A DNA stretch of 64,000 bases from Escherichia coli. Its GTDB lineage: Bacteria > Pseudomonadota > Gammaproteobacteria > Enterobacterales > Enterobacteriaceae. The translations under genes and the position numbers were made by a program. The notes beneath the pieces are model-generated. The model worked only from the letters and a program-made list of their open reading frames with translations. It was not told the origin of the DNA and did not search any database. The DNA is taken from assembly GCF_045037415.1 (NCBI RefSeq), contig NZ_CP173438.1; one strand, 5' to 3'. Below are positions 1 through 64,000 of this stretch, in pieces. Within the stretch, counting starts at the first letter, position 1, and each line of letters opens with the position of its first letter.

Positions 1-2
1 GT

Positions 3-2201
3 CTGGTGAACGTCAAATATGACTCTTTTGACTCCGCGCTGCGTAACGCGCCGTTTATGGTTGAGGCGCGCGCGCTTTCGGTAGAGACGGTGGACTCAAA
101 AGTGCTCAACCTTGCACGGGAAGATATTGTCTGGCATTCCGTCAGCGAGTTGATTACCGATGTGCCTGATAAAGAGATGCTTGGGCTGAACATTGTGGAA
201 TTTGCCGGTGATGATGAGGCACTGATTGACGAGCGAGTTAATGCACTCTGTGTGCGGCTTGATGAGCTGATTGCCAGCCAACAGGCAGGAGTGATCGGCT
301 GGCAGGTGTGCCGCGAGCTGGCGGGTGTTGAACGTATCTATGCGATGCGCAAAAAAGCCGTTGGTCTGCTTGGCAATGCCAAAGGTGCTGCTAAGCCAAT
401 TCCGTTTGCTGAGGATACCTGCGTACCGCCGGAACACCTGGCGGATTATATTGCTGAATTTCGCGCGCTGCTCGACAGCCACGGCTTAAGCTACGGTATG
501 TTCGGTCACGTCGACGCAGGTGTCTTGCACGTCCGTCCGGCGCTGGATATGTGCGATCCGCAACAAGAGATTTTGATGAAGCAAATCTCTGATGATGTAG
601 TGGCGCTTACCGCGAAATACGGTGGTTTGTTGTGGGGCGAACACGGCAAAGGTTTTCGCGCCGAATACAGCCCGGCGTTTTTCGGTGAGGAACTTTTTGC
701 AGAACTGCGTAAAGTGAAAGCGGCATTTGACCCGCATAACCGACTCAACCCCGGGAAGATTTGCCCGCCAGAAGGTCTCGATGCGCCGATGATGAAAGTG
801 GACGCGGTGAAGCGCGGTACATTCGATCGACAGATCCCCATTGCGGTACGCCAGCAGTGGCGTGGTGCAATGGAGTGTAACGGCAACGGTTTATGCTTCA
901 ACTTTGATGCTCGTAGTCCGATGTGTCCGTCGATGAAGATCACCCAGAACCGGATTCATTCACCGAAAGGGCGCGCTACGCTGGTACGTGAATGGCTGCG
1001 TTTGTTGGCGGATCGCGGCGTTGACCCACTCAAACTGGAACAAGAACTTCCTGAATCCGGAGTCAGTTTGCGGACGTTAATTGCCCGCACGCGCAATAGT
1101 TGGCATGCGAATAAAGGCGAATATGACTTCTCACACGAAGTCAAAGAGGCGATGTCGGGCTGTCTGGCCTGTAAAGCGTGTTCGACTCAGTGCCCCATCA
1201 AAATTGATGTGCCGGAGTTTCGCTCTCGTTTCCTGCAACTCTATCACACCCGTTATTTACGCCCGCTGCGCGACCACCTCGTCGCTACGGTTGAGAGTTA
1301 CGCACCGCTGATGGCACGCGCGCCGAAAACCTTTAATTTCTTCATTAACCAGCCGCTGGTGCGCAAACTCTCGGAAAAACATATCGGCATGGTTGATTTG
1401 CCGCTGCTGTCGGTCCCCTCGCTACAACAACAAATGGTGGGGCATCGCTCGGCAAACATGACGCTGGAACAGCTTGAAGCTCTCAATGCAGAGCAGAAAG
1501 CGCGCACGGTGCTTGTGGTGCAGGACCCCTTTACCAGCTATTACGATGCTCAAGTGGTGGCGGATTTTGTCCGTCTGGTCGAAAAATTAGGTTTCCAGCC
1601 CGTGTTACTGCCATTTTCGCCAAATGGCAAAGCCCAGCATATCAAAGGTTTTCTTAATCGTTTTGCGAAGACGGCGAAAAAGACGGCGGATTTCCTCAAC
1701 CGTATGGCGAAGCTGGGTATGCCAATGGTAGGCGTCGACCCGGCGCTGGTACTTTGTTATCGCGATGAATATAAACTGGCTCTGGGCGAGGAGCGTGGCG
1801 AGTTTAACGTCTTACTGGCGAATGAATGGCTGGCAAGCGCACTTGAGTCACAGCCAGTGGCTACAGTCAGCGGTGAATCATGGTATTTCTTTGGTCACTG
1901 TACCGAAGTTACCGCCTTGCCGGGCGCGCCAGCACAATGGGCGGCAATATTTGCCCGTTTTGGCGCGAAACTGGAAAATGTCAGCGTGGGGTGCTGCGGC
2001 ATGGCAGGGACTTACGGACATGAAGCGAAAAATCATAAAAATTCGCTCGGGATCTATGAGTTATCCTGGCATCAGGCGATGCAGCGACTGCCGCGTAATC
2101 GCTGTCTGGCGACCGGATATTCCTGCCGTAGTCAGGTAAAACGGGTTGAAGGCACGGGGGTACGCCATCCTGTGCAGGCTTTACTGGAGATTATTAAATG
2201 A
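3..2201 (+). CDS. ydiJ: FAD-linked oxidoreductase YdiJ, C-terminal 731+ codons; 5' end lies upstream of the window
   Basis: ORF 6..2201 runs in frame from the window edge; FAD-linked oxidase plus Cys-rich Fe-S-like C-terminal region; sits immediately upstream of menI as in K-12. Confidence 0.9.
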
Positions 2202-2608
2202 TATGGAAACGAAAAATCACCCTGGAAGCACTGAATGCTATGGGGGAAGGAAACATGGTGGGGTTGCTGGATATTCGCTTTGAACATATTGGTGATGACA
2301 CCCTTGAAGCGACAATGCCAGTAGACTCGCGGACAAAGCAGCCTTTCGGGTTGCTGCATGGAGGTGCATCCGTGGTACTGGCCGAAAGTATCGGTTCCGT
2401 TGCCGGTTATTTATGTACCGAGGGTGAGCAAAAAGTGGTTGGTCTGGAAATCAATGCTAACCACGTCCGCTCAGTACGAGAAGGGCGGGTGCGCGGCGTA
2501 TGTAAACCGTTGCATCTCGGTTCGCGTCACCAGGTCTGGCAGATTGAAATCTTCGATGAGAAAGGGCGTTTGTGCTGTTCGTCACGATTGACGACCGCTA
2601 TTTTGTGA
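2198..2608 (+). CDS. menI: 1,4-dihydroxy-2-naphthoyl-CoA hydrolase (hotdog-fold thioesterase)
   Basis: 136-aa ORF matching recalled MenI/YdiI sequence ([18 protein letters not shown]...); overlaps ydiJ stop by 4 nt. Confidence 0.93.
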
Positions 2609-2707
2609 CGTTGTCACCAGAAAAGTGTGACGCATATTGCTTTTGGTTATTATCTGCACAGTAAACGGTGGTATACTGTGCAGGTCTTGTCTAAAAGCGA
2701 GGATGCT

Positions 2708-2896
2708 ATGTCTACTCAACTTGATCCCACCCAACTGGCCATTGAATTTTTACGCCGTGACCAAAGCAATCTTTCACCTGCCCAATATCTCAAGCGTCTG
2801 AAACAATTAGAACTTGAATTTGCTGACCTGCTTACTCTCTCTTCTGCTGAATTAAAAGAAGAAATCTATTTCGCCTGGCGTCTGGGCGTGCATTGA
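2708..2896 (+). CDS. ydiH: small protein YdiH (62 aa)
   Basis: Internal ATG of ORF 2627..2896 gives MSTQLDPTQLAIEFLRRDQ..., matching K-12 YdiH; the upstream in-frame extension is not part of the gene. Confidence 0.8.
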   Translation: MSTQLDPTQLAIEFLRRDQSNLSPAQYLKRLKQLELEFADLLTLSSAELKEEIYFAWRLGVH

Positions 2897-3096
2897 TCCT
2901 GATTTAATGTCGCGAGTTCGCCAAATCGGCCTGGATTAATCTTCGTCCAGGTTCGAGGGCCTTCTTAATACTGCCTATCTACCCGCCTGATAACGTTCAA
3001 AAATAATACAAATCGCAGTTTGTGTTAAAACAGTGGGTTAGCTTTATGAGATTATCCTTATCGCCCCTTCAAGAGCTAAGCCACTGTGAGTGCCGG

Positions 3097-3163
3097 AGAT
3101 AAGCGCCGGATGGGGTAGAAACCCTTAAGCCTGTGTCGCACAGACTTAAGGGTTTTCTTATTT
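3097..3163 (+). ncRNA. rydB: candidate small RNA RydB (coordinates approximate)
   Basis: K-12 encodes the ~68-nt sRNA RydB between ydiH and sufA; a strong intrinsic terminator hairpin ends here at ~3164. The 5' end is not determined from sequence. Confidence 0.4.
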
Positions 3164-3164
3164 C
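3121..3164 (+). terminator. rho-independent terminator (nested GC stem acccttaag...cttaagggt followed by tttcttattt)
   Basis: Inverted repeat with T-rich tail read directly from the sequence. Confidence 0.6.
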
Positions 3165-3385
3165 TGAACGCTGCACTTTTTTACCTATCCCTTAAATAGT
3201 CATTTTCAATGCAACTTTTTCTTTTTCATCACAGCCTTAATGCTCCTTAGATAATAATCATTATCTAACAATGAGATACCTAATTCTTAGCGTGCCTGTT
3301 AACCCACAAATCAGGGTCTATGCTTATTAAAAGCAGGTAAAAAGCATGTTTTACGCTAAAGCCCCTGCGTTTGCTGGGTTGAACT

Positions 3386-3404
3386 GATAATCATTATCAC
3401 TAAC
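3386..3404 (+). promoter_or_regulatory. Fur box in the sufA promoter
   Basis: gataatcattatcactaa is a near-consensus Fur operator (GATAATGATAATCATTATC), about 40-60 bp upstream of the sufA ATG; the suf operon is known to be Fur-repressed. Confidence 0.7.
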
Positions 3405-3444
3405 ATGCTGTTATACGCTGAAAGCGATGAAGTGAGGTAAATCG

Positions 3445-3813
3445 ATGGACATGCATTCAGGAACCTTTAATCCACAGGATTTCGCCTGGCAAGGCTTAAC
3501 GCTGACACCCGCAGCGGCGATACACATCCGCGAACTGGTGGCAAAGCAGCCGGGTATGATCGGCGTGCGCTTAGGCGTGAAGCAAACGGGCTGCGCGGGC
3601 TTTGGCTATGTGCTCGACAGTGTTAGCGAGCCGGACAAAGACGATCTGCTGTTTGAACACGACGGCGCGAAGCTGTTTGTCCCGCTGCAAGCGATGCCTT
3701 TTATTGATGGCACGGAAGTCGATTTCGTTCGTGAAGGACTTAATCAGATATTCAAATTTCACAACCCTAAAGCCCAGAATGAATGTGGCTGTGGCGAAAG
3801 CTTTGGGGTATAG
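3445..3813 (+). CDS. sufA: Fe-S cluster assembly A-type carrier SufA
   Basis: 122 aa with C-terminal CGCGESF motif; first gene of sufABCDSE. Confidence 0.95.
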
Positions 3814-3821
3814 GCGGTACT

Positions 3822-5309
3822 ATGTCTCGTAATACTGAAGCAACTGACGATGTCAAAACCTGGACCGGCGGCCCGCTGAATTATAAAGAAGGATTCTTCA
3901 CCCAGTTAGCCACCGATGAGCTGGCAAAGGGGATAAACGAAGAGGTGGTGCGCGCAATTTCGGCGAAGCGTAATGAGCCGGAGTGGATGCTGGAGTTTCG
4001 TCTCAACGCCTATCACGCATGGCTGGAGATGGAAGAACCGCACTGGTTGAAAGCGCACTACGACAAGCTGAATTATCAGGATTACAGCTACTACTCGGCA
4101 CCATCGTGCGGTAATTGTGACGACAACTGCGCGTCTGAACCCGGCGCGGTGCAGCAAACTGGCGCGAACGCCTTTTTAAGTAAAGAGGTGGAGGCGGCGT
4201 TTGAGCAGTTGGGCGTTCCCGTGCGGGAAGGCAAAGAGGTGGCGGTGGATGCCATTTTCGACTCTGTTTCGGTTGCCACTACTTATCGCGAAAAACTGGC
4301 GGAGCAGGGAATTATTTTTTGTTCCTTTGGCGAGGCGATCCACGATCACCCGGAACTGGTGCGTAAATATCTCGGCACCGTGGTGCCGGGGAATGACAAC
4401 TTCTTTGCCGCACTTAATGCGGCGGTAGCCTCTGACGGTACGTTTATTTATGTGCCTAAAGGCGTGCGTTGCCCGATGGAACTTTCCACCTATTTTCGCA
4501 TTAACGCGGAAAAAACCGGGCAGTTTGAGCGCACCATTCTGGTGGCCGACGAAGACAGCTACGTTAGCTACATTGAAGGCTGTTCCGCTCCGGTGCGTGA
4601 CAGCTATCAGTTACACGCGGCGGTGGTGGAAGTCATCATCCATAAAAACGCCGAGGTGAAATATTCTACGGTACAAAACTGGTTCCCTGGCGATAACAAC
4701 ACCGGCGGTATTCTCAACTTCGTCACCAAGCGTGCTTTGTGCGAAGGCGAAAACAGCAAAATGTCATGGACGCAATCAGAAACCGGGTCAGCGATTACGT
4801 GGAAATATCCCAGCTGCATTTTGCGCGGCGATAACTCCATTGGTGAGTTTTACTCAGTGGCGCTGACCAGCGGTCATCAACAAGCGGATACCGGCACCAA
4901 GATGATCCACATCGGTAAAAACACCAAATCGACCGTTATCTCGAAAGGGATCTCTGCCGGACATAGTCAGAACAGTTATCGCGGCTTAGTGAAAATCATG
5001 CCGACGGCAACCAATGCGCGCAATTTCACTCAGTGCGACTCAATGCTGATTGGCGCTAATTGTGGGGCGCATACCTTCCCGTATGTCGAATGTCGCAATA
5101 ACAGCGCTCAGCTGGAGCACGAGGCAACGACATCACGTATTGGTGAAGATCAACTGTTTTACTGCCTGCAACGCGGGATCAGCGAAGAAGATGCCATCTC
5201 GATGATTGTTAACGGTTTTTGCAAAGACGTGTTCTCGGAACTGCCGCTGGAATTTGCCGTTGAAGCACAAAAACTCCTCGCCATCAGCCTTGAGCATAGC
5301 GTCGGATAA
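3822..5309 (+). CDS. sufB: Fe-S cluster assembly scaffold SufB
   Basis: 495 aa from ATG at 3822 ([10 protein letters not shown]...); the ORF-track start at 3783 is an in-frame upstream extension. Confidence 0.95.
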
Positions 5310-5318
5310 GGAATAAAC

Positions 5319-6065
5319 ATGTTAAGTATTAAAGATTTACACGTCAGCGTGGAAGATAAAGCTATCCTGCGTGGATTAAGCCTCGATGTTCGTCCCGGCG
5401 AAGTTCACGCCATTATGGGGCCAAACGGTTCGGGCAAAAGTACCTTATCGGCAACGCTTGCCGGGCGAGAAGATTATGAAGTGACGAGCGGCACGGTTGA
5501 GTTTAAAGGCAAAGATTTGCTTGCGCTGTCGCCGGAAGATCGTGCAGGTGAAGGCATCTTTATGGCCTTCCAGTATCCGGTGGAAATTCCCGGCGTCAGT
5601 AACCAGTTTTTCCTGCAAACGGCACTTAATGCGGTGCGCAGCTATCGCGGCCAGGAAACGCTCGACCGCTTTGATTTTCAGGATTTGATGGAAGAGAAAA
5701 TCGCTCTCCTGAAGATGCCGGAAGATTTATTAACCCGTTCGGTAAACGTTGGTTTTTCCGGCGGCGAGAAAAAGCGCAACGATATTTTGCAAATGGCGGT
5801 GCTGGAACCGGAGTTATGCATTCTTGATGAGTCAGACTCCGGGCTGGATATTGACGCATTAAAAGTGGTTGCCGATGGCGTGAACTCGCTGCGTGACGGC
5901 AAGCGTTCATTCATCATTGTTACGCACTATCAACGCATTCTCGACTACATCAAGCCTGATTACGTCCATGTGCTGTATCAGGGACGAATTGTGAAATCCG
6001 GCGATTTCACGTTGGTCAAACAACTGGAGGAGCAGGGTTATGGCTGGCTTACCGAACAGCAGTAA
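5319..6065 (+). CDS. sufC: Fe-S cluster assembly ATPase SufC
   Basis: 248 aa ABC-type ATPase with Walker A GPNGSGKST. Confidence 0.96.
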   Translation: MLSIKDLHVSVEDKAILRGLSLDVRPGEVHAIMGPNGSGKSTLSATLAGREDYEVTSGTVEFKGKDLLALSPEDRAGEGIFMAFQYPVEIPGVSNQFFLQTALNAVRSYRGQETLDRFDFQDLMEEKIALLKMPEDLLTRSVNVGFSGGEKKRNDILQMAVLEPELCILDESDSGLDIDALKVVADGVNSLRDGKRSFIIVTHYQRILDYIKPDYVHVLYQGRIVKSGDFTLVKQLEEQGYGWLTEQQ

Positions 6066-7311
6066 CGCACTGCAACAGTGGCATCATTTGTTTGAAGCTG
6101 AAGGGGCGAAACGCTCCCCGCAAGCACAGCAGCATTTACAACAATTGCTGCGTACCGGACTGCCGACACGTAAACATGAAAACTGGAAATATACGCCGCT
6201 GGACGGGCTGACCAATAGCCAGTTTGTCTGCATTGCGGGGGAGATATCCCCACAGCAGCGTGATGCCTTAGCGTTAACGTTAGACGCCGTGCGGCTGGTG
6301 TTTGTCGATGGACGTTACGTGCCCGCACTGAGCGATGCAACTGAAGGCAGCGGATATGAAGTGAGCATTAACGACGACCGTCAGGGGTTACCCGACGCTA
6401 TTCAGGCGGAAGTGTTTCTGCATTTGACGGAAAGCCTGGCACAAAGCGTGACGCATATCGCCGTGAAGCGCGGTCAACGGCCGACAAAGCCATTGCTGTT
6501 AATGCATATCACCCAGGGCGTGGCAGGTGAAGAGGTGAATACTGCCCATTACCGGCATCATCTGGATCTGGCGGAAGGTGCCGAAGCAACGGTGATCGAA
6601 CATTTTGTCAGCCTTAATGATGCTCGTCACTTCACCGGCGCACGGTTCACTATCAACGTCGCAGCGAACGCCCATTTGCAGCATATCAAGCTGGCGTTTG
6701 AAAACCCGCTCAGTCACCACTTTGCTCATAACGATTTGTTGCTGGCTGATGATGCCACCGCATTTAGCCACAGTTTCCTGCTGGGTGGCGCAGTGTTACG
6801 ACACAACACCAGTACGCAACTCAATGGCGAAAACAGCACGGTGCGGATCAATAGCCTGGCGATGCCGGTGAAAAACGAGGTGTGTGATACTCGTACCTGG
6901 CTGGAACACAATAAAGGTTTTTGTAACAGCCGACAGTTGCACAAAACTATCGTCAGCGACAAAGGCCGCGCGGTATTTAACGGTTTGATCAACGTCGCGC
7001 AGCACGCCATCAAAACGGATGGTCAGATGACCAACAATAATCTGCTGATGGGCAAACTGGCGGAAGTGGATACTAAACCGCAGCTGGAAATCTATGCAGA
7101 TGATGTGAAATGCAGCCACGGCGCGACGGTGGGGCGTATTGATGACGAACAGATGTTTTATCTGCGCTCGCGCGGGATCAATCAGCAAGATGCCCAGCAG
7201 ATGATCATCTACGCCTTTGCTGCCGAACTGACGGAAGCACTGTGTGATGAGGGGCTTAAACAGCAGGTGATGGCCCGAATCGGTCAACGACTGCCAGGAG
7301 GTGCAAGATGA
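6040..7311 (+). CDS. sufD: Fe-S cluster assembly protein SufD
   Basis: 423 aa; start overlaps the sufC 3' end as in K-12. Confidence 0.95.
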
Positions 7312-8528
7312 CTTTTTCCGTCGACAAAGTGCGGGCCGACTTTCCGGTGCTTTCTCGTGAGGTAAACGGTTTGCCGCTGGCTTATCTCGACAGTGCCGCC
7401 AGTGCGCAGAAACCAAGCCAGGTGATTGACGCCGAGGCTGAGTTTTATCGTCACGGCTACGCGGCGGTGCATCGCGGTATTCATACCTTAAGCGCCCAGG
7501 CGACCGAGAAAATGGAGAACGTGCGCAAGCGGGCATCGCTGTTTATTAATGCCCGTTCGGCGGAAGAGCTGGTGTTCGTCCGCGGCACGACGGAAGGGAT
7601 CAATCTGGTCGCCAATAGCTGGGGCAACAGCAATGTGCGAGCGGGCGATAACATCATCATCAGTCAGATGGAGCACCACGCTAACATTGTCCCCTGGCAG
7701 ATGCTTTGCGCACGCGTTGGCGCAGAGCTGCGTGTGATCCCGCTCAACCCCGACGGTACTCTGCAACTGGAGACGCTGCCTACGCTGTTTGATGAGAAAA
7801 CTCGCCTGCTGGCAATTACTCATGTCTCCAACGTGCTTGGGACAGAAAATCCGCTGGCGGAGATGATCACACTTGCGCATCAACATGGCGCAAAAGTGCT
7901 GGTGGATGGCGCTCAGGCGGTGATGCATCATCCGGTGGATGTTCAGGCGCTGGATTGCGATTTCTACGTGTTTTCCGGGCATAAACTGTATGGTCCCACC
8001 GGCATTGGCGTGCTGTATGTCAAAGAAGCCTTGTTGCAGGAGATGCCGCCGTGGGAAGGGGGCGGTTCTATGATTGCCACCGTTAGCCTGAGTGAAGGCA
8101 CTACCTGGACCAAAGCGCCGTGGCGGTTTGAAGCCGGTACGCCCAATACCGGAGGTATTATTGGCCTTGGCGCGGCGCTGGAGTATGTTTCGGCGCTGGG
8201 GCTTAATAACATAGCCGAGTATGAACAGAATCTGATGCACTACGCGCTAGCACAGCTGGAATCTGTACCGGATCTCACTCTCTATGGCCCACAGAACAGG
8301 CTTGGCGTTATTGCTTTTAATCTCGGTAAACACCACGCCTATGATGTTGGCAGTTTTCTCGATAATTACGGCATTGCTGTGCGTACCGGACATCACTGCG
8401 CTATGCCATTAATGGCCTATTACAACGTCCCCGCGATGTGTCGGGCGTCGCTGGCAATGTACAACACCCATGAAGAAGTGGATCGTCTGGTAACTGGATT
8501 GCAACGTATTCATCGTCTACTGGGGTAA
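7308..8528 (+). CDS. sufS: cysteine desulfurase SufS (PLP-dependent)
   Basis: 406 aa class-V aminotransferase fold; 4-nt overlap with sufD. Confidence 0.96.
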
Positions 8529-8540
8529 AAGGGAGGCTCT

Positions 8541-8957
8541 ATGGCTGTATTGCCGGATAAAGAAAAATTGCTGCGTAACTTTTTACGCTGCGCCAACTGG
8601 GAAGAGAAATATCTCTACATTATTGAACTGGGACAGCGTCTGCCAGAATTACGTGACGAAGACAAAAGCCCGCAAAATAGCATCCAGGGCTGCCAGAGTC
8701 AGGTGTGGATTGTAATGCGCCAGAATGCGCAGGGAATTATTGAATTGCAGGGCGACAGCGATGCGGCCATTGTAAAAGGGCTTATTGCGGTCGTCTTTAT
8801 TCTTTACGATCAAATGACGCCGCAGGATATTGTCAATTTCGATGTGCGCCCGTGGTTTGAAAAAATGGCGCTCACCCAACATCTCACCCCATCACGCTCA
8901 CAAGGTCTGGAAGCGATGATTCGCGCAATTCGCGCCAAAGCCGCTGCACTTAGCTAA
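8541..8957 (+). CDS. sufE: sulfur acceptor SufE
   Basis: 138 aa; last gene of the suf operon. Confidence 0.95.
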
Positions 8958-9104
8958 ACTAAAGGGACAGCTTTCATCCGGTTGGCTCACATTGTCGGGT
9001 GGTCAATGTTTACACTGGCCTGCACAGGAGTGTTTTGGTTTCAGGTGAACTAAGCGCCATCCGACGTTTCAGCGTGAGTCTCCGGCAAATACAGGAGGTT
9101 TACA

Positions 9105-10109
9105 ATGAAACGCGCGTCTTTGCTTACACTCACGCTTATCGGCGCTTTTAGCGCCATCCAGGCTGCCTGGGCGGTTGATTATCCGCTACCACCAACCGGC
9201 AGCCGACTGGTTGGGCAAAATCAAACGTATACGGTGCAAGAAGGGGATAAAAACCTTCAGGCCATCGCCCGACGTTTTGATACTGCGGCAATGTTGATCC
9301 TTGAAGCCAATAACACTATCGCCCCGGTGCCAAAACCCGGTACGACGATAACTATTCCTTCACAACTGTTATTACCTGATGCACCGCGCCAGGGGATAAT
9401 TGTGAACCTTGCAGAACTGCGCCTTTATTATTATCCGCCGGGAGAAAATATCGTGCAGGTTTATCCGATAGGTATTGGTTTGCAGGGGCTGGAAACGCCG
9501 GTGATGGAAACGCGTGTGGGGCAGAAAATCCCTAACCCAACCTGGACGCCTACGGCGGGCATTCGTCAACGTTCGCTGGAGCGTGGCATTAAATTACCGC
9601 CGGTCGTTCCTGCCGGGCCAAATAACCCGCTAGGACGTTACGCACTGCGCCTCGCGCATGGTAATGGCGAATACCTCATTCATGGCACCAGTGCGCCGGA
9701 CAGCGTCGGTTTGCGCGTCAGTTCGGGCTGTATTCGCATGAATGCACCGGATATTAAAGCTTTATTCTCCAGCGTGCGGACGGGAACGCCGGTGAAAGTG
9801 ATCAACGAACCGGTGAAATATTCCGTGGAACCTAACGGGATGCGTTATGTTGAAGTACATCGACCACTATCGGCAGAAGAACAGCAGAACGTTCAGACAA
9901 TGCCGTACACGCTGCCAGCAGGCTTTACGCAATTTAAAGACAATAAGGCTGTAGATCAGAAGTTAGTCGATAAAGCGTTGTATCGTCGGGCAGGGTATCC
10001 GGTTGCGGTGAGCAGTGGAGCAACTCCCGCAGCCAGCAATGCGCCTTCAGTAGAGTCAGCGCAGAATGGGGAACCAGAGCAAGGGAATATGTTACGCGCG
10101 ACGCAGTAG
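9105..10109 (+). CDS. ldtE: L,D-transpeptidase LdtE (YnhG)
   Basis: 334 aa with signal peptide, LysM-like region and YkuD catalytic core (HGT...SSGCIRM). Confidence 0.93.
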
Positions 10110-10123
10110 CGGTAAATAGCAGG

Positions 10124-10155
10124 CAAAAAAATGGCGCACAATGTGCGCCATTTTT
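10124..10155. terminator. bidirectional intrinsic terminator between ldtE and lpp
   Basis: Stem atggcgcaca/tgtgcgccat flanked by an A7 run on one side and T5 on the other; sits between convergent genes. Confidence 0.75.
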
Positions 10156-10171
10156 CACTTCACAGGTACTA

Positions 10172-10420
<249 letters not shown>

Positions 10421-10663
10421 CTAGATTGAGTTAATCTCCATGTAGCGTTACAAGTATTACACAAAGTTTTTTATGTTGAGAATATTTTTTTGATGGGAAG
10501 GCACTTATTTTTGATCGTTCGCTCAAAGAAGCATCGAACGCTGGGTTTTAGATAAAAAAATTGAGAGAAAACAGGATGCTTCCATCGGATTCATCTTAGA
10601 TAAAGTGAGATTATATAGTGAAATCCGATTTGATTTTTTATTGCTTCTGGTTATCGATTAAAT

Positions 10664-10692
10664 AAAAAAAGCGCCCATCAGGACGCTTCGAT
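10664..10692 (-). terminator. probable pykF terminator
   Basis: Imperfect GC stem followed by a T7 run on the minus strand, about 30 nt after the pykF stop. Confidence 0.4.
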
Positions 10693-10718
10693 ATACAAAT
10701 TAATTCACAAAAGCAATA

Positions 10719-12131
10719 TTACAGGACGTGAACAGATGCGGTGTTAGTAGTGCCGCTCGGTACCAGTGCACCAGAAACCATAACTACGACATCACCTTTG
10801 TGTGCCAGACCGCTCTGCAGAGCCAGTTCTTTACCCAGACGGTAGAAGTCATCAGTAGAAGTGATCTCTTTAACCAGCTGCGGCACAACGCCTTTGCTCA
10901 GTACTAACTGGTGAGCCGTTTTTTCGTTGGTGGTCAGTGCCAGGATGGTGGCATCCGGGAAGTATTTACGTACTGCGCGAGCAGATTTACCGCCCTGAGT
11001 AGCAACCACGATCAGCGGAGCATCCAGTTTTTCAGCAGTTTCAACGGCACCACGGCATACCGCTTCGGTTATACGCAGTTTACGGTTGTCATTGTTGAAC
11101 TCGAGACGGCTGTTCATCACGCGGTCGGTACGTTCGCAGATGGTCGCCATGATAGAAACCGCTTCCAGCGGGTATTTACCTTTTGCGGATTCACCAGACA
11201 GCATCACTGCGTCAGTACCGTCGAGGATGGCGTTTGCAACGTCACCGGCTTCTGCGCGAGTCGGGCGTGGGTTTTTGATCATGGAATCCAGCATCTGGGT
11301 CGCAGTGATAACGACTTTACGTGCACGGATACATTTTTCGATCATCATCTTCTGGGCGAAGATAACTTCTTCTACCGGGATTTCTACACCCAGGTCGCCA
11401 CGCGCAACCATGATGCCGTCAGAGGCTTCGAGGATTTCGTCGAAGTTGTTGAGGCCTTCCTGGTTTTCGATTTTGGAGATGATGTGGATGTTTTCGCCGC
11501 CGTGCGCTTTCAGGTGCTCACGGATTTCGATAACGTCAGAACGCTTACGAATAAAGGAAGCAGCAACAAAGTCTACGCCTTGTTCGCAACCAAAGATCAG
11601 GTCCTGTTTGTCTTTTTCAGCCAGTGCTGGCAGGGCAATGGAAACGCCAGGCAGGTTCACACCTTTGTTTTCGCCCAGGTCGCCGTTGTTCAGCACTTTA
11701 CAGATAACTTTGTTACCTTCAATGGCGGTAACTTCCATACCGATCAGACCGTCGTCAACCAGTACGGTGTTGCCAACAGACAGGTCAGTAGTGAAACCTT
11801 CATACGTTACCGCAACCATTTCGCTGTTGCCGATAACAGATTTATCAGTAGTGAAAGTAAAGGTCTGACCCGCTTTCAGAGAAACGTCGTTACCGCCTTC
11901 CAGTTTCATGGTGCGGATTTCCGGACCTTTGGTATCAAGCAGGATAGCGGCGGTTTTACCAGTTTTGCTCATCACGTTGCGCAGATTCTGAATGCGCTGA
12001 CCGTGTTCTGCATAGTCACCATGAGAGAAGTTCAGACGCATAACGTTCATGCCAGCGTCCAGCATTTTAGCTAACATCTCTTCAGATTCGGTTTTCGGTC
12101 CGATGGTGCAAACAATTTTGGTCTTTTTCAT
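10719..12131 (-). CDS. pykF: pyruvate kinase I
   Basis: 470 aa from ATG at 12131 ([19 protein letters not shown]...); the ORF-track extension to 12347 is upstream in-frame sequence. Confidence 0.97.
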
Positions 12132-12687
12132 GACAGTCTTAGTCTTTAAGTTGAGAAGGATGGGAGAAACTTGCTTTCTGGGCGCACTGCCGGAAAGCGA
12201 ATCCGGTATTACGAAAGTGGTTGTGCCTCGCTCTAAGGATAGGTGACATCGAAAAAGCGTGCAGAGGAATGTGTGCTTGTGTCTCAGCCCAACGTGAGTG
12301 CCTGTTTTTGAGTCGTTGAGTTCTACAGTCCAAAGTGCTGAAACCATTCAAGAGTCAATTGGCGCGCATTATACGCTGAAATTAATCCAAAAGGAAAACA
12401 AAAACAGCGTTTCAAAAAATATACAACTTGTTAGACAATAAATTGTTATCAAAGATTCAGCGTTCCAGGGAAAAGGTTACGCAAAAACTTCGTTGTTTGC
12501 GCAACGTCTGGTGCCGGGGTTGTCAGTGTGAGGATAAGTGAAAGTTCATCCGGTGTATAAATACATCATCGCTCAATTGCTACAGTTAAAATAATTTATC
12601 ACGTTATTTGTCTGATTTTGTTTGATTTTTGTTTAATTGGTTAGATTGATATATGCTGATAGTTGGCATGATAAATAGGTATAAAGA

Positions 12688-12897
12688 ATGGGAAACCGGA
12701 CAAAAGAGGATGAACTGTACCGAGAAATGTGCAGAGTTGTCGGTAAAGTTGTGCTGGAAATGCGCGATCTGGGGCAGGAACCAAAGCATATTGTTATCGC
12801 AGGCGTATTACGTACAGCATTAGCCAATAAACGCATTCAGCGCAGTGAGCTGGAAAAGCAGGCGATGGAAACAGTCATTAACGCACTAGTAAAATGA
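12688..12897 (+). CDS. fumD: fumarase D (YdhZ), 69 aa
   Basis: MGNRTKEDELYREMCRVVGKVV... matches recalled YdhZ/FumD. Confidence 0.85.
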   Translation: MGNRTKEDELYREMCRVVGKVVLEMRDLGQEPKHIVIAGVLRTALANKRIQRSELEKQAMETVINALVK

Positions 12898-13137
12898 CCA
12901 TTCAGGATGAGGCGGTAAGCTTCATCCTGATATTGTTAGTTCAGTTGCGGTCCAGTTAATCATTCTAAATAACAACTGCTGAAATTATACGAATTTCGGT
13001 GTATATTTTAATTTATAGCGATAAAGTTATTTTTATTTTCTGCGATGAATTTCACAAATAATTGTCGGTTAAGTTAAATTTATTTCAAATGATAATAAAT
13101 ATCACTTCACTTATAATTTCTTGCTTTGTGATTTTAA

Positions 13138-13151
13138 TTGATAACGATCAA
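13138..13151 (+). promoter_or_regulatory. FNR box upstream of ydhY
   Basis: ttgataacgatcaa is a perfect TTGAT-N4-ATCAA FNR/CRP-family palindrome, about 200 bp upstream of ydhY; the ydhYVWXUT operon is reported to be FNR-activated. Confidence 0.6.
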
Positions 13152-13352
13152 TGTTAAGAGCCCAGAATAATCACATTATTTTTTCTCCTAACCATAAAGG
13201 ATTAGTTTGTTAGCGTTAAATCTTTTCTCATACACTATCGGGTTAGGGAAAATATCTGGTGTTGAGGACAGCGTCAGCAGCGTATTAGTTGAGTGCTTAA
13301 TATCAGGCTGTTGAATTGTCAGCACTGTGTTTGCGAAGAGGATGCGAAATAA

Positions 13353-16102
<2,750 letters not shown>

Positions 16103-16105
16103 GGA

Positions 16106-16753
16106 ATGGGAGAGATGAACCATCAGGATGAATTGCCGTTAGCGAAAGTCAGCGAAATTGATGAGGCGAAGCGGCAATGGTTGCAGGGGATGCGTCACCC
16201 CGTTGATACGGTAACCGAACCAGAACCGGCTGAAATCCTGGCAGAGTTCATTCGCCAGCATTCTGCGGCTGGGCAGCTGGTGGCGCGCGCCGTGTTTCTC
16301 TCGCCACCCTATTCGGTTGCAGAAGAGGAACTGTCAGTTTTGCTGGAAAACATTAAGCAGAACGGAGACTACGCGGATATCGCTTGTATGACGGGAAGCC
16401 AGGATGATTACTATTACTCAACGCAGGCCATGAGTGAAAACTACGCGGCGATGTCTTTGCAAGTTGTGGAGCAGGACATTTGTCGCGCCATTGCACACGC
16501 CGTTCGTTTTGAGTGCCAGACGTATCCTCGTCCTTACAAAGTCGCCATGCTGATGCAAGCGCCATATTACTTCCAGGAAGCGCAGATTGAAGCCGCGATC
16601 GCCGCGATGGATGTTGCACCTGAATATGCCGATATACGGCAGGTGGAGTCATCGACGGCAGTGTTGTACTTGTTTAGCGAGCGATTTATGACCTATGGCA
16701 AGGCGTATGGCTTATGCGAATGGTTCGAGGTAGAGCAGTTTCAGAACCCCTGA
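16106..16753 (+). CDS. ydhW: protein YdhW (function unknown)
   Basis: 215 aa ORF in the conserved operon position. Confidence 0.85.
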   Translation: MGEMNHQDELPLAKVSEIDEAKRQWLQGMRHPVDTVTEPEPAEILAEFIRQHSAAGQLVARAVFLSPPYSVAEEELSVLLENIKQNGDYADIACMTGSQDDYYYSTQAMSENYAAMSLQVVEQDICRAIAHAVRFECQTYPRPYKVAMLMQAPYYFQEAQIEAAIAAMDVAPEYADIRQVESSTAVLYLFSERFMTYGKAYGLCEWFEVEQFQNP

Positions 16754-16816
16754 AATTTCAGGGGGATGTCATGGATAGGGTGGACAGTTGCAGCCACTGC
16801 ATTAGGGGATAATCAG

Positions 16817-17485
16817 ATGTCCTTCACTCGACGCAAATTTGTTCTGGGGATGGGAACAGTAATCTTTTTTACTGGTTCTGCGTCTTCTCTGTTAGCGAAT
16901 ACGAGGCAAGAAAAGGAAGTTCGGTATGCCATGATTCATGACGAGTCACGGTGCAATGGCTGTAATATCTGCGCCCGCGCATGCCGTAAAACTAACCACG
17001 TCCCCGCTCAGGGAAGCCGTTTATCGATAGCACACATTCCAGTCATCGATAACGACAATGGAACGCAGTATCACTTTTTTCGTCAGTCATGTCAGCACTG
17101 CGAAGATGCTCCTTGCATCGACGTTTGCCCGACAGGGGCGTCGTGGCGTGATGAGCAGGGGATCGTGCGGGTAGAAAAATCGCAGTGCATCGGCTGCAGT
17201 TATTGCATTGGCGTTTGCCCGTACCAGGTTCGCTACCTTAACCCTGTCACTAAAGTGGCAGATAAATGTGATTTCTGCGCTGAGACCCGACTGGCAAAAG
17301 GCTTTCCGCCCATTTGCGTCAGTGCCTGCCCGGAACACGCATTGATCTTTGGTCACGAAGATAGCCCAGAAATTCAGGCGTGGTTGCAGGAAAATAAATA
17401 CTATCAATATCAGCTACCTGGCGCCGGGAAACCGCATCTGTATCGCCGGTTCGGTCAACATTTGATTAAAAAGGAAAATGTATGA
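16817..17485 (+). CDS. ydhX: 4Fe-4S ferredoxin-like protein YdhX with twin-arginine signal
   Basis: 222 aa from ATG at 16817; N-terminal TRRKFVLG Tat motif; four Cys clusters. Confidence 0.9.
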   Translation: MSFTRRKFVLGMGTVIFFTGSASSLLANTRQEKEVRYAMIHDESRCNGCNICARACRKTNHVPAQGSRLSIAHIPVIDNDNGTQYHFFRQSCQHCEDAPCIDVCPTGASWRDEQGIVRVEKSQCIGCSYCIGVCPYQVRYLNPVTKVADKCDFCAETRLAKGFPPICVSACPEHALIFGHEDSPEIQAWLQENKYYQYQLPGAGKPHLYRRFGQHLIKKENV

Positions 17486-18267
17486 ACCCGTCGCAACATG
17501 CTGAACAGTTTCAGAGCCAGTTGGCGAACTATGTGCCACAGTTCACCCCCCAATTTTGGCCGGTGTGGTTGATCATTGCCGGACTATTGCTGGTTGGGAT
17601 GTGGTTGGTGCTGGGGCTACATGCCTTGCTTCGTGCTCGTGGCGTGAAGAAATCAGCCACCGATCATAGTGAGAGGATTTATCTTTACAGCAAAGCGGTC
17701 AGATTATGGCACTGGTCGAATGCGTTACTCTTTGTATTGTTGCTGGCAAGTGGGCTGATAAATCACTTTGCGCTGGTGGGCGCAACTGCGGTTAAAAGTC
17801 TGGTTGCGGTGCATGAAGTTTGCGGATTTTTGTTACTGGCATGCTGGCTTGGCTTTGTTCTGATCAATGCCGTTGGGGGTAATGGTCACCACTATCGCAT
17901 TCGTCGTCAGGGTTGGCTGGATCGAGCGGCAAAACAAACGCGATTTTATTTGTTTGGCATTATGCAGGGGGAAGAACATCCTTTCCCGGCAACAACCCAG
18001 TCTAAATTTAATCCCTTACAGCAGGTCGCCTATGTTGGTGTCATGTATGGATTGTTGCCATTGTTACTATTGACGGGGCTGCTGTGTCTCTATCCGCAAG
18101 CCGTGGGAGATGTGTTTCCTGGCGTAAGATACTGGTTATTGCAGGCGCATTTTGCTCTGGCATTTATAAGCCTCTTTTTTATCTTCGGTCATCTTTATCT
18201 TTGCACCACGGGGCGTACGCCACACGAAACCTTTAAAAGCATGGTCGATGGCTATCACCGGCACTAA
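17482..18267 (+). CDS. ydhU: PhsC/NrfD-like membrane quinol-interacting subunit YdhU
   Basis: 261 aa polytopic membrane protein; 4-nt overlap with ydhX. Confidence 0.9.
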   Translation: MNPSQHAEQFQSQLANYVPQFTPQFWPVWLIIAGLLLVGMWLVLGLHALLRARGVKKSATDHSERIYLYSKAVRLWHWSNALLFVLLLASGLINHFALVGATAVKSLVAVHEVCGFLLLACWLGFVLINAVGGNGHHYRIRRQGWLDRAAKQTRFYLFGIMQGEEHPFPATTQSKFNPLQQVAYVGVMYGLLPLLLLTGLLCLYPQAVGDVFPGVRYWLLQAHFALAFISLFFIFGHLYLCTTGRTPHETFKSMVDGYHRH

Positions 18268-18270
18268 CGA

Positions 18271-19083
18271 ATGATCATTACACGAGCAGACCTGCGAGAA
18301 TGGCGTATCGGAGCGGTGATGTATCGCTGGTTTCTGCGCCATTTCCCACGTGGCGGTAGTTATGCCGATATTCATCATGCACTGATTGAGGAAGGATATA
18401 CGGACTGGGCGGAGAGTCTGGTTGAGTATGCGTGGAAAAAATGGCTGGCAGATGAAAACTTCGCGCATCAGGAAGTTTCCTCTATGCAAAAACTGGCCAC
18501 AGATCCCGGAGAACGACTATTTTGCAGTCAGTTTGTCCGCAGCGACGATCATGCTCGCCTCGGCTGTTGTGAGGATAACGCCAGAATCGCAACCGCTGGG
18601 TATGCCGCGCAAATTGCCAGTATGGGTTATAGCGTGCGGATTGGAAGTGTCGGCTTTAACAGTCACATTGGCAGCTCCGGTGCACGCGCACGGGTTGCTG
18701 TAACCGGTAATTCTTCGCGGATAAGCAGCGCTGGAGATAGCGGTCGGATTGCGAATACCGGAATGCGAGTACGCGTTTGTACATTGGGTGAACGGTGTCA
18801 TGTCGCCAGTAATGGTGACCTGGTGCAAATCGCCAGCTTTGGCGCAAACGCCAGAATTGCCAACAGCGGCGACAATGTACACATCATTGCCAGTGGTGAA
18901 AATTCAACGGTAGTGAGCACGGGCGTGGTCGACTCAATTATTCTCGGGCCAGGGGGATGCGCCGCACTGGCATATCATGACGGCGAAAGAGTTCGCTTCG
19001 CCGTCGCCATTGAAGGTGAAAACAATATTCGAGCCGGAGTCCGCTATCGTCTTAATGAACAACATCAGTTTGTTGAGTGCTGA
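18271..19083 (+). CDS. ydhT: protein YdhT (function unknown; internal 9-residue repeats)
   Basis: 270 aa; last gene of the ydhYVWXUT cluster. Confidence 0.88.
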   Translation: MIITRADLREWRIGAVMYRWFLRHFPRGGSYADIHHALIEEGYTDWAESLVEYAWKKWLADENFAHQEVSSMQKLATDPGERLFCSQFVRSDDHARLGCCEDNARIATAGYAAQIASMGYSVRIGSVGFNSHIGSSGARARVAVTGNSSRISSAGDSGRIANTGMRVRVCTLGERCHVASNGDLVQIASFGANARIANSGDNVHIIASGENSTVVSTGVVDSIILGPGGCAALAYHDGERVRFAVAIEGENNIRAGVRYRLNEQHQFVEC

Positions 19084-19094
19084 TAGCTTTACCT

Positions 19095-20699
19095 TTAATC
19101 AAACGAAAGACGCCGACGCGCACGGGATGCAGGTTTTACGACCGCCCGAGCCATCGCCTCTCCAATTTCTGCACATGCCGTAATTCCCTGAACGAAAGGC
19201 TGGTCGTGCATCAACCAGGGCAACGCGCCGAACGCTACGCGCCCACGAATATCTTCGGGTTGCTGTAACGTATAATCTTCGCCAACATTAGGGATTTCAT
19301 CCCCTGTTTTCTGTAATTGTTCGCGTAGTCCAGGGAAAGGAATATCTTTCACTTTAAGCGGACGCTGCCCGCGGGCATCAATAAAAACGTCAAACGAGTA
19401 GCTATTGTCTTCCGTTTTCAGGACGGTGCGCGACTCATTAATTTCCATTTCGTAGTCTTCACCGAGGGCGAGAATATGAATGATTCCCGCTTCACGTAAG
19501 GCCAGTAGTCGACGAATAGACTCTGAAGGGATTGCCGCATAATTATCGATGAAAACCCGGGCAAGGCCTTTACTGAACCGTTTATGGTCGTGTTCATTCA
19601 GATGTGGAACAATTTCCTGTACGGCTTCATGCAGGCGCAGAATGACATAACGCCAGGGAACAGTATGTTTTTCTCGTTTATTGCGTTCGACTTCCTGGAG
19701 ATTTTCTTCTGCCCAGTCAAATGGGTCGCGTTGTTTGCGCTCGGCAAACCAGGCTTGAGCAAAGGAATCGACATTCAGGCTCTCTAAGGCTATGCGTTGG
19801 CTCCAGTCTGGATCAGCAAACTTGATTTCCTCTACTATCAATCTAAATACCCGATCCAAAAGGCCCACTTCGCCTTTTTGAATCTCAGCATTTAATGCCT
19901 GATCGGTGATGATGTGTAAGGGCTCGTAGGGAATAGGGCAATAGAAATCGGCTTCGGGTAAAATACCTGTGCGCGACATTAACGTAATATTTAGCTTTTC
20001 ATTTGCGTTATCGCGGTGAAAAGTGACGTGTTGTTTATCATCTTCAATGAACGAACCATGCTGAATAGCCACTGCCATTGCCGCATCCAGTCCGCTCAAG
20101 GATGTTCCCATAATACCCACGTTACACGCATCGACCTTTGCTTCCATCAGGCCTGACCACGGGCTGGGAAAATACGTTCTGGTTGCTTCTTCTTCATCAG
20201 GCCAGACGTGCCCCGTTGCGATCACCGCTAAATCAAACGTCTCGCTGGGTAAATTCAGATTTGTAGCGAGCATGACGCCAGCATTTGTAATTTGCAGATC
20301 GGTAACCTGGCATGATTCATAAACAGCCACTGCAAATTTTTGCTGTCGTGCCTGGTCTACTAATCGTAAAAATTGATCGCGGAAATATTCGCCCAGCAGA
20401 ATTCGCGGTAAAAACTGACGATCGTGCAAGGTTTCTTTTTTAACGCCATAACGCTGGAGATGGCTGGCTTCTTGCTTTTGTAGCCATTCGAGATACGTGC
20501 AATAAATCGGCGGTATTTCAATACTGGCAATGTTTGCCAGCATCAGTTTTGAGTTTTCCTCATCACTGTATGGCATCCCGATACCGGCTTCGTCAGCCTG
20601 ATCGAAGATAGAAATAGAAAGTGGCGTTTGTTGCTGTAGAAGCGAGAATAAGGTGTAGATCCCCGTAGGCCCGGCACCCACAATAGCAATTGTTTTCAT
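19095..20699 (-). CDS. ydhS: FAD/NAD(P)-binding protein YdhS
   Basis: 534 aa; N-terminal Rossmann motif IAIVGAGPTG. Confidence 0.9.
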   Translation of the reverse strand: MKTIAIVGAGPTGIYTLFSLLQQQTPLSISIFDQADEAGIGMPYSDEENSKLMLANIASIEIPPIYCTYLEWLQKQEASHLQRYGVKKETLHDRQFLPRILLGEYFRDQFLRLVDQARQQKFAVAVYESCQVTDLQITNAGVMLATNLNLPSETFDLAVIATGHVWPDEEEATRTYFPSPWSGLMEAKVDACNVGIMGTSLSGLDAAMAVAIQHGSFIEDDKQHVTFHRDNANEKLNITLMSRTGILPEADFYCPIPYEPLHIITDQALNAEIQKGEVGLLDRVFRLIVEEIKFADPDWSQRIALESLNVDSFAQAWFAERKQRDPFDWAEENLQEVERNKREKHTVPWRYVILRLHEAVQEIVPHLNEHDHKRFSKGLARVFIDNYAAIPSESIRRLLALREAGIIHILALGEDYEMEINESRTVLKTEDNSYSFDVFIDARGQRPLKVKDIPFPGLREQLQKTGDEIPNVGEDYTLQQPEDIRGRVAFGALPWLMHDQPFVQGITACAEIGEAMARAVVKPASRARRRLSFD

Positions 20700-20824
20700 T
20701 GTTACTTACCTGTACGCATTCTTTCGAATTTAGTGTTATCAGGTAAGTTTGGTTGAGATTTTTAGAATTTGAGAAATTTCAGACAGGGATGAAAAGGGCA
20801 CTAACCGCCCTTGATTAAAATCTG

Positions 20825-21130
20825 TCAGGCAAGTTTTGCCTGATTGATTTGACTCAGTGGCACATTGACATCGAAAACTTTGGCGACAACTTCCTCAACG
20901 CCGAGATTTTTCAGTCGGGCAGTATGTTTTTCCAGATAGGCAAGGGCGCTTTTTTCATCAGTGAAAAGGTAGATCCCACCGGCTTCGTGGTTCTTTTCAC
21001 TTTCTGTCCAAACCTTCCACAGAAAACCAGGTTCCTGATTAATCGACTCAGCAAGCGGTTTAAGCTGCTCAGCCATTGTGTCGCCAAATGGGCCATTGAA
21101 AGAAAAATGAAGTTGTAACAAAGTTGCCAT
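20825..21130 (-). CDS. ydhR: putative monooxygenase YdhR (dimeric alpha/beta barrel)
   Basis: 101 aa matching recalled YdhR. Confidence 0.88.
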
Positions 21131-21238
21131 AGCGATTCTCCTTCTGATAACGCATACGAAGACAGTGTAAATCTTTTAACGTATTGGATACAGAGAAGAA
21201 ACAGAGGGAAAAAAGGAGAAGACCAGATTAAGAAAATC

Positions 21239-21315
21239 TGGTGCGTCCGAGTGGACTCGAACCACCGACCCCCACCATGTCAAGGTGGTGCTCTAACCAA
21301 CTGAGCTACGGACGC
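21239..21315 (-). tRNA. valV: tRNA-Val (anticodon GAC)
   Basis: Reverse complement reads GCGTCCGTAGCTCAGTTGGTTAGAGCACCACCTTGACATGGTGGGGGTCGGTGGTTCGAGTCCACTCGGACGCACCA; cloverleaf with encoded CCA. Confidence 0.95.
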
Positions 21316-21319
21316 AGGA

Positions 21320-21396
21320 TGGTGCGTTCAATTGGACTCGAACCAACGACCCCCACCATGTCAAGGTGGTGCTCTAACCAACTGAGCTATGAACGC
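21320..21396 (-). tRNA. valW: tRNA-Val (anticodon GAC), second copy
   Basis: Reverse complement reads GCGTTCATAGCTCAGTTGGTTAGAGCACCACCTTGACATGG...CCAATTGAACGCACCA; 4-nt spacer from the first copy. Confidence 0.95.
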
Positions 21397-21703
21397 AACG
21401 TTGTAGGTGACAACGGGGACGAATATTAGCGGCAGAGTGGGAAGGTGGCAAGAGGCAAAACGTAATTTTCTGCGCTATTTCGACCGTTTGCAGAGCTTTT
21501 AAGCAAATTGGCTATATTTTGTTGATTTGCAAGGGCGATTTTTATTCAGGATCGCATTTACATCTGATACAACCCAATAATCCGTGTATCAGAGTTTAAA
21601 CAGAGTTGTTTGCCACCATCTCAAATCTGTCGTGGATAAATCCTTCGTAGCCTTTACACTTAGGTAGCAATAAAGGCACACAGATGCAGCAAAGGAATAA
21701 ATC

Positions 21704-22960
21704 ATGGGATCTGATGCGAAAAACTTGATGAGCGACGGGAACGTGCAAATTGTTAAGACCGGCGAGGTTATTGGCGCGACGCAACTTACTGAAGGCGAGT
21801 TGATTGTTGAAGCTGGCGGAAGAGCCGAAAATACCGTGGTCACGGGGGCTGGCTGGTTGAAAGTGGCAACCGGTGGGATAGCCAAATGCACACAGTACGG
21901 TAACAATGGCACACTATCGGTCAGCGACGGTGCCATTGCCACAGATATTGTTCAGTCCGAGGGAGGCGCAATTAGTCTCTCTACGCTCGCTACGGTTAAT
22001 GGCCGCCATCCCGAAGGTGAATTCAGCGTTGATAAAGGTTATGCCTGCGGTTTGTTGCTGGAAAATGGCGGTAACCTGCGTGTACTGGAAGGCCATCGCG
22101 CGGAAAAAATTATTCTCGATCAAGAGGGTGGCCTGTTGGTCAATGGGACAACCTCAGCGGTCGTGGTAGATGAAGGTGGTGAATTGTTGGTGTATCCAGG
22201 TGGGGAAGCCTGCAATTGTGAGATTAATCAGGGCGGCGTTTTTATGCTGGCGGGGAAAGCCAGTGATACGTTGCTTGCTGGTGGCACCATGAATAATCTC
22301 GGTGGTGAAGACTCTGACACTATTGTTGAGAATGGAGCCATCTATCGTCTGGGGACGGATGGTCTTCAGCTCTACAGTTCCGGTAAGACGCAAAACCTGT
22401 CCGTTAATGTGGGTGGTCGGGCTGAAGTGCATGCCGGTACGCTGGAAAATGCGGTAATACAAGGTGGGACAGTGATCCTGTTGTCACCCACCAGCGCGGA
22501 CGAAAATTTTGTCGTAGAGGAAGATCGCGCACCGGTTGAACTGACCGGTAGTGTTGCATTACTGGACGGCGCTTCAATGATTATTGGCTATGGCGCAGAT
22601 CTGCAACAATCAACGATTACTGTACAGCAGGGCGGTGTATTGATTCTCGACGGCAGTACGGTAAAAGGTGACAGTGTCACTTTTGGTATTGGTAACATCA
22701 ATCTAAATGGCGGAAAACTGTGGCTGATCACTGATGCGGCAACGCATGTGCAACTGAAAGTGAAACGCCTGCGCGGAGAGGGAGCCATTTGCCTGCAAAC
22801 CAGTGCGAAAGAAATTTCACCTGACTTCATCAATGTGAAAGGGGAAGTTACTGGTGATATACACGTTGAGATAACAGATGCCAGTCGGCAAACTCTGTGT
22901 AACGCACTGAAACTACAGCCAGACGAAGACGGGATTGGCGCAACGCTCCAGCCTGCGTAA
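21704..22960 (+). CDS. ydhQ: autotransporter-adhesin-related protein YdhQ (passenger-like, no beta-barrel)
   Basis: 418 aa, Gly/Thr/Val-rich beta-helix-like sequence. Confidence 0.88.
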   Translation: MGSDAKNLMSDGNVQIVKTGEVIGATQLTEGELIVEAGGRAENTVVTGAGWLKVATGGIAKCTQYGNNGTLSVSDGAIATDIVQSEGGAISLSTLATVNGRHPEGEFSVDKGYACGLLLENGGNLRVLEGHRAEKIILDQEGGLLVNGTTSAVVVDEGGELLVYPGGEACNCEINQGGVFMLAGKASDTLLAGGTMNNLGGEDSDTIVENGAIYRLGTDGLQLYSSGKTQNLSVNVGGRAEVHAGTLENAVIQGGTVILLSPTSADENFVVEEDRAPVELTGSVALLDGASMIIGYGADLQQSTITVQQGGVLILDGSTVKGDSVTFGIGNINLNGGKLWLITDAATHVQLKVKRLRGEGAICLQTSAKEISPDFINVKGEVTGDIHVEITDASRQTLCNALKLQPDEDGIGATLQPA

Positions 22961-23000
22961 AAACACAGGCGCAACCCGTGAAGGTTGCGCCTTGTCTTTA

Positions 23001-24395
<1,395 letters not shown>

Positions 24396-24588
24396 TTATA
24401 TGAGAGACTAAAAAGCCGCCTGAATGGGCAGCAAAAAGAAGAAGCAGGGGAAATTCAGTCTATTGTAGCGAGGATTTATTAATTCTCCAGTGAAAAAATA
24501 GCCATTCTTACCCCTTCACTGGTAAGGGCGTTTTCCACCTGCTATTGTGCTGAACAGAATGTCTTAACTGATTTCAGGAGTTGTAAGT

Positions 24589-25230
24589 ATGTTTACGGGG
24601 ATTGTACAGGGCACCGCAAAACTGGTGTCGATTGATGAGAAACCAAATTTTCGCACGCATGTGGTGGAGTTACCCGACCACATGCTGGACGGACTGGAAA
24701 CCGGTGCGTCCGTGGCGCATAACGGTTGCTGCCTGACCGTGACGGAAATTAACGGCAACCATGTCAGTTTTGACCTGATGAAAGAAACGTTACGCATTAC
24801 TAATCTTGGTGATTTAAAAGTGGGGGATTGGGTAAACGTTGAGCGTGCGGCGAAATTCAGCGATGAAATTGGCGGACACTTAATGTCAGGTCATATTATG
24901 ACCACCGCTGAAGTGGCGAAAATATTAACCTCGGAAAATAATCGTCAGATCTGGTTTAAAGTCCAGGATAGTCAGTTGATGAAATATATCCTGTACAAAG
25001 GATTTATTGGCATCGACGGTATTAGCCTGACCGTCGGCGAAGTCACGCCAACGCGTTTTTGCGTCCATTTAATTCCGGAAACACTGGAACGCACGACTCT
25101 TGGGAAGAAAAAACTCGGCGCACGCGTCAACATTGAAATCGATCCACAAACTCAGGCAGTGGTAGATACGGTAGAACGTGTGCTGGCGGCACGAGAAAAT
25201 GCCATGAATCAACCAGGTACAGAAGCCTGA
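24589..25230 (+). CDS. ribC: riboflavin synthase alpha subunit
   Basis: 213 aa [16 protein letters not shown]... with duplicated lumazine-binding halves. Confidence 0.95.
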
Positions 25231-25236
25231 TCTGAA

Positions 25237-25259
25237 ATCGCCCCCGGAGCGGGGGCGAT
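25237..25259. terminator. bidirectional GC-rich hairpin between ribC and cfa
   Basis: atcgcccccggagcgggggcgat, a perfect 9-bp stem, between convergent stops. Confidence 0.5.
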
Positions 25260-25269
25260 AGAATAGCCT

Positions 25270-26419
25270 TTAGCGAGCGACTCGAAGGCCGTTTTCAACA
25301 CCGCGTGAGAACACGACCTGCCAGAGCTGAATATCACGGGCGCGGAAAGCACCTGCACAGGCATTCAGATAATAGGTAAACATCCGTTTAAAGCGTTCAC
25401 TGTAGTTATCCGCAATTTCTGGCCATGCGGCGAGGAATCGTTCATACCACGCCATCAACGTAGTATCGTAATCAGCACCGAAGTTATGCCAGTCTTCCAT
25501 CACAAAGTGGGGTTCGCTGGACTGAGCTATCTGGCGTACAGAGGGCAGGCAACCGTTCGGAAAAATATATTTATTAATCCAGGGATCAACATTCAGATCG
25601 GTTTTTTTCGAACCGATGGTATGGAGCAGGAATATACCTTCCGGTTTCAAATTACGATCCACCACCGCAAAATAGGTATCGTAATTTTTCGGTCCGACGT
25701 GTTCGAACATCCCCACAGAAACAATACGATCAAACTGGTCGTTCAGGTCACGATAATCTTGCAGCAAAATGGTGACATCCAGGCCTTCACAGCGTTCCTG
25801 AGCCATTTTTTGCTGTTCGGCAGAAATGGTGACGCCGACCACGCTTACGTCATAATTAGACGCCATGTAGTGCGCCAGTCCGCCCCAGCCACAGCCAATA
25901 TCCAGTACGCGCATCCCTGGTTTTAACTGCAATTTTTCACAAATCATTTTGAGCTTCGCCTGCTGGGCAGATTCCAGATTATCGGCATCTTTCCAGTAAG
26001 CACAGGAATATTGCATGAAGGGGTCAAGCATGCGGCTGAACAAGTCATTACCCAAATCGTAATGCTCTTTGCCGACTATCCAGGCACGTTTTTTACTCTG
26101 CAGATTGAAGAGACGAGCGCCGGCAATACGCAGCGTGTCTTTGAAATGATGGGGAAGTTGGTTCTCGAGAACCTGCGCGTAAGACTTTGCTAAAAAACAT
26201 ATCCAGTCGGTCACATTCCCACCAGCCATCCATATAACTTTCGCCTAACCCCAACGATCCTTCCTGCAGAACGCGTTTAAAAAAATCGGGGTTTTTGACA
26301 CGAATATCCGCCGGGGCAGAACCGTTAATGGCTATACCGGCACGGCTAAGTAATTCGTTGGCGATACGGTACCAGTTGTCATCTGGTACACTGACTTCTT
26401 CTATACACGATGAACTCAT
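25270..26419 (-). pseudogene. cfa: cyclopropane-fatty-acyl-phospholipid synthase, disrupted by a +1 frameshift near 26170
   Basis: Two overlapping minus-strand ORFs (26093..26419 and 25270..26229) together cover the 382-aa Cfa; they switch frame between Gly83 and Leu84. Minus strand reads caggttctcgag where an intact frame needs caggtctcgag. Confidence 0.8.
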
Positions 26420-26709
26420 AGTTTCTCCATCACTGGTCGGTGATCAGAACCTTAAAACAGCGTAGACGCTTTTTGGGCTTTGTGAGAAATCTCGCAGAAA
26501 AAACCGCGAGTCTATAATCCGACGTAGAACAGAGGGAAAGGAGGAACCCTTGCCGAAATGACCATCCATAGTGAGTCGGGAACGATCCTGTCCCCGTAAT
26601 AACATAATATTTATCGTAGTTTTAACAACTCGAAATTAGTATAGGCCGCTAATTTCAATCATACAACAAAATTTTGTTAGCAGCCTAAGTATAAGTATAT
26701 CGATATAGA

Positions 26710-37808: not shown

Positions 37809-38705
37809 ATGGTTCAGCGTATTACTATTGCGCCGCAAGGCCCGGAGTTTTCCCATTTTGTGATGGGCTACTGGCGATTGATGGACTGGAACATGTCCGC
37901 CCGCCAGTTGGTCAGTTTTATTGAAGAGCATCTGGATCTCGGCGTGACCACCGTGGACCATGCTGATATTTATGGTGGCTATCAGTGCGAAGCGGCGTTT
38001 GGCGAGGCGCTGAAACTGGCACCTCACCTGCGTGAACGGATGGAAATCGTCAGTAAATGCGGTATCGCGACGACCGCGTGTGAAGAAAACGTCATTGGCC
38101 ATTACATCACTGACCGCGATCACATCATTAAGAGCGCCGAACAGTCGCTAATTAATCTCGCGACCGATCATCTGGATCTGCTGTTAATCCACCGACCAGA
38201 CCCGTTAATGGATGCCGATGAAGTGGCGGACGCCTTTAAACATCTGCATCAGAGCGGCAAAGTGCGTCATTTTGGTGTATCGAACTTTACACCTGCGCAA
38301 TTTGCGCTGTTGCAATCACGCCTGCCATTTACCCTTGCCACTAATCAGGTGGAAATATCCCCGGTGCATCAGCCGTTACTGCTGGATGGCACGCTCGACC
38401 AACTGCAACAACTGCGTGTTCGTCCGATGGCGTGGTCCTGCCTTGGTGGTGGTCGTCTGTTTAATGATGATTATTTCCAGCCGCTGCGTGATGAACTGGC
38501 TGTGGTGGCAGAGGAGTTAAACGCGGGCTCGATTGAACAGGTGGTTTACGCCTGGGTATTACGTTTACCGTCGCAGCCGCTGCCAATTATCGGCTCAGGT
38601 AAAATTGAGCGCGTACGGGCAGCAGTCGAAGCAGAAACACTGAAAATGACCCGTCAACAATGGTTCCGTATCCGTAAAGCGGCACTAGGTTACGACGTAC
38701 CGTAA
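37809..38705 (+). CDS. ydhF: aldo/keto reductase-family oxidoreductase YdhF
   Basis: 298 aa AKR-fold protein. Confidence 0.93.
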   Translation: MVQRITIAPQGPEFSHFVMGYWRLMDWNMSARQLVSFIEEHLDLGVTTVDHADIYGGYQCEAAFGEALKLAPHLRERMEIVSKCGIATTACEENVIGHYITDRDHIIKSAEQSLINLATDHLDLLLIHRPDPLMDADEVADAFKHLHQSGKVRHFGVSNFTPAQFALLQSRLPFTLATNQVEISPVHQPLLLDGTLDQLQQLRVRPMAWSCLGGGRLFNDDYFQPLRDELAVVAEELNAGSIEQVVYAWVLRLPSQPLPIIGSGKIERVRAAVEAETLKMTRQQWFRIRKAALGYDVP

Positions 38706-38785
38706 GCACTTTTAGGAATAGCCGCCGTTCAAAAATGTGTCACTGGTTTACACTTATTCAGGAATGCACAATGAACGGAGGTCCT

Positions 38786-39307
38786 ATGAAACGTTTTAGT
38801 CTGGCCATTCTGGCGCTGGTTGTTGCGACCGGCGCACAAGCTGCCAGTGAAAAAGTCGAGATGAACCTCGTCACGTCGCAAGGGGTTGGGCAGTCAATTG
38901 GTAGCGTCACCATTACTGAAACCGATAAAGGTCTGGAGTTTTCGCCCGATCTGAAAGCATTACCTCCCGGTGAACATGGCTTCCATATTCATGCCAAAGG
39001 AAGCTGCCAGCCAGCCACCAAAGATGGCAAAGCCAGCGCCGCAGAATCCGCAGGCGGGCATCTTGATCCACAAAATACCGGTAAACATGAAGGGCCAGAA
39101 GGTGCCGGGCATTTAGGCGATCTGCCTGCACTGGTAGTCAATAATGACGGCAAGGCGACCGATGCCGTCATCGCGCCTCGTCTGAAATCACTGGATGAAG
39201 TCAAAGACAAAGCGCTGATAGTCCACGTTGGCGGCGATAATATGTCCGATCAACCCAAACCGCTGGGCGGTGGCGGTGAACGCTATGCCTGTGGTGTAAT
39301 TAAGTAA
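38786..39307 (+). CDS. sodC: periplasmic Cu/Zn superoxide dismutase
   Basis: 173 aa from ATG at 38786 (MKRFSLAILALVVATGAQA signal peptide); His-rich Cu/Zn ligand motifs. Confidence 0.95.
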   Translation: MKRFSLAILALVVATGAQAASEKVEMNLVTSQGVGQSIGSVTITETDKGLEFSPDLKALPPGEHGFHIHAKGSCQPATKDGKASAAESAGGHLDPQNTGKHEGPEGAGHLGDLPALVVNNDGKATDAVIAPRLKSLDEVKDKALIVHVGGDNMSDQPKPLGGGGERYACGVIK

Positions 39308-41320
39308 TTAAGAGGCCAGCGTACCTTGCGGCGGTGCTTGCTCAAGTTGCGAAAGCGAGCAGTACAGCCGCCAGACAATTGCCGCCAGTTCTCGGGCGGC
39401 AGGTTGATGATGACGGGCAAGGCTGTCGCAAATCCGCTGTAATTCTTCAAGTGTGGCCGCCAGTGATTTTTGCTGAACGCCACGCTCACTCATCACTCCC
39501 CGCAACAGTGAAATACAGTTATCCCGTACTCGCGATAACGGATCGGAACGCGATTCCCAGTCGCGCAATTGCCAGACAACATGAGAACAGTTCAGCAACA
39601 CTACACCCCAGCGTAATAACCAACGGCGAGCCAGCGCATCCTGGCTGTTACTCAACTGACTGACGTGATGATAAGTGAGCGATTCAAATTCGCTTTCACT
39701 CAGTGTTGGATGGCGGCTTAGTTGATCGACAAAATCCCGGCGCAGCGCGCGAATATGGCGGCGGCTTTTACGAGCATCCGATCCTGGACGCAGAATGGCG
39801 AACGCTAACCACGCCAACGCGACGCCAACAATTTTTGCCAGATTATCGTTAAGAAAATCAGCAAAATCATACACCGGGGGATTAGTGACAGCGATAAACG
39901 AACCCATAAAAACAATCAGTTGCCCCCACAGTGCGGCAAATTTGGGCATCTGCAATTTAAGAAGCTGCATTGTCGCCAGCAGTGGAAAGAGAAACAGTAA
40001 AAATTGCCACAGATCGCTAATCTGCACCATCAGGCCAAATTTGACCACAAAGCTGAATAGCGAAAGTAACACCAGCGTGCGCATCAGCAGTGACAAAGAC
40101 TTAAACGGTGCTGCGACGGCGGAGTAGAGTACGCAGCTAATTGCTGCCAGCGTTAAAGCATTGGCACCGGCATCCCATTGCGAAGCAATACTCCATGCGC
40201 CAATCATCATCAACGTACAAAATGTACGCAGCCCGCTCCACATAGCTTCGGCGTTATCGGTATGACGAGCCAGGCCGGATGTCCGTGGGAGTCTGGCATG
40301 ATCATCTACACCGCTTTGTAGACGATGTAATTCCTGACTACTTTGCAGATAAAGGCGGCAAAAATAACGTAGTCGCTGCCAGAAGGCGATGTGCCGGTAG
40401 TCGGTGACGTTGGTCGGGCGTAGTGGGGAGATAATACGTGCGACGGTGTAAACATCTGTTTGCGAACTGGCGAGCGCCGTCAGCAGCTGTTCGAGAATTT
40501 CTCGCGTGGCATCTGGCGGTGAGGGCCAGTTGAGCAACATACGTCGCAGGCTGGAGATGACACTGGTCATACGTAATTGCTGGTGGAGCAGCGCATTAAG
40601 GCGTGCGTTTTGCTGGCGAAAACGATAGTGGCTCCAGAAAGCCTGGATACGCAGCAAATTCATGGTCAGTATCTGCCCAATCACCCCTTCATGTGCTGCA
40701 CGAATGGCATCGGTTGTTTCAGGCCGCCAGAGTAAACTGGCATGTTCCAGTAATCGGGCGTGCATGTTTTTCAATGCGGTTAAAAGGGCTGTAGCATCGG
40801 AACTGCTCGGCAGGATCATCATCATCATGCCGCCGCACAAAATACCGACTATCACCTCGCAAACACGCGCCTGAGCGATATCCCACAGCTGGCTGGCCTC
40901 AGTAATATTAACCATCGGAAAGGCGATGATGGCAGCCGTGTAGCCCGCCAGTTGAAATGCATACGCGACGTTATTCGTGAAGTGCGCACAGGCCCAGGTA
41001 CAAAAGCCAAGCCACGCCGACATGCTCAATAGAAAAAACCACGGCTCATTGAGCGTATGTCCGGCAAGAAGCAGTGCTGCAATGGCTCCGAGCAAACTGC
41101 CAGCGATGCGTCCGAGGCTTTTGCTGATGACACCGCCAACGGTGGGAAAGCTAACCACCGCAGCCGAGGTCATCGCCCAATAGGGTTCATCCAGATTCAA
41201 ATAATAGGCAACCGTCAGCGCCAGACACATGGCAATGGTATTGCGTAACGCATAACGCCATTGCGCCAGCGTGGCCCTGAACCAGGGCAAATTGCGCAAG
41301 GACCATGACGATGCGTTCAT
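39308..41320 (-). CDS. ydhK: FUSC-family (AaeB-like) putative efflux membrane protein YdhK
   Basis: 670 aa with two hydrophobic clusters. Confidence 0.9.
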
Positions 41321-42177
41321 TATTGACCTACGGCAATGCTACAGGTGGTGCCCGACACCAGCGTGACATCGCCTGGGACTTTATCCAGCGTAAAGCGGAC
41401 GGGAACGCGTTGGGCGAGGCGAACCCAGGGGACGTTAGGTTTCACATCCGGAATAAGGCTTGAGTCACTTTCAACGCTCTGATCATAAATCGCCCGACCG
41501 ATACTGGACACGTGACCCTGTAACGTTTTGTTATCACTATAGAGGGTAATTTGTGCTGGTGCACCTTCGCGGATATGGCGCAACTTGGTTTCTTCAAAAT
41601 AACCAATGACGTAAAACGAGTGGCTGTCAACAAGGGCAAACAGCGGTTTCCCGGTGTCAGCGTAGTCGCCGATGCGGGTAGTGAGATTAGTCACCCATCC
41701 ACTCACCGGGGCGCGAATTTCCGTTTGCGCCAGTTGCCATTGTGCCTGTTTCAGCGTCGCCTGTGCGGCATCAACGCTGGCCTGCATCGCTTTAACATTG
41801 AGGTTAGCGGTATCGAGTTCTTCGGCAGAAATAAAATTTTGTGAGAGATGACGACGACGATTCGCTTCGTTATTGGCTTTTGCGAGGTCAGATTGCGCTT
41901 TCGCCAGCTGAGCCTGTGCGTTCAGCTCGGCGATCTGAAAGGGCGTTTTATCGATCGTGAGCAGAAGATCCCCCGCGTTAACCAGCTGGTTGTCTTTTAT
42001 ATTCAGCTCAACAATACGTCCCGACACCTGTGGGGTGATAGAAACCTGTTCTGCGCGTATTTTCCCGTCGCGTGTCCACGGAGATTGCATGTAATAATTC
42101 CACAGCCACCATCCGGCAAGAACCGCAACTACCGCTACAATGATTGTTGAGAAATACTTAATTGTTTTAATTGACAT
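41320..42177 (-). CDS. ydhJ: HlyD/AaeA-like membrane fusion protein YdhJ
   Basis: 285 aa from ATG at 42177; single N-terminal TM, coiled-coil and beta-barrel region. Confidence 0.9.
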
Positions 42178-42179
42178 AG

Positions 42180-42416
42180 TTACCACGCAATCAGTATTGC
42201 CAGAGCAAGGCAAACGCAAATCGCAAACAGCGATAAATCCATTAACAAGGGATGCCAGATGTCACCAGCGTAGATCCAGCCACGAAGCAGGCGGTGTATG
42301 ACAAGCCAGATGACGAATCCAAACGCGAAGGCTTTGAAAAACGGAGGAAAGTAGACGGACGCACCGAACACCAGATCTTGTAAGGGCAATCCTGTTGCAT
42401 TGAGCATAAACTTCAC
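42180..42416 (-). CDS. ydhI: DUF1656 small inner-membrane protein YdhI
   Basis: 78 aa, two TM helices; stop abuts the ydhJ start. Confidence 0.88.
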
Positions 42417-42610
42417 AAAGTAGATTCCTTTACGACAGAATATATTGCGTTAGATTAATAAATATTCTTTAAGTGCGAAAAATTTACGCGCAATTTCTGA
42501 AAAATATGTCTGACGGTAACCAAATGCAGCAATACATTTGTTTTAGCAATACAATTGCTGCACACTATTCTAAAAGCCGCATAATATCTTAGCAAGCTAA
42601 TTATAAGGAG

Positions 42611-43051
42611 ATGAAATTGGAATCGCCACTAGGTTCTGATCTGGCACGGTTGGTGCGCATATGGCGTGCTCTGATAGACCATCGCCTGAAACCGCTGGAG
42701 TTAACACAAACCCATTGGGTTACGTTACACAATATCCATCAGTTACCTCCAGACCAGTCGCAAATTCAACTGGCAAAAGCGATTGGCATCGAGCAGCCAT
42801 CACTGGTCCGTACGCTGGACCAACTGGAAGAAAAAGGGTTAATTTCGCGTCAAACTTGTGCCAGCGATCGTCGGGCTAAACGTATTAAACTGACGGAAAA
42901 GGCAGAGCCACTGATCAGCGAAATGGAGGCTGTTATTAACAAAACCCGCGCGGAAATTTTACATGGCATCTCCGCAGAGGAACTGGAACAACTGATTAAG
43001 CTCATCGCAAAACTTGAGCATAATATCATTGAGTTACAGGCCAAAGGGTGA
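42611..43051 (+). CDS. slyA: MarR-family transcriptional regulator SlyA
   Basis: [26 protein letters not shown]...; winged-helix MarR fold (true start may be 2 codons downstream). Confidence 0.95.
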
Positions 43052-43097
43052 AATGAAGGGGGCGTGTGGTCAGTAACCTGACCACACGCAAACTTAT

Positions 43098-43565
43098 TTA
43101 GCGCGGGGAAACGGTCACCTGACTGCCATTGCTGGCCAGTACGACACGTTGGCCTGGAGAGAAATGAGTGTTCCCTTGTTTCTGTACCACCATGATGGTG
43201 TTGCCATCATCTTTACGAATTTCCAGCTCGACACCCTGCGTTTTGTTCATTGCACTCTGTACGCCCTGACCGGCTACACCACCTGCAACGGCCCCTGCTG
43301 CAGTAGCCAGAGAACGCCCGGTTCCGCCACCAATAGTATTTCCCAGGAAACCACCAAGTACAGCACCGCCAATTGCGCCGATAACGTTGGAATCATCACC
43401 GCCCTGAATCTGTACCTGACGTACATTAACGATGGTGCCATAGCTGACATTCTGTACTTGTTTCGCTTCAGAAGCGGTATAAACATCCCCTGACAGGGTG
43501 TCGTTATTAACACAACCGACAAGAGACAGACCTACCATTGAAACAACCAATACGCGTTTAATCAT
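43098..43565 (-). CDS. slyB: outer-membrane lipoprotein SlyB
   Basis: 155 aa, lipobox LVGC, Gly-rich region. Confidence 0.96.
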   Translation of the reverse strand: MIKRVLVVSMVGLSLVGCVNNDTLSGDVYTASEAKQVQNVSYGTIVNVRQVQIQGGDDSNVIGAIGGAVLGGFLGNTIGGGTGRSLATAAGAVAGGVAGQGVQSAMNKTQGVELEIRKDDGNTIMVVQKQGNTHFSPGQRVVLASNGSQVTVSPR

Positions 43566-43688
43566 TGAAAAATCTCCTGTTCACCATGAAACGCCACGCA
43601 AGCATCCCTCATGGTCAAAGTATATGGCATATGTGAATCCATGGTTACATGTTCTACCAAATATGAGCAAATCATAATGAAAGTAGGA

Positions 43689-43705
43689 TCAACCAATTAT
43701 AAACA
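43689..43705 (-). promoter_or_regulatory. candidate PhoP box upstream of slyB
   Basis: Minus strand reads tgtttataattggttga (TGTTTA-N5-GGTTGA; one mismatch to the direct-repeat consensus), about 125 bp upstream of slyB, a known PhoP-activated gene. Confidence 0.35.
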
Positions 43706-43838
43706 AAATATTCATGATGATTATTGATTTGAAGATAATGTTTTACTACCAACGGTAAAAATTGGTCATTCCGCGTGGTATTCACGAAAAGTTTATGTTT
43801 GAGTGGTGCGCAAACGTCAGATTGAAAAAGGATGAACT

Positions 43839-44948
43839 ATGAAATCGGGCCGCTTTATTGGCGTTATGTCAGGCACCAGCCTTGATGGTGTTGATGTTGT
43901 GTTAGCGACAATTGATGAACACCGGGTCGCACAGCTGGCAAGTTTGAGCTGGCCGATCCCGGTGTCTCTGAAACAGGCTGTACTGGATATTTGCCAGGGC
44001 CAGCAGCTTACACTTTCGCAGTTTGGACAGCTTGATACTCAACTCGGGCGACTTTTTGCTGATGCGGTCAATGCCTTGCTTAAGGAACAAAACCTGCAGG
44101 CGAGAGATATCGTTGCGATCGGCTGTCACGGTCAAACCGTCTGGCACGAACCGACGGGCGTGGCACCACACACTTTACAGATTGGCGATAACAATCAAAT
44201 TGTGGCGCGCACCGGAATTACGGTTGTCGGTGATTTTCGCCGTCGCGATATTGCCCTGGGAGGACAAGGTGCACCGCTGGTACCTGCGTTCCATCATGCG
44301 CTGCTGGCTCACCCAACCGAGCGACGAATGGTGCTCAATATTGGCGGCATCGCCAATCTGTCACTGCTCATTCCTGGCCAGCCGGTTGGGGGCTACGATA
44401 CCGGTCCTGGTAACATGCTGATGGATGCCTGGATCTGGCGTCAGGCCGGTAAACCTTACGATAAAGATGCCGAGTGGGCACGGGCGGGTAAAGTTATTCT
44501 CCCACTGCTGCAAAATATGCTCAGCGACCCATATTTCTCGCAACCCGCACCGAAAAGCACCGGACGCGAATACTTTAACTACGGCTGGCTGGAGCGCCAT
44601 TTGCGCCATTTTCCGGGGGTTGATCCCCGTGATGTGCAGGCCACAGTGGCAGAACTCACCGCCGTGACCATTTCTGAACAAGTTTTGTTGAGCGGTGGCT
44701 GCGAACGATTGATGGTATGTGGTGGAGGTAGTCGTAATCCGCTACTCATGGCGCGTCTGGCGGCATTACTGCCAGGCACAGAAGTCACCACCACCGATGC
44801 CGTTGGCATTAGTGGCGATGACATGGAAGCATTGGCGTTCGCCTGGCTTGCCTGGCGAACGCTGGCGGGATTACCAGGAAATCTGCCTTCCGTCACTGGC
44901 GCAAGCCAGGAGACGGTACTGGGGGCTATTTTCCCCGCTAACCCGTGA
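43839..44948 (+). CDS. anmK: anhydro-N-acetylmuramic acid kinase
   Basis: 369 aa [23 protein letters not shown]... Confidence 0.96.
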
Positions 44949-45045
44949 TATCAGAGTTAACTGAATTTTTCTTACCGCGTCTGCCGTTACACTTGGAACG
45001 TTAGGGAGGGCGTATTGCCCTCCAGACCAGGAAAGTCTTCGGGAT

Positions 45046-45375
45046 ATGTCTATGAAAAAACTGTTACTGATCTGTTTGCCGGTGCTTCTCACCGGCTGTA
45101 GCGCGTTCAATCAACTGGTTGAGCGCATGCAAACCGATACGCTTGAATACCAGTGTGATGAAAAACCGTTGACGGTCAAACTGAATAATCCGCGCCAGGA
45201 AGTCAGTTTTGTTTACGATAATCAACTACTGCATCTCAAACAGGGCATTTCAGCGTCTGGTGCACGTTACACCGACGGAATCTATGTTTTCTGGTCGAAA
45301 GGCGAGGAAGCGACTGTCTATAAACGCGACCGCATCGTCTTGAATAACTGTCAGTTACAAAATCCGCAGCGTTGA
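45046..45375 (+). CDS. mliC: membrane-bound lysozyme inhibitor of C-type lysozyme (lipoprotein)
   Basis: 109 aa; lipobox LTGC; differs from K-12 at a few signal-peptide residues. Confidence 0.92.
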
Positions 45376-45433
45376 GATTTTTCCAGGGGCGGCGCACAAT
45401 AGCGTCACCCACTGACAATCCGTAAAGAAAACC

Positions 45434-46090
45434 ATGTCTGATAACGACGAATTGCAGCAAATCGCGCATCTGCGCCGTGAATACACCAAAGGCGGGTTAC
45501 GCCGCCGCGATCTACCCGCCGATCCATTAACCCTTTTTGAACGTTGGCTCTCTCAGGCTTGTGAAGCCAAACTGGCTGACCCTACCGCGATGGTGGTCGC
45601 TACCGTGGATGAACATGGTCAGCCTTATCAGCGCATCGTTTTACTCAAACATTACGACGAAAAAGGCATGGTGTTTTACACCAACCTCGGCAGCCGTAAA
45701 GCACATCAAATCGAAAATAATCCGCGCGTTAGCCTGCTGTTCCCGTGGCATACCCTTGAACGCCAGGTGATGGTGATCGGTAAAGCGGAACGACTTTCGA
45801 CTCTCGAAGTGATGAAATATTTTCATAGCCGCCCGCGTGATAGCCAGATTGGTGCATGGGTTTCGAAGCAGTCCAGTCGCATTTCTGCCCGCGGTATCCT
45901 TGAAAGTAAATTCCTGGAGCTGAAGCAGAAGTTTCAACAGGGCGAAGTGCCATTGCCAAGTTTTTGGGGTGGTTTTCGCGTCAGCCTTGAACAGATTGAG
46001 TTCTGGCAGGGCGGTGAGCATCGCCTGCATGACCGCTTTTTGTACCAGCGTGAAAATGATGCGTGGAAGATTGATCGTCTTGCACCCTGA
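45434..46090 (+). CDS. pdxH: pyridoxine/pyridoxamine 5'-phosphate oxidase
   Basis: 218 aa FMN-dependent oxidase. Confidence 0.96.
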
Positions 46091-46218
46091 AAAGATGCAA
46101 AAATCTTGCTTTAATCGCTGGTACTCCTGATTCTGGCACTTTATTCTATGTCTCTTTCGCATCTGGCGAAAAGTCGTGTACCGGCAAAGGTGCAGTCGTT
46201 ATATACATGGAGATTTTG

Positions 46219-47493
46219 ATGGCAAGCAGTAACTTGATTAAACAATTGCAAGAGCGGGGGCTGGTAGCCCAGGTGACGGACGAGGAAGCGTTAGCAGAGC
46301 GACTGGCGCAAGGCCCGATCGCGCTCTATTGCGGCTTCGATCCTACCGCTGACAGCTTGCATTTGGGGCATCTTGTTCCATTGTTATGCCTGAAACGCTT
46401 CCAGCAGGCGGGCCACAAGCCGGTTGCGCTGGTAGGCGGCGCGACGGGTCTGATTGGCGACCCGAGCTTCAAAGCTGCCGAGCGTAAGCTGAACACTGAA
46501 GAAACTGTTCAGGAGTGGGTGGACAAAATCCGCAAGCAGGTTGCCCCGTTCCTCGATTTCGACTGTGGAGAAAACTCTGCTATCGCGGCGAACAACTATG
46601 ACTGGTTCGGCAATATGAATGTGCTGACCTTCCTGCGCGATATTGGCAAACACTTCTCCGTTAACCAGATGATCAACAAAGAAGCGGTTAAGCAGCGTCT
46701 CAACCGTGAAGATCAGGGGATTTCGTTCACTGAGTTTTCCTACAACCTGTTGCAGGGTTATGACTTCGCCTGTCTGAACAAACAGTACGGTGTGGTGCTG
46801 CAAATCGGTGGTTCTGACCAGTGGGGTAACATCACTTCTGGTATCGACCTGACCCGTCGTCTGCATCAGAATCAGGTGTTTGGCTTGACCGTTCCGCTGA
46901 TCACCAAAGCAGACGGCACCAAATTTGGTAAAACTGAAGGCGGCGCAGTCTGGTTGGATCCGAAGAAAACCAGCCCGTACAAATTCTACCAGTTCTGGAT
47001 CAACACTGCGGATGCCGACGTTTACCGCTTCCTGAAGTTCTTCACCTTCATGAGCATTGAAGAGATCAACGCCCTGGAAGAAGAAGATAAAAACAGCGGT
47101 AAAGCACCGCGCGCCCAGTATGTGCTTGCAGAACAGGTGACACGTCTGGTGCATGGTGAAGAAGGTTTGCAGGCGGCAAAACGTATTACCGAATGCCTGT
47201 TCAGCGGTTCCTTGAGTGCGCTGAGTGAAGCGGACTTCGAACAGCTGGCGCAGGACGGCGTACCGATGGTTGAGATGGAAAAGGGCGCAGACCTGATGCA
47301 GGCGCTGGTCGATTCTGAACTGCAACCTTCCCGTGGTCAGGCGCGTAAAACTATCGCCTCCAATGCCATCACCATTAACGGTGAAAAACAGTCCGATCCT
47401 GAATACTTCTTTAAAGAAGAAGATCGTCTGTTTGGTCGTTTTACCTTACTGCGTCGCGGCAAAAAGAATTACTGTCTGATTTGCTGGAAATAA
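46219..47493 (+). CDS. tyrS: tyrosyl-tRNA synthetase
   Basis: 424 aa from ATG at 46219 ([15 protein letters not shown]...); HLGH and KFGKT class-I motifs. Confidence 0.97.
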
Positions 47494-47551
47494 TGCATTA
47501 AGTGGAAAGGGGGAGTGAGAAATCACTCCCCCTGGTTTTTATACAGGGAAC

Positions 47552-48415
47552 ATGATGAAAAATATTCTCGCTATCCAGTCTCACGTTGTTTATGGTCATG
47601 CGGGTAACAGTGCGGCAGAGTTTCCGATGCGCCGCCTGGGCGCGAACGTCTGGCCGCTGAACACCGTTCAATTTTCTAATCACACCCAATACGGCAAATG
47701 GACCGGTTGCGTGATGCCGCCCAGCCATTTAACCGAAATTGTGCAAGGCATTGCCGCCATTGATAAATTACACACCTGTGATGCCGTATTAAGTGGCTAT
47801 CTGGGATCGGCGGAGCAGGGTGAACATATCCTCGGTATCGTTCGTCAGGTGAAAGCAGCGAATCCACAGGCGAAATATTTTTGCGATCCGGTAATGGGTC
47901 ATCCGGAAAAAGGCTGTATCGTTGCACCGGGTGTCGCAGAGTTTCATGTGCGGCACGGTTTGCCTGCCAGCGATATCATTGCGCCGAATCTGGTTGAGCT
48001 GGAAATACTCTGTGAGCATCCGGTAAATAACGTCGAAGAAGCGGTTCTGGCAGCGCGCGAACTCATTGCGCAAGGGCCACAAATTGTGTTGGTTAAACAC
48101 CTGGCGCGAGCTGGCTACAGCCGTGACCGTTTTGAAATGCTGCTAGTCACCGCCGATGAAGCCTGGCATATCAGCCGTCCGCTGGTGGATTTTGGTATGC
48201 GCCAGCCGGTAGGTGTTGGTGATGTGACGAGCGGTTTACTGCTGGTGAAACTGCTTCAGGGGGCAACGCTGCAGGAGGCCCTGGAACATGTGACCGCTGC
48301 AGTATACGAAATCATGGTGACCACAAAAGCAATGCAGGAATATGAGCTGCAAGTGGTTGCTGCTCAGGATCGTATTGCCAATCCAGAACATTATTTCAGC
48401 GCAACAAAGCTCTGA
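47552..48415 (+). CDS. pdxY: pyridoxal kinase 2
   Basis: 287 aa ribokinase-fold kinase. Confidence 0.96.
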
Positions 48416-48458
48416 AATATCTCATTTCGGCCCACAACGACCTGTGGGCCGATGGCTA

Positions 48459-49064
48459 TTACTTTAAGCCTTCCGCTGACAGCGCGTCTTGTACTTCCGG
48501 ACGTTCAGCCATACGTTGCATAAATGCCGCAATGTGCTCTAACCCTTCCAGATTCAGTTTCACCGCGTATGCCCAGCGCAGAACCGTAAACAGATAGGCA
48601 TCAGCAATTGTGAATCGTTGCCCGCAGATCCAGTGCTCATCCTTCAGGGCCTCGTTCACATATTGCAGCTTCTTCTCCAGCTGCGCGCGAACTGTCGGTT
48701 TGTACTCTTCCGGTGTATCAGGGCGAAACAGAGGTGTGAAACCTTTATGCAGCTCGGTGGCGATGTAATTCAGCCATTCGATGGTTTTATAGCGGGAAAT
48801 ACTGTTTACCGGTGCCAGCAACTGGCGGTCGGGGACGCTGTCGGCAAGATACTGCATAATCGCTACGCCTTCCGTCAGCAAAGTACCATCGTCCAGCAGC
48901 AATGCAGGTACCTGTCCCTTAGGGTTAACGGCAAAGTAATCGTCACCGTTTTCGAGACGTTTTTTCATTAAATCCACACTGACGAGCGTAAAATCCTTTC
49001 CGCTCTCACGCAGGGTGATATGGGAAGCGAGAGAGCAGGCGCCCGGTTTGTAGAACAATTTCAT
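48459..49064 (-). CDS. gstA: glutathione S-transferase
   Basis: 201 aa [22 protein letters not shown]... Confidence 0.96.
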
Positions 49065-49169
49065 CGGTAACTCCTTTTGTCTGTGGTTTAAAGTATGGTA
49101 GTGCGTTGCTGAACAAAAAAAAAGCCGCTAACGAAAAGTTAGCGGCTTGTAAATGAGTTTCCCTGAATT

Positions 49170-50672
49170 TTACGCTACGGCTGCTTTCGCCGCTTTGTCT
49201 GCAGCGTCATCCTGCGTCATGCGGTGCAGTTTCGGCGCGGTAAACAGCATCAGTACTGCAATAACGGCAGTAGCGACACCAATCTGCAAGAATACGCGAC
49301 CATAGACTTCCAGTGACATCAGCGGATCGGTAACGTTATCCGGCACAGCCATCATACCTGCAACATAACCACCAATCAGGTTTGCACCGGCAGTGGTCAG
49401 GAACCAGCTACCCATAATGAAGCCCATCAGACGCTGCGGAACGAGTTGTGCAACCATTGCCAGACCCAGGCCAGAGATCATCAGTTCCCCGATACTCTGC
49501 AGGCCATAGCTCGCGACCAGCCAGCTTACAGACACGATACCAGCGTCAGACGCGAATTTCGCACCCAGCGGCAGAATCAGGAACGCACCAGAACACATCA
49601 CCATGCCGATAGCAAACTTGGTTGGCATCGGCAGGGTATCGCCCATCTTGTTATAGATAGCGGCCAGAATCGGGCTACCAATGATGATCCAGAACGGGTT
49701 CAGTGCCTGATACTGCTCAGGTTCTACGGCCAGGCCCAGAATGGTGTGTTCAACGTTACGAATCGCAAAGAAGTTCAGTGACGTTGGCATCTGGCTATAA
49801 AGCACGAAGAAGATAATGGCTTCGAGCATCAGGATGAAGGCAACGATCATTTTACGACGCGCAGCACCTTTCATCGCGAAGGCTTCTTTACCGAAGATAA
49901 CCACAATACCGAAGGCAACAACGCCCAGCGCCATACGCGCAACTTCCTGATTGTGCAGCAGCCAGGTGGCGATAGCGATCAGTGCCACAACACCAATAAT
50001 GGTCAGCAGCAGGTTACGGTAGTTGATAGGCTCGAAGTCTGGTTTTGAACCGTACTGTTTAACCCAACGTTGGCAGAAGGCGAAGTTAACGATAGTGATC
50101 AGCAGGCCTACAACGCTCAACGCAAACGCAACACTCCAGCCGTATTTCGCGGCCAGCCACGGCGTAGCAATCATAGAGAAGAAAGAGCCGATGTTGACGG
50201 ACATGTAGTACATGGTGAATGCACCGTCCAGACGCGGGTCGTTTTTCTCATAGCATGTAGAAAGCAGAGAAGACGGGTTAGCTTTAAACAGGCCGTTACC
50301 GACCGCAATAGCCGCCATACCCATATAAACGATACCGGCGTCGTGACCAGACCAGGCAACCAGAGCATAACCAATCGCCAGCACAATAGCGCCGAGCATA
50401 ATTACGCGTTTAGTACCCAGTACCTTGTCACCTAACCAGCCGCCGATAGCGACCAGACCATAAACCAGGGCACTAAAGGAAGAGAAAAGGGTGATTGAAT
50501 CCGCTTCAGACATACCCAGTTGTTTAACCAGGTAAACAGCCATAATTCCTTGTAGGCCGTAATAACCAAAACGTTCCCATAACTCAATCGAGAAGATGAG
50601 ATAGAACGCCTTCGGTTGTTTAAAAGCGTTCAAACTGACGCTTTCAGTTGGTTTTTGGTTTGCAGTGGACAC
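49170..50672 (-). CDS. dtpA: proton-dependent di/tripeptide permease A (POT family)
   Basis: 500 aa, 14-TM POT/PTR2 transporter. Confidence 0.96.
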
Positions 50673-51282
50673 TTTTACCTCTTTTTTTACATCCCATATT
50701 AACGGGGGTGCTTTCTCGCGTTATGTCTAAAAAACATACGCGCAATTGTTATAGTGGGAGGGGAAACGGCAGGTAATGTTCACTATCTTGCACTTTCAGA
50801 CAAGTCCTTTGTAATAATCTGTTACATATAACTGAGGCGGGGAATTCAACCATTCCGGGAAATGTTATCCAGCGTTAAATTTTTCAAAAAACGTAACGGC
50901 AGATTTTTTCACTACCCTGAGAGGGTGATGATGGCTTAACGGCGATATGTTCTACTATTTAGCGTTTTTCCTAGTGAGATAGTCCAGTTTCTGAAAAATA
51001 GCCAGTGTAATGTTTTGTAGGTCAATATTTGTTGTGTGTGTAAATTTAAATGATTTTAACCTGATTCTTGCAATGTTTTTACATTGCCACAGCATCGTGA
51101 TCTTGATCACGAATGAATAGAAAATTTCGCTATTAAAAAAACAATTAACCTGCATTTTTGGTTATCTGCAAACGGATTACCTGATGATAACGCTAAGCAA
51201 TGGCATCATTGACGTTAAAAAGATGTTTTAAAAGAGGATAAAGAAAGGTTATGAATGGGGTAATCGGTGTTACCCCTGATCT

Positions 51283-51918
51283 TTAGATGTCAACTTTCTC
51301 TTTGTATTCACAAAGATCTTCAATAATACAAGAGCCACAGCGAGGCTTGCGGGCAATGCAGGTATAACGCCCGTGCAGGATCAACCAATGGTGGCAGTCG
51401 ACTTTAAACTCTGCCGGAACCACTTTCAGTAGCTTTTCTTCTACCTGTTCGACGTTTTTCCCCGGCGCAAATTGAGTACGATTGCAAACGCGGAAAATGT
51501 GCGTGTCGACAGCAATAGTCGGCCAGCCGTATGCAGTGTTTAATACGACGTTGGCTGTTTTACGACCTACACCAGGCAGGGCTTCAAGCGCAGCACGATC
51601 TTCCGGAACCTCGCCATTATGTTGTTCCAGTAATATACGGCAGGTTTTGATGATATTTTCTGCTTTGCTGTTATAAAGGCCAATCGTTTTGATATAGGTT
51701 TTCACCCCTTCAACGCCCAGTTCAAGCATCGCTGCAGGCGTATTAGCCACCGGGTAGAGTTTCGCCGTCGCCTTATTAACACTGACATCGGTCGCCTGAG
51801 CGGAAAGCAGTACGGCAATCAGCAATTCAAAAGGCGAACTGAAATTAAGCTCGGTGGTGGGATGAGGATTGTTCTCACGCAGGCGAGTGAGGATCTCCAG
51901 GCGTTTTGCTTTGTTCAT
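51283..51918 (-). CDS. nth: endonuclease III (DNA glycosylase/AP lyase, 4Fe-4S)
   Basis: 211 aa with HhH motif and C-x6-C-x2-C-x5-C cluster. Confidence 0.97.
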   Translation of the reverse strand: MNKAKRLEILTRLRENNPHPTTELNFSSPFELLIAVLLSAQATDVSVNKATAKLYPVANTPAAMLELGVEGVKTYIKTIGLYNSKAENIIKTCRILLEQHNGEVPEDRAALEALPGVGRKTANVVLNTAYGWPTIAVDTHIFRVCNRTQFAPGKNVEQVEEKLLKVVPAEFKVDCHHWLILHGRYTCIARKPRCGSCIIEDLCEYKEKVDI

Positions 51919-52613
51919 CAGACATTCCCTGTTTCACCGTTTGGCAATGCACGTTCGGCAGCTGCTTCAGTACGGCGCTTTTTCATTTTTTCATCAATCA
52001 GGTATTTTCCTGCCAGCATCAGTCCCAGGCCAATAAATGCACCTGGTGGCAGCATCGCCAGCAGGAAAGGGGAGTCGGTGTGGAAAATCTCCACGCGTAA
52101 TACTTTTGCCCAGCTACCTAACAGCGCATCTGCACCGTCAAACAACGTGCCATTGCCGATAATTTCGCGTAGTGAACCCAGCACGAACATGGCGCAGGTT
52201 GCGCCCATACCAATTGAAAAGCCGTCCAGTGCCGAAAGCGCCGGACCTTTTTTGGCGGCGAAGGCTTCAGCGCGGCCCACAACGATACAGTTAGTGACAA
52301 TCAGCGGAATAAAAATCCCTAATGATTGATACAGGCCAAAGGCGTAGGCGTTGATCAGCATCTGTACAGCGCTGACCACCGAGGCGATGATCATCACGTA
52401 AATGGGAATGCGGATCTCGGCGGGCGTCCAGTGACGCAGCGTCGAAATGGTCAGGTTGGTTAGCGTCAGTACCAGCGTAGTCGCAAGTCCTAAACCCAGA
52501 GCGTTAGTGGCAGTGGACGTGACCGCCAACAGAGGACAAAGGCCGAGCAGCTGGACCAGCGCAGAGTTGTTTTTCCACAACCCCTGAACAATAACGTCTT
52601 TAATTTCGCTCAC
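51918..52613 (-). CDS. rsxE: Rsx (Rnf-type) electron transport complex subunit E
   Basis: 231 aa membrane protein; 1-nt overlap with nth. Confidence 0.95.
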
Positions 52614-52616
52614 GTT

Positions 52617-53237
52617 TTATTCTCCACAGGCAGGAAGTTGAGAAAGTTGTGCCGGTAACGTCTGAGCGTACAATCCGGCGCGTTTTACCGCATTAACCAC
52701 CGCGCGGGGAGTAATCGTCGCGCCAGTGAACTGGTCGAAATCACCACCATCTTTCTTCACCGCCCAGTTCGCATCATCCGCACCACTGATTTTTTTACCC
52801 GCAAAATGGGTGATCCAGTCAGAAAGGCGCAGTTCGATTTTATCGCCAAGCCCTGGCGTTTCGTGGTGCTCAGTCACGCGCGTGCCAAGTACCGTGCCGT
52901 TAAAATCGGCTCCCACCAGCAGCTGAATCGCACCGGAATAGCCATCTGGCGCGGTTGCTTCCAGAACGGCAGCTACCGGTTTGTCATCCTGTTTGGCGAT
53001 GTAAACCCGATGCTCACCTTTACCTAACTCTGGCGCAGTTACCAGATAGCAACTCTGTGCCAGCGCATTGTTATAGCGTTCAGCTGGCAGCACCTGATCA
53101 AATAACGCCTTTTGTTGCAGACTGGCCTGCTCAGCAATTGTCGTTTTGGTCATCTGGTTGATGGCCGCAGTTAACCCTGTTGAACCCGCTGCAAAGAGCG
53201 CCAACGTAATGCCGTGTTTTCGGATAGTTTTCAGCAT
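52617..53237 (-). CDS. rsxG: Rsx complex subunit G (FMN-binding)
   Basis: 206 aa. Confidence 0.95.
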
Positions 53238-53240
53238 GGT

Positions 53241-54299
53241 TTACCCTTTGCGATGGCCGTAGACGCGCGGACGCGTGTAGTAATCGATCAGAGGAACCGT
53301 GATGTTCGCCAGCAGGACGGCAAAAGCCACGCCGTCAGGATAGCCGCCGAAACTGCGGATCAACCAGACTAATAAGCCCGCCAGCGCGCCGAAAATAAGA
53401 CGACCACGATTGGTCGTAGAAGCGGTAACCGGGTCAGTCAAAATAAAGAATGCGCCGAGCATGGTCGCACCAGACAGCAGATGAATTTGCGGTGCTGCCA
53501 GAGTATCTGGTGAGAACAACCAACCCAACGTTGCGCATAACGCCAGCGTTACTAAGAAGCTGAGGGGAATATGCCAGCGAATCGCTTTCTGCCATAGCAA
53601 CCACACGCCGCCAGTCAGCCAGGCGAGATTTACCCATTGCCAACCAGCGCCCGCCAGAATACCGCTGTAGATCGGATATTGCATAATCTCTTCAACCGAA
53701 TGACCGGCACGGACAGAGGTTTTAAATGTATCCAGCGGTGTCGCCTGACTAATGCCATCAATACCTAAGCGTAGCGTGTTCATATCACCACCACTGGTGG
53801 TATGTCCGCTGAAAATAACCTGTATGGCGTCGATAAAACCAGGGATGTTGACCGCAATTTCATGTGGCGGTAACCAGCTGGTCATCTGCACCGGGAAGGA
53901 GATCAGTAAGACCACATAACCAATCATTGCCGGATTAAACGGGTTTTGCCCCAGACCGCCATACAACTGTTTAGCGATGATCACCGCAAACACCGTACCC
54001 AGCACGACCATCCACCATGGCGCGAGGGGGGGAATACTTACCGCCAGCAATAAGCCTGTCAGCAATGCTGAGTTATCTTTCAACGTTGCAGCTACCGACT
54101 GCTTGCGTAGTTTGAGGACGAGAGCTTCGGCCAGAAGAGCACTGACCGACGCCAACAGGATCTGAACGAGAGTACCCCAACCAAAAAACCACAGTTGCGC
54201 TGCGATTCCTGGCACGGCTGCGAGCAATACCAACATCATAATGCGCGATGTCTGGCGCTGGTTATGGGTATAAGGGGAGCTAGCTATTCTGAATACCAT
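53241..54299 (-). CDS. rsxD: Rsx complex subunit D
   Basis: 352 aa polytopic membrane protein. Confidence 0.95.
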
Positions 54300-57290
<2,991 letters not shown>

Positions 57291-57291
<1 letters not shown>

Positions 57292-57872
57292 TACAACTTC
57301 ACCAAACCACTAAAGCCCATAAAGGCCAGAGACATAAGACCTGCGGTAATTAACGCAATGGCATTACCGCGAAAAGGTGCCGGGACATCAGCCACAGCAA
57401 GGCGTTCGCGGATGGCGGCGAAGAGCACCATCACCAGCGAGAAACCGACAGCGGCGGAAAAACCGTACAGCGCTGACTGCAAGAAATTGTGCCCGAGATT
57501 GATATTCAGCAACGCCACGCCGAGCACGGCACAGTTGGTGGTGATAAGCGGCAAAAAAATCCCCAGCAGACGGTAAAGTACCGGGCTGGTTTTGCGCACC
57601 ACCATTTCGGTGAACTGCACAACCACAGCAATCACCAGAATAAACGCCAGGGTGCGCAGATAAATCAGATTAAGTGGGATCAAAATCCACGTATCGATAA
57701 GCCAGGCGCAAATAGACGCCAGCGTCATTACAAACGTTGTTGCCAGCCCCATGCCCATCGCGGTTTCCAGCTTTTTGGAAACCCCCATAAACGGACAGAG
57801 ACCGAGAAACTTGACCAGTACAAAGTTATTGACCAGTACAGTTCCGACAAACAGTAACAGGTAGTCAGTCAT
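57291..57872 (-). CDS. rsxA: Rsx complex subunit A
   Basis: 193 aa membrane protein; first gene of rsxABCDGE-nth. Confidence 0.95.
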
Positions 57873-57948
57873 TTTTCGGCCTGAAATAAAAAAGCCGCCT
57901 ATTATCCGTTAATCCAGAGCAGGCGACAACAGGTTAACTGTAAGGTTA

Positions 57949-58389
57949 TTACGGATTCACAAACGTCGCTTTCACCCGCGACGAGCGTTTGAAATAGGGG
58001 ACGATCAATGCGGTTGCCAACAAAGTAAACAGCAACTGGCGAACGGCTATGCCATCTTCTACGGGTGAAAAAGCGAACGCTTTTACTGCCAGCAATACGG
58101 AAATAAGCAGCCAGATAATATAGTGTTTAGGAACACAACGCCGACGTTTAAAGAAAGCGATGGTCAACCACAGTGTGTAATACCACATGGCGATAGCGGT
58201 AATAAAAGAAACGCCCCATAAGATTTGTGTCGTCAGTGCTTGTCCGCCGAGCGTTTGAAATGTTTGCGGAGAAGATAACGCAGCGGTATACAGCAACAAC
58301 GCCAGCGTCGTACTCAACAGAGCGACTAAAAGCCAGGCCAACGGGCCAAGCAACCAGCCTCCAATACGTTGTGGCGTTGTGGTGGTCAT
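57949..58389 (-). CDS. ydgK: inner-membrane protein YdgK
   Basis: 146 aa from ATG at 58389 (MTTTTPQRIGGWLLGPLAW...). Confidence 0.88.
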   Translation of the reverse strand: MTTTTPQRIGGWLLGPLAWLLVALLSTTLALLLYTAALSSPQTFQTLGGQALTTQILWGVSFITAIAMWYYTLWLTIAFFKRRRCVPKHYIIWLLISVLLAVKAFAFSPVEDGIAVRQLLFTLLATALIVPYFKRSSRVKATFVNP

Positions 58390-58474
58390 AGGTTCTCCAG
58401 AATAGCGACGCAAACAGACAAATCTAATTTTAGGGGCGTTATTATAAGGCTTTTATAACCGATCGCTACTTTCT

Positions 58475-58690
58475 TTACTGGACATAGTGCCAGACGGACT
58501 TCGGTACCTGGCCGAGGTCAAACAAACGCCCGCCAGAAACCAGCTCTGCGCGACGGTGATCGGCAGCACGATACATATTGATCAGTTCCTGATCGTCCGT
58601 CAGGGTGTAATTAAGATGGTCGTAGAGTTTTTCCAGACTTTCGAGTGAACTGATTTTGCGAAATTTTAATAAGTAGTCCTGAACAGTCAT
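58475..58690 (-). CDS. cnu: Hha-family nucleoid-associated protein Cnu (YdgT)
   Basis: 71 aa [71 protein letters not shown]; this is the 3' part of ORF 58475..58873. Confidence 0.9.
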
Positions 58691-58961
58691 AAAAGGTCCA
58701 TAAATAATTAATACCAAAGGGGTAGGTATTATTAGTGATGATAAAATTTCACCAAAAGTGAACGCTTGTGTTATTACAATAATAAGAATGCGCTGATGGC
58801 AAATATTCAGGGATGAAAAACTGCTCTGAAAAGAGTAACGCGCTTTACTATCCCTGACAATCATCAACAACATCGAACAAGATAATAAATTCCTGGTTTA
58901 ATATCCGACAAGTGAAAACATGCACCCGGACGGGCAGCATGTCGCTCAACAAGTGCAGAGC

Positions 58962-59087
58962 TTACTTGTGTTGTACCGTAGTACTCTGTTCAGGTGGCTG
59001 ATAGTTGTCAATGTGACTCGCCACGCCAAGAAGAATGACTGAAACGACAAGAACGATCCAACCTGTTAATTCAATAAGACGATTCAT
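58962..59087 (-). CDS. blr: small membrane protein Blr (41 aa; beta-lactam resistance / divisome-associated)
   Basis: MNRLIELTGWIVLVVSVILLGVASHIDNYQPPEQSTTVQHK from the internal ATG of ORF 58962..59162. Confidence 0.8.
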   Translation of the reverse strand: MNRLIELTGWIVLVVSVILLGVASHIDNYQPPEQSTTVQHK

Positions 59088-59329
59088 TACAGCCCACATC
59101 TCTGTTGATTGATCCATTAACTTCAGGGGGTAAATGTTACTTAGCAATAATAGCTCCAGCAAGATTTTTACTGAGGTTTTTGCGATATTTAGCTTTTGTC
59201 GTTGGAAAAATCGCTATTTTTTTGACTTAAGTTAAACAACATCCCTTATTGCTGGCAGGTTATTAAACTGTTGAGCGAGGGTAAAGGATAGTGTCAAATA
59301 GCCATCATACTTCAATGAGAGGCAATGAC

Positions 59330-60370
59330 ATGAGCGACAACATCCGTGTTGGGGTGATTGGGTATGGTTATGCGAGCAAAACCTTCCATGCGCCCCTGAT
59401 TGCGGGCACGCCCGGGCTGGAACTGGCGGTAATCTCCAGCAGCGATGAAACAAAAGTAAAAGCCGACTGGCCAACGGTTACGGTTGTCTCTGAGCCGAAG
59501 CATCTGTTTAACGATCCCAACATAGACCTGATTGTCATTCCTACACCCAACGATACCCATTTTCCGTTAGCTAAAGCGGCGCTTGAGGCGGGTAAACATG
59601 TGGTCGTTGATAAACCCTTTACCGTGACACTGTCACAAGCACGAGAGCTGGATGCGCTGGCAAAAACCCTGGGGCGTGTGTTGTCTGTATTCCATAACCG
59701 TCGCTGGGATAGCGATTTTCTGACCCTAAAAGGTTTGCTCGCGGAAGGCGTGCTGGGGGAAGTTGCTTACTTTGAGTCTCATTTTGACCGCTTCCGTCCG
59801 CAGGTACGCGATCGTTGGCGTGAACAGGGCGGCCCAGGCAGCGGTATCTGGTACGATTTAGCACCGCACCTTCTTGATCAGGCCATTACGCTATTTGGTT
59901 TACCGGTTAGCATGACGGTAGATTTGGCACAGTTACGGCCCGGAGCGCAGTCGACCGATTATTTCCACGCTATCTTGTCCTATCCGCAGCGGCGAGTGAT
60001 TTTACACGGCACCATGCTGGCAGCCGCTGAGTCAGCACGGTATATCGTGCATGGATCCCGAGGCAGTTATGTGAAATATGGCCTCGATCCACAGGAAGAA
60101 CGTCTGAAAAATGGCGAGCGTCTGCCGCAGGAAGACTGGGGCTACGATATGCGTGATGGCGTACTTACCCGCGTGGAAGGTGAGGAACGTGTCGAAGAAA
60201 CGCTGTTGACAGTGCCGGGGAATTATCCGGCTTACTATGCGGCTATTCGTGATGCGTTAAATGGCGATGGTGAAAATCCGGTTCCGGCAAGTCAGGCAAT
60301 CCAGGTAATGGAGTTGATTGAGCTGGGCATCGAATCCGCCAAACATCGCGCGACTTTGTGCCTTGCGTGA
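59330..60370 (+). CDS. ydgJ: Gfo/Idh/MocA-family oxidoreductase YdgJ
   Basis: 346 aa from ATG at 59330 (MSDNIRVGVIGYGYASKTFHAP...). Confidence 0.93.
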   Translation: MSDNIRVGVIGYGYASKTFHAPLIAGTPGLELAVISSSDETKVKADWPTVTVVSEPKHLFNDPNIDLIVIPTPNDTHFPLAKAALEAGKHVVVDKPFTVTLSQARELDALAKTLGRVLSVFHNRRWDSDFLTLKGLLAEGVLGEVAYFESHFDRFRPQVRDRWREQGGPGSGIWYDLAPHLLDQAITLFGLPVSMTVDLAQLRPGAQSTDYFHAILSYPQRRVILHGTMLAAAESARYIVHGSRGSYVKYGLDPQEERLKNGERLPQEDWGYDMRDGVLTRVEGEERVEETLLTVPGNYPAYYAAIRDALNGDGENPVPASQAIQVMELIELGIESAKHRATLCLA

Positions 60371-60405
60371 AAAGGGGATGGTGCAATTAGCACCATCCAT
60401 TTTTG

Positions 60406-61407
60406 TTACTTCGCGGCGACTTTTTCTCGCAGTGCGCGTTTTTCCTCTGCGCTGAGGAAAGCCATTTCCAGACCATTAATCTGTGCCTGGCGGATTTGCT
60501 CGCGGGATAACCCAGCAGCTGGCGCGGCAACGGTATATTCGTGAATGATATCCACTCCCTGCACGCCGGGATCGTCAGTGTTAATGCTGGCACGAATGCC
60601 ATGCTCAAGGAACGTTTTCAGCGGATGTGCAGCCAGATCCGCCACGGTGCTGGTCTGAATATTGGAGGTCAGACAGGATTCAATACCAATTTGTTGCTCG
60701 GCGAGAAAATCCATCAGCGCCCGATCTTCAATGGCTTTTACGCCATGTCCAATACGCTCCGCCCCCAGTTCACGAATCGCCTGCCAGATGCTTTCCGGTC
60801 CGGCAGCTTCGCCTGCATGGACGGTAATATGCCAGCCCGCATCACGCGCGCGGTTGAAATGAGAAAGGAACAGACTTCCCGGGAAACCAAGTTCATCACC
60901 GGCTAAATCAAGTGCGGTAATCTGGTCACGGTGGGCTAAAAAGGCCTCCAGCTCTTGCTGACAGGCGGCTTCGCCGAAGGTCCGGCTCATAATACCGATA
61001 AGCTTCGCCTGCACACCAAAGGTGCGGCAACCTTCACGTACGCCATCGATCACCGCTTCGACAACACCCGCTACAGGCAGCTGATGTGCCATTGCCATGT
61101 AGCCTGGTGAAAAACGCAGTTCGACATAGTGCAGGCCGTTACGGGCTGCATCTTCAATGTTTTCAAATGCCACGCGGCGGCAGGCATCAAGAGAGGCGAG
61201 AACTTTAACGCCCCAGTCAAGTTTAGTCAGAAAGCTCACCAGATCGGGTTCGTTGGCAATGACCTGAACGTGGGGAGTCAGTGTTTCCAGGGATTGTGCA
61301 GGAAGCGAGATATTATACTGGCGGCCAAGTTCAAGAATGGTCTGGGGACGAATGTTGCCATCAAGGTGGCGATGGATATCAGTTAATGGCAGGGTGGTAT
61401 CAATCAT
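60406..61407 (-). CDS. add: adenosine deaminase
   Basis: 333 aa [23 protein letters not shown]... Confidence 0.97.
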
Positions 61408-61510
61408 GGTCGCACTCTTTTTCTGGATATAAAAGTGCGCACCATTATAAAAACAAAGCAGGGTAAAAATCCACGATTGCGCAACGATTTTTTACGTTGC
61501 GCAATTGGGG

Positions 61511-62683
61511 TTAACCAACAGCGCGGATGGCGTTAATTAATCCAGCCACACCTTTTTCCAGTTTCGAACGTGGGCAGCCGGCATTGAGTCGGACAAAACC
61601 ACGACCTTCTTCACCGTAGGTATATCCCGGCATGATCGCGATCTTTTCTTGCTCGATAAGCGCTTTTTGCAACGCGTTGTCGTCAATATTCAACGGACGT
61701 AGATCAAGCCAGGCCAGATAAGTGGATTGCGGGATCTGCCAGTTGAGTTCAGGAAACGCAGCGTTCATTTTATCTGCGATATACGTCAGGTTATCTTTCA
61801 GATAGACGCGTAAGGCATCCAGCCATGGCGCGCCTTGCTGATAGGCGGCGATATGAGCAGTTAACGCCAGTACCGAAGGGGAAGAAAGCCCATCACGTCC
61901 TTTCAGTGCCGATAAATAGGCATCGCGGCTACTGCTATTTTCTATAATCCCGTAAGCACCGGTCAGGGCGGGAATATTGAAACTTTTTGATCCCGACGTT
62001 AGCAACGCCCAGTCTCCGCGCGCCACATTACTCCAGGGAATATGCGGCTGCTCGCCCCAAACCATATCCATATGGATTTCATCGGAAATAACCCGCACAC
62101 CATGACGCTCGCACAGGTCAGCCATGATCTCCAGCTCATCGCACGTCCACACTTTCCCGGTAGGATTCTGTGGGCTACACAGGAGCATAATTTTACATTC
62201 TGGTTTCGCCAGCACGGCTTCCAGCTTGCCCATATCGCAAAACCAGCCGTCAGCCTGCTTCTCTAAAGCAACGGGCATTACTGTGCGCTGGTTACCTTCA
62301 ATGGCCTTGTAAAATGCGTCATAGGCGGGTGTGTGGATCACCACGCCTTCACCTGTTTCAGACCACTGACGAATCAGTTCTGAAACCATATAGATAACAG
62401 AAGGGCCATACACCACCGACTGAGGATCGATGGCGGTGTAATGCTGGGTGGAAAACCAGTGGGCAATAGCCGCGAGAAACTCATCGTTTTTCCAGCGGCT
62501 GTAGCCAAACACGCCGTGTATCAGGCGCTGATTCAGCGCCTCGATAATGCAGGGGGCAGTGGCAAAATCCATGTCTGAAATCGTGAACGGTAACAGGTCA
62601 GCAGTGCCGAAACGGTCAGCGACATAATCCCACTGCGTACACCATGTGCCATGACGATCCACGACCTTTGAAAAATCGAACAT
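61511..62683 (-). CDS. malY: MalY: PLP-dependent cystathionine beta-lyase and antagonist of MalT
   Basis: 390 aa class-I/II aminotransferase fold. Confidence 0.96.
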   Translation of the reverse strand: MFDFSKVVDRHGTWCTQWDYVADRFGTADLLPFTISDMDFATAPCIIEALNQRLIHGVFGYSRWKNDEFLAAIAHWFSTQHYTAIDPQSVVYGPSVIYMVSELIRQWSETGEGVVIHTPAYDAFYKAIEGNQRTVMPVALEKQADGWFCDMGKLEAVLAKPECKIMLLCSPQNPTGKVWTCDELEIMADLCERHGVRVISDEIHMDMVWGEQPHIPWSNVARGDWALLTSGSKSFNIPALTGAYGIIENSSSRDAYLSALKGRDGLSSPSVLALTAHIAAYQQGAPWLDALRVYLKDNLTYIADKMNAAFPELNWQIPQSTYLAWLDLRPLNIDDNALQKALIEQEKIAIMPGYTYGEEGRGFVRLNAGCPRSKLEKGVAGLINAIRAVG

Positions 62684-62692
62684 ATCTTATCC

Positions 62693-64000
62693 TTATGCCT
62701 GGACAGTACGCATCAGACCGACCATTTCATCTTTTACTGACTGAACTTGTGGCCCGATAACAACCTGCAGGTTATGTTGATTAAGTTGTACTACGCCAAT
62801 TGCCCGATTGTCCTTCAGTGCCTGCACATTAACAAGCGACATATCTTTTACAGACAAACGCAGACGCGTAATGCAGTTATCGAGACTGACAATATTGTCG
62901 GCACCGCCTAAGGCTTCGAGGATTGCCGGAACGTTGTAACCTGATTTACCCGGCGCACCGGCAACGGCTTTTTCGATTGAACTGGCAACTTCACTATCGC
63001 GCCCCGGGGTTTTGAGATTGAAGCGGGTGATAGCGAAACGGAAGATGATGTAGTAAACGACAAACCAGATTGCCGCCACTACTGGCACCATGTACCACTT
63101 GGTTGACAGACCATGCAAAATACCGAACACCACAAAGTCGATGATATTGCCGTCGGTATTACCGATGGTGACGCCGAGCACAGACATGACAGTGAAGCCG
63201 AGGCCGGTTAACAGCGCGTGGATGACATACAGAACTGGCGCTACGAACAGGAACAGGAATTCCAGAGGTTCGGTCGTGCCGCCAACGACACAGGCGATCA
63301 GGCCAGAAATCAGCAGACCTTTAATTTTATGGCGATTTTCCGGGCGCGCACAGTGATACATAGCTAACGCTGCACCTGGCAGACCGCCGAGAAACGCAGG
63401 CATTTTACCTTGCGAAAGGAAACGCGTGGCGCTTTCAGAAAAACCGTGAGTGGTCGGGCAACTCAATTGCGCCTGGAAGATGGTCAGTGCACCGCTGACG
63501 GTTTGACCGCAGACTTCCTGCGTGCCGCCTGCGTCGGTAAAGCGAATTAATGCCACCAGAATGTGATGCAGACCAAACGGCAACAGCAGACGTTCACCGG
63601 TACCAAACAGCATCGGTCCGAAATCACCCGCGCTGTTGATCATATGGCCTAAGCCGCTAATACCCATGGCGAAAATCGGCCAGACTAATGGAATCACCAG
63701 GCCGACAAGACCCATCACCAGCGAGGAGATGATTGGTACGAAGCGCGTACCGCCGAAGAATGCCAGCGCATCCGGCAGGCGGATATTATGGAATCGCTCA
63801 TGCAGCATCCAGACGATAATACCGGCGATCACCGCACCGAGGATCCCGGTGTCGATCGACTGGATCCCAAGAATGCTCTGGATGTTATTGGCTTTCAGAA
63901 CGGCGGCGTCCATGGTTGGCAGAATGCCTTTATTGGTCAACCAGAAGTTTACCGCGAGGTTCATTACCGCATAACCGACGAAGCCAGCGAATGCCGCTAC
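62693..64000 (-). CDS. malX: PTS EIICB component MalX, C-terminal ~435 codons; 5' end lies beyond the window
   Basis: Open frame runs to the window edge; EIIC membrane domain followed by C-terminal EIIB (..NCITRLRL..); upstream of malY on the same strand. Confidence 0.93.
   Translation of the reverse strand, partial: VAAFAGFVGYAVMNLAVNFWLTNKGILPTMDAAVLKANNIQSILGIQSIDTGILGAVIAGIIVWMLHERFHNIRLPDALAFFGGTRFVPIISSLVMGLVGLVIPLVWPIFAMGISGLGHMINSAGDFGPMLFGTGERLLLPFGLHHILVALIRFTDAGGTQEVCGQTVSGALTIFQAQLSCPTTHGFSESATRFLSQGKMPAFLGGLPGAALAMYHCARPENRHKIKGLLISGLIACVVGGTTEPLEFLFLFVAPVLYVIHALLTGLGFTVMSVLGVTIGNTDGNIIDFVVFGILHGLSTKWYMVPVVAAIWFVVYYIIFRFAITRFNLKTPGRDSEVASSIEKAVAGAPGKSGYNVPAILEALGGADNIVSLDNCITRLRLSVKDMSLVNVQALKDNRAIGVVQLNQHNLQVVIGPQVQSVKDEMVGLMRTVQA

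Follow-up and report, generated by a model that had tools for sequence, protein, structure and literature searches.

What does the 548-bp spacer between ydiH and sufA of Escherichia coli encode, and where does the small RNA transcribed from it end? The window analysed here, a 64-kb stretch of E. coli DNA reversed in orientation relative to K-12 numbering, carries this spacer at positions 2897-3444, with ydiH ending at 2896 and sufA starting at 3445. A first-pass annotation, made from the sequence alone, had placed in it a terminated unit of sRNA size, attributed to RydB, followed by a Fur operator in front of sufA. The spacer holds two adjacent features, namely rydB with its hairpin and the iron-repressed suf promoter. 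Both are already known: the annotation of rydB dates from 2001, and control of suf by Fur is textbook knowledge. The sole correction to this picture concerns the accumulating RydB RNA, which ends at 3123, at the start of the hairpin, rather than at 3164.

Genomic context of the spacer

The spacer is 100% identical to that of many E. coli chromosomes, is found in 5421 of 5426 complete E. coli genomes and, over its whole length, is 98% identical to its K-12 counterpart by pairwise alignment. Upstream of it lie ydiJ, menI and ydiH, while sufA and sufB (from 3822) follow downstream. The first gene of sufABCDSE, sufA, occupies 3445-3813 on the plus strand (ORF list and RefSeq annotation) and is preceded by a GAGG Shine-Dalgarno sequence at 3434-3437. 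The ydiH coding sequence (2708-2896, plus strand, 62 aa), placed by the RefSeq annotation of a spacer-identical strain and of K-12, is context only and lies outside the rydB unit. Upstream of ydiH, a consensus scan returned a promoter-like TTGTCA-16-CATATT at 2611-2638, and the same hexamers have been reported by genomic SELEX.

In K-12, rydB (RydB; tpe7, IS082; RF00118; b4430) is annotated at 1764713-1764780 on the minus strand, between ydiH and sufA and on the strand of both. Mapped through the pairwise alignment, this annotation corresponds to 3051-3118 on the plus strand of the window; the gene is the same in position and strand, with no biological difference. The curated K-12 record (L001) carries a rydB feature, and the RefSeq/PGAP annotation of strain SA186 (L002), whose spacer is identical to that of the window, has none, even though the unannotated SA186 sequence exceeds the Rfam gathering score. 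Neither the rydB terminator nor the sufA promoter was picked up by our own consensus scanner for promoters and terminators, which was not relied on.

Comparative statements below refer to 80 enterobacterial sufA loci, or to an alignment (A2) of 27 sequences.

Identity and 3' end of RydB

A covariance-model search matched RF00118 (rydB) to 3063-3123 on the plus strand, across model positions 1-61 of 61, at 83 bits (E = 3.5e-18) relative to a curated gathering score of 50 bits, and returned no other Rfam match at E ≤ 0.1 within 2600-3700. This full-length match, a check which the first-pass annotation had itself suggested, upholds the identification as RydB together with the 98% alignment to K-12. 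A single substitution separates the window from K-12 across 3063-3164.

The same annotation had located the hairpin at RydB and anticipated a transcript ending near 3164. The former holds insofar as the hairpin adjoins the annotated RydB (3051-3118), but it does not lie within it. The latter disagrees with published data and fails the refuting condition which the first-pass annotation had set for itself, a lack of transcripts ending near 3164: Term-seq (Adams 2021, eLife, PMC7815308) lists a single rydB 3' end, K-12 1764708 on the minus strand, in all three growth conditions, and no end near 3164. K-12 1764708 is position 3123 of the window, the printed flank placing the end after ...GGGGTAGAAACC. 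Reads at this end number 2,174,030 in LB at OD 0.4 and 4,136,120 at OD 2.0; among the approximately 75 entries in the first part of the table, only a tRNA 3' end and one internal to gluQ exceed it (PMC7815308). The region of the U tract, K-12 17646xx, has no listed 3' end in the tables for the three conditions (PMC7815308). Fast processing, or a curation threshold applied beside a peak of millions of reads, could account for the missing U-tract end.

Position 3123 lies 8 nt past the RydB closing stem, which ends at 3115, and 5-6 nt into the 5' arm of the hairpin. It is precisely where the Rfam model ends and, with a 5' end at 3063, gives an RNA of 61 nt. The original 2001 description of rydB reportedly gave a Northern size of about 60 nt. 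As the Term-seq end falls at 3123, the terminated unit can represent no more than a precursor, of about 100 nt; the stable RNA, of about 61 nt, lacks the terminator. We therefore place the accumulating form of RydB at 3063-3123 on the plus strand, on the basis of the RF00118 match, the Term-seq 3' end and a purine at 3063. The K-12 annotation (3051-3118), the Rfam span (3063-3123) and the Term-seq end (3123) differ from one another by 5-12 nt, and none of them takes in the terminator hairpin. In Salmonella, rydB has been tabulated as 105 nt (Sittka et al. 2008), which is about the length of core plus hairpin. This span may be predicted rather than mapped, the class to which it was assigned being that of sRNAs conserved from E. 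coli.

The RydB core is nearly invariant in the 27-sequence alignment, its near-invariant interior comprising CCUUCAAGAGCUAAGCCA and GAGUGCCGGAGAUAAGCGCCGGAUGG. Compensatory changes, with substitutions on both sides, occur in two of the four pairs of the closing stem; the two inner hairpins show no variation in these sequences and are hence uninformative for covariation. The core folds no more stably than shuffled sequence (z = -0.08 to +1.0). A minimum-energy pairing between GGAGAUAAG (3096-3104) and CUUAUUUCU (3158-3166) was dismissed as chance, its downstream partner not being conserved in Citrobacter or Salmonella. When duplex energies with RydB were scanned over the whole window on both strands, no outlier appeared near suf or ydiH.

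The hairpin and U tract

A hairpin and U-rich tail at 3118-3164 on the plus strand, judged from folding energy and covariation, make up a predicted intrinsic terminator for rydB. The hairpin proper (3118-3157) has 17 pairs interrupted by one C.A mismatch and a folding energy of -21.4 kcal/mol (z = -6.25, with none of 200 shuffles folding as well), and its tail, UUUUCUUAUUUC, reaches 3164. The complementary strand can also fold but has no U tract, which makes the element in E. coli a directional one. The C.A mismatch splits the stem, which explains why a simple consensus scanner overlooked it.

Among the 27 enterobacterial sequences, both sides have changed in 12 of the 17 pairs, and the paired cells amount to 96%; when partner columns were slid, pairing reached at most 56% for the whole tested structure. 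A hairpin follows the RydB core in 26 of the 26 sequences matched by a purpose-built covariance model (R1). A stable hairpin and U tract on the transcribed strand, maintained by compensatory substitutions, support the earlier proposal of a strong intrinsic terminator ending at 3164. The hairpin, which the accumulating RNA lacks, is best read as a terminator of rydB or as an insulator ahead of the region that controls suf.

In four species, an unrelated and longer hairpin (-26 to -42 kcal/mol) replaces the E. coli type: C. koseri, two other Citrobacter species and Pseudenterobacter timonensis (L015:3567-3619, L024:3535-3587, L025:3537-3589 and L028:3276-3325). Three of these four have a poor U tract, and they are the three with this trait among the 26 distinct rydB-bearing species sampled. 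A REP-like origin of the CCGGAGATAAGCGCCGG hairpin was also considered; the window holds no second copy of it and no match to a REP arm.

Upstream elements of rydB

Five positions upstream of the RydB core (T3047, G3048, G3050, A3051 and T3055) are invariant in the 27 sequences, which span six genera. They correspond to a TG motif and to positions 2 and 6 of a -10 hexamer, in the pattern TGnGAnnAT, and position 3063, 8 nt after the hexamer, is a purine in 27 of 27. These conserved columns point to a promoter of the extended -10 type, with TGaGATTAT at 3047-3055 on the plus strand as its putative -10 region and 3063 as the probable 5' end, 12 nt after the start of the K-12 annotation. An alternative overlapping hexamer, TATGAG, was rejected, its TA being lost in two Citrobacter species. 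Cappable-seq supplements contain no entry near the rydB locus.

Further upstream, alignment A2 reveals an element of invariant or nearly invariant columns, GCAnTTTGTGTTAAAA, at 3015-3030 on the plus strand, followed by 17-20 nt that vary. It could represent a half-site for an activator or, if the spacer is a long one, a -35-like TTAAAA. On the minus strand, a promoter-like TTAACA-17-TATTTT at 3000-3028 overlaps TTTGTGTTAAAA, the conserved element that precedes rydB, and an inverted repeat occurs in the same place (3004-3027). This minus-strand site could be a divergent promoter antisense to ydiH, or an A/T-rich, UP-like region of the rydB promoter.

Distribution and changing neighbours of rydB

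BLAST, nhmmer and the covariance model built here agree on the same 25 of the 80 sufA loci as bearers of rydB. These loci belong to Escherichia, most Citrobacter, Salmonella, two Leclercia, Silvania confinis and Pseudenterobacter; the three methods found no rydB in the remaining 55, among them loci of Enterobacter, Klebsiella and Kluyvera. The surroundings of the gene vary. In most Citrobacter loci (eight or more), approximately 2 kb with two genes, encoding a secreted protein on the minus strand and a LysR-type regulator, lie between ydiH and rydB (L008:1685-3537, with equivalents in L015, L017 and L024). On the other side, Salmonella, C. braakii and two further Citrobacter loci carry genes that part rydB from sufA, and one Citrobacter locus has insertions on both sides of rydB. 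The rydB-sufA insert of C. braakii carries Hcp-like (type VI secretion) genes and that of Salmonella a gene for a 448-aa membrane protein; the insertions in the rydB neighbourhood include those at L022:2073-3276 and L019:2228-3574. The neighbourhood of rydB is an insertion hot spot.

In Silvania confinis and in Leclercia adecarboxylata (L069, one of the two rydB-bearing Leclercia loci), ydiH is absent and rydB follows menI. The upstream motifs, core and hairpin of rydB stay together in all of these changed contexts. Since the module travels intact, an origin of RydB in the ydiH 3' UTR is ruled out and rydB is an autonomous module.

The suf control region and its Fur box

Conservation across the 80 sufA loci begins at about 3183, some 20 nt after the U tract of rydB. 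The first conserved block (3183-3215, plus strand; CCTATC..TAAATAG..) has the 80-locus consensus CTAT-N7-ATAG-N7-CTAT and, judged by sequence, is a likely distal OxyR site. The full 37-bp OxyR consensus finds no match at ≤3 mismatches, its central CTAT-N7-ATAG alone being present. A conserved AT-rich block at 3255-3275 (plus strand) emerges from the 80-locus profile with the consensus TATCAATGCATTG; this fits the IHF motif WATCAAnnnnTTR, and the block is a likely IHF site. The highly conserved block AGGGTCTATGCTTATTAAAAG (3313-3333, plus strand) is a candidate NsrR operator, with a loose resemblance to the NsrR motif. Majority-base agreement is at least 90% over most columns of 3313-3326 in the 80 loci, and the block as a whole is among the best conserved stretches upstream of suf and is not explained by the factors placed here.

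The putative core promoter of sufA lies at 3379-3406 on the plus strand, with a -35 of TTGAAC (3379-3384), a 16-bp spacer and a -10 of TAACAT (3401-3406), and would start transcription near 3413. Its GGGTTGAA and CTAACATG are conserved in the 80 loci, and its hexamers total 8/12, which is under the threshold of the scanner. Over the -35, an IscR type-2 site was placed by motif match at 3358-3383 (plus strand), with 0 mismatches to AWARCCCYTSNGTTTGMNGKKKTKWA and 0.02 matches expected by chance at ≤3 mismatches; the consensus derives in part from the sufA promoter itself, which makes this a weak test.

Between the two hexamers, the Fur box essentially fills the spacer. It is a perfect 7-1-7 inverted repeat, TGATAATcATTATCA, at 3385-3399 on the plus strand, where TGATAATCATTATCA agrees at 15 of 15 positions with the 7-1-7 Fur motif TGATAATnATTATCA and at 16 of 19 with the 19-bp consensus GATAATGATAATCATTATC. 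No perfect 7-1-7 match arose in 100 shuffles of the 64-kb window, and at ≤2 mismatches the window contains three matches, with 0.19 expected. The box is present with at most two substitutions in 79 of the 80 sufA loci; in 76 it lies 60-63 nt before the ATG, and in the three others 49-50 nt before a start that is approximate (the SufA match begins at residue 7). The near-perfect Fur operator previously noted before sufA is thus confirmed, at 15/15, with the amendment that the 19-nt string quoted for it spans 3385-3403 and not 3385-3404. Its position inside the promoter spacer suggests a simple mechanism, the exclusion of RNA polymerase.

Might this sequence instead be a chance AT-rich palindrome devoid of regulatory role? 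AT-rich promoter regions often resemble Fur boxes, and a weaker look-alike does occur at 3252-3266. We regard the idea as scarcely credible given that the perfect 15/15 match never arose in shuffles, that position and sequence are fixed in 79 of 80 loci from many genera, and that Fur repression of suf is experimentally established in the literature. Reviews describe repression of suf by holo-Fur, activation by apo-IscR through a type-2 site within the sufA -35, action of OxyR from a far-upstream site with a requirement for IHF, and repression by NsrR; recent experiments confirm the control by Fur, IscR and OxyR. The review literature is in agreement with the Fur/IscR/OxyR control that had been invoked for this spacer, with IHF to be added, and the core promoter of sufA is where the Fur box is found.

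The arrangement is that of the known E. coli sufABCDSE promoter (Fur, apo-IscR, OxyR with IHF, NsrR), with which it shares the Fur box in the spacer, the IscR type-2 site over the -35 and the distal blocks. The only difference found is in the upstream Fur-like/IHF block, where the window has T and K-12 has C at 3258, further weakening the Fur match in K-12. The Fur-like sequence itself, TAATAATCATTATCT (3252-3266), has 2 mismatches, precedes the true box by about 130 nt and overlaps the IHF-like block. Also in the IHF region, about 160 nt upstream of the Fur-box promoter, is a promoter-like ATCACA-16-GATAAT (3228-3255, 9/12), and genomic SELEX has proposed these hexamers as a constitutive sufA promoter.

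A model for the locus and its alternatives

We consider it highly probable (approximately 0.85) that the spacer operates as two adjacent, independent and known modules: the rydB gene at about 3015-3164 and the sufABCDSE control region at about 3183-3444. A sigma-70 extended -10 promoter (3047-3055) would start rydB transcription near G3063, and the first 61 nt would make up the RydB core, in which a closing stem of 4-5 bp surrounds the nearly invariant interior. RNA polymerase would then meet the hairpin and U tract (3118-3164), predicted to end a primary transcript of about 100 nt. As an insulator, the hairpin may keep heavy rydB transcription out of the OxyR, IHF, IscR and Fur architecture downstream. 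Its most likely fate is post-transcriptional removal: an endonuclease would cut the transcript, and 3'-to-5' trimming would then proceed until the structure of the core stalls it. RNase E does not typically cut within stable stems. A mature RydB without the hairpin and U tail of Hfq-type sRNAs would fit the reported Hfq independence. At sufA, iron-bound Fur on the box that fills the spacer would block RNA polymerase.

Several other accounts of the RydB 3' end and of its origin have to be weighed against this model. Were the functional sRNA the whole terminated unit, as in classical sRNAs, a stable RNA would run from the rydB promoter to the U tract near 3164. The strength and conservation of the hairpin and U tract favor such an RNA, as do the 105-nt Salmonella annotation and the listing of rydB in RepRanger with 'RIT', which we read as Rho-independent terminator. 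We nevertheless think it improbable: E. coli Term-seq gives the 3123 end only, with millions of reads, in three conditions and nothing at 17646xx; the 61-nt Rfam model ends exactly at 3123; the Northern size is said to be about 60 nt; and the Salmonella coordinates are possibly predicted, not mapped. We attach a similarly low probability to the formation of the 3123 end during transcription, through a hairpin-dependent pause or a non-canonical release, with the downstream hairpin left as a back-up terminator or insulator. The 8 nt between the end of the stem (3115) and 3123 do have the geometry of hairpin-dependent termination, and the missing U-tract end would be accounted for. These 8 nt, however, read UAGAAACC and contain no run of U that could weaken the hybrid, the stem that closes the core amounts to 4-5 bp around a multiloop, and exonuclease stalling predicts an identical geometry.

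A further possibility, that RydB is a fragment of the ydiH 3' UTR and the hairpin the terminator of a ydiH (or ydiJ-menI-ydiH) transcript, draws on the common strand of rydB and ydiH and on the lack of a convincing terminator between them, the site at 2940-2959 being weak and without a good U tract. It is very improbable in view of the at least eight Citrobacter loci in which some 2 kb and two genes, one on the opposite strand, part ydiH from a rydB that keeps its upstream motifs, of the retention of rydB without ydiH in Leclercia adecarboxylata and Silvania confinis, and of an extended -10 motif conserved in every context. A classification of RydB as a 3' UTR-derived sRNA of ydiH was rejected on the grounds that the separated or ydiH-less loci keep rydB together with its promoter motif.

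Within the model of two independent modules, the hairpin might be conserved mainly as a removable element for maturation and insulation, a precursor of about 100 nt giving rise quickly to a very abundant, terminator-less 61-nt RNA whose near-invariant interior would act via a protein partner rather than by Hfq-assisted pairing. We advance this only tentatively, as a rather unlikely elaboration. The retention of a hairpin, in longer form, in the three species with a poor U tract is consistent with it, as is the lack of a U-tract end in E. coli.

RydB among small RNAs

Like the Hfq-dependent sRNAs RyhB and SgrS, rydB forms a short, independent transcription unit: it has its own promoter, and a hairpin and U tract come after it. 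It differs from them in that the accumulating RNA lacks the hairpin and U tail, is classed as Hfq-independent and has no known seed-target pair. An assignment of RydB to the Hfq-dependent base-pairing sRNAs was set aside on account of its mature end at 3123, which precedes the hairpin, and of its Hfq-independent listing. The literature groups RydB with Hfq-independent sRNAs; in a Salmonella Hfq co-immunoprecipitation it was enriched 2.5-fold, a ratio resting on 4 versus 10 reads. In other published work, RydB in multicopy has been reported to affect rpoS, arrays have recorded RydB responses to paraquat, ppGpp and cAMP, and a preprint describes phenotypes in persistence.

Other features of the window

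Away from the ydiH-sufA spacer, a near-perfect Fur-type box with one mismatch, TGATAATAAATATCA, occurs at 13090-13104 within another, AT-rich spacer. By K-12 coordinates this second spacer separates fumD (ydhZ) from ydhY, and the ydhY ferredoxin-like operon lies downstream of the box. Rfam matches elsewhere in the window include STnc550 at 29989-30379 (387 bits) and, within 21114-21396, two tRNA genes on the minus strand (21242-21396). An 'HPnc0260 antisense RNA' match overlaps the tRNA region and probably reflects the complement of a tRNA only.

Implications

The practical value of these results lies in annotation. An abundant RNA ends inside its own terminator hairpin, a circumstance that matters for the design of deletions and probes and for target predictions. 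A deletion of rydB falls about 20 nt from the distal OxyR-like block of suf; because of this proximity, published phenotypes of rydB mutants, such as peroxide sensitivity, could reflect altered suf regulation or lost insulation.

Follow-up and report, generated by a model that had tools for sequence, protein, structure and literature searches.

YdhT of Escherichia coli, a predicted nonapeptide-repeat beta-solenoid with phage relatives and a conserved place in the ydh operon

YdhT, the product of a core Escherichia coli gene, represents a new family of predicted beta-solenoids, a fold class that is well known, and it joins a helical N-terminal domain, an array of nine-residue units and a C-terminal beta module. 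In the 64,000-nucleotide stretch of E. coli DNA that we analysed (hereafter the window), the ydhT coding sequence lies at 18271-19083 on the plus strand (270 aa plus stop, from the list of open reading frames) and is the last gene of ydhYVWXUT. As a composite explanation of the evidence, we propose that YdhT may derive from a phage and serve the Ydh enzyme as an accessory factor that binds protein and has no redox role, a proposal that we give an even chance of being right. To our knowledge, E. coli has no AOR-type bis-MPT molybdoenzyme other than Ydh, and we know of no established substrate or assembly pathway for it. The findings on YdhT should be useful to those studying Ydh or phage early genes. 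For work on Ydh maturation they offer as handles a predicted solenoid adaptor that is capped, rigid and cofactor-free, a conserved unit-specific surface and a strict linkage to ydhYVWX, and the large family with swappable heads in phage early regions is a candidate for a new module of phage-host conflict. On neither count is current understanding overturned, and short-repeat beta-solenoids are a well-known fold class.

Nonamer array and predicted fold of YdhT

The open reading frame is 100% identical to RefSeq E. coli ydhT and scores 484.8 bits (E 7e-146) against NF007410, the NCBIfam equivalog for 'protein YdhT', with profile positions 1-269 of 269 covered and a curated cut-off of 300 bits. 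Of 5426 complete E. coli genomes, 5417 have a ydhT annotation. The first-pass annotation of this DNA had described about 12 tandem nonamers at 18570-18890. The ten units that it quoted were all found verbatim and in a single register, and the tandem array is real, but the count was too low. Fourteen in-register units with the consensus [IV]-[AG]-[ST]-x-G-x-x-[AVS]-[RHQ] occupy residues 97-222 (18559-18936, plus strand), and a degenerate first rung, FVRSDDHAR, precedes them at residues 88-96 (18532-18558), giving 14-15 units in all. The column profile of the array reads I/V - A/G - S/T/N - x - G - x - x - A/V/S - R/H/Q, with Gly at position 5 in 13 of the 14 units. The mean nucleotide identity between units is 43% (maximum 67%), and this low value indicates that the array is old and not the product of recent duplication.

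Such a periodicity might be a compositional accident without a repetitive fold, given that YdhT is a low-complexity sequence rich in Gly, Ser and Ala, and that a marginal profile match to the disordered nonamers of the Spt5 CTR illustrates how bare period-9 matches can be spurious. We regard the chance of this as negligible, and the reading is already refuted by the shuffles, the glycine ladder of the orthologues and the fold model. Over residues 86-235, self-similarity (BLOSUM62, 500 shuffles) reached z = 10.5, 9.4, 10.1 and 8.3 at lags 9, 18, 27 and 36, and stayed at z <= 1 at every other lag from 1 to 39. The glycine ladder is invariant in orthologues, the period is shared by more than 100 family representatives, and the model has a pLDDT of 95.

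We used a 71-sequence family alignment as AlphaFold2 input, and the resulting model of YdhT has a mean pLDDT of 95.2 and a pTM of 0.90. The beta-helix-type fold suggested at first pass is borne out by this prediction, which is a high-confidence beta-solenoid. Each nonamer from residue 87 to residue 216 contributes one short strand, with strand lengths alternating between 4 and 5, and the modelled coils are regular, with short parallel strands on one axis. On this model, we consider a beta-solenoid fold very probable. RTX coils are 18 residues long. Because the strand lengths alternate, the superposition on RTX is good and conservation alternates by unit, two nonamers would form each 18-residue coil of YdhT, in a two-sided solenoid of about 7-7.5 turns.

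The array is flanked by folded parts on both sides. The N-terminal helical domain YdhT_N (residues 1-78; 18271-18504, plus strand) has five predicted helices at residues 5-77 with pLDDT 94-97. It is the only part of YdhT that Pfam covers (PF27195), and this assignment is precomputed on P0001, which is 97% identical to YdhT, on cluster representatives and on all orthologues; the fragment P0043, which keeps the repeats and the C-terminus and has no N-terminus, carries no PF27195. The variable linker that follows and includes the degenerate rung (residues 79-96; 18505-18558, plus strand) has the lowest pLDDT of the model (77-86) and the lowest conservation (0.46). Insertions of distant orthologues map to this linker, and its strand at 87-90 is already in the solenoid register. 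The C-terminal beta module (residues 223-270; 18937-19080, plus strand) reads ...LGPGGxAALAYHDGERxRFAVAxEGENxIRAGVxYRLNxxHQFVEC, is predicted as five strands at 220-269 with pLDDT 98, and has the highest conservation of YdhT (0.77).

On our reading, YdhT would be a soluble, cytoplasmic and cofactor-free protein that consists of a five-helix head, a rigid rod made up of 14-15 nonapeptide units and a small C-terminal module that closes the rod. The rod would be about 3.5 nm long, with about 7 turns. Repeat positions 1, 3 and 8 (I/V, S/T/N and A/V/S) would fill the core and Gly5 would form the turn, while positions 9, 2, 4, 6 and 7 would make up the surface, with position 9 as an Arg/His/Gln ladder. 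No signal peptide, Tat signal or transmembrane segment is visible in the YdhT sequence, and the protein is probably cytoplasmic.

Searches of PDB sequences with YdhT alone, and then with the family profile, returned nothing meaningful. Their only marginal match was the disordered Spt5 CTR, a likeness that we rejected as a coincidence of period. In the Pfam scan no curated repeat family matched the array, Curlin repeats included, and the matches to DUF6876 and MSSS were below threshold. We weighed whether YdhT could be an RTX-type calcium-binding beta-roll or a secreted solenoid of the ice-binding/adhesin type. RTX beta-rolls (GGxGxDxUx; CyaA RTX blocks 6sus and 9p6c) share its 9-residue tandem period and probably its 18-residue coil, and MpAFP RIV, LpIBP and RTX blocks are its best structural matches. 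Yet identity to these matches is about 10%, and the sequence has no GGxGxD: the glycine is single (97%) with no GG, Asp stands at position 6 in 30% of units, and the GG/Asp calcium turn is lacking. HemolysinCabind (PF00353, E <= 1) and other Pfam repeat families gave no match, no T1SS or autotransporter genes occur in the neighbourhood, and there is no signal peptide. The modelled YdhT solenoid resembles a two-sided beta-roll with folded domains capping both ends, unlike RTX, and its relatives are phage early proteins. Judged by these sequence features, an RTX or ice-binding identity would be highly surprising and is effectively refuted.

Other known solenoids differ from YdhT in comparable ways. 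Region IV of the Marinomonas primoryensis antifreeze protein (3p4g) and the ryegrass ice-binding protein (3ult), whose repeats are of about 19 and of 14-15 residues, respectively, are 10-18% identical to YdhT; they are extracellular and bind calcium or ice, neither of which is indicated for YdhT. Curli CsgA (8c50, 8enq) polymerises end to end outside the cell, whereas YdhT is capped at both ends and probably cytoplasmic. SufD/SufB (1vh4, 5awf) and NosD (7o0y) have a generic fold likeness to YdhT at 3-9% identity, but YdhT differs from them in coil type and lacks both a conserved Cys/His ligand and an ABC/ATPase partner. By analogy, these beta-helix accessory proteins may serve as functional precedents, as generic fold matches only. 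Three further candidates were rejected: bactofilin (DUF583), with no Pfam match and with the ends of the modelled YdhT solenoid capped by folded domains; pentapeptide or hexapeptide repeats, with no Pfam match and no self-similarity at lags 5, 6, 10, 12 and 20; and a collagen-like identity, with one Gly per 9 residues and no Gly-X-Y triplets.

Operon linkage and evolution of ydhT

According to RefSeq annotation of the identical locus, ydhT is the terminal gene of ydhY-V-W-X-U(phsC)-T. Transferred from that locus, the plus-strand coordinates are 13353-13979 for ydhY, 14000-16102 for ydhV (700 aa), 16115-16753 for ydhW, 16817-17485 for ydhX and 17482-18267 for ydhU. The mechanical open reading frame for ydhV (13916-16102, plus strand, 728 aa) overextends the annotated start at 14000 and overlaps the end of ydhY. 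At the ydhU/ydhT junction (18265-18273, plus strand), the sequence reads as the ydhU stop TAA, then CGA, then the ydhT ATG, a gap of 3 nt, and we looked for promoter-like and terminator-like sites at this junction and found none. Tight ydhU-ydhT spacing also occurs in most orthologous operons, and the two genes are probably co-transcribed and translationally coupled.

Downstream, ydhT converges with ydhS (19095-20699, minus strand), and 11 nt separate the two stop codons (19083-19095). No terminator-like hairpin lies between the two genes, the closest plus-strand terminator-like sites being at 19289-19306, within ydhS. The ydhS-ydhT pair is among the convergent 'excludons' supported by RNA-seq (PMC12288877). 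Farther along the window, two tandem tRNA-Val genes at about 21239-21396 (minus strand) are covered by a spurious 62-aa open reading frame. YdhQ (21704-22960, plus strand, 2.6 kb downstream) is an unrelated second beta-helix-type repeat protein, with 418 aa, imperfect Gly/Val-rich repeats and the annotation 'AIDA repeat-containing protein'.

To survey the operon, we scanned one genome per species with the YdhW alignment and obtained 36 loci, from Escherichia, Citrobacter, Limnobaculum, Leminorella, Budvicia, Brenneria and a Raoultella-labelled MAG, and the ydh gene order is kept in these 36 species loci. In every complete ydhW operon found, ydhT stands directly after ydhX or ydhU. This arrangement spans seven enterobacterial genera (Escherichia, Citrobacter, Limnobaculum, Leminorella, Budvicia, Brenneria and Edwardsiella), and the operon occurs in at least three different chromosomal neighbourhoods; in Brenneria salicis it adjoins glgP. 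Among the loci of the scan, every complete one has ydhT directly after ydhU, except where a contig ends (L020) and in one of two operon copies of Citrobacter sp. NCU1, with ydhT truncated to 38 aa. That strain has two ydhYVWXU operons (contig_21 and contig_92), one of which carries a 318-aa ydhT of 17 units while the frame of the other stops after 38 aa. In Edwardsiella tarda, ydhT follows ydhX, with ydhU absent and ydhW kept, and the operon adjoins the nap nitrate-reductase operon and a NarX/NarL-like two-component pair.

In the genera other than Escherichia and Citrobacter, identity to the E. coli proteins is 80-91% for YdhV, 40-47% for YdhT and 44-60% for YdhW, and by these sequence comparisons YdhT is among the fastest-evolving members of the ydh operon. 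The periodicity holds in orthologues, where the Gly5 ladder is kept over 8-17 units. In an alignment of 11 full-length orthologues, 86-43% identical to E. coli YdhT, Gly5 is invariant at G110, 119, 128, ... 191 and 209 and near-invariant at G218. Across 37 operon-borne orthologues the ladder has 13-17 units, but 8 in Brenneria salicis. Purifying selection acts on all three parts of YdhT: dN/dS for ydhT was 0.06-0.16 in Escherichia pairs, with a median of 0.09 in Citrobacter, and the C-terminal module is the most constrained part (dN/dS 0.01-0.06). Whole units have dropped out, in frame, of rare E. coli alleles: exactly 8 in P0013 and 5 in P0034. In ydhT_1 of Serratia symbiotica, a 54-bp deletion, equal to two units, arose during experimental evolution (PMC12505973).

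The units of the operon-borne array are individualised and conserved position by position across genera, as at Y111, N147-S148, M165-R166, D183 and D201, residues that may line a single edge of the rod. Surface conservation is biased to alternate units (0.74 versus 0.51, permutation p = 0.016, n = 14 units), and the lag-18 autocorrelation of the conservation residual is 0.17, so that the 18-residue periodicity of conservation is modest and no more than a hint. YdhT has a single near-invariant Cys, C230, and the main E. coli cluster has Ser in its place. We found no conserved Cys/His ligand, no metal or cofactor motif and no ferredoxin-type Pfam match in YdhT. With C230 replaced by Ser and no conserved ligand motif, the protein has no signature of an Fe-S or redox subunit.

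Relatives of YdhT in phages

An exhaustive HMMER search returned 587 family clusters at 50% identity (E <= 1e-3), 204 of them with E <= 1e-10, and a word-indexed search returned only 46 close clusters. In 100 diverse representatives the ladder has 7-28 units with the consensus [IL]-[AG]-S-S-G-[DYN]-x-[AS]-[QKR], and most representatives end in the same C-terminal module (...W/Y-x-D-G-x-R...VGENGIK...Y-x-L-N..GEFVE). In sequence terms, this module is the hallmark common to YdhT and its phage relatives. The N-terminal heads differ among members and include YdhT_N, DUF7666, PcfJ-like, phrog_2072 and Macro. Family members match the PHROGs phrog_4433, phrog_18079 and phrog_27197, all of unknown function, and the C-terminal module of YdhT matches phrog_4433 and phrog_27197. 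The match of YdhT to phrog_4433 is weak (E 4.5e-6, residues 111-270, profile positions 156-310 of 312), whereas the relatives P0097 and P0074 match it strongly (E 1e-38 to 1e-47); YdhT may thus be counted as a weak member of phrog_4433.

In the annotated phage records and encoding contigs that we used, most sampled members lie in early regions of phages or integrative elements. Edwardsiella phage GF-2 gp55 (locus L012, 7001-8047) aligns over 100% of YdhT, YdhT_N included, at E 2e-50; in the early-left operon it comes directly after the N antiterminator gene, with cIII, erf and ssb farther downstream. Other members with the complete YdhT architecture are the copy in Komagataeibacter phage phiKX1, which follows the antirepressor, and metagenomic members, which have as neighbours a DnaG-type primase, an integrase, RecT and a repair exonuclease. 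No oxidoreductase was found near the phage early-region copies with full YdhT architecture. These phage relatives are genuine homologues that share the nonamer array and the C-terminal module, but compared with that of YdhT their arrays are longer and much less varied from unit to unit, their heads are often different, and they have no linkage to an oxidoreductase. The array of GF-2 gp55, for example, is near-homogeneous (IGSSGDRAR, IGSSGNDAR, IGSSGYYAQ), with about 24 units in total. We rejected the 'collagen-like' label that this protein carries, a periodic-glycine artefact, as its array has one Gly per 9 residues and not Gly-X-Y; no individual stretch of its Pfam Collagen match passes by itself. 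A weak homologue in Salmonella phage SEN22 is labelled 'c-type lectin precursor'.

In a tree built on the non-repeat parts (neighbour-joining, without bootstrap support), the operon-borne YdhTs form one clade, with GF-2 gp55, P0063 and P0067 as the nearest outgroup. From this sequence tree, a single capture of one phage-type lineage by the ydh operon appears likely. A deposited sequence that might have passed for a phage-borne ydhT, CP025887.1 ('Escherichia phage 503046', 23,083 bp), was rejected, as it looks like chromosomal DNA deposited as phage. This entry is unannotated, is labelled a complete phage genome and has ydhT at 18751-19560 with 97% protein identity.

One relative, P0091 (L051 / L052, 7001-8641), is a 546-aa protein that combines a DarG-like macrodomain, DUF7666, 22 nonamers and a YdhT-type C-terminal module. 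Its macrodomain matches DarG at E 2e-20, and it is encoded on a 67-kb contig that bears an integrase. These sequence features make P0091 a candidate for a protein with which phages counter DarT-type ADP-ribosylation. Its macrodomain gave the sole PADLOC match among the members scanned, which were YdhT, GF-2 gp55 and six others; the remaining five of those six had none, and neither had YdhT or GF-2 gp55. The literature that we searched on YdhT, DUF7666, PF27195 and nonapeptide beta-solenoids contains no description of the fold or the family, and it names YdhT solely as an operon product.

Possible roles of YdhT

The first-pass annotation had suggested a solenoid scaffold or assembly factor for the oxidoreductase, a reasonable hypothesis with indirect support. 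We consider an accessory role for the Ydh enzyme a serious prospect, somewhat short of an even one. One lineage of the phage family would have entered the enterobacterial ydhYVWX(U) operon a single time and become fixed there as its last, co-transcribed gene. Rather than being a redox subunit, YdhT would then bind other proteins and so help to mature, assemble or stabilise the Ydh molybdo/Fe-S oxidoreductase. Such a role in maturation, assembly or stabilisation is favoured because of the strict operon linkage, the purifying selection and the individualised rod surface. The lack of a signal peptide, transmembrane segment or cofactor motif, together with the tight ydhU-ydhT junction, points to a soluble cytoplasmic adaptor that binds macromolecules, as do two properties of its neighbours: YdhX bears a twin-arginine leader, and YdhU is a membrane cytochrome b that serves as membrane anchor. 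Since the phage relatives, with an identical architecture that includes YdhT_N, work without a Ydh partner, the ancestral activity would have been unrelated to the enzyme. The fast divergence of YdhT next to YdhV, the rare E. coli alleles short of 5 or 8 units and the truncated ydhT of one Citrobacter operon copy also count against an accessory role. An extended form of this proposal, which we hold tentatively and consider rather doubtful, is that YdhT is a domesticated phage early protein built on a chassis of nonapeptide rod and C-terminal foot with swappable heads, re-purposed for Ydh maturation or assembly. Phages would mount YdhT_N, DUF7666, PcfJ-like or DarG-like macrodomain heads on it for host manipulation or counter-defence, and enterobacteria would have captured one copy once, the individualised rod surface of which would now serve Ydh, a Class V WOR molybdoenzyme.

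Two other readings of the same evidence have to be weighed. YdhT could be a phage-derived passenger that merely rides the operon transcript and whose activity, unrelated to the oxidoreductase, lies in phage-host conflict (exclusion, decoy or counter-defence), of the kind suspected in the phage relatives. The location of most of the sampled family in early regions of phages and integrative elements fits this reading, and so does the DarG-like macrodomain head of one relative. Fast evolution, varying unit numbers, natural in-frame unit deletions with the 54-bp deletion in Serratia ydhT_1 (PMC12505973), and the truncated ydhT of the duplicated Citrobacter operon would also suit a passenger. It is harder to reconcile with the strict linkage to ydhYVWX through seven genera, several neighbourhoods and a tight junction, with purifying selection on all three parts, and with unit-specific conserved surfaces that the homogeneous phage arrays do not have; PADLOC gave no match for YdhT, and overall we think a passenger unlikely. 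Alternatively, YdhT could belong to the mature Ydh complex as a stoichiometric structural subunit, for instance in cytoplasmic docking or as a spacer. Reviews list 'YdhWXUT subunits' among the operon products (PMC13328260), ydhT co-occurs and is probably co-transcribed with the other ydh genes, and a rigid rod with conserved surface patches would be compatible with such a position. Yet the protein carries no cofactor motif, transmembrane segment or Tat signal, Edwardsiella retains ydhT without ydhU, and the divergence of YdhT is far above that of YdhV, YdhY or YdhX. A rod that varies from 8 to 17 units among orthologues is also hard to fit into a fixed structural position, and, according to a 2026 review (PMC13328260), the extra subunits of Class V WOR operons are different ones outside Enterobacterales. 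A structural subunit is, in our judgement, quite improbable.

Two further ideas were set aside. An Fe-S scaffold by analogy with SufBD was rejected, no Cys/His being conserved in YdhT. The machine-learning link of ydhT to susceptibility to phage CBDS-07 came from a combined Salmonella and E. coli pangenome, in which ydhT is probably a species marker, and is uninformative.

As a partner test for the proposed accessory role, we modelled YdhT fused to YdhW through a (GGGGS)x6 linker. The fusion model had a pTM of 0.52, with both halves well folded and no confident relative placement. It lends no support to a YdhT-YdhW complex, a weak negative given the shallow alignment of 21 genome-paired sequences, a single partner and no PAE. 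YdhW itself (16115-16753, plus strand) had no match in the copies of Pfam, PHROG and PADLOC searched. In the fusion model, its residues from about 35 to 210 fold confidently (pLDDT about 87) and resemble two winged-helix-like modules. Foldseek against the PDB gave weak matches only for the YdhW half (SelB C-terminus at E 0.03, YceH and ESCRT-II), and its cysteines C123, C134 and C201 are invariant.

Follow-up and report, generated by a model that had tools for sequence, protein, structure and literature searches.

On balance, we judge it probable that the interval of the Escherichia coli chromosome containing ydhS and ydhR holds two unrelated and separately transcribed genes, that YdhS is a class B oxygenase of the FzmM type, and that the monooxygenase label of YdhR reflects its fold. 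The window analysed here is a stretch of E. coli DNA of 64,000 nucleotides, in which the genes concerned are the following.

19095–20699, minus strand: ydhS, coding for a protein of 534 residues that starts with MKTIAIVGAGPTG and is predicted to be a three-domain FAD/NAD(P)H class B flavoprotein monooxygenase (PRK09897, AF2 model and structural match to FzmM).
20825–21130, minus strand: ydhR, coding for a ferredoxin-like beta-alpha-beta protein of 101 residues, whose PDB entries have two chains each.
21239–21396, minus strand: valW and valV, tandem tRNA-Val(GAC) genes (ARAGORN, Rfam tRNA matches and alignment of the upstream region).

Both open reading frames are those of the ORF list, and ARAGORN places the two tRNA genes at 21239–21315 and 21320–21396, with 4 nt between them and on the same strand as ydhS and ydhR, which lie downstream of the pair. 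At its other end, ydhS faces ydhT, with which ydhYVWXUT ends; the two genes are convergent and their stop codons 11 bp apart. The locus is ordinary, known and already annotated in E. coli; positions 18900–21500 are 100% identical to several E. coli chromosomes annotated as ydhT, ydhS, ydhR and two tRNA-Val genes, and at least 80% of this stretch is present in 5398 of 5426 complete E. coli genomes. Purifying selection acts on ydhS and ydhR alike, with dN/dS values of 0.082 for ydhS and 0.097 for ydhR against the divergent Escherichia lineage L008. The sequence-only reading had the gene identities, lengths and intactness right, as seen from the ORF list and the family matches, and its placement of the two genes beside valV/valW and convergent with ydhYVWXUT is borne out by ARAGORN and the ORF coordinates. 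It had also stated that neither protein has a demonstrated function, in agreement with our literature searches, which found no biochemical data on YdhS or YdhR. As to the assignment of both proteins to characterised families, this was achieved in part for YdhS, as far as superfamily and architecture, and failed for YdhR.

YdhS matches NCBIfam PRK09897 over its full length (1101.7 bits for a cut-off of 783), and its sole Pfam match is PF13454 (NAD_binding_9; residues 5–164, 106.1 bits for a cut-off of 21.8). Literature searches on PF13454 or COG4529 returned nothing. HpyO urate hydroxylase was considered as a member of the YdhS family, an idea that was dropped as the source paper speaks just of "a distinct family of hydroxylases". 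The following features were located along the gene.

20661–20678, minus strand: GAGPTG (residues 8–13), the predicted FAD-binding GxGxxG of the first Rossmann fold; all 85 homologues keep G8 and G10, and here the profile lines up with the FAD motif of FMOs.
20532–20534, minus strand: Asn56, a candidate for the Asn over flavin C4a (FzmM Asn62, matched by position only), conserved in 85 of 85 homologues.
20208–20219, minus strand: ATGH (residues 161–164), linker between the FAD and NADPH domains, spanned by the FMO alignments; G163 is conserved at 100% and H164 at 94%, with Tyr in 5 of 85.
20091–20108, minus strand: GTSLSG (residues 198–203), second dinucleotide-binding motif (NAD(P)H domain), which aligns to the NADPH motif of FMOs.
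19485–19970, minus strand: mostly helical domain (about residues 244–405) between the two dinucleotide-binding domains, with DSSP helices at 266–403.
19365–19379, minus strand: DARGQ (residues 441–445), C-terminal motif where the chain returns towards the nucleotide-binding domains; G444 is conserved at 100% and Q445 at 91%.

The sequence-only reading had correctly recognised the N-terminal GxGxxG motif and saw no obvious second domain behind it. The latter statement has to be revised, since YdhS also has a second Rossmann-type motif, an ATGH linker and a helical domain, and as a whole superposes on the three-domain FzmM. Across the 85 homologues, the invariant residues are G8, G10, N56, R99, G163, G198, L201 and G444, residue 44 is always aromatic, S200 and D205 of the GTSLSG region are kept at 95 and 98%, respectively, and neither a conserved cysteine nor a CxxC motif is found. 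The linker motif, FDLAVIATGHVWP, contains the ATG typical of class B enzymes, N-hydroxylases having ATGY at this place, and GTSLSG is a variant of GxGxx(G/A), the second motif of the class. A regular-expression search found the FMO-identifying motif FxGxxxHxxx(Y/F) to be absent from YdhS. The helical domain is presumed to bind the substrate, and DARGQ may, by analogy, contribute to FAD binding.

The AF2 model of YdhS (pLDDT 94.8, pTM 0.92) has a fold that superposes on solved class B enzymes. The top matches obtained with Foldseek are the FzmM structures 8CP5 and 8CP2 (E 6e-23, TM 0.74), which the ornithine hydroxylases KtzI, SidA and PvdA trail by ten orders of magnitude; the alignment to 8CP2 covers 476 residues versus about 355 for other N-hydroxylases, and FzmM is the only structural match that aligns through the helical domain. 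While the single YdhS sequence gave no match in the PDB, the profile built from the 85 homologues matched class B FMOs (E 9e-11 to 1e-7) and FzmM 8CP2 (E 1.9e-7), the latter in one stretch (4–250 versus 3–261) running across both nucleotide-binding domains. Profiles of the C-terminal half including the helical domain, which thereby has no sequence-level relative in the PDB, and of residues 24–120 retrieved nothing meaningful from it, and the sole PDB match of P0236, a distant member of the YdhS family, was thiazole synthase.

FzmM has a three-domain architecture in which a large helical domain is wedged between the dinucleotide-binding domains, and it follows the class B cycle; its active site comprises Trp51 and Asn62, the latter over flavin C4a, and L-aspartate is bound by an Arg cluster (Arg13, 266, 276, 409, 412, 416 and 577) with Asn413 (PMC10404684). 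Compared by position, the spacing from the aromatic residue 44 to the invariant Asn56 of YdhS is plausible for a counterpart of the Trp51/Asn62 couple of FzmM; these active-site equivalences are putative. This L-aspartate N-hydroxylase (FzmM/CreE, nitrosuccinate synthase; 8CP2, 8CP5) is the solved structure closest to YdhS and shares with it the large wedged helical domain. On the other hand, YdhS is only 18% identical to it, no sequence similarity to FzmM is detectable in its helical and C-terminal half, and ydhS is a core-genome gene, whereas FzmM is of the biosynthetic-cluster type. Ornithine/lysine N-hydroxylases (SidA, PvdA, KtzI, DesB, NbtG, IucD-type) are more distant, with 11–14% identity over just 330–360 residues or so because their substrate domain is small, and they are located in siderophore clusters, unlike ydhS. 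FMOs (bacterial Tmm/FMO, yeast and plant) give partial matches, the helical domain of YdhS being without counterpart in them.

We propose that YdhS is probably a single-component class B flavoprotein monooxygenase that contains FAD and depends on NAD(P)H. As in FzmM, a large helical domain is wedged between its FAD and NADPH domains. Bound FAD would be reduced by NADPH, and the reduced flavin would react with O2 to give a C4a-hydroperoxyflavin stabilised by bound NADP+. One oxygen atom would then be transferred to a nucleophilic heteroatom, most likely an amine nitrogen and possibly sulfur, of a small polar metabolite lodged in the helical domain. FAD binding, the preference for NADPH, oxygen transfer and the class of substrate are what we infer here, and the substrate is probably not L-aspartate.

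Close homologues of YdhS in Brucella, Paracoccus, a Hyphomicrobiales MAG and a gammaproteobacterial MAG are preceded directly upstream, on the same strand, by a gene for a large-subunit catalase, and in Sphingobium a catalase gene lies about 1.3 kb upstream of the homologue. Such neighbours fit a source of H2O2, and YdhS could then be an NAD(P)H oxidase or dehydrogenase with a two-Rossmann flavoprotein core, delivering electrons to O2 (yielding H2O2), to a quinone or to another acceptor. In addition, deletion of ydhS lowers the killing of E. coli by the Agrobacterium T6SS, an effect that was complemented (PMC7012810) and that might be related to oxidative damage. However, uncoupled class B enzymes also leak H2O2, and therefore the link to catalase does not discriminate between an oxidase and an oxygenase. 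We consider an oxidase unlikely, though worth keeping in mind, given that the best matches are by a clear margin true monooxygenases, that the N-hydroxylase alone aligns through the helical domain, and that YdhS shows traits of substrate-hydroxylating class B enzymes, namely the invariant Asn56, the ATG(H/Y) linker and the large conserved extra domain.

A more ambitious version of the class B oxygenase is a long shot in our estimate: YdhS would act in stationary phase as an N-oxygenase encoded in the core genome of E. coli and other Enterobacteriaceae, with a primary metabolite (amino acid, amine or base) as substrate and an N-hydroxy, nitroso or nitro compound, or nitrite, as product. If true, YdhS would be a source of endogenous N–O chemistry not known in E. 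coli.

The neighbourhoods of ydhS homologues were inspected at 80 genome loci, found with a closer alignment of 18 sequences. No conserved operon partner was found among them; no gene family is common to more than 16 of the 80 loci, the most widespread one being a MOSC protein. Genes for MOSC-domain proteins adjoin ydhS homologues in 16 Rhizobiaceae loci, in both orientations, and relatives of these proteins reduce N-hydroxylated compounds. This neighbour would fit an N-oxygenase, as would the catalase gene that adjoins the ydhS homologues closest to the enterobacterial one.

Two other functions suggested by structural relatives fare less well. A low-molecular-weight-thiol disulfide reductase of the YpdA or thioredoxin-reductase type is very unlikely: YpdA carries a conserved cysteine inside its GxGxxG motif, at what we take to be the position of Thr12 in YdhS (T/S in 71 of the 85 homologues), the YdhS family is devoid of both CxxC and any conserved cysteine, and structural matches of this type span about 300 residues and miss the helical domain. 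Finally, despite FzmM being the nearest solved structure, with a shared three-domain architecture and a profile match of 8CP2 over both nucleotide-binding domains, we give hardly any credit to YdhS as an FzmM/CreE orthologue converting L-aspartate to nitrosuccinate and hence nitrite or 3-nitropropionate, on account of the 18% identity, of a presumed substrate-binding half without sequence similarity to 8CP2, where the other residues of the Arg cluster fall, of the L-Asp ligand Arg13 falling on the hydrophobic Ile14 (L/I/V in 74 of 85 homologues; mapped by the coordinates of the profile match, assuming no early indel), and of the 80 loci, in which the absence of a gene family shared beyond 16, the largest being MOSC, means that no conserved lyase-like (CreD/FzmL-type) partner is visible.

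The spacer between ydhR and ydhS contains two features relevant to the expression of ydhS and its neighbour.

20742–20753, minus strand: ACCAAACTTACC, candidate part of a promoter of ydhS itself, 43–54 nt upstream of its ATG and resembling a sigma-S type -10 element.
20788–20812, minus strand: hairpin with a 7-bp stem and a 5-nt loop, followed by UUUCAU, 13 nt past the ydhR stop codon (RNA fold of the spacer).

In alignments of the upstream region, the motif ACCA[CA]ACTTA[TC]C is kept before ydhS in genera without ydhR, and a genomic-SELEX site bound by the RpoS holoenzyme has been reported in the ydhR–ydhS spacer (PMC5493296). It would appear that ydhS has a promoter region of its own, conserved across genera. 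The spacer folds with -28.7 kcal/mol (z = -3.44), and the hairpin after ydhR is kept in Escherichia L008 with changed loop and stem bases; a scan for consensus terminators made no call at this hairpin, which is probably a weak intrinsic terminator. As for ydhR, it is transcribed better by the sigma-70 holoenzyme in vitro (PMC3141248) and is not co-transcribed with valVW (PMC2190699). Published data point to separate promoters for the two genes. On the side of ydhT, ydhS and ydhT are among the listed convergent transcript overlaps (PMC12288877), and ydhYVWXUT is activated by FNR (PMC3688515), so that an O2-requiring enzyme and an anaerobic system would face each other at this place. Two isolated observations concern the ydhS product. 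In Klebsiella, lines evolved in lactic acid show a recurrent P-to-Q change in ydhS, the deletion of which was without effect on tolerance. YdhS is also cleaved in vitro by the periplasmic protease Prc, a cleavage that probably has no physiological meaning, YdhS being a predicted cytoplasmic protein.

The sequence-only reading had treated ydhS and ydhR as a pair. The two genes do run in the same direction with 125 bp between them, in 5398 of 5426 E. coli genomes, both products carry oxidoreductase-type annotations, and the terminator after ydhR looks weak, so some read-through into ydhS is possible; one may then imagine a functional two-protein redox system in which, for instance, YdhS acts as flavin reductase or oxygenase with YdhR as a small oxygenase or accessory subunit. 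Comparison across genera makes such a system very improbable. Among the 80 loci, ydhR adjoins ydhS only in Escherichia. In the seven loci checked in Enterobacter, Lelliottia, Huaxiibacter, Shimwellia and Citrobacter werkmanii, the tRNA-Val pair stands directly before ydhS, without ydhR, and the upstream motif of ydhS is retained in other Enterobacteriaceae. In a Citrobacter MAG, ydhR lies 2.8 kb from ydhS, and Citrobacter amalonaticus appears to have both genes, yet in a genome of this species the 6 kb around ydhS contain no ydhR. Furthermore, ydhR homologues are solitary in Raoultella, Neisseria and Vibrio, without a ydhS-like neighbour, and the sigma preferences taken from the literature differ (RpoS site before ydhS, sigma-70 for ydhR). 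In the alignment of upstream regions, ydhR and its flanks form an insertion that leaves the ydhS-proximal motif in place. From these alignments, ydhR appears to be an insertion of the Escherichia lineage that came to lie between ydhS and the tRNA-Val genes, valW/valV likely being the site downstream of which it entered, and it is the tRNA-Val pair that is the conserved upstream neighbour of ydhS in Enterobacteriaceae.

YdhR taken by itself matches PF08803 (140.9 bits) and PRK11118 (167 bits), both above the curated cut-off, and is the same protein as the solved structures 2ASY, 1WD6 and 2HIQ (about E 2e-62 to 5e-62). The fold type previously proposed for it is correct, a ferredoxin-like alpha+beta barrel being present. 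YdhR is very strongly conserved and without recognisable cofactor site; its homologues have a mean column identity of 77%, which implies a specific function, and 45 of the 101 columns are invariant, among them Trp38, Trp41, Tyr54, Tyr65, His69 and Arg72. These residues could line a pocket, and YdhR accumulated about 3.4-fold under uranyl stress alongside the quinone reductase WrbA (PMC3935937). It is conceivable from this, if still rather doubtful, that YdhR truly works as an ABM-type, cofactor-independent monooxygenase (compare ActVA-Orf6, SnoaB and YgiN) with an aromatic or quinol substrate. Within the ABM/dimeric alpha+beta-barrel superfamily (ActVA-Orf6, SnoaB, YgiN, LsrG, MhuD), however, YdhR shows 10–17% identity and has a Pfam family of its own, PF08803 being the sole one matched at E up to 0.1, with no match to an ABM family. 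Its structural neighbours in this superfamily have several unrelated activities, and BLUF photoreceptor domains are equally good neighbours, as are the isomerase LsrG, the thiopeptide-tailoring enzyme NosA and a de novo designed protein. No conserved neighbour gene of ydhR points to a pathway, and full-text searches of the literature found no reported assay of YdhR. The monooxygenase label is, as we understand it, a fold-level analogy to cofactor-independent oxygenases of the ABM type.

YdhS and YdhR are among the still uncharacterised gene products of E. coli, and neither result alters the present understanding of a system. Placing ydhR as an Escherichia-specific insertion removes a misleading guilt-by-association link and argues for studying the two genes separately. 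For YdhS, the architecture of an FzmM-type N-hydroxylase replaces the label "FAD/NAD(P)-binding protein" by an enzyme hypothesis that can be tested, with NADPH, O2 and an amine- or sulfur-bearing small molecule as the reactants to be considered.

The ydhS and ydhR genes occupy a locus that is known and ordinary, with a minus-strand order of mdtK, (ydhQ, on the opposite strand), valV-valW, 108 nt, ydhR, 125 nt and ydhS.

Features of the ydhR-ydhS locus (window coordinates)
19095..20699, minus strand: ydhS open reading frame, 534 aa, start MKTIAIVGAGPTG (ORF list)
20742-20753, minus strand: ACCA[CA]ACTTA[TC]C, 43-54 nt before the ydhS ATG
20825..21130, minus strand: ydhR open reading frame, 101 aa (ORF list)
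21239-21315 and 21320-21396, minus strand, that of ydhS and ydhR: the two tRNA-Val(GAC) genes, valV-valW

Both are real, constrained genes, with dN/dS values of 0.082 (ydhS) and 0.097 (ydhR) against a divergent Escherichia lineage; the ORF list, the tRNA genes and these values bear out the sequence-only reading of an intact 534-aa ydhS and 101-aa ydhR beside the tRNA-Val tandem. At least 80% of the stretch 18900-21500 is present in 5398 of 5426 complete E. coli genomes, and several E. coli chromosomes are 100% identical to it. Strain AR_0081 (NZ_CP027534.1) carries an IS1 in the ydhR-ydhS region that splits the match in two, and is otherwise identical.

The same reading had treated the two genes as a pair, and this does not hold. 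Among 80 loci encoding YdhS relatives, ydhR adjoins ydhS in Escherichia only, one Citrobacter MAG having ydhR 2.8 kb upstream of ydhS, while in Raoultella, Neisseria and Vibrio its homologues are single genes in unrelated surroundings. In seven checked loci (Enterobacter, Lelliottia, Huaxiibacter, Shimwellia and Citrobacter werkmanii), tandem tRNA-Val(GAC) genes lie 118-215 nt directly upstream of ydhS, and alignment of these spacers shows ydhR and its flanks to be an insertion. This comparison brings new evidence that ydhR and ydhS owe their adjacency solely to a lineage-specific insertion on the downstream side of the tRNA-Val genes.

Upstream of ydhS, the motif ACCA[CA]ACTTA[TC]C is kept in every aligned genus, with or without ydhR (just upstream of position 6001 in the aligned loci L005, L009, L023, L037 and L056). 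It looks like a sigma-S type -10 element; in the window, it coincides with the genomic-SELEX site reported for the RpoS holoenzyme within the ydhR>ydhS spacer (PMC5493296). Furthermore, 13 nt past the ydhR stop codon there is a 7-bp hairpin with a U-rich sequence after it. Published data, in which the sigma-70 holoenzyme is the better transcriber of ydhR in vitro (PMC3141248) and valV-valW and ydhR are not co-transcribed (PMC2190699), agree with separate transcription of ydhR and ydhS.

Pfam assigns to YdhS PF13454 alone (residues 5-164), and a PDB search with the single sequence returned no match, which together explain the earlier impression that the protein has no obvious second domain. That impression is contradicted by an alignment of 85 full-length homologues (identity down to 24%) and by an AlphaFold model (pLDDT 94.8, pTM 0.92), which reveal a second dinucleotide-binding motif and two beta-alpha-beta domains with a helical region at residues 266-403. 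The family is small: a search of 1.84 billion proteins gave 932 representatives (E ≤ 0.001).

Invariant YdhS residues in the alignment of 85 homologues
G8 and G10: motif GAGPTG, the N-terminal Rossmann motif already recognized from the sequence
N56 and R99
G163: motif ATGH
G198 and L201: GTSLSG, second dinucleotide-binding motif
G444: motif DARGQ

Position 44 is aromatic in all 85 homologues, among which there is no conserved cysteine, and YdhS lacks the FMO motif FxGxxxHxxx(Y/F). Searched against the PDB, the 85-homologue profile matched class B flavin-containing monooxygenases (E 9e-11 to 1e-7) and, in one unbroken match over residues 4-250, the L-aspartate N-hydroxylase FzmM (8CP2, E 1.9e-7). 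Foldseek with the model likewise placed FzmM first (8CP5/8CP2, E 6e-23, TM 0.74), followed by the ornithine hydroxylases KtzI, SidA and PvdA (E 1e-13 to 1e-10); FzmM is the sole match that runs through the helical domain. This structure-based placement, new here, suggests that YdhS belongs, as a distant FzmM-like member, to the class B flavoprotein monooxygenases.

Orthology with FzmM itself is very unlikely on three counts. When residues 228-525, the C-terminal half, were searched as a profile against the PDB, nothing meaningful emerged, 8CP2 included; FzmM Arg13, a ligand of L-aspartate, corresponds to Ile14 of YdhS according to the profile-match coordinates, in a column that is L/I/V in 74 of the 85 homologues; and no recurrent gene family of candidate nitrosuccinate lyases occurs beside ydhS in the 80 loci. 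Asn56 may be the counterpart of the catalytic Asn62 of FzmM.

For an FzmM-like YdhS, NADPH would reduce the bound FAD, to which O2 would add to form a C4a-hydroperoxyflavin stabilized by bound NADP+, and one oxygen atom would then pass to the amine nitrogen, or possibly the sulfur, of a small polar substrate for which the helical domain would presumably provide the binding site. At the end of a strand of the second domain, the motif TLMSR (S242 95% conserved, R243 in 67/85) resembles what we take to be the Ser/Arg pair binding the 2'-phosphate in NADPH-dependent relatives.

Across the 80 loci, no neighboring gene is conserved family-wide beside ydhS. In 16 Rhizobiaceae loci (L060, L063-L067, L069-L072, L074, L075, L077, L078, L080 and L081, at about 7650-8600), a MOSC-domain protein (MOSC_N + MOSC, ~240-280 aa) is encoded immediately beside the ydhS homologue, co-directionally in some (4-nt overlap in two loci) and convergently in others (16-nt overlap in most). 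That the two genes have stayed together through an inversion may point to a functional connection; reduction of N-hydroxylated compounds is an activity of MOSC-protein relatives. Four loci, three of them alphaproteobacterial and the fourth gammaproteobacterial (Brucella, Paracoccus, a Hyphomicrobiales MAG and a gammaproteobacterial MAG; L018 1068-3182, L027 36-1622, L029 3730-5862, L046 4413-5867), carry a large-subunit (HPII-type) catalase gene immediately upstream of the ydhS homologue and in the same orientation; in Sphingobium the catalase gene is ~1.3 kb upstream (L076 2656-4737). The Brucella, Hyphomicrobiales and Paracoccus homologues share 63-66% identity with the E. coli protein, unusually high across classes, which points to a catalase-ydhS unit having spread by horizontal transfer. 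Enterobacter-type loci have a beta-carbonic anhydrase gene convergent with ydhS. In two sphingomonads (L079 7659-8171, L076 7662-8162), a DUF1543 protein of ~170 aa is encoded after the ydhS homologue and in the same direction, with a 4-nt overlap in L079.

YdhR is the protein of PDB entries 2ASY, 1WD6 and 2HIQ, and its name of "monooxygenase" is a fold-level analogy; our literature search found no enzyme assay. Conservation of the family is unusually high, with 45 of 101 columns invariant across beta- and gammaproteobacteria. Near-identical homologues also occur in eukaryotes, with 76% identity in a Naegleria gruberi protein (P0342), and a yeast copy (Debaryomyces hansenii) has been cited as interkingdom transfer (PMC2459174). 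The expression data found in the literature are limited to a 3.4-fold higher YdhR level under uranyl stress (PMC3935937) and lower ydhR mRNA with plumbagin (PMC8933826).

Rfam RF02194 ('HPnc0260 bacterial antisense RNA') gave a full-length match at 21114-21277 on the plus strand (112 bits, gathering threshold 59), antisense to the ydhR start codon and 5' region and to the 3' half of valW. Where the match is best and structured (model positions 117-156), it simply reads the 3' half of tRNA-Val in reverse complement; the rest is A-rich and of low structure, and antisense valV also matches partially (36.6 bits). The match is probably a by-product of an antisense tRNA within the model and no evidence for an antisense RNA in E. 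coli.

Literature on ydhS phenotypes and expression is sparse: its deletion makes cells less susceptible to Agrobacterium T6SS killing, with complementation in trans (PMC7012810), it is upregulated two-fold in EHEC on meat with microbiota (PMC5543532), Prc cleaves YdhS in vitro (PMC7481392), and its deletion in Klebsiella leaves lactic acid tolerance unchanged (PMC11205318).

The ydhYVWXUT operon, activated by FNR (PMC3688515), converges on ydhS, the stop codon of its last gene, ydhT, lying 11 bp from the ydhS end. For YdhT (18271-19083, plus strand, 270 aa), Pfam returned nothing with E ≤ 0.001; the C-terminal two-thirds of the protein looks internally repetitive, with recurring S/G-x-x-A-R-I/V-A-x-x-G segments. 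The 11 bp between the stop codons hold no terminator, and the nearest terminator-like hairpin for the operon (19289-19306, in region 19083-19306) falls within the ydhS open reading frame, so the two transcripts must overlap at their 3' ends, matching the inclusion of ydhS-ydhT in a list of overlapping convergent transcripts (excludons) (PMC12288877). A YdhS requiring O2, opposite an anaerobic operon, would fit mutually exclusive expression.

Follow-up and report, generated by a model that had tools for sequence, protein, structure and literature searches.

We found that the open reading frame at positions 21,704–22,960 (+ strand) of a 64,000-nucleotide stretch of Escherichia coli DNA (hereafter, the window) is ydhQ, a selectively maintained gene whose product has the beta-helix of an autotransporter adhesin passenger, lacks the secretion signal and the translocator barrel of an autotransporter, and is encoded by a genus-specific insertion next to two tRNA-Val genes. 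Taken jointly, this identity, the missing signal and barrel, the purifying selection and the origin by insertion are close to certain. On balance, we favour the wider reading that YdhQ is a maintained beta-helix derived from an adhesin passenger that has been exapted and resides in the cytoplasm.

The ydhQ reading frame and the secretion elements it lacks

The ydhQ ORF begins with an ATG and is intact over 418 codons and the stop codon. The window is chromosomal: several complete E. coli genomes match the 2.1 kb around ydhQ with 100% identity and annotate the gene there as ydhQ, 'AIDA repeat-containing protein'. The product matched the NCBIfam equivalog NF007409 (PRK09945) with 938.8 bits (cutoff 830) over positions 1–418 of the 418-position profile; its next-best NCBIfam match was to the middle part of the Ag43/Cah profile (positions 249–456 of 948). 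YdhQ is an acidic protein (pI 4.4) of ~43 kDa with six cysteines, and is rich in glycine (15.3%), leucine (10.5%), valine (8.9%), alanine (8.4%) and threonine (7.9%). Pfam searches detected AIDA repeats (PF16168) in four stretches of YdhQ (E = 7.5e-28). Residues 1–329 (21,704–22,690, + strand) correspond to a right-handed beta-helix of AIDA repeats, with homology to the central part of the Ag43, AIDA-I and TibA passengers, and residues 330–403 (22,691–22,912, + strand) to a partial Pertactin/autochaperone-type domain (PF03212, profile positions 2–78 of 121, 27.3 bits, cutoff 22). No match to PF18883 was found in YdhQ.

We predicted the structure of YdhQ with AlphaFold2 from eight YdhQ-family sequences (the query and seven orthologues) and 13 trimmed autotransporter segments. 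The model consists of beta-strand throughout (pLDDT 90.4, pTM 0.88), with low confidence limited to residues 1–7 and to a conserved acidic loop at residues 264–275. The best PDB matches by both sequence and fold were the Ag43-family passengers 7ko9, 7koh, 7kob and 4kh3, and TibA (4q1q); Foldseek comparison of the model with Ag43 and TibA gave E-values of 1e-10 to 4e-8, and Pertactin, Hbp, IgA1 protease and UpaB were weak matches. Composition, AIDA repeats and fold matches together bear out the description given by a first-pass annotation of this DNA, which had proposed a 418-residue, G/T/V/A-rich, passenger-like beta-helix. Two other identities were considered and rejected: viral structures (BFVD) yielded generic beta-helix matches only, arguing against a phage tailspike, and ydhQ had no PADLOC match as a defence system.

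The first-pass annotation had also noted the lack of a C-terminal translocator barrel and of a cleavable Sec signal, and both statements stand. Neither the PF03797 barrel (at E ≤ 1) nor ESPR (PF13018) was matched in YdhQ in the Pfam search. No hydrophobic h-region is present in residues 1–50, where the Kyte-Doolittle mean over 15 residues reaches 1.11 at most, and the N-terminus has a net negative charge. SignalP 6.0 is reported as negative for YdhQ (PMC13101318). We compared more than 100 full-length autotransporters with the whole 64-kb window by tblastn. All significant HSPs fell within the ydhQ frame, the few that crossed 5′ of the ATG had zero identity in that upstream part, and no barrel-like sequence was found anywhere in the window. 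An in-frame TAA (21,698–21,700) lies two codons 5′ of the ATG. Downstream, a bidirectional GC-rich hairpin terminator (22,967–22,992) that is common to ydhQ and the convergent mdtK gene starts seven bases past the ydhQ stop codon, and mdtK ends at 23,001, 40 bp from the end of the ydhQ ORF. Because the upstream TAA, the terminator and mdtK close the frame on both sides, the ORF has no possible extension at its 5′ or 3′ end; together with the identity-free HSPs, these features rule out a longer ORF and a hidden signal or barrel.

ydhQ is monocistronic, lying between a tRNA promoter and the terminator. Its neighbours are the two tRNA-Val genes, ydhR and mdtK, and no partner barrel or exporter gene was found among them. 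Searches of YdhQ for a TPS domain and for RTX or C-terminal secretion motifs were likewise negative. Since it has no Sec or ESPR signal, no linker and no beta-barrel, YdhQ is not secreted by a type V route.

When 1.84 billion representative proteins were searched exhaustively with YdhQ, only one cluster exceeded 50% identity, consisting of YdhQ itself and fragments; the next match was a 1,534-aa, ESPR-bearing autotransporter with 38% identity. Relatives that align over the YdhQ C-terminus run on for ~370–400 residues past the aligned end. These full-length relatives include P0122 (Citrobacter, 1,175 aa), P0144 (E. coli TibA-type, 826 aa), P0138, P0168 and P0172, and in their extra stretch the Pertactin domain is completed and then followed by a linker and a ~240-residue PF03797 barrel. 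In a multiple alignment, the last residues of YdhQ, GEVTGDIHVEITDASRQ..LKLQPDEDGIGATLQPA, are homologous to GEANGNFNVYIADTGVSP..LQIIQTGGGNAEFNLA of the autotransporters, and the ydhQ ORF stops directly before the terminal autochaperone strands (GAYNYNL...WHL). YdhQ retains roughly two thirds of the autochaperone (Pertactin) domain and ends ~35 residues short of the position from which full-length relatives continue with the complete domain, linker and barrel. We rejected the idea that P0060 (422 aa), P0113, P0124 and P0163 make up a second family of AIDA proteins without a barrel, as they terminate in frameshift-like junk or at the ends of tiny contigs.

Conservation, selection and insertion site

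We observed ydhQ in 5,423 of 5,426 complete E. coli genomes (at least 80% coverage, 97.6–100% DNA identity); a rare natural knockout is caused by an ISEcp1 insertion in strain AR_0013. The gene occupies the same locus with 418 codons in E. albertii, E. marmotae, E. ruysiae, E. whittamii, Escherichia sp. E4742 and further lineages, and the same locus with 419 codons in a lineage of 72% identity represented by four assemblies. All sampled Escherichia species with assessable loci carried ydhQ, and no stops or frameshifts were found in any of these lineages.

We estimated dN/dS between orthologues and the window allele by the Nei-Gojobori method. Values for ydhQ were 0.07–0.12 (about 0.10) at a dS of 0.43–2.8, with synonymous sites near saturation; values for the neighbouring genes were 0.011–0.018 for mdtK and 0.065–0.23 for ydhR. 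Across regions of ydhQ, dN/dS varied from 0.04 to 0.26, with residues 1–329 being the most constrained (0.04–0.12; 0.04–0.09 in the N-terminal repeats) and the autochaperone-like C-terminal quarter the least (0.22–0.26). The weaker constraint on the C-terminal segment would fit the loss of its role in secretion. In a neutral simulation at the observed dS, none of 2,000 ydhQ ORFs stayed intact, and the mean number of premature stops was 10–17. We conclude that ydhQ is a real gene that has been held as a 418-codon ORF by purifying selection since the Escherichia ancestor.

Using MdtK as an anchor, we collected 80 syntenic loci, one genome per species, a set that leaves out E. fergusonii and basal Escherichia genomes; among these 80 loci, ydhQ was found between mdtK and valVW only in Escherichia. 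At ~45 loci of other genera, the first tRNA-Val gene lies ~150 bp past the mdtK stop codon and there is no ydhQ. Such empty sites were found in Enterobacter, Lelliottia, Leclercia, Citrobacter, Kosakonia, Trabulsiella, Buttiauxella and Atlantibacter, and also in Salmonella enterica subsp. arizonae. In the window, the insert is flanked by the two tRNA-Val(GAC) genes, valV and valW (21,239–21,396, − strand), and by the ancestral valV promoter block (21,397 to ~21,511). Alignment of ten empty sites, from 10 genera, to both ends of the E. coli spacer showed that this block, of ~115–120 bp, has been retained, and that the new DNA in Escherichia between mdtK and the block is ~1.5 kb long (approximate extent 21,512–23,000), consisting of a ~190 bp leader, ydhQ and the terminator hairpin. 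The hairpin differs in sequence from the mdtK terminator of genera without ydhQ, indicating that it arrived with the insert and replaced the ancestral terminator. The GC content of ydhQ (51.1%) is that of the genome.

The slot between mdtK and the tRNA genes carries unrelated cargo elsewhere, including a TetR gene with a short-chain dehydrogenase gene, a LOG-like gene, and a porin gene with a transporter gene. Kosakonia oryzendophytica has an autotransporter gene beyond the tRNA pair, with a complete product of 2,176 aa. A plasmid or phage donor of ydhQ was considered and rejected, as the matches in mobile elements all had less than 30% identity and the single phage record carries host DNA. 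We conclude that ydhQ is confined to its genus and was acquired a single time, by the Escherichia ancestor, as a one-gene insertion into a hot spot adjoining tRNA genes. Since the sites are empty in other genera and ydhQ is found only in Escherichia, the gene is not a remnant of an autotransporter common to other enterobacteria. The first-pass annotation had recommended a comparison with full-length homologues to learn whether the barrel was lost; we rejected loss in place from a resident autotransporter common to other genera, given the empty 150-bp site at ~45 loci. That annotation had overlooked that ydhQ is a lineage-specific insertion adjoining tRNA-Val, and not a resident autotransporter stripped of its barrel. 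ydhQ may have arrived already truncated, or a larger insert may have been trimmed in the Escherichia stem lineage.

Cellular location of YdhQ and rival explanations

The ~80 bp 5′ of the ydhQ ATG are conserved in an alignment of seven lineages. This leader block (21,628–21,703, + strand) contains the in-frame TAA and an AAGGA Shine-Dalgarno motif (21,692–21,696, + strand). GGA motifs at 21,634, at 21,694 (in the Shine-Dalgarno motif) and at 21,707 are invariant in all seven lineages; no significant structure or hairpin was predicted in the leader (z = 0.75). The ydhQ 5′UTR is reported among 19 direct targets of CsrA in reporter and TriFC assays (PMC5389547). Published gSELEX data place an FlhDC peak in the ydhQ-valV spacer (PMC9962212). 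We rejected FlhDC control of ydhQ, as the published box (~21,441–21,484) falls within the ancestral valV promoter block, also found in genera without ydhQ, and is therefore not specific to ydhQ.

Several published observations bear on where YdhQ acts. A YdhQ-pFAST fusion without a signal peptide was fluorescent and cytosolic, the protein in question being an over-expressed fusion rather than native YdhQ, and 'surface display' was obtained only with an exogenous signal peptide; the same study terms YdhQ a leaderless autotransporter and leaves its barrel-free anchoring unexplained (PMC13101318). YdhQ copurified with EF-Tu (PMC2672614), with the caveat that EF-Tu is a common contaminant in affinity purifications. 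OOPS recovered YdhQ among 17 unannotated or new RNA-binding candidates (PMC11066096); this recovery may be indirect, since a protein with a pI of 4.4 is an unlikely RNA binder. YdhQ has also been detected in proteomics (PMC6561319) and is listed with autotransporter-family proteins of extracellular-vesicle proteomes (PMC10458587). A secondary source describes ydhQ as necessary for early adhesion, a statement that rests on Roux et al. 2005 (PMC9110714). ΔydhQ strains serve as neutral controls and have no known phenotype.

We compared the amino acid composition of YdhQ with that of autotransporters over homologous segments only. Relative to 105 secreted autotransporters, YdhQ orthologues are far more charged (99th percentile) and poorer in N/S/T/Q. 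Under a strict control with nine enterobacterial Ag43/TibA-type relatives, charge and leucine content were not distinctive, which weakens the broad argument from charge. The features that survived this control were the lowest N/S/T/Q fraction and the number of cysteines, which is six in YdhQ and 3–6 in its orthologues, and zero in eight of the nine relatives. Secreted passengers are cysteine-poor, and the cysteines of YdhQ therefore speak for a protein that has ceased to cross the envelope.

ydhQ entered the Escherichia ancestor as a ~1.5-kb single-gene insert at the variable mdtK-valVW site, bringing its own leader, ribosome-binding site and terminator. The protein is a soluble, acidic, right-handed beta-helix equivalent to an inner portion of the self-associating passengers of Ag43, AIDA-I and TibA type. 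Under our preferred reading, it would remain in the cytoplasm as an exapted beta-solenoid for binding or as a scaffold. CsrA acting on the GGA motifs at and around the Shine-Dalgarno motif would gate YdhQ synthesis post-transcriptionally, and EF-Tu and RNA are candidate partners from published high-throughput work. The cytosolic fusion, the EF-Tu and RNA candidacies, the reported control of the leader by CsrA and the six cysteines favour a cytoplasmic, exapted YdhQ; the vesicle-proteome listing and the early-adhesion statement speak against a purely cytoplasmic one. A narrower version, which we offer as speculative and regard as rather doubtful, is that YdhQ is a rare case of an adhesin passenger captured without its secretion machinery, now an acidic beta-solenoid under CsrA gating with the translation apparatus or RNA as its ligand. 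Such binding might possibly involve the constrained N-terminal repeats or the acidic loop at residues 264–275.

YdhQ could instead reach the surface or the medium non-classically, by vesicles, lysis, flagellar type III secretion or piggy-backing, and act there as an adhesin or a biofilm matrix protein. Consistent with this, it has the sequence and the fold of a self-associating adhesin passenger, it appears in the vesicle-proteome list (PMC10458587), both a role in early adhesion and positive selection alongside yfaL and ycgV have been claimed for ydhQ (PMC9110714), the protein is reported to be displayed at the surface once an exogenous signal peptide is added (PMC13101318), and an FlhDC peak lies in the spacer between ydhQ and valV (PMC9962212). 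The first-pass annotation had likewise raised another export route; we found no positive sequence support for one, as signal peptide, TPS domain, RTX or C-terminal secretion motif, barrel, partner barrel and neighbouring exporter are all absent, and the fusion without an added signal is cytosolic (PMC13101318). An adhesion role is hard to square with the absence of any anchor on YdhQ, the FlhDC box belongs to the ancestral valV promoter block that genera lacking ydhQ also have, and secreted relatives have none of the six cysteines. Cytoplasmic proteins are routine in vesicle proteomes, which detracts from the vesicle listing as an argument for export. We therefore consider non-classical export improbable.

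The remaining alternatives give YdhQ no function of its own, assign the function to the nucleic acid, or make the protein a target of glycosylation. The first-pass annotation had suggested a degenerate adhesin fragment, and ydhQ might accordingly be a non-functional, slowly decaying relic of an autotransporter minus its signal peptide and barrel. A relic would agree with a product that represents only an internal autotransporter part ending inside the autochaperone domain, with the lack of a known deletion phenotype, and with rare natural disruptions such as that in AR_0013. The suggestion is contradicted by the core distribution of the gene (99.9% of complete E. coli genomes), by its near-fixed length of 418–419 codons without stops or frameshifts across lineages, by a dN/dS of ~0.10 at dS values up to 1.1–2.8, by the 0/2,000 neutral replicates left intact, by the conservation of the leader and Shine-Dalgarno motif, and by detection of the protein in proteomics (PMC6561319). 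The high dS also excludes a gene-conversion artefact as the source of the purifying-selection signal, and we regard a pseudogene as effectively refuted. Alternatively, the locus could be kept for a role of its RNA or DNA, as a CsrA-titrating leader or mRNA, as the mdtK terminator, or as insulation of the valVW promoter, with the protein being incidental. The leader is reported to be a direct CsrA target (PMC5389547) and has invariant GGA motifs, and the sole terminator between the convergent ydhQ and mdtK genes comes from the insert. Such a role is very unlikely, because it leaves unexplained the amino-acid constraint over the whole ORF (dN/dS 0.04–0.26 by region) and because a 150-bp spacer suffices in other genera. 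Finally, the O-heptosyltransferases Aah and TibC modify AIDA-type strand-loop-strand repeats in the cytoplasm, before export, and YdhQ could be a cytoplasmic substrate or decoy for these and similar enzymes. Residues 41–77 match TIGR04415, 'O_hepto_targRPT' (37.6 bits, cutoff 30), TibC-glycosylated TibA (4q1q) is among the folds closest to YdhQ, and a plasmid AIDA-like gene adjoins a transferase of this type. There is no transferase gene near ydhQ, and aah and tibC are known only from some pathotypes whereas ydhQ is universal in Escherichia, so that we hold this explanation to have little chance of being correct.

ydhQ and its leaderless, barrel-less nature are already known from the literature; it is a known uncharacterised y-gene whose description is sharpened here, and not a new system. 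The refinements are the evidence for purifying selection, the reconstruction of the insertion site, and the placing of the truncation point within the autochaperone domain. YdhQ has repeatedly been listed or engineered as an 'autotransporter adhesin', for example in lists of biofilm and antibiotic-resistance genes or as a scaffold for surface display. YdhQ lacks all type V secretion elements and yet is under strong purifying selection, so that surface-adhesin phenotypes attributed to it need re-examination. Should an intracellular role be established, ydhQ would illustrate cleanly how the fold of a secreted adhesin can be domesticated for work in the cytoplasm, and also how tRNA-adjacent hot spots seed core genes of a genus. 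If binding to the translation apparatus or RNA proves true, YdhQ would represent a new functional class of AIDA-repeat proteins.

Comparison with known systems

YdhQ does not differ from the YdhQ family as defined by NF007409/PRK09945 (K-12 b1664-type), being 97–100% identical to annotated ydhQ in thousands of genomes. Among secreted proteins, its closest counterparts are Ag43 (Flu/Cah), AIDA-I and TibA, which have the same 19-residue AIDA strand-loop-strand repeats arranged as a right-handed beta-helix. Ag43 and TibA are the best matches of YdhQ by both sequence and fold, and share with it a Pertactin/autochaperone-type segment after the repeats. Ag43, AIDA-I and TibA are surface-exposed and mediate homotypic aggregation between cells; none of the known targeting elements occurs in the YdhQ sequence. 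YdhQ differs from these three in that signal peptide, ESPR, linker and 12-stranded barrel are all missing; the protein begins within the repeat region and ends at about position 80–90 of the 121-position autochaperone profile. Identity to autotransporters of this type is only 22–38%, YdhQ has six cysteines where they have none, and it is cytosolic when expressed as encoded, whereas Ag43, AIDA-I and TibA undergo type Va secretion. YdhQ is thus not a classical type Va autotransporter: it has the beta-helical passenger, and lacks the signal, a complete autochaperone, and the linker and barrel.

In two-partner (type Vb) secretion, the beta-helical TpsA passenger is encoded apart from its barrel, as is the case for ydhQ. 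However, TpsA has a Sec signal, an N-terminal TPS domain and an adjacent gene for the TpsB barrel, and all three are absent at ydhQ, so that YdhQ is not a type Vb protein either. E. coli K-12 has other autotransporter-derived ORFs with incomplete architecture, such as ydbA, ycgH, yaiT and ydeK/ydeU. IS elements, frameshifts or stops interrupt these ORFs, which also differ from strain to strain. Unlike these decayed autotransporter pseudogenes, ydhQ is intact, has a fixed length, belongs to the core of its genus, and is under purifying selection.

Cargo of the mdtK–tRNA-Val spacer

We compared the spacer running from mdtK to tRNA-Val in 80 syntenic loci anchored on MdtK, with one genome per species (L010–L089, positions ~9375–14000). 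Throughout the Enterobacteriaceae, the spacer between mdtK and the tRNA-Val pair valVW is an insertion hot spot, and its cargo is unrelated between genera: Pseudescherichia has a TetR gene and an SDR gene, K. pneumoniae a LOG-like gene, a Citrobacter (L035) a porin and a transporter, and Raoultella a LysR-type regulator with other genes. On the far side of the tRNA-Val pair, and directly adjoining it, Kosakonia oryzendophytica carries a complete autotransporter of 2,176 aa (L081 9864–16394, minus strand), whose N-terminus is ESPR-like and whose C-terminal end bears a barrel motif. Autotransporter genes therefore do land at this tRNA locus.

Exceptional ydhQ loci and records filed as phage or plasmid

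Only ~3 of 5,426 complete genomes lack an intact ydhQ. One of these is E. coli AR_0013, in which ydhQ is cut by ISEcp1 into two halves annotated as pseudogene (L090 4505–7422). In Escherichia sp. MOD1-EC7003, the 948 bp past mdtK (L010 4725–5672) have no similarity to the window; this segment lies at the contig end and encodes an IS630-like transposase.

The 23-kb, unannotated phage record CP025887.1 ('Escherichia phage 503046') contains 303 ydhQ codons, 85% identical, at its end (22176–23081). This part of the record is most likely host chromosomal DNA joined to the phage record. The gene ydhQ is present in three PLSDB 'plasmid' records of 4.8–4.9 Mb (NZ_CP134663.1, NZ_CP141089.1 and NZ_OL790696.1), which are evidently chromosomes filed as plasmids.

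Elements at the tRNA-Val genes

The FlhDC box from published gSELEX work, attributed there to the spacer between ydhQ and valV (window 21441–21484), falls within the ancestral valV promoter block, and genera without ydhQ also keep the block that holds this box. The Rfam family RF02194 ('HPnc0260 bacterial antisense RNA') matches window 21114–21277 on the plus strand over its full length, scoring 112 bits versus a gathering score of 59. The ydhR 5' end overlaps this match, which also takes in the 3' flank of the first tRNA-Val gene and a portion of that gene.

YdhT and the acidic loop of YdhQ

The window encodes another signal-less, repeat-rich protein, the 270-aa YdhT (18271–19083, plus strand), which looks beta-helical. 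Autotransporter passenger repeats weakly resemble window positions 18586–18993, within ydhT (tblastn, E 0.004–0.4). In Pfam, the sole match of YdhT is DUF6876, below threshold; the YdhT_N family is present in the precomputed list.

YdhQ itself contains a conserved acidic loop, SADENFVVEEDR, at aa 264–275 (window 22493–22528), which is the sole internal low-confidence segment of the AlphaFold2 model of the protein. We consider this loop a candidate interaction motif. In contrast to YdhQ, autotransporter relatives have a shorter loop at this position or lack it altogether.

What the first reader, a model, noticed from the sequence alone, without database searches (positions are those of the whole stretch)
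39308..43051. ydhIJK tripartite efflux-like cluster divergent from slyA
ydhI (DUF1656 small membrane protein), ydhJ (HlyD/AaeA-like membrane fusion protein) and ydhK (FUSC/AaeB-like, 670 aa) are arranged with abutting or overlapping start and stop codons (ydhI stop at 42180, ydhJ start at 42177; ydhJ stop and ydhK start share 41320), indicating translational coupling. They are divergently placed from the MarR-type regulator slyA. The layout mirrors the aaeXAB aromatic-acid efflux system, but the substrate is not defined.
Basis: partly seen in the sequence, partly recalled or inferred. Interest (0 to 1): 0.3.

Follow-up and report, generated by a model that had tools for sequence, protein, structure and literature searches.

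The report
Known ydhIJK efflux operon beside slyA
This is the already described E. coli ydhIJK operon, a SlyA-controlled exporter of aromatic acids related to AaeXAB; it is ordinary, and only its natural substrate and energy coupling remain unknown.

Summary
On the minus strand lie ydhI (42180-42416, GTG start, DUF1656), ydhJ (41320-42177, periplasmic adaptor) and ydhK (39308-41320, FUSC family). A 2-nt gap separates ydhI from ydhJ, and ydhJ and ydhK share a TAATG overlap. slyA is divergent. The DNA is 100% identical to E. coli SK1144, and the segment occurs in 5425 of 5426 complete E. coli genomes.

In 80 Enterobacteriaceae species the three genes are always together. Junctions never exceed 10 nt, and slyA is divergent in 79 of 80. 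Only ydhI has a consistent Shine-Dalgarno sequence.

Published work already shows SlyA binding to this intergenic DNA, about 19-fold in vitro repression of ydhI relieved by salicylate, a fusaric-acid phenotype in Salmonella, large YdhJ induction in Klebsiella kvrA mutants, and sigma-E regulon membership.

Two corrections apply:
- The cluster is a paralogue of AaeXAB, not an orthologue, because it fails all three NCBIfam equivalog cut-offs.
- It encodes no outer-membrane channel, so it is not shown to be "tripartite" in the usual sense.

A confident YdhK model matches only plant ALMT anion channels and keeps both of their pore arginines.

Novelty: already known. Interest: low.

The parts
39308..41320 (-). 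ydhK: inner-membrane FUSC/ArAE-family transporter, 670 aa, built from two homologous ALMT-like modules
   Evidence: ORF. Pfam FUSC PF04632 scores 469.5 bits. RefSeq calls it 'FUSC family protein'. The AlphaFold2 model has pLDDT 93.1. The only confident fold matches are ALMT1/ALMT9/ALMT12. Internal duplication has hhalign probability 95%. R71 and R152 align with the ALMT1 pore arginines R80 and R165.
41320..42177 (-). ydhJ: membrane-anchored periplasmic adaptor (membrane fusion protein), 285 aa
   Evidence: Pfam HlyD_3, HlyD_D23 and Biotin_lipoyl_2 match. TIGR01730 scores 135.2 against a cut-off of 94.9. PDB relatives by sequence are TriAB, EmrA, AcrA and MacA. The model shows a TM helix at 3-30 and a hairpin at 78-109/118-150.
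42180..42416 (-). ydhI: DUF1656 small membrane protein, 78 aa, two hydrophobic segments, conserved GTG start
   Evidence: Pfam PF07869 scores 53.4 bits. Hydropathy gives segments 22-40 and 58-76. The FPP-F and WHP-L motifs are invariant and shared with AaeX. The start is GTG in nearly all of the 80 loci.
42175..42182 (-). ydhI-ydhJ junction: TAA, CT, ATG (2-nt gap)
   Evidence: Sequence read. The gap is 2-10 nt in 80/80 species. SD pairing before ydhJ is weak, at -2.8 kcal/mol against -5.6 for ydhI.
41318..41322 (-). ydhJ-ydhK junction: TAATG, stop and start share base 41320
   Evidence: Sequence read. There is an overlap of 1 or 4 nt in 64/80 species and a gap of 0-8 nt in the rest. SD pairing is weak, at -3.3 kcal/mol.
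42426..42431 (-). Shine-Dalgarno AAAGGA of ydhI
   Evidence: At least 90% conserved in the 80-species intergenic alignment. Median pairing energy is -5.4 kcal/mol.
42417..42616 (.). slyA-ydhI intergenic control region (200 bp to the RefSeq slyA TTG)
   Evidence: The slyA-proximal ~90 bp is at least 90% conserved and the ydhI-proximal ~100 bp is variable. It differs from K-12 at one base, 42437. SlyA binds this fragment in EMSA (PMC5797941).
42589..42600 (+). perfect SlyA consensus palindrome TTAGCAAGCTAA
   Evidence: It is the only 0-mismatch match in the 64-kb window. The TTAGCWWGCTAA form is present in 79 of 80 intergenic regions.
42450..42461 (-). 9/12 SlyA-like site TTATTAATCTAA close to the ydhI start
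   Evidence: Found. A match at this stringency is not above chance on its own (40 found against 53 expected in the window). It aligns with the position where PMC6401476 reports a 75%-identity SlyA site near -35 of the Salmonella ydhI TSS. This is an inference.
42567..42595 (-). sigma-70-like promoter match toward ydhI (TTGCTA, 17 nt, TAGAAT); its -35 overlaps the SlyA palindrome
   Evidence: Consensus scan. Matches in the region were not above the shuffle expectation, so this is only a candidate. It lies in the conserved block.
42450..42476 (-). candidate sigma-E-type promoter (GCACTT, 16 nt, TCTAA)
   Evidence: Read by eye against the consensus GGAACTT-N16-TCTGA, which is my own knowledge. 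A sigma-E-dependent PydhIJK is reported in PMC7075262, but its coordinate was not available to me. The -35 is not conserved beyond Escherichia. Unverified.
42617..43051 (+). slyA: MarR-family regulator, divergent from ydhIJK
   Evidence: Pfam MarR scores 61.5 bits. RefSeq annotation. It is divergent from ydhI in 79 of 80 species loci, and the exception is cut by a contig end.

Best explanation
The segment is the E. coli ydhIJK operon with its divergent regulator gene slyA.

Shown here:
- The three genes sit head-to-tail with junctions of at most 2 nt.
- This tightness is kept across the Enterobacteriaceae.
- Only the first gene has a consistent ribosome-binding site.

Inferred: the genes are made from one transcript, and ydhJ and ydhK are translated by ribosomes that have just finished the preceding gene.

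The products are as follows.
- YdhK is an inner-membrane FUSC/ArAE-family protein. It is made of two homologous halves, each folded like one subunit of a plant ALMT organic-anion channel. Its N-terminal half keeps the two pore arginines, R71 and R152.
- YdhJ is a membrane-anchored periplasmic adaptor with a short alpha-hairpin.
- YdhI is a two-helix DUF1656 accessory membrane protein.

From the literature: together they export aromatic carboxylates. Fusaric acid is shown in Salmonella; the natural substrate is unknown.

Control works as follows. SlyA binds the intergenic DNA, which carries a perfect operator palindrome at 42589-42600. It represses ydhI in Salmonella and Klebsiella. Aromatic carboxylates such as salicylate release SlyA. 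Sigma-E envelope stress also raises the transcript in E. coli.

My inference on energetics: YdhK moves the carboxylate anion down the membrane potential through an ALMT-like pore, rather than working like an MFS, RND or ABC pump. Whether YdhJ connects it to TolC is not known.
For: Anatomy and identity:
- Pfam gives DUF1656, HlyD-type, FUSC (E = 2.8e-140) and MarR.
- The DNA is 100% identical to E. coli SK1144, and a match occurs in 5425/5426 complete genomes.
- The window differs from K-12 by only 52 of 3111 nt and one intergenic base.

Operon and coupling:
- ydhI, ydhJ and ydhK are together in 80/80 species loci.
- Junction gaps are at most 10 nt in all, and 64/80 ydhJ-ydhK junctions overlap.
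- Median SD pairing is -5.4 kcal/mol for ydhI, -2.8 for ydhJ and -3.0 for ydhK, against a background of -1.9.
- Promoter-like and terminator-like matches in the region do not exceed shuffle expectations.

Transporter fold:
- The YdhK model has pLDDT 93.1 and pTM 0.91.
- Foldseek probability-1.00 hits are only ALMT1 and ALMT9.
- The FUSC profile hits ALMT9, ALMT12 and ALMT1 at E = 6.6e-6 to 5.9e-5. YdhK R71 and R152 align with ALMT1 R80 and R165.
- R152 is invariant and R71 nearly invariant in 90 diverse homologues.
- The N and C halves are homologous.

Adaptor.

Regulation:
- The perfect SlyA box is unique in the window and conserved in 79/80 loci.
- EMSA binding in E. coli is in PMC5797941.
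- Repression of about 19-fold in vitro, salicylate relief and the fusaric acid phenotype are in PMC6401476.
- Repression in Salmonella RNA-seq, and the statement that the substrate is unknown, are in PMC12506092.
- YdhJ rises 45-fold and more than 100-fold in K. pneumoniae kvrA mutants (bioRxiv 10.1101/845925).
- The sigma-E TSS and a 20-fold RNA rise are in PMC7075262, and ydhK is treated as a sigma-E regulon gene in PMC2685091.
Against: - In E. coli K-12, SlyA overproduction raised ydhIJK 2.2-fold (PMC5797941). This is the opposite sign to Salmonella and Klebsiella.
- No efflux phenotype has been reported for E. coli itself in the papers I could read, and a 2024 transporter survey still lists ydhK as uncharacterised (PMC10971958).
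- Co-transcription and translational coupling are inferred from geometry and conservation, not measured here.
- The channel-like energetics rest on a predicted structure and on homology to plant channels. TCDB files the family as secondary carriers (2.A.85, cited in PMC10971958).
- No outer-membrane partner is encoded, and the YdhJ hairpin is short (two helices of about 32 residues). A trans-envelope conduit is therefore not demonstrated.
- The YdhJ model is only moderate (pLDDT 70).
- My sigma-E promoter candidate is not conserved outside Escherichia.
Confidence: 0.85

Rival explanations
1. ydhIJK is simply a second copy (functional orthologue) of the AaeXAB p-hydroxybenzoate 'relief valve', with the same substrates.
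For: The gene order is the same: DUF1656, adaptor, FUSC transporter. All three pairs show significant similarity, with YdhJ/AaeA at E = 5e-68, YdhK/AaeB at E = 4e-28 and YdhI/AaeX at E = 2e-5. Both relate to aromatic carboxylates (PMC12506092).
Against: Scores of 21.1, 243.7 and 120.8 bits fall far below the AaeX, AaeA and AaeB equivalog cut-offs of 82, 400 and 870. The K-12 AaeXAB proteins pass them. YdhK and AaeB are only 23% identical. The regulators differ (LysR AaeR against MarR SlyA), as does the extra sigma-E input. Both systems coexist in E. coli.
Confidence: 0.1
2. YdhK is a proton-coupled secondary antiporter, as the transporter classification of the family implies. The ALMT resemblance reflects shared ancestry only, not a channel-like mechanism.
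For: TCDB places YdhK in 2.A.85, the secondary carriers (quoted in PMC10971958). Partnership with a periplasmic adaptor is otherwise known for energised pumps (PMC8277102).
Against: The only structural relatives are anion channels. Both ALMT pore arginines are conserved. A mycobacterial FUSC-domain protein has been interpreted as an ALMT-like channel exporting alpha-ketoglutarate (bioRxiv 10.64898/2026.03.10.710584). None of this measures coupling.
Confidence: 0.4
3. The system's main role is envelope or metabolic homeostasis. It would export an endogenous metabolite under sigma-E stress, and xenobiotic resistance would be incidental.
For: A sigma-E-dependent promoter and a 20-fold RNA increase on sigma-E induction are reported (PMC7075262). 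ydhK overexpression is toxic (PMC2685091). The authors of PMC12506092 favour an unidentified endogenous substrate. ydhK transposon mutants appear in a UPEC bloodstream fitness screen (PMC3855560). The cluster is present in 5425/5426 E. coli genomes.
Against: No endogenous substrate has been identified. The only phenotype so far is with exogenous fusaric acid (PMC6401476).
Confidence: 0.4
4. YdhIJK acts only across the inner membrane and is not a trans-envelope tripartite pump.
For: There is no outer-membrane factor gene in the cluster or its flanks in 80 species. YdhK has no predicted periplasmic domain. The YdhJ hairpin is short and there is no membrane-proximal domain. A review lists the partner of the paralogue as 'AaeAB-?' (PMC8277102).
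Against: Adaptor proteins normally serve to engage an outer-membrane channel. Relatives such as mdtNOP and Burkholderia bucl8-fusCDE do encode one (PMC7682875). TolC is encoded elsewhere in E. coli and serves many pumps.
Confidence: 0.3
5. In E. coli, unlike Salmonella and Klebsiella, SlyA activates ydhIJK, for instance by displacing H-NS from the AT-rich variable half of the intergenic region.
For: ydhIJK rose 2.2-fold on SlyA overproduction in K-12, and SlyA binds directly in EMSA (PMC5797941). The ydhI-proximal ~100 bp is AT-rich and diverged between genera.
Against: The operator palindrome and the whole slyA-proximal block are nearly identical between E. coli, Salmonella and Klebsiella. 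Repression is strong in the other two genera. The E. coli effect is small and comes from an overproduction experiment.
Confidence: 0.2

Closest known systems
E. coli / Salmonella ydhIJK operon with slyA (literature: PMC6401476, PMC5797941, PMC12506092)
   Same: It is this locus. The window is 100% identical to E. coli SK1144 and 98.3% identical to K-12 over 3.1 kb, with one intergenic difference. Genes, order, junctions and regulator are the same.
   Different: Nothing structural differs. Amino-acid differences from K-12 are YdhI I40V, YdhJ T263A and one SlyA substitution.
AaeXAB (yhcRQP) aromatic carboxylic acid efflux system with AaeR
   Same: The three-gene layout is the same: DUF1656 protein, membrane-anchored adaptor, FUSC/ArAE transporter. 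A divergent regulator and short intergenic junctions are also shared (aaeXAB gaps are 7 and 5 nt).
   Different: It is a paralogue. Identities are 41%, 23% and 31%, and all three proteins are below the NCBIfam equivalog cut-offs. Its regulator is LysR-type AaeR rather than MarR-type SlyA. ydhIJK has reported sigma-E input. Substrates are only partly defined.
ytcA-mdtNOP (sdsRQP) of E. coli and Burkholderia fusR-bucl8-fusCDE / Stenotrophomonas fuaABC fusaric acid pumps
   Same: Each has a FUSC-family inner-membrane protein with an HlyD-type adaptor. mdtN-mdtO also has a TAATG junction. Burkholderia FusD is a small extra polypeptide that leads its authors to call the pump 'tetrapartite', and that pump gives fusaric acid resistance (PMC7682875).
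   Different: Those clusters encode their own outer-membrane factor (MdtP, Bucl8), and ydhIJK does not. YdhK/MdtO similarity is weak (22% over 169 aa). YtcA shows no similarity to YdhI.
Plant ALMT/QUAC organic-anion channels (AtALMT1, AtALMT9, GmALMT12) and mycobacterial Rv2571c
   Different: ALMTs and Rv2571c are homodimers of half-size subunits. YdhK is a single chain with two diverged modules and works with an adaptor and a DUF1656 protein. No Pfam ALMT domain hit was listed for YdhK. Channel activity is untested.

Membership tests
AaeXAB p-hydroxybenzoic acid efflux system (NCBIfam equivalogs NF008615, NF007850, NF007916) | Each protein reaches the curated equivalog score (AaeX 82, AaeA 400, AaeB 870 bits) | tested here: not met
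   YdhI scores 21.1, YdhJ 243.7 and YdhK 120.8 bits. The K-12 AaeX, AaeA and AaeB controls score 133, 608.6 and 1219.2.
AaeXAB p-hydroxybenzoic acid efflux system | Gene order: small DUF1656 protein, adaptor, FUSC transporter, with a divergent regulator | tested here: met
   The regulator family differs, however: MarR-type SlyA here and LysR-type AaeR there.
AaeXAB p-hydroxybenzoic acid efflux system | Efflux of p-hydroxybenzoate and related aromatic carboxylates | not testable with these tools
   The only available evidence is literature: fusaric acid in Salmonella (PMC6401476).
FUSC / ArAE transporter family (Pfam PF04632; TC 2.A.85) | Full-length match above the Pfam gathering score | tested here: met
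   469.5 bits against a cut-off of 30.9, covering residues 20-661.
FUSC / ArAE transporter family | Two homologous membrane modules, each followed by a cytoplasmic helical domain | tested here: met
   hhalign of the N half against the C half gives probability 95% and E = 3.4e-8. The helix pattern of the model fits, and the cytoplasmic parts match the COG4129 domain and PhoU-like bundles.
Periplasmic adaptor / membrane fusion proteins (TIGR01730, Pfam HlyD_3, HlyD_D23) | Family score above the cut-off, plus an N-terminal anchor, lipoyl domain, alpha-hairpin and beta-barrel | tested here: met
   TIGR01730 scores 135.2 against 94.9. Pfam hits are, the single TM segment at 8-26, and the hairpin at 78-109/118-150. 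Barrel regions of the model have low confidence.
DUF1656 (Pfam PF07869) | Match above the gathering score in a small two-helix membrane protein | tested here: met
   53.4 bits against 26.5. Two hydrophobic segments are seen, and the FPP-F and WHP-L motifs are shared with AaeX.
Canonical tripartite efflux pump (inner-membrane transporter + adaptor + outer-membrane factor) | An outer-membrane factor that is encoded in the cluster or shown to be recruited | tested here: not met
   No such gene lies in the cluster or within 4 kb in the window or in 80 related loci. The neighbours are sodC, slyA and slyB. Recruitment of TolC cannot be tested here.
MarR-type repressor with divergent efflux operon | A MarR-domain regulator, divergent orientation, and an operator in the shared intergenic region | tested here: met
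   MarR scores 61.5 bits. slyA is divergent in 79/80 loci. A perfect palindrome lies at 42589-42600 and is conserved in 79/80 loci.
MarR-type repressor with divergent efflux operon | Ligand-relieved repression of the pump operon | not testable with these tools
   This is shown for Salmonella in vitro (PMC6401476) and implied in Klebsiella (bioRxiv 10.1101/845925). E. coli data have the opposite sign (PMC5797941).
ALMT anion channels | ALMT fold with the conserved TM3 and TM6 pore arginines | tested here: met
ALMT anion channels | Membership of the ALMT sequence family, and channel-type conductance | tested here: inconclusive
   No Pfam ALMT hit was listed at E <= 0.01. Only profile-level homology is seen, at E = 6.6e-6. 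Conductance is not testable here.

The most novel reading that the evidence does not exclude
YdhK, and by extension AaeB, MdtO and FusC, would be a single-chain pseudo-dimeric ALMT-type anion conduit. It would expel carboxylate anions down the membrane potential through a pore lined by R71 and R152. Adaptor-linked 'PET' pumps would then form an exporter class that is mechanistically distinct from the RND, ABC and MFS tripartite systems. YdhI (DUF1656) would be an obligatory gating or assembly subunit.
Probability: 0.3. Interest if true: 0.5.

Novelty: already known. Interest (0 to 1): 0.15.

Why it matters
The locus is a textbook-style pairing of a MarR regulator with a divergent efflux operon. 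It is already used as the ancestral reference point for how SlyA/RovA evolved into virulence counter-silencers.

What is still open is the natural substrate of YdhIJK, whether it needs TolC, what the DUF1656 subunit does, and how FUSC-family transporters are energised. The fold and arginine evidence gathered here makes the last question directly testable. None of this changes the verdict that the finding is a correct re-identification of a known, annotated operon.

Tried and rejected
- **Sigma-E promoter coordinate.** I looked for the published position in Rhodius et al. 2006 (PMC1312014) and in the tagRNA-seq paper. The main text of the first does not mention ydhI, and no supplements are held for either. 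My GCACTT-N16-TCTAA candidate therefore stays unverified, and it is not conserved beyond Escherichia.
- **Consensus promoter and terminator scan.** It gave 3 and 5 matches against 5.6 and 6.0 expected. It neither supports nor excludes internal signals.
- **Degenerate SlyA-box search.** At 3 mismatches it is below chance, with 40 matches against 53 expected. Only the perfect site is meaningful on sequence grounds.
- **BLASTP of the YdhK N half against the C half.** Nothing significant was found. The duplication appears only at profile level.
- **Single-sequence PDB search of YdhK.** It gave only a marginal ALMT12 hit at E = 0.41. The profile search was needed.
- **YdhI.** It has no solved relative.
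- **Rfam.** No RNA family was found in 39-43 kb.
- **AaeAB literature.** The original AaeAB paper is not held, and two further papers were blocked by the paper cap. TolC dependence of the paralogue could not be checked.
- **The search for homologous proteins.** It returned only close orthologues of at least 76% identity. Diverse homologues came from the representative search instead.


Full report
**Observation**

- ydhK is 39308-41320 (670 aa, ATG start).
- ydhJ is 41320-42177 (285 aa from the ATG at 42177).
- ydhI is 42180-42416 (78 aa, GTG start).
- slyA is on the plus strand and ends at 43051.

The ydhI stop TAA (42182-42180) is followed by CT and then the ydhJ ATG. The ydhJ stop and the ydhK start form TAATG and share base 41320.

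Pfam assigns DUF1656 to YdhI. It assigns HlyD_3, HlyD_D23 and Biotin_lipoyl_2 to YdhJ, FUSC (E = 2.8e-140) to YdhK, and MarR to SlyA.

The 3.7-kb segment is 100% identical to E. coli SK1144, and a match occurs in 5425 of 5426 complete E. coli genomes. RefSeq annotates the same four genes with the same boundaries, starting slyA at the TTG at 42617. Against K-12 MG1655 there are 52 differences in 3111 nt and only one in the intergenic region, at 42437. K-12 experiments therefore apply directly.

**Is the tight packing meaningful?**

A scan of one genome per species found 80 related loci, all Enterobacteriaceae.
- ydhI, ydhJ and ydhK are together in 80/80.
- A divergent slyA is present in 79/80; the exception is cut by a contig end.
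- The ydhI-ydhJ gap is 2-10 nt in every locus.
- The ydhJ-ydhK junction is a 4-nt overlap in 25, a 1-nt overlap in 39, and 0 to +8 nt in 16.

Predicted pairing with the 16S rRNA 3' end is consistent only for ydhI. Its median is -5.4 kcal/mol, and its AAAGGA at 42426-42431 is at least 90% conserved. The ydhJ and ydhK starts give -2.8 and -3.0, near the background of -1.9.

This supports one transcript and translational coupling, but as an inference, since no RNA or protein data were generated here. The consensus promoter and terminator scan is uninformative because matches do not exceed shuffle expectations. Rfam finds no RNA family in the region.

**What the proteins are**

*YdhK.* It has no solved close relative by single-sequence search. 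I collected diverse homologues; 3089 proteins score at E <= 1e-3. Aligning 90 of them showed W103, Y120, R152 and G159 to be invariant. The resulting model is confident, with pLDDT 93.1 and pTM 0.91.

Both fold searches return only plant aluminium-activated malate transporters, which are organic-anion channels, as convincing matches.
- Foldseek gives probability 1.00 to ALMT1 and ALMT9 and to nothing else.
- No MFS, RND or ABC transporter matches.

A profile of the 90 sequences also finds ALMT9, ALMT12 and ALMT1 by sequence, at E = 6.6e-6 to 5.9e-5. In that alignment YdhK K67/R71 fall on ALMT1 K76/R80, and the invariant R152 falls on ALMT1 R165. [quoted passage not shown]

The two halves of YdhK are homologous to each other: hhalign probability is 95%, with residues 14-196 aligned to about 354-537. 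One YdhK chain therefore corresponds to an ALMT dimer.

*YdhJ.* It is a typical adaptor.
- It exceeds the TIGR01730 cut-off.
- Its sequence relatives in the PDB are TriAB, EmrA, AcrA and MacA.
- It has one N-terminal hydrophobic segment.
- A moderate model (pLDDT 70) shows a confident hairpin of two helices of about 32 residues.

*YdhI.* It has two hydrophobic segments, no solved relative, and invariant FPP-F and WHP-L motifs shared with AaeX.

**Relation to AaeXAB**

The layout does mirror aaeXAB, and all three pairs are homologous. YdhJ/AaeA are 40.8% identical (E = 5e-68), YdhK/AaeB 23.1% (E = 4e-28) and YdhI/AaeX 31% (E = 2e-5).

The relation is paralogy, not orthology. The three proteins score 243.7, 120.8 and 21.1 bits against equivalog cut-offs of 400, 870 and 82, while the K-12 AaeA, AaeB and AaeX proteins pass. 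The divergent regulator of aaeXAB is LysR-type AaeR, not a MarR protein.

The other E. coli relative, ytcA-mdtNOP, carries its own outer-membrane factor, MdtP. ydhIJK has none in the cluster or its flanks. 'Tripartite' in the usual sense of transporter, adaptor and outer-membrane channel is therefore not shown. A review lists the partner of the paralogue as 'AaeAB-?' (PMC8277102). A Burkholderia relative with a small extra polypeptide, FusD, has been called 'tetrapartite' (PMC7682875).

**Regulation**

The window holds a single perfect SlyA consensus palindrome, TTAGCAAGCTAA, at 42589-42600, just upstream of slyA. It is kept in 79 of 80 species.

The slyA-proximal ~90 bp of the intergenic region is at least 90% conserved across genera, whereas the ydhI-proximal ~100 bp is not. 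This reproduces a statement in PMC6401476.

Two weaker signals are only candidates.
- A 9/12 SlyA-like site lies at 42450-42461. It aligns with the place where that paper reports a 75%-identity SlyA site near -35 of the Salmonella ydhI start. Matches of this quality are not above chance on sequence alone.
- A sigma-70-like match toward ydhI has its -35 inside the palindrome.

- SlyA binds the 200-bp slyA-ydhI fragment in E. coli K-12 (PMC5797941).
- Salmonella SlyA represses ydhI about 19-fold in vitro, and salicylate relieves this. A ydhIJK deletion delays growth in fusaric acid, and a slyA mutant grows better (PMC6401476).
- ydhIJK is among the SlyA-repressed genes in Salmonella RNA-seq (PMC12506092).
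- Disrupting the Klebsiella orthologue kvrA raises YdhJ 45-fold and more than 100-fold (bioRxiv 10.1101/845925).

First, ydhIJK has a reported sigma-E-dependent start site, and its RNA rises about 20-fold on sigma-E induction (PMC7075262). ydhK is treated as a sigma-E regulon gene whose overexpression reduces viability (PMC2685091). Second, in E. coli K-12, SlyA overproduction raised ydhIJK 2.2-fold (PMC5797941). This is the opposite sign to the other genera and remains unresolved.

I could not obtain the published sigma-E start coordinate. My GCACTT-N16-TCTAA candidate at 42476-42450 is unverified and is not conserved outside Escherichia.

**Mechanism, with levels of support**

- *Shown here:* gene content, junction geometry and its conservation, domain families, the ALMT-like fold with both pore arginines, internal duplication, the conserved operator, and the absence of an outer-membrane factor gene.
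- *From the literature:* SlyA binding and repression, salicylate relief, the fusaric acid phenotype, and sigma-E induction.
- *Inferred:* co-transcription, translational coupling, an accessory role for YdhI, membrane-potential-driven anion export through YdhK, and any link to TolC.

The physiological substrate remains unknown, as the most recent paper on the system says (PMC12506092). A 2024 transporter survey still lists ydhK as uncharacterised (PMC10971958).

**Verdict**

The finding is a correct reading of a known, annotated and partly characterised operon, so novelty is 'already known' and interest is low.

The most novel reading the evidence leaves open is that FUSC-type pumps with adaptors are ALMT-like anion conduits rather than classical energised pumps. 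The family-level homology to ALMT is already recognised, and a 2026 preprint draws the same structural conclusion for a mycobacterial FUSC-domain protein. Even this reading would be an extension rather than a discovery.

Noticed in passing
window 39305-39310: The stop codons of the convergent genes sodC (+, ends 39307) and ydhK (-, ends 39308) abut with no spacer. No terminator can therefore sit between them. In 65 of 66 other species the two 3' ends overlap or lie within 14 nt (-25 to +14). A 2025 RNA-seq survey lists ydhK-sodC among E. coli convergent 'excludons' (PMC12288877).
   Followed up: partly
window 42611-42619: slyA has an in-frame ATG at 42611 two codons upstream of the TTG at 42617 that RefSeq uses (144 aa). 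The sequence ATGAAATTG is identical in all 80 species aligned, so conservation cannot tell which start is used.
   Followed up: partly
window 42530-42619 versus 42437-42530: The slyA-proximal ~90 bp of non-coding DNA is at least 90% conserved from Escherichia to Buttiauxella. That is more than the neighbouring ydhI protein, which is 58-91% identical. The ydhI-proximal ~100 bp is almost unalignable between genera.
   Followed up: partly
L044, L064, L077 (YdhJ about 312 aa); L053, L054, L078 (about 298 aa); alignment A2 columns 101-205: The YdhJ alpha-hairpin varies in length between orthologues through insertions on both arms. E. coli has the shortest form and MdtN a much longer one. This could set how far the adaptor reaches across the periplasm.
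   Followed up: no
proteins P0002 (845 aa, E. coli-like) and P0048 (900 aa, Salmonella enterica): These are rare single-member proteins in which YdhJ and YdhK are joined in frame by a deletion across the junction. P0002 joins YdhJ 30-236 to YdhK 33-670, and P0048 joins YdhJ 1-266 to YdhK 10-669. They are probably lesions or assembly artefacts.
   Followed up: partly
L079 (CACSKA010000003.1, labelled Chryseobacterium sp. 18061): This contig carries the full enterobacterial slyB-slyA-ydhIJK-sodC synteny, with YdhK 75% and SlyA 87% identical to E. coli. The assembly is probably mislabelled or contaminated with an Enterobacteriaceae genome.
   Followed up: no
window 43062-43089: A strong 12-bp GC-rich hairpin lies between the convergent genes slyA and slyB. 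It has the form of a shared, bidirectional terminator.
   Followed up: no
window 29989-30379; 3063-3123; 21114-21396: Rfam matches elsewhere in the window are sRNA STnc550, sRNA rydB, and two adjacent tRNA genes overlapped by an HPnc0260 antisense-RNA match.
   Followed up: no
window 42417-42616 (literature comparison): The direction of SlyA control disagrees between studies. There is 2.2-fold activation on SlyA overproduction in E. coli K-12. There is strong repression in Salmonella (in vitro and RNA-seq) and in Klebsiella (proteomics). The operator block is nearly identical in all three.
   Followed up: partly

Follow-up and report, generated by a model that had tools for sequence, protein, structure and literature searches.

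What is the function of the 610 bp that separate nth and dtpA (also named tppB or ydgR) in E. coli, and which of the two genes does this DNA serve? Both genes are read from the minus strand, in the order rsx genes, nth, gap, dtpA, gstA. The gap occupies positions 50673-51282. None of the other intergenic gaps, about 70 in total, is as long in the window, that is, in the entire 64-kb stretch of DNA that was analyzed and to which all coordinates refer; the second longest, ydiH-sufA, has 548 bp. A preliminary description had characterized the interval as non-coding, 610 bp in length and markedly AT-rich. The length proved exact, no feature is annotated within the gap in the RefSeq entries of MG1655 or SK1144, and no Rfam family matches it: scanning positions 50000-52000 (E <= 10) yielded snoRNA and lncRNA matches at chance level, with 13-18 bits vs. 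gathering scores of 40-50. The composition was also as described, with a GC content of 36.6% compared with 50.3% in the whole 64 kb, and with the lowest values, 32.5-36%, in 200-bp windows between 50900 and 51300.

Complete E. coli genomes contain the gap sequence almost without exception (5,423 of 5,426, with identities of 95-100%), and strain SK1144 matches it at 100% identity. Compared with K-12, there are 13 SNPs in the gap, four of which lie inside the binding site of GadX (50911-50931). The gap is the control region of dtpA, that is, a known kind of element at a known locus. The features that were found in it and around it are compiled in Table 1.

Table 1. Features of the nth-dtpA interval and the neighboring genes, ordered by position in the window. 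Relative positions refer to the derived transcription start at 50768.
Feature	Position	Strand	Relative position	Sequence and remarks
gstA	48459-49064	minus
dtpA (= tppB, ydgR)	49170-50672	minus		GTG start
dtpA leader	50673-50768	minus		96 nt; CCCCUCCC at 50756-50763, HP1 at 50717-50742, HP2 at 50693-50706, A-tract, SD GAGG at 50678-50681, then GTG
Conserved 3' end of leader, with SD	50674-50712		+57..+95
Conserved core promoter and 5' end of leader	50745-50803		-35..+24
Core promoter P1	50768-50803	minus		-35 TTGTCT at 50798-50803, 17-nt spacer, -10 AACATT at 50775-50780, derived start at 50768
OmpR ChIP-exo footprint	50785-50844	n/a		U00096.2 1710621-1710680; contains block F1
Block F1 (OmpR)	50808-50830		-62..-40	TATATGTAACAGATTATTACAAA; mean identity 95%
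Block E	50860-50882		-114..-92	AAATTTAACGCTGGATAACATTT; two OmpR-type 10-bp half-sites; mean identity 92%
Block D	50902-50913		-145..-134	TAGTGAAAAAATC in E. coli; family (C/T)AGTGAAAAAATC
GadX ChIP-exo site (repressor)	50911-50931	n/a		U00096.2 1710534-1710554; over inverted repeat CACCCT..AGGGTAGTG
Block C	50941-50956		-188..-173	AGTAGAACATATCGCC; family consensus AGCAGAACATATCGCC; mean identity 89%
66-codon ORF	50955-51155	minus		Rejected as gene
Block B	50973-50998		-230..-205	TTTTTCAGA at 50990-50998 and GACTATCTCACT at 50973-50984 (family consensus CTATATCACTG)
Candidate -10 of P2, TAAAAT	51053-51058	minus		Hypothetical CRP-dependent distal promoter
Semi-conserved stretch	~51066-51095		~-327..-298	GATAAC..TGTT..TGTT
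CRP site	51096-51111	n/a	Centre 51103.5 = -335.5	cGTGATCAAGATCACg
Block A2	51114-51126	n/a	-358..-346	AATTTTCTAT in E. coli; AA(A/T)TTTCTAT
Block A1	51136-51152	n/a	-384..-368	CAGGTTAATTGTTTTTT; putative protein-binding motif and T-tract, upstream edge of the module
nth 3' hairpin	51257-51276	minus		GGGGTAA-CACCGA-TTACCCC, 7-bp stem
nth	51283-51918	minus

The core promoter of dtpA

The transcription start of dtpA was derived from the supplement of an OmpR ChIP-exo study (Seo et al., 2017), which lists a dtpA peak at 1710621-1710680 of U00096.2, with its centre at -46.5 from the start. Taking the dtpA GTG at 1710793 of U00096.2 and this distance between peak and start, transcription would begin at 1710697, which corresponds to window position 50768 and to K-12 position 1,712,673 of U00096.3 and lies 96 nt 5' of the GTG. 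The hexamer AACATT occupies exactly the positions -12 to -7 relative to this start, and the promoter P1 to which it belongs is invariant across genera in the family alignment. P1 scores below the threshold in a consensus promoter scan; altogether, no site in the region passed the sigma-70 consensus scan, compared with 2.4 expected.

The strength of P1 is revealed by a published long-term stationary-phase evolution experiment, in which an A->T exchange denoted "nth/dtpA +503/-108" was found in three of four cultures and the dtpA mRNA was elevated about 23-fold. The exchanged nucleotide is window position 50780, the first base of the -10 hexamer (base -12), and AACATT is thus converted to TACATT. 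Because this up-mutation of the -10 element boosts the dtpA mRNA, P1 is a weak, activator-dependent sigma-70 promoter. The start at 50768 is based on one derived coordinate together with sequence logic, which point to a short leader of 96 nt for the documented promoter. The preliminary description had taken the interval for an unusually long leader or promoter region and had named a short leader as an outcome that would refute it. With a leader of 96 nt, a long leader is not supported for the documented promoter, and the arrangement of the -35 and -10 elements and the -10 up-mutation agree with the start derived from the literature. In the supplements of Adams (2021) dtpA is not mentioned.

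OmpR and other regulators at the proximal region

The notion that dtpA is regulated by OmpR is corroborated by several lines of evidence. dtpA is listed as an OmpR-activated gene in the OmpR ChIP-exo study. In addition, expression of a lacZ fusion comprising -201 to +15 was reported to be strongly reduced without OmpR and to be repressed by excess OmpR. For a search of OmpR boxes, a matrix was constructed from seven sites (ompF F1-F4 and ompC C1-C3), all of which were located exactly at the expected positions 5' of the two genes in MG1655. Its best matches in the gap were at -127 to -108 and at -110 to -91 (9.1 each), followed by -67 to -48 and -57 to -38. The matches fall on blocks E and F1, which are 92-95% conserved, and overlap the ChIP-exo peak, so that OmpR binding occurs on blocks that are conserved throughout the family and score with the OmpR matrix. 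Tandem half-sites with a phasing of about 10 bp are thus located directly 5' of a poor -35 element. Block E is probably an upstream OmpR site.

OmpR is not the sole regulator that has been assigned to the gap, and the suggestion of multiple regulator sites is supported. Binding 5' of dtpA has been found by ChIP-exo for GadX and for YdcI, a published regulator table for dtpA lists phosphorylated OmpR (pOmpR) as activator and Leu-Lrp as well as GadX as repressors, and genomic SELEX identified tppB as a new CRP target, in agreement with a near-consensus CRP site in the gap. The inverted repeat that underlies the GadX site is specific for Escherichia and is absent from the other genera in the alignment.

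Conserved blocks at fixed distances

The comparative set comprised 80 loci of Enterobacteriaceae from more than 20 genera, all obtained in one scan with DtpA. At each of the 80 loci nth is located upstream and dtpA starts with GTG, and in about 70 of them the gap has a length of 570-640 bp. Conservation is concentrated in discrete blocks, and the alignment shows that the intervening spacers are essentially randomized; altogether, a conservation of at least 80% across these genera was found for 211 of the 610 bp. Ahead of the known OmpR-dependent promoter, such blocks extend over about 290 bp. The most distal block, A1, has a mean identity of 88% (71 sequences), and block A2 represents, in some Citrobacter, one half of the palindrome ATAGAAATTTCTAT. 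Block A is present in a single copy in E. coli, and a BLAST search across all complete E. coli genomes did not reveal a second copy. It is at least 99% identical in 4,953 of 5,423 genomes and is, within E. coli, conserved above the level of the whole gap.

The most striking feature is the spacing of the blocks. A1 and the -10 element are separated by 364 bp in 63 of the 69 species; the five Escherichia have 365 bp and a single species has 363 bp (sd 0.29). Nevertheless, 39% of the columns within this 364-bp span have an average identity to E. coli of just 26%, which is nearly random. Directly beside this module, the nth trailer has anything between 93 and 160 bp (sd 12.4), and the leader length also differs by a few nucleotides among species. 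Conserved pieces of 9-23 bp, random spacers and fixed distances form the pattern that is expected for protein-binding sites in a stereospecific complex. To our knowledge, no description exists for the ilvIH or gltBDF loci of a spacing that is free of indels over 364 bp in an entire bacterial family. Conserved curvature due to A-tracts, assessed as the helical periodicity of AA/TT, was not detected family-wide (mean z = 0.76; E. coli alone, z = 4.0).

Several lineages deviate from the common arrangement, and they reveal to which gene the module belongs. In Kosakonia sp. S29 and in Phytobacter, an ORF of 141-142 aa and further sequence are located between nth and the module. Despite the insertion, the module, which at locus L070 includes TGTGATTTTTATCACA, retains its distance to dtpA, and block C is found at an unchanged distance in Kosakonia and Phytobacter. 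Thus, the insertion separates nth from the module but leaves its distance to dtpA untouched, and therefore the module belongs to dtpA and not to nth. Other Kosakonia have kept the proximal 290 bp and have lost the CRP site, so that certain lineages can do without the distal part. A replacement of the distal module in Kosakonia was considered and rejected: loci L070 and L082 contain an insertion upstream of it, and at loci L045 and L052 the module has diverged and is devoid of the CRP site.

For assigning proteins to the distal blocks, IUPAC scans for Lrp, ArcA, IHF and FNR sites were performed. The best mean scores were on conserved blocks, but with about 800 positions to choose from, the best one would score as high by chance; the scores are compatible with binding but do not demonstrate it. 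For Lrp, the scan used the SELEX consensus YAGHAWATTWTDCTR. With this consensus, the matches at A2, B, C and D averaged 10.4-11.9 of 15 positions compared with a background of 6.4 +/- 1.8, and A2 reached 11-12 of 15 in most species; both values are again at the level that chance would give. The intervals between the Lrp-like matches at A2, B, C and D are 31, 41 and 27 bp, where an Lrp-wrapped promoter would have several sites at intervals of about 30 bp. An ArcA-like sequence with a chance-level score follows the CRP site in Trabulsiella, Yokenella and Franconibacter. FNR was rejected as the binder of the CRP-type site, as the discriminating G of TGTGA is retained. The OmpR matrix gave weak scores at the distal blocks between -384 and -346, namely 7.2 bits at -377 to -358, and 6.7 bits.

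The distal CRP site and a possible second promoter

The site cGTGATCAAGATCACg conforms to the CRP consensus TGTGA-N6-TCACA and reads TGTGATCnnGATCAC in most genera. The motif GTGA-N6-TCAC occurs just three times in the 64 kb, one occurrence being this site, which about 91% of 45 non-redundant species have retained. Together with the SELEX result, the near-consensus sequence, the rarity and the conservation make CRP a well-supported binder at this position. However, the site is not at a canonical distance (-41.5, -61.5, -71.5 or similar) from the sole documented start; from -335.5, CRP could not act on P1 in the manner of a class I or class II activator.

One way to explain this position is a CRP-dependent distal promoter, P2, which would follow the CRP site on its dtpA side at a distance of about 45-70 bp. 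Its leader would have a length of about 370 nt, and blocks B to E would be transcribed and could act in the RNA. The near-consensus site with its family-wide conservation and SELEX support, and the inability of CRP at -335.5 to act conventionally on P1, argue for such a promoter, and two hexamers of E. coli could serve as its -10 element, TAAAAT (Table 1) and TAAATT at 51043-51048. However, the TAnnnT pattern in the column of the first hexamer is kept just in Escherichia, Salmonella, Citrobacter and Yokenella. A conserved -10 element at a canonical distance from the CRP site was not found on either strand, a search for positionally conserved TAnnnT yielded hits only inside the known blocks, with no hexamer kept throughout the family downstream of the CRP site, and the consensus promoter scan does not report a promoter there. 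In addition, these hexamers would place the centre of the CRP site at about -58 or -68, which is not on the face of the usual -61.5 and -71.5, the would-be leader is devoid of conserved RNA structure and covariation, and the OmpR study used a single start at -96. P2 thus appears unlikely, although it is compatible with the explanation that we prefer, a dedicated cis-regulatory region of dtpA.

A far-reaching version of the latter is that the approximately 365 bp from -384 to -10 form one rigid nucleoprotein machine, in which DNA bent by CRP would be wrapped or looped by Lrp, OmpR and/or other factors, every distance between sites would be selected to the base pair throughout the family, and CRP would act either from 335 bp or via P2 and its leader of about 370 nt. 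We regard this as a tentative proposal. If it were true, the "neutral" landing pad nth-ydgR, which is used for genome-scale promoter assays, would be situated inside or beside a regulatory region whose spatial constraint is among the strongest on the chromosome.

Tests for a hidden gene or a structured RNA

An unannotated gene, encoding either a small protein, for example that of the 66-codon ORF, or a trans-acting sRNA, might also be invoked for a gap that is long and conserved in length, in which E. coli has a 66-aa ORF and hairpins occur near nth. The results make this very improbable. The ATG of the ORF is absent outside Escherichia, and a 1-nt deletion shifts the frame in the copy of E. 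albertii. In a six-frame test with 45 species, the longest run that was free of stop codons in at least 95% of the species comprised 26 codons and was located over the core promoter, and a 3-nt periodicity of conservation was not detected in the upstream region. The ORF was therefore rejected as a gene, in line with the preliminary description, which had not considered it credible.

Concerning RNA, RNAalifold analysis of 45 non-redundant sequences did not reveal conserved structure on either strand of the 405 bp upstream of the leader. The consensus energy of the 405-nt module was 0 to -2.3 kcal/mol, the same as for column shuffles. The absence of an Rfam match and of an annotation in MG1655 also speaks against a hidden gene, as does the size of the conserved pieces (9-23 bp), which is that of protein-binding sites.

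A likely three-part organization of the control region

Taken together, it is likely that the gap is a dedicated cis-regulatory region of dtpA that consists of three parts, a trailer, a module acting at the DNA level and a leader. The first part, about 130 bp beside nth, would be a 3' trailer that evolves freely and contains a hairpin. The second part, from -384 to -1, would be the DNA-level regulatory module, with discrete protein-binding blocks at fixed distances. Its proximal portion is the documented one: the weak promoter TTGTCT-17-AACATT needs OmpR bound to the tandem half-sites at about -67 to -38 and probably also at -127 to -91, and GadX represses from about -150. The distal portion comprises the A/T-tract and TTTCTAT motifs, the CRP site at -335.5 and a further three or four blocks; most likely, these would bind CRP and Lrp, and possibly ArcA or YdcI. 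The distal factors together would build up a stereospecific nucleoprotein complex, by which P1 would be tuned to the carbon, amino-acid, oxygen and pH status. In the third part, transcription starts 96 nt before the GTG, and the two leader hairpins are preceded by a C-rich 5' end and followed by an A-rich tract with a strong SD. Several points stand against this model: the fusion from -201 to +15 is already OmpR-dependent, CRP at -335.5 is beyond the known distances of direct activation, the matches to the Lrp and ArcA consensus are at chance level, and some Kosakonia have lost the CRP site.

It is very improbable that the distal 300-400 bp are a functionless AT-rich spacer, as is implicit in their use as a neutral landing pad, or H-NS-type filler. 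In favor of a spacer, strains with insertions at nth-ydgR are viable and in wide use, an IS66-family element is located at about -302 in one natural E. coli genome, and the -201 to +15 fusion keeps OmpR control. The conservation data argue strongly against it: a third of the gap is kept in more than 20 genera next to randomized stretches, indels are essentially absent over 364 bp, and block A is conserved above the gap average within E. coli. In addition, the near-consensus CRP site was selected in SELEX.

These results matter for users of the gap, which is a routine neutral integration site for reporter libraries. Conserved regulatory DNA makes up one third of this site. An insertion there may cut dtpA off from some of its control elements, or may expose reporters to neighbors that are bound by CRP or OmpR. 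dtpA is strongly induced in the gut. The footprinting thus provides a parts list at base resolution for a gut-induced transporter gene that is repeatedly up-mutated in starvation evolution, and among its entries are a distal CRP site as well as at least five further blocks that are shared by the family and have a near-invariant spacing. The region represents a testable case of a long-range promoter architecture with constrained spacing.

Comparison with other regulatory regions

The closest parallel is the ompF promoter, which has the OmpR sites F1-F3 at -100 to -40 and a distal site F4 at -380 to -350. Both genes have a weak sigma-70 promoter, tandem OmpR half-sites with 10-bp phasing just 5' of the -35 element and a long conserved upstream region reaching to about -380. 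In addition, activation by low and repression by high OmpR, as for ompF, has been reported for dtpA. However, according to the literature, the osmolarity response of dtpA is not the same, and its far-upstream blocks are weakly OmpR-like (best score 7.2 bits) and include a CRP site instead. As dtpA is repressed by high OmpR without the DNA beyond -201, a loop like that formed with F4 is unnecessary for the repression.

ilvIH and gltBDF are Lrp-dependent multi-factor promoters with phased upstream sites. They share with dtpA several protein sites distributed over 200-300 bp, a weak promoter and strict spacing; Lrp is also listed as a regulator of dtpA, but the matches of dtpA to the Lrp consensus are not significant. 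Class I and class II CRP promoters resemble dtpA in having a conserved, near-consensus and SELEX-positive site of 16 bp. They differ in its position, as the dtpA site is at -335.5 and a conserved promoter at a canonical distance is absent.

The dtpA leader and the nth trailer

The preliminary description had also raised the possibility of an uncharacterized 5' UTR element. This applies to the 96-nt leader, which has two conserved hairpins, one of them with covariation, and not to the upstream 405 bp, in which none was found. In an alignment of 25 leaders, with a hand-drawn structure for HP1, 83% of the cells of HP1 were paired, compared with 30-43% in controls that were slid along the alignment. 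Nine pairs change on both sides, and none of 500 shuffles reached the covariation score. For HP2 (CCCGU/AUGGG), all cells were paired. The hairpins are flanked by the invariant C-rich 5' end, CCCCUCCC, and by the A-tract with the SD GAGG, and the leader does not match any Rfam family. In the minimum free energy fold of the E. coli leader, CCUC pairs with the SD; the fold is no better than those of shuffled sequences (z = -0.85), and both partners are invariant. Occlusion of the SD by CCUC of the leader may be put forward as a hypothesis. A uORF of 12 codons starts in HP1. It was rejected as a leader peptide, as neither its start codon (ATG, CTG, GTG or GCG) nor its frame nor its length (3-31 codons) is conserved.

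The sRNA GcvB has been reported to target tppB through its R1 region. The best and only contiguous complementarity to R1 was found in the CA-rich codons 3-9 of dtpA, outside of the gap. In RNAduplex predictions for the leader with the whole GcvB, shuffled sequences were equally good, and the result with R1 alone was also no better than shuffles (24% as good). Control by GcvB is probably exerted via the CA-rich first codons of dtpA. dtpA thus resembles dppA, oppA and other genes controlled by GcvB in being a listed R1 target with a CA-rich stretch complementary to R1, but differs in that the complementarity lies in codons 3-9 and not in the leader. The hairpins of the dtpA leader do not occur in any of the described GcvB sites that were checked.

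At the opposite end of the gap, the promoter scan mentioned above also reported four terminator-like hairpins, of which the nth-proximal one alone was judged to be meaningful. It is located in the fast-evolving nth trailer (51153-51282), the fold of which, taken as a whole, has a z of -1.45. As a candidate intrinsic terminator of rsx-nth, this hairpin has no adjacent U-run, and a T-rich stretch begins at a distance of about 15 nt. In other genera, a different GC-rich hairpin occupies this place; the feature is kept rather than the sequence.

Leader uORF, start codon and probable GcvB pairing

Translation of dtpA starts at a non-canonical GTG codon (50670–50672), which was retained in 82 of the 82 loci examined (among them the window and L003–L082). 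Upstream of it, the leader contains a short uORF (Table), directly preceded in many genera by an SD-like AAGG(C/T)GG motif. Among genera, however, the start codon, the frame and the length (3–31 codons) of this uORF vary.

The CA-rich stretch CUGCAAACCAAAAACCAAC in the early coding region was conserved across all genera compared, and its complementarity to region R1 of the sRNA GcvB is almost contiguous (−20.3 kcal/mol). The best overall duplex energy was not better than that obtained for shuffled leaders. This stretch, which is situated outside of the 50673–51282 intergenic interval, is likely to be the GcvB site.

Table. Sequence features in and near the dtpA control region (window positions)
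Feature	Position	Strand	Remarks
12-codon leader uORF	50702–50737	minus	begins in the 5′ arm of the conserved hairpin HP1
CA-rich stretch CUGCAAACCAAAAACCAAC	50647–50665	minus	dtpA codons 3–9; complementarity to GcvB R1
GadX ChIP-exo site	50911–50931		over the inverted repeat CACCCT..AGGGTAGTG

Variation within the nth-dtpA interval

Both Kuhlman & Cox (2010) and the MPRA strains of Urtecho et al. make use of the nth-ydgR (dtpA) gap as a landing pad on the chromosome that is regarded as "neutral". Even so, regulatory blocks with at least 80% conservation cover 211 of its 610 bp. The inverted repeat under the GadX site is conserved only within Escherichia. Because 4 of the 13 SNPs that distinguish the window strain from K-12 (50928, 50926, 50916 and 50914) fall within this site, GadX control of dtpA may differ from strain to strain. 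Between 50850 and 51160, the AA/TT dinucleotides of E. coli show a 10–11-bp periodicity (z = 4.0 vs. shuffles), suggesting intrinsic curvature of this DNA; the periodicity was absent in most of the other genera compared.

In four loci from Kosakonia and Phytobacter (L045, L052, L070 and L082), nth is separated from the dtpA regulatory module by an extra 450–570 bp, which encodes on the opposite strand a membrane-like ORF of 141–142 aa (MNFHPWLNALHI...). In two of them, L045 and L052, the CRP site is replaced by TGTTAA repeats. In E. coli GZ2408C (L088), the sole such case among 5,426 genomes, an IS66-family element (ISCro1) is inserted at about −302 relative to the dtpA TSS, equivalent to window position ~51070, with the CRP module on one side of it and the proximal promoter on the other.

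Other intergenic regions

The second-longest intergenic region of the window is the 548-bp ydiH-sufA gap (2897–3444), which harbors the complex suf promoter. Between grxD and rnt (34126–34354), the annotation of the matching genome lists two short pseudogene fragments, a helicase C-terminal piece and an endonuclease N-terminal piece.
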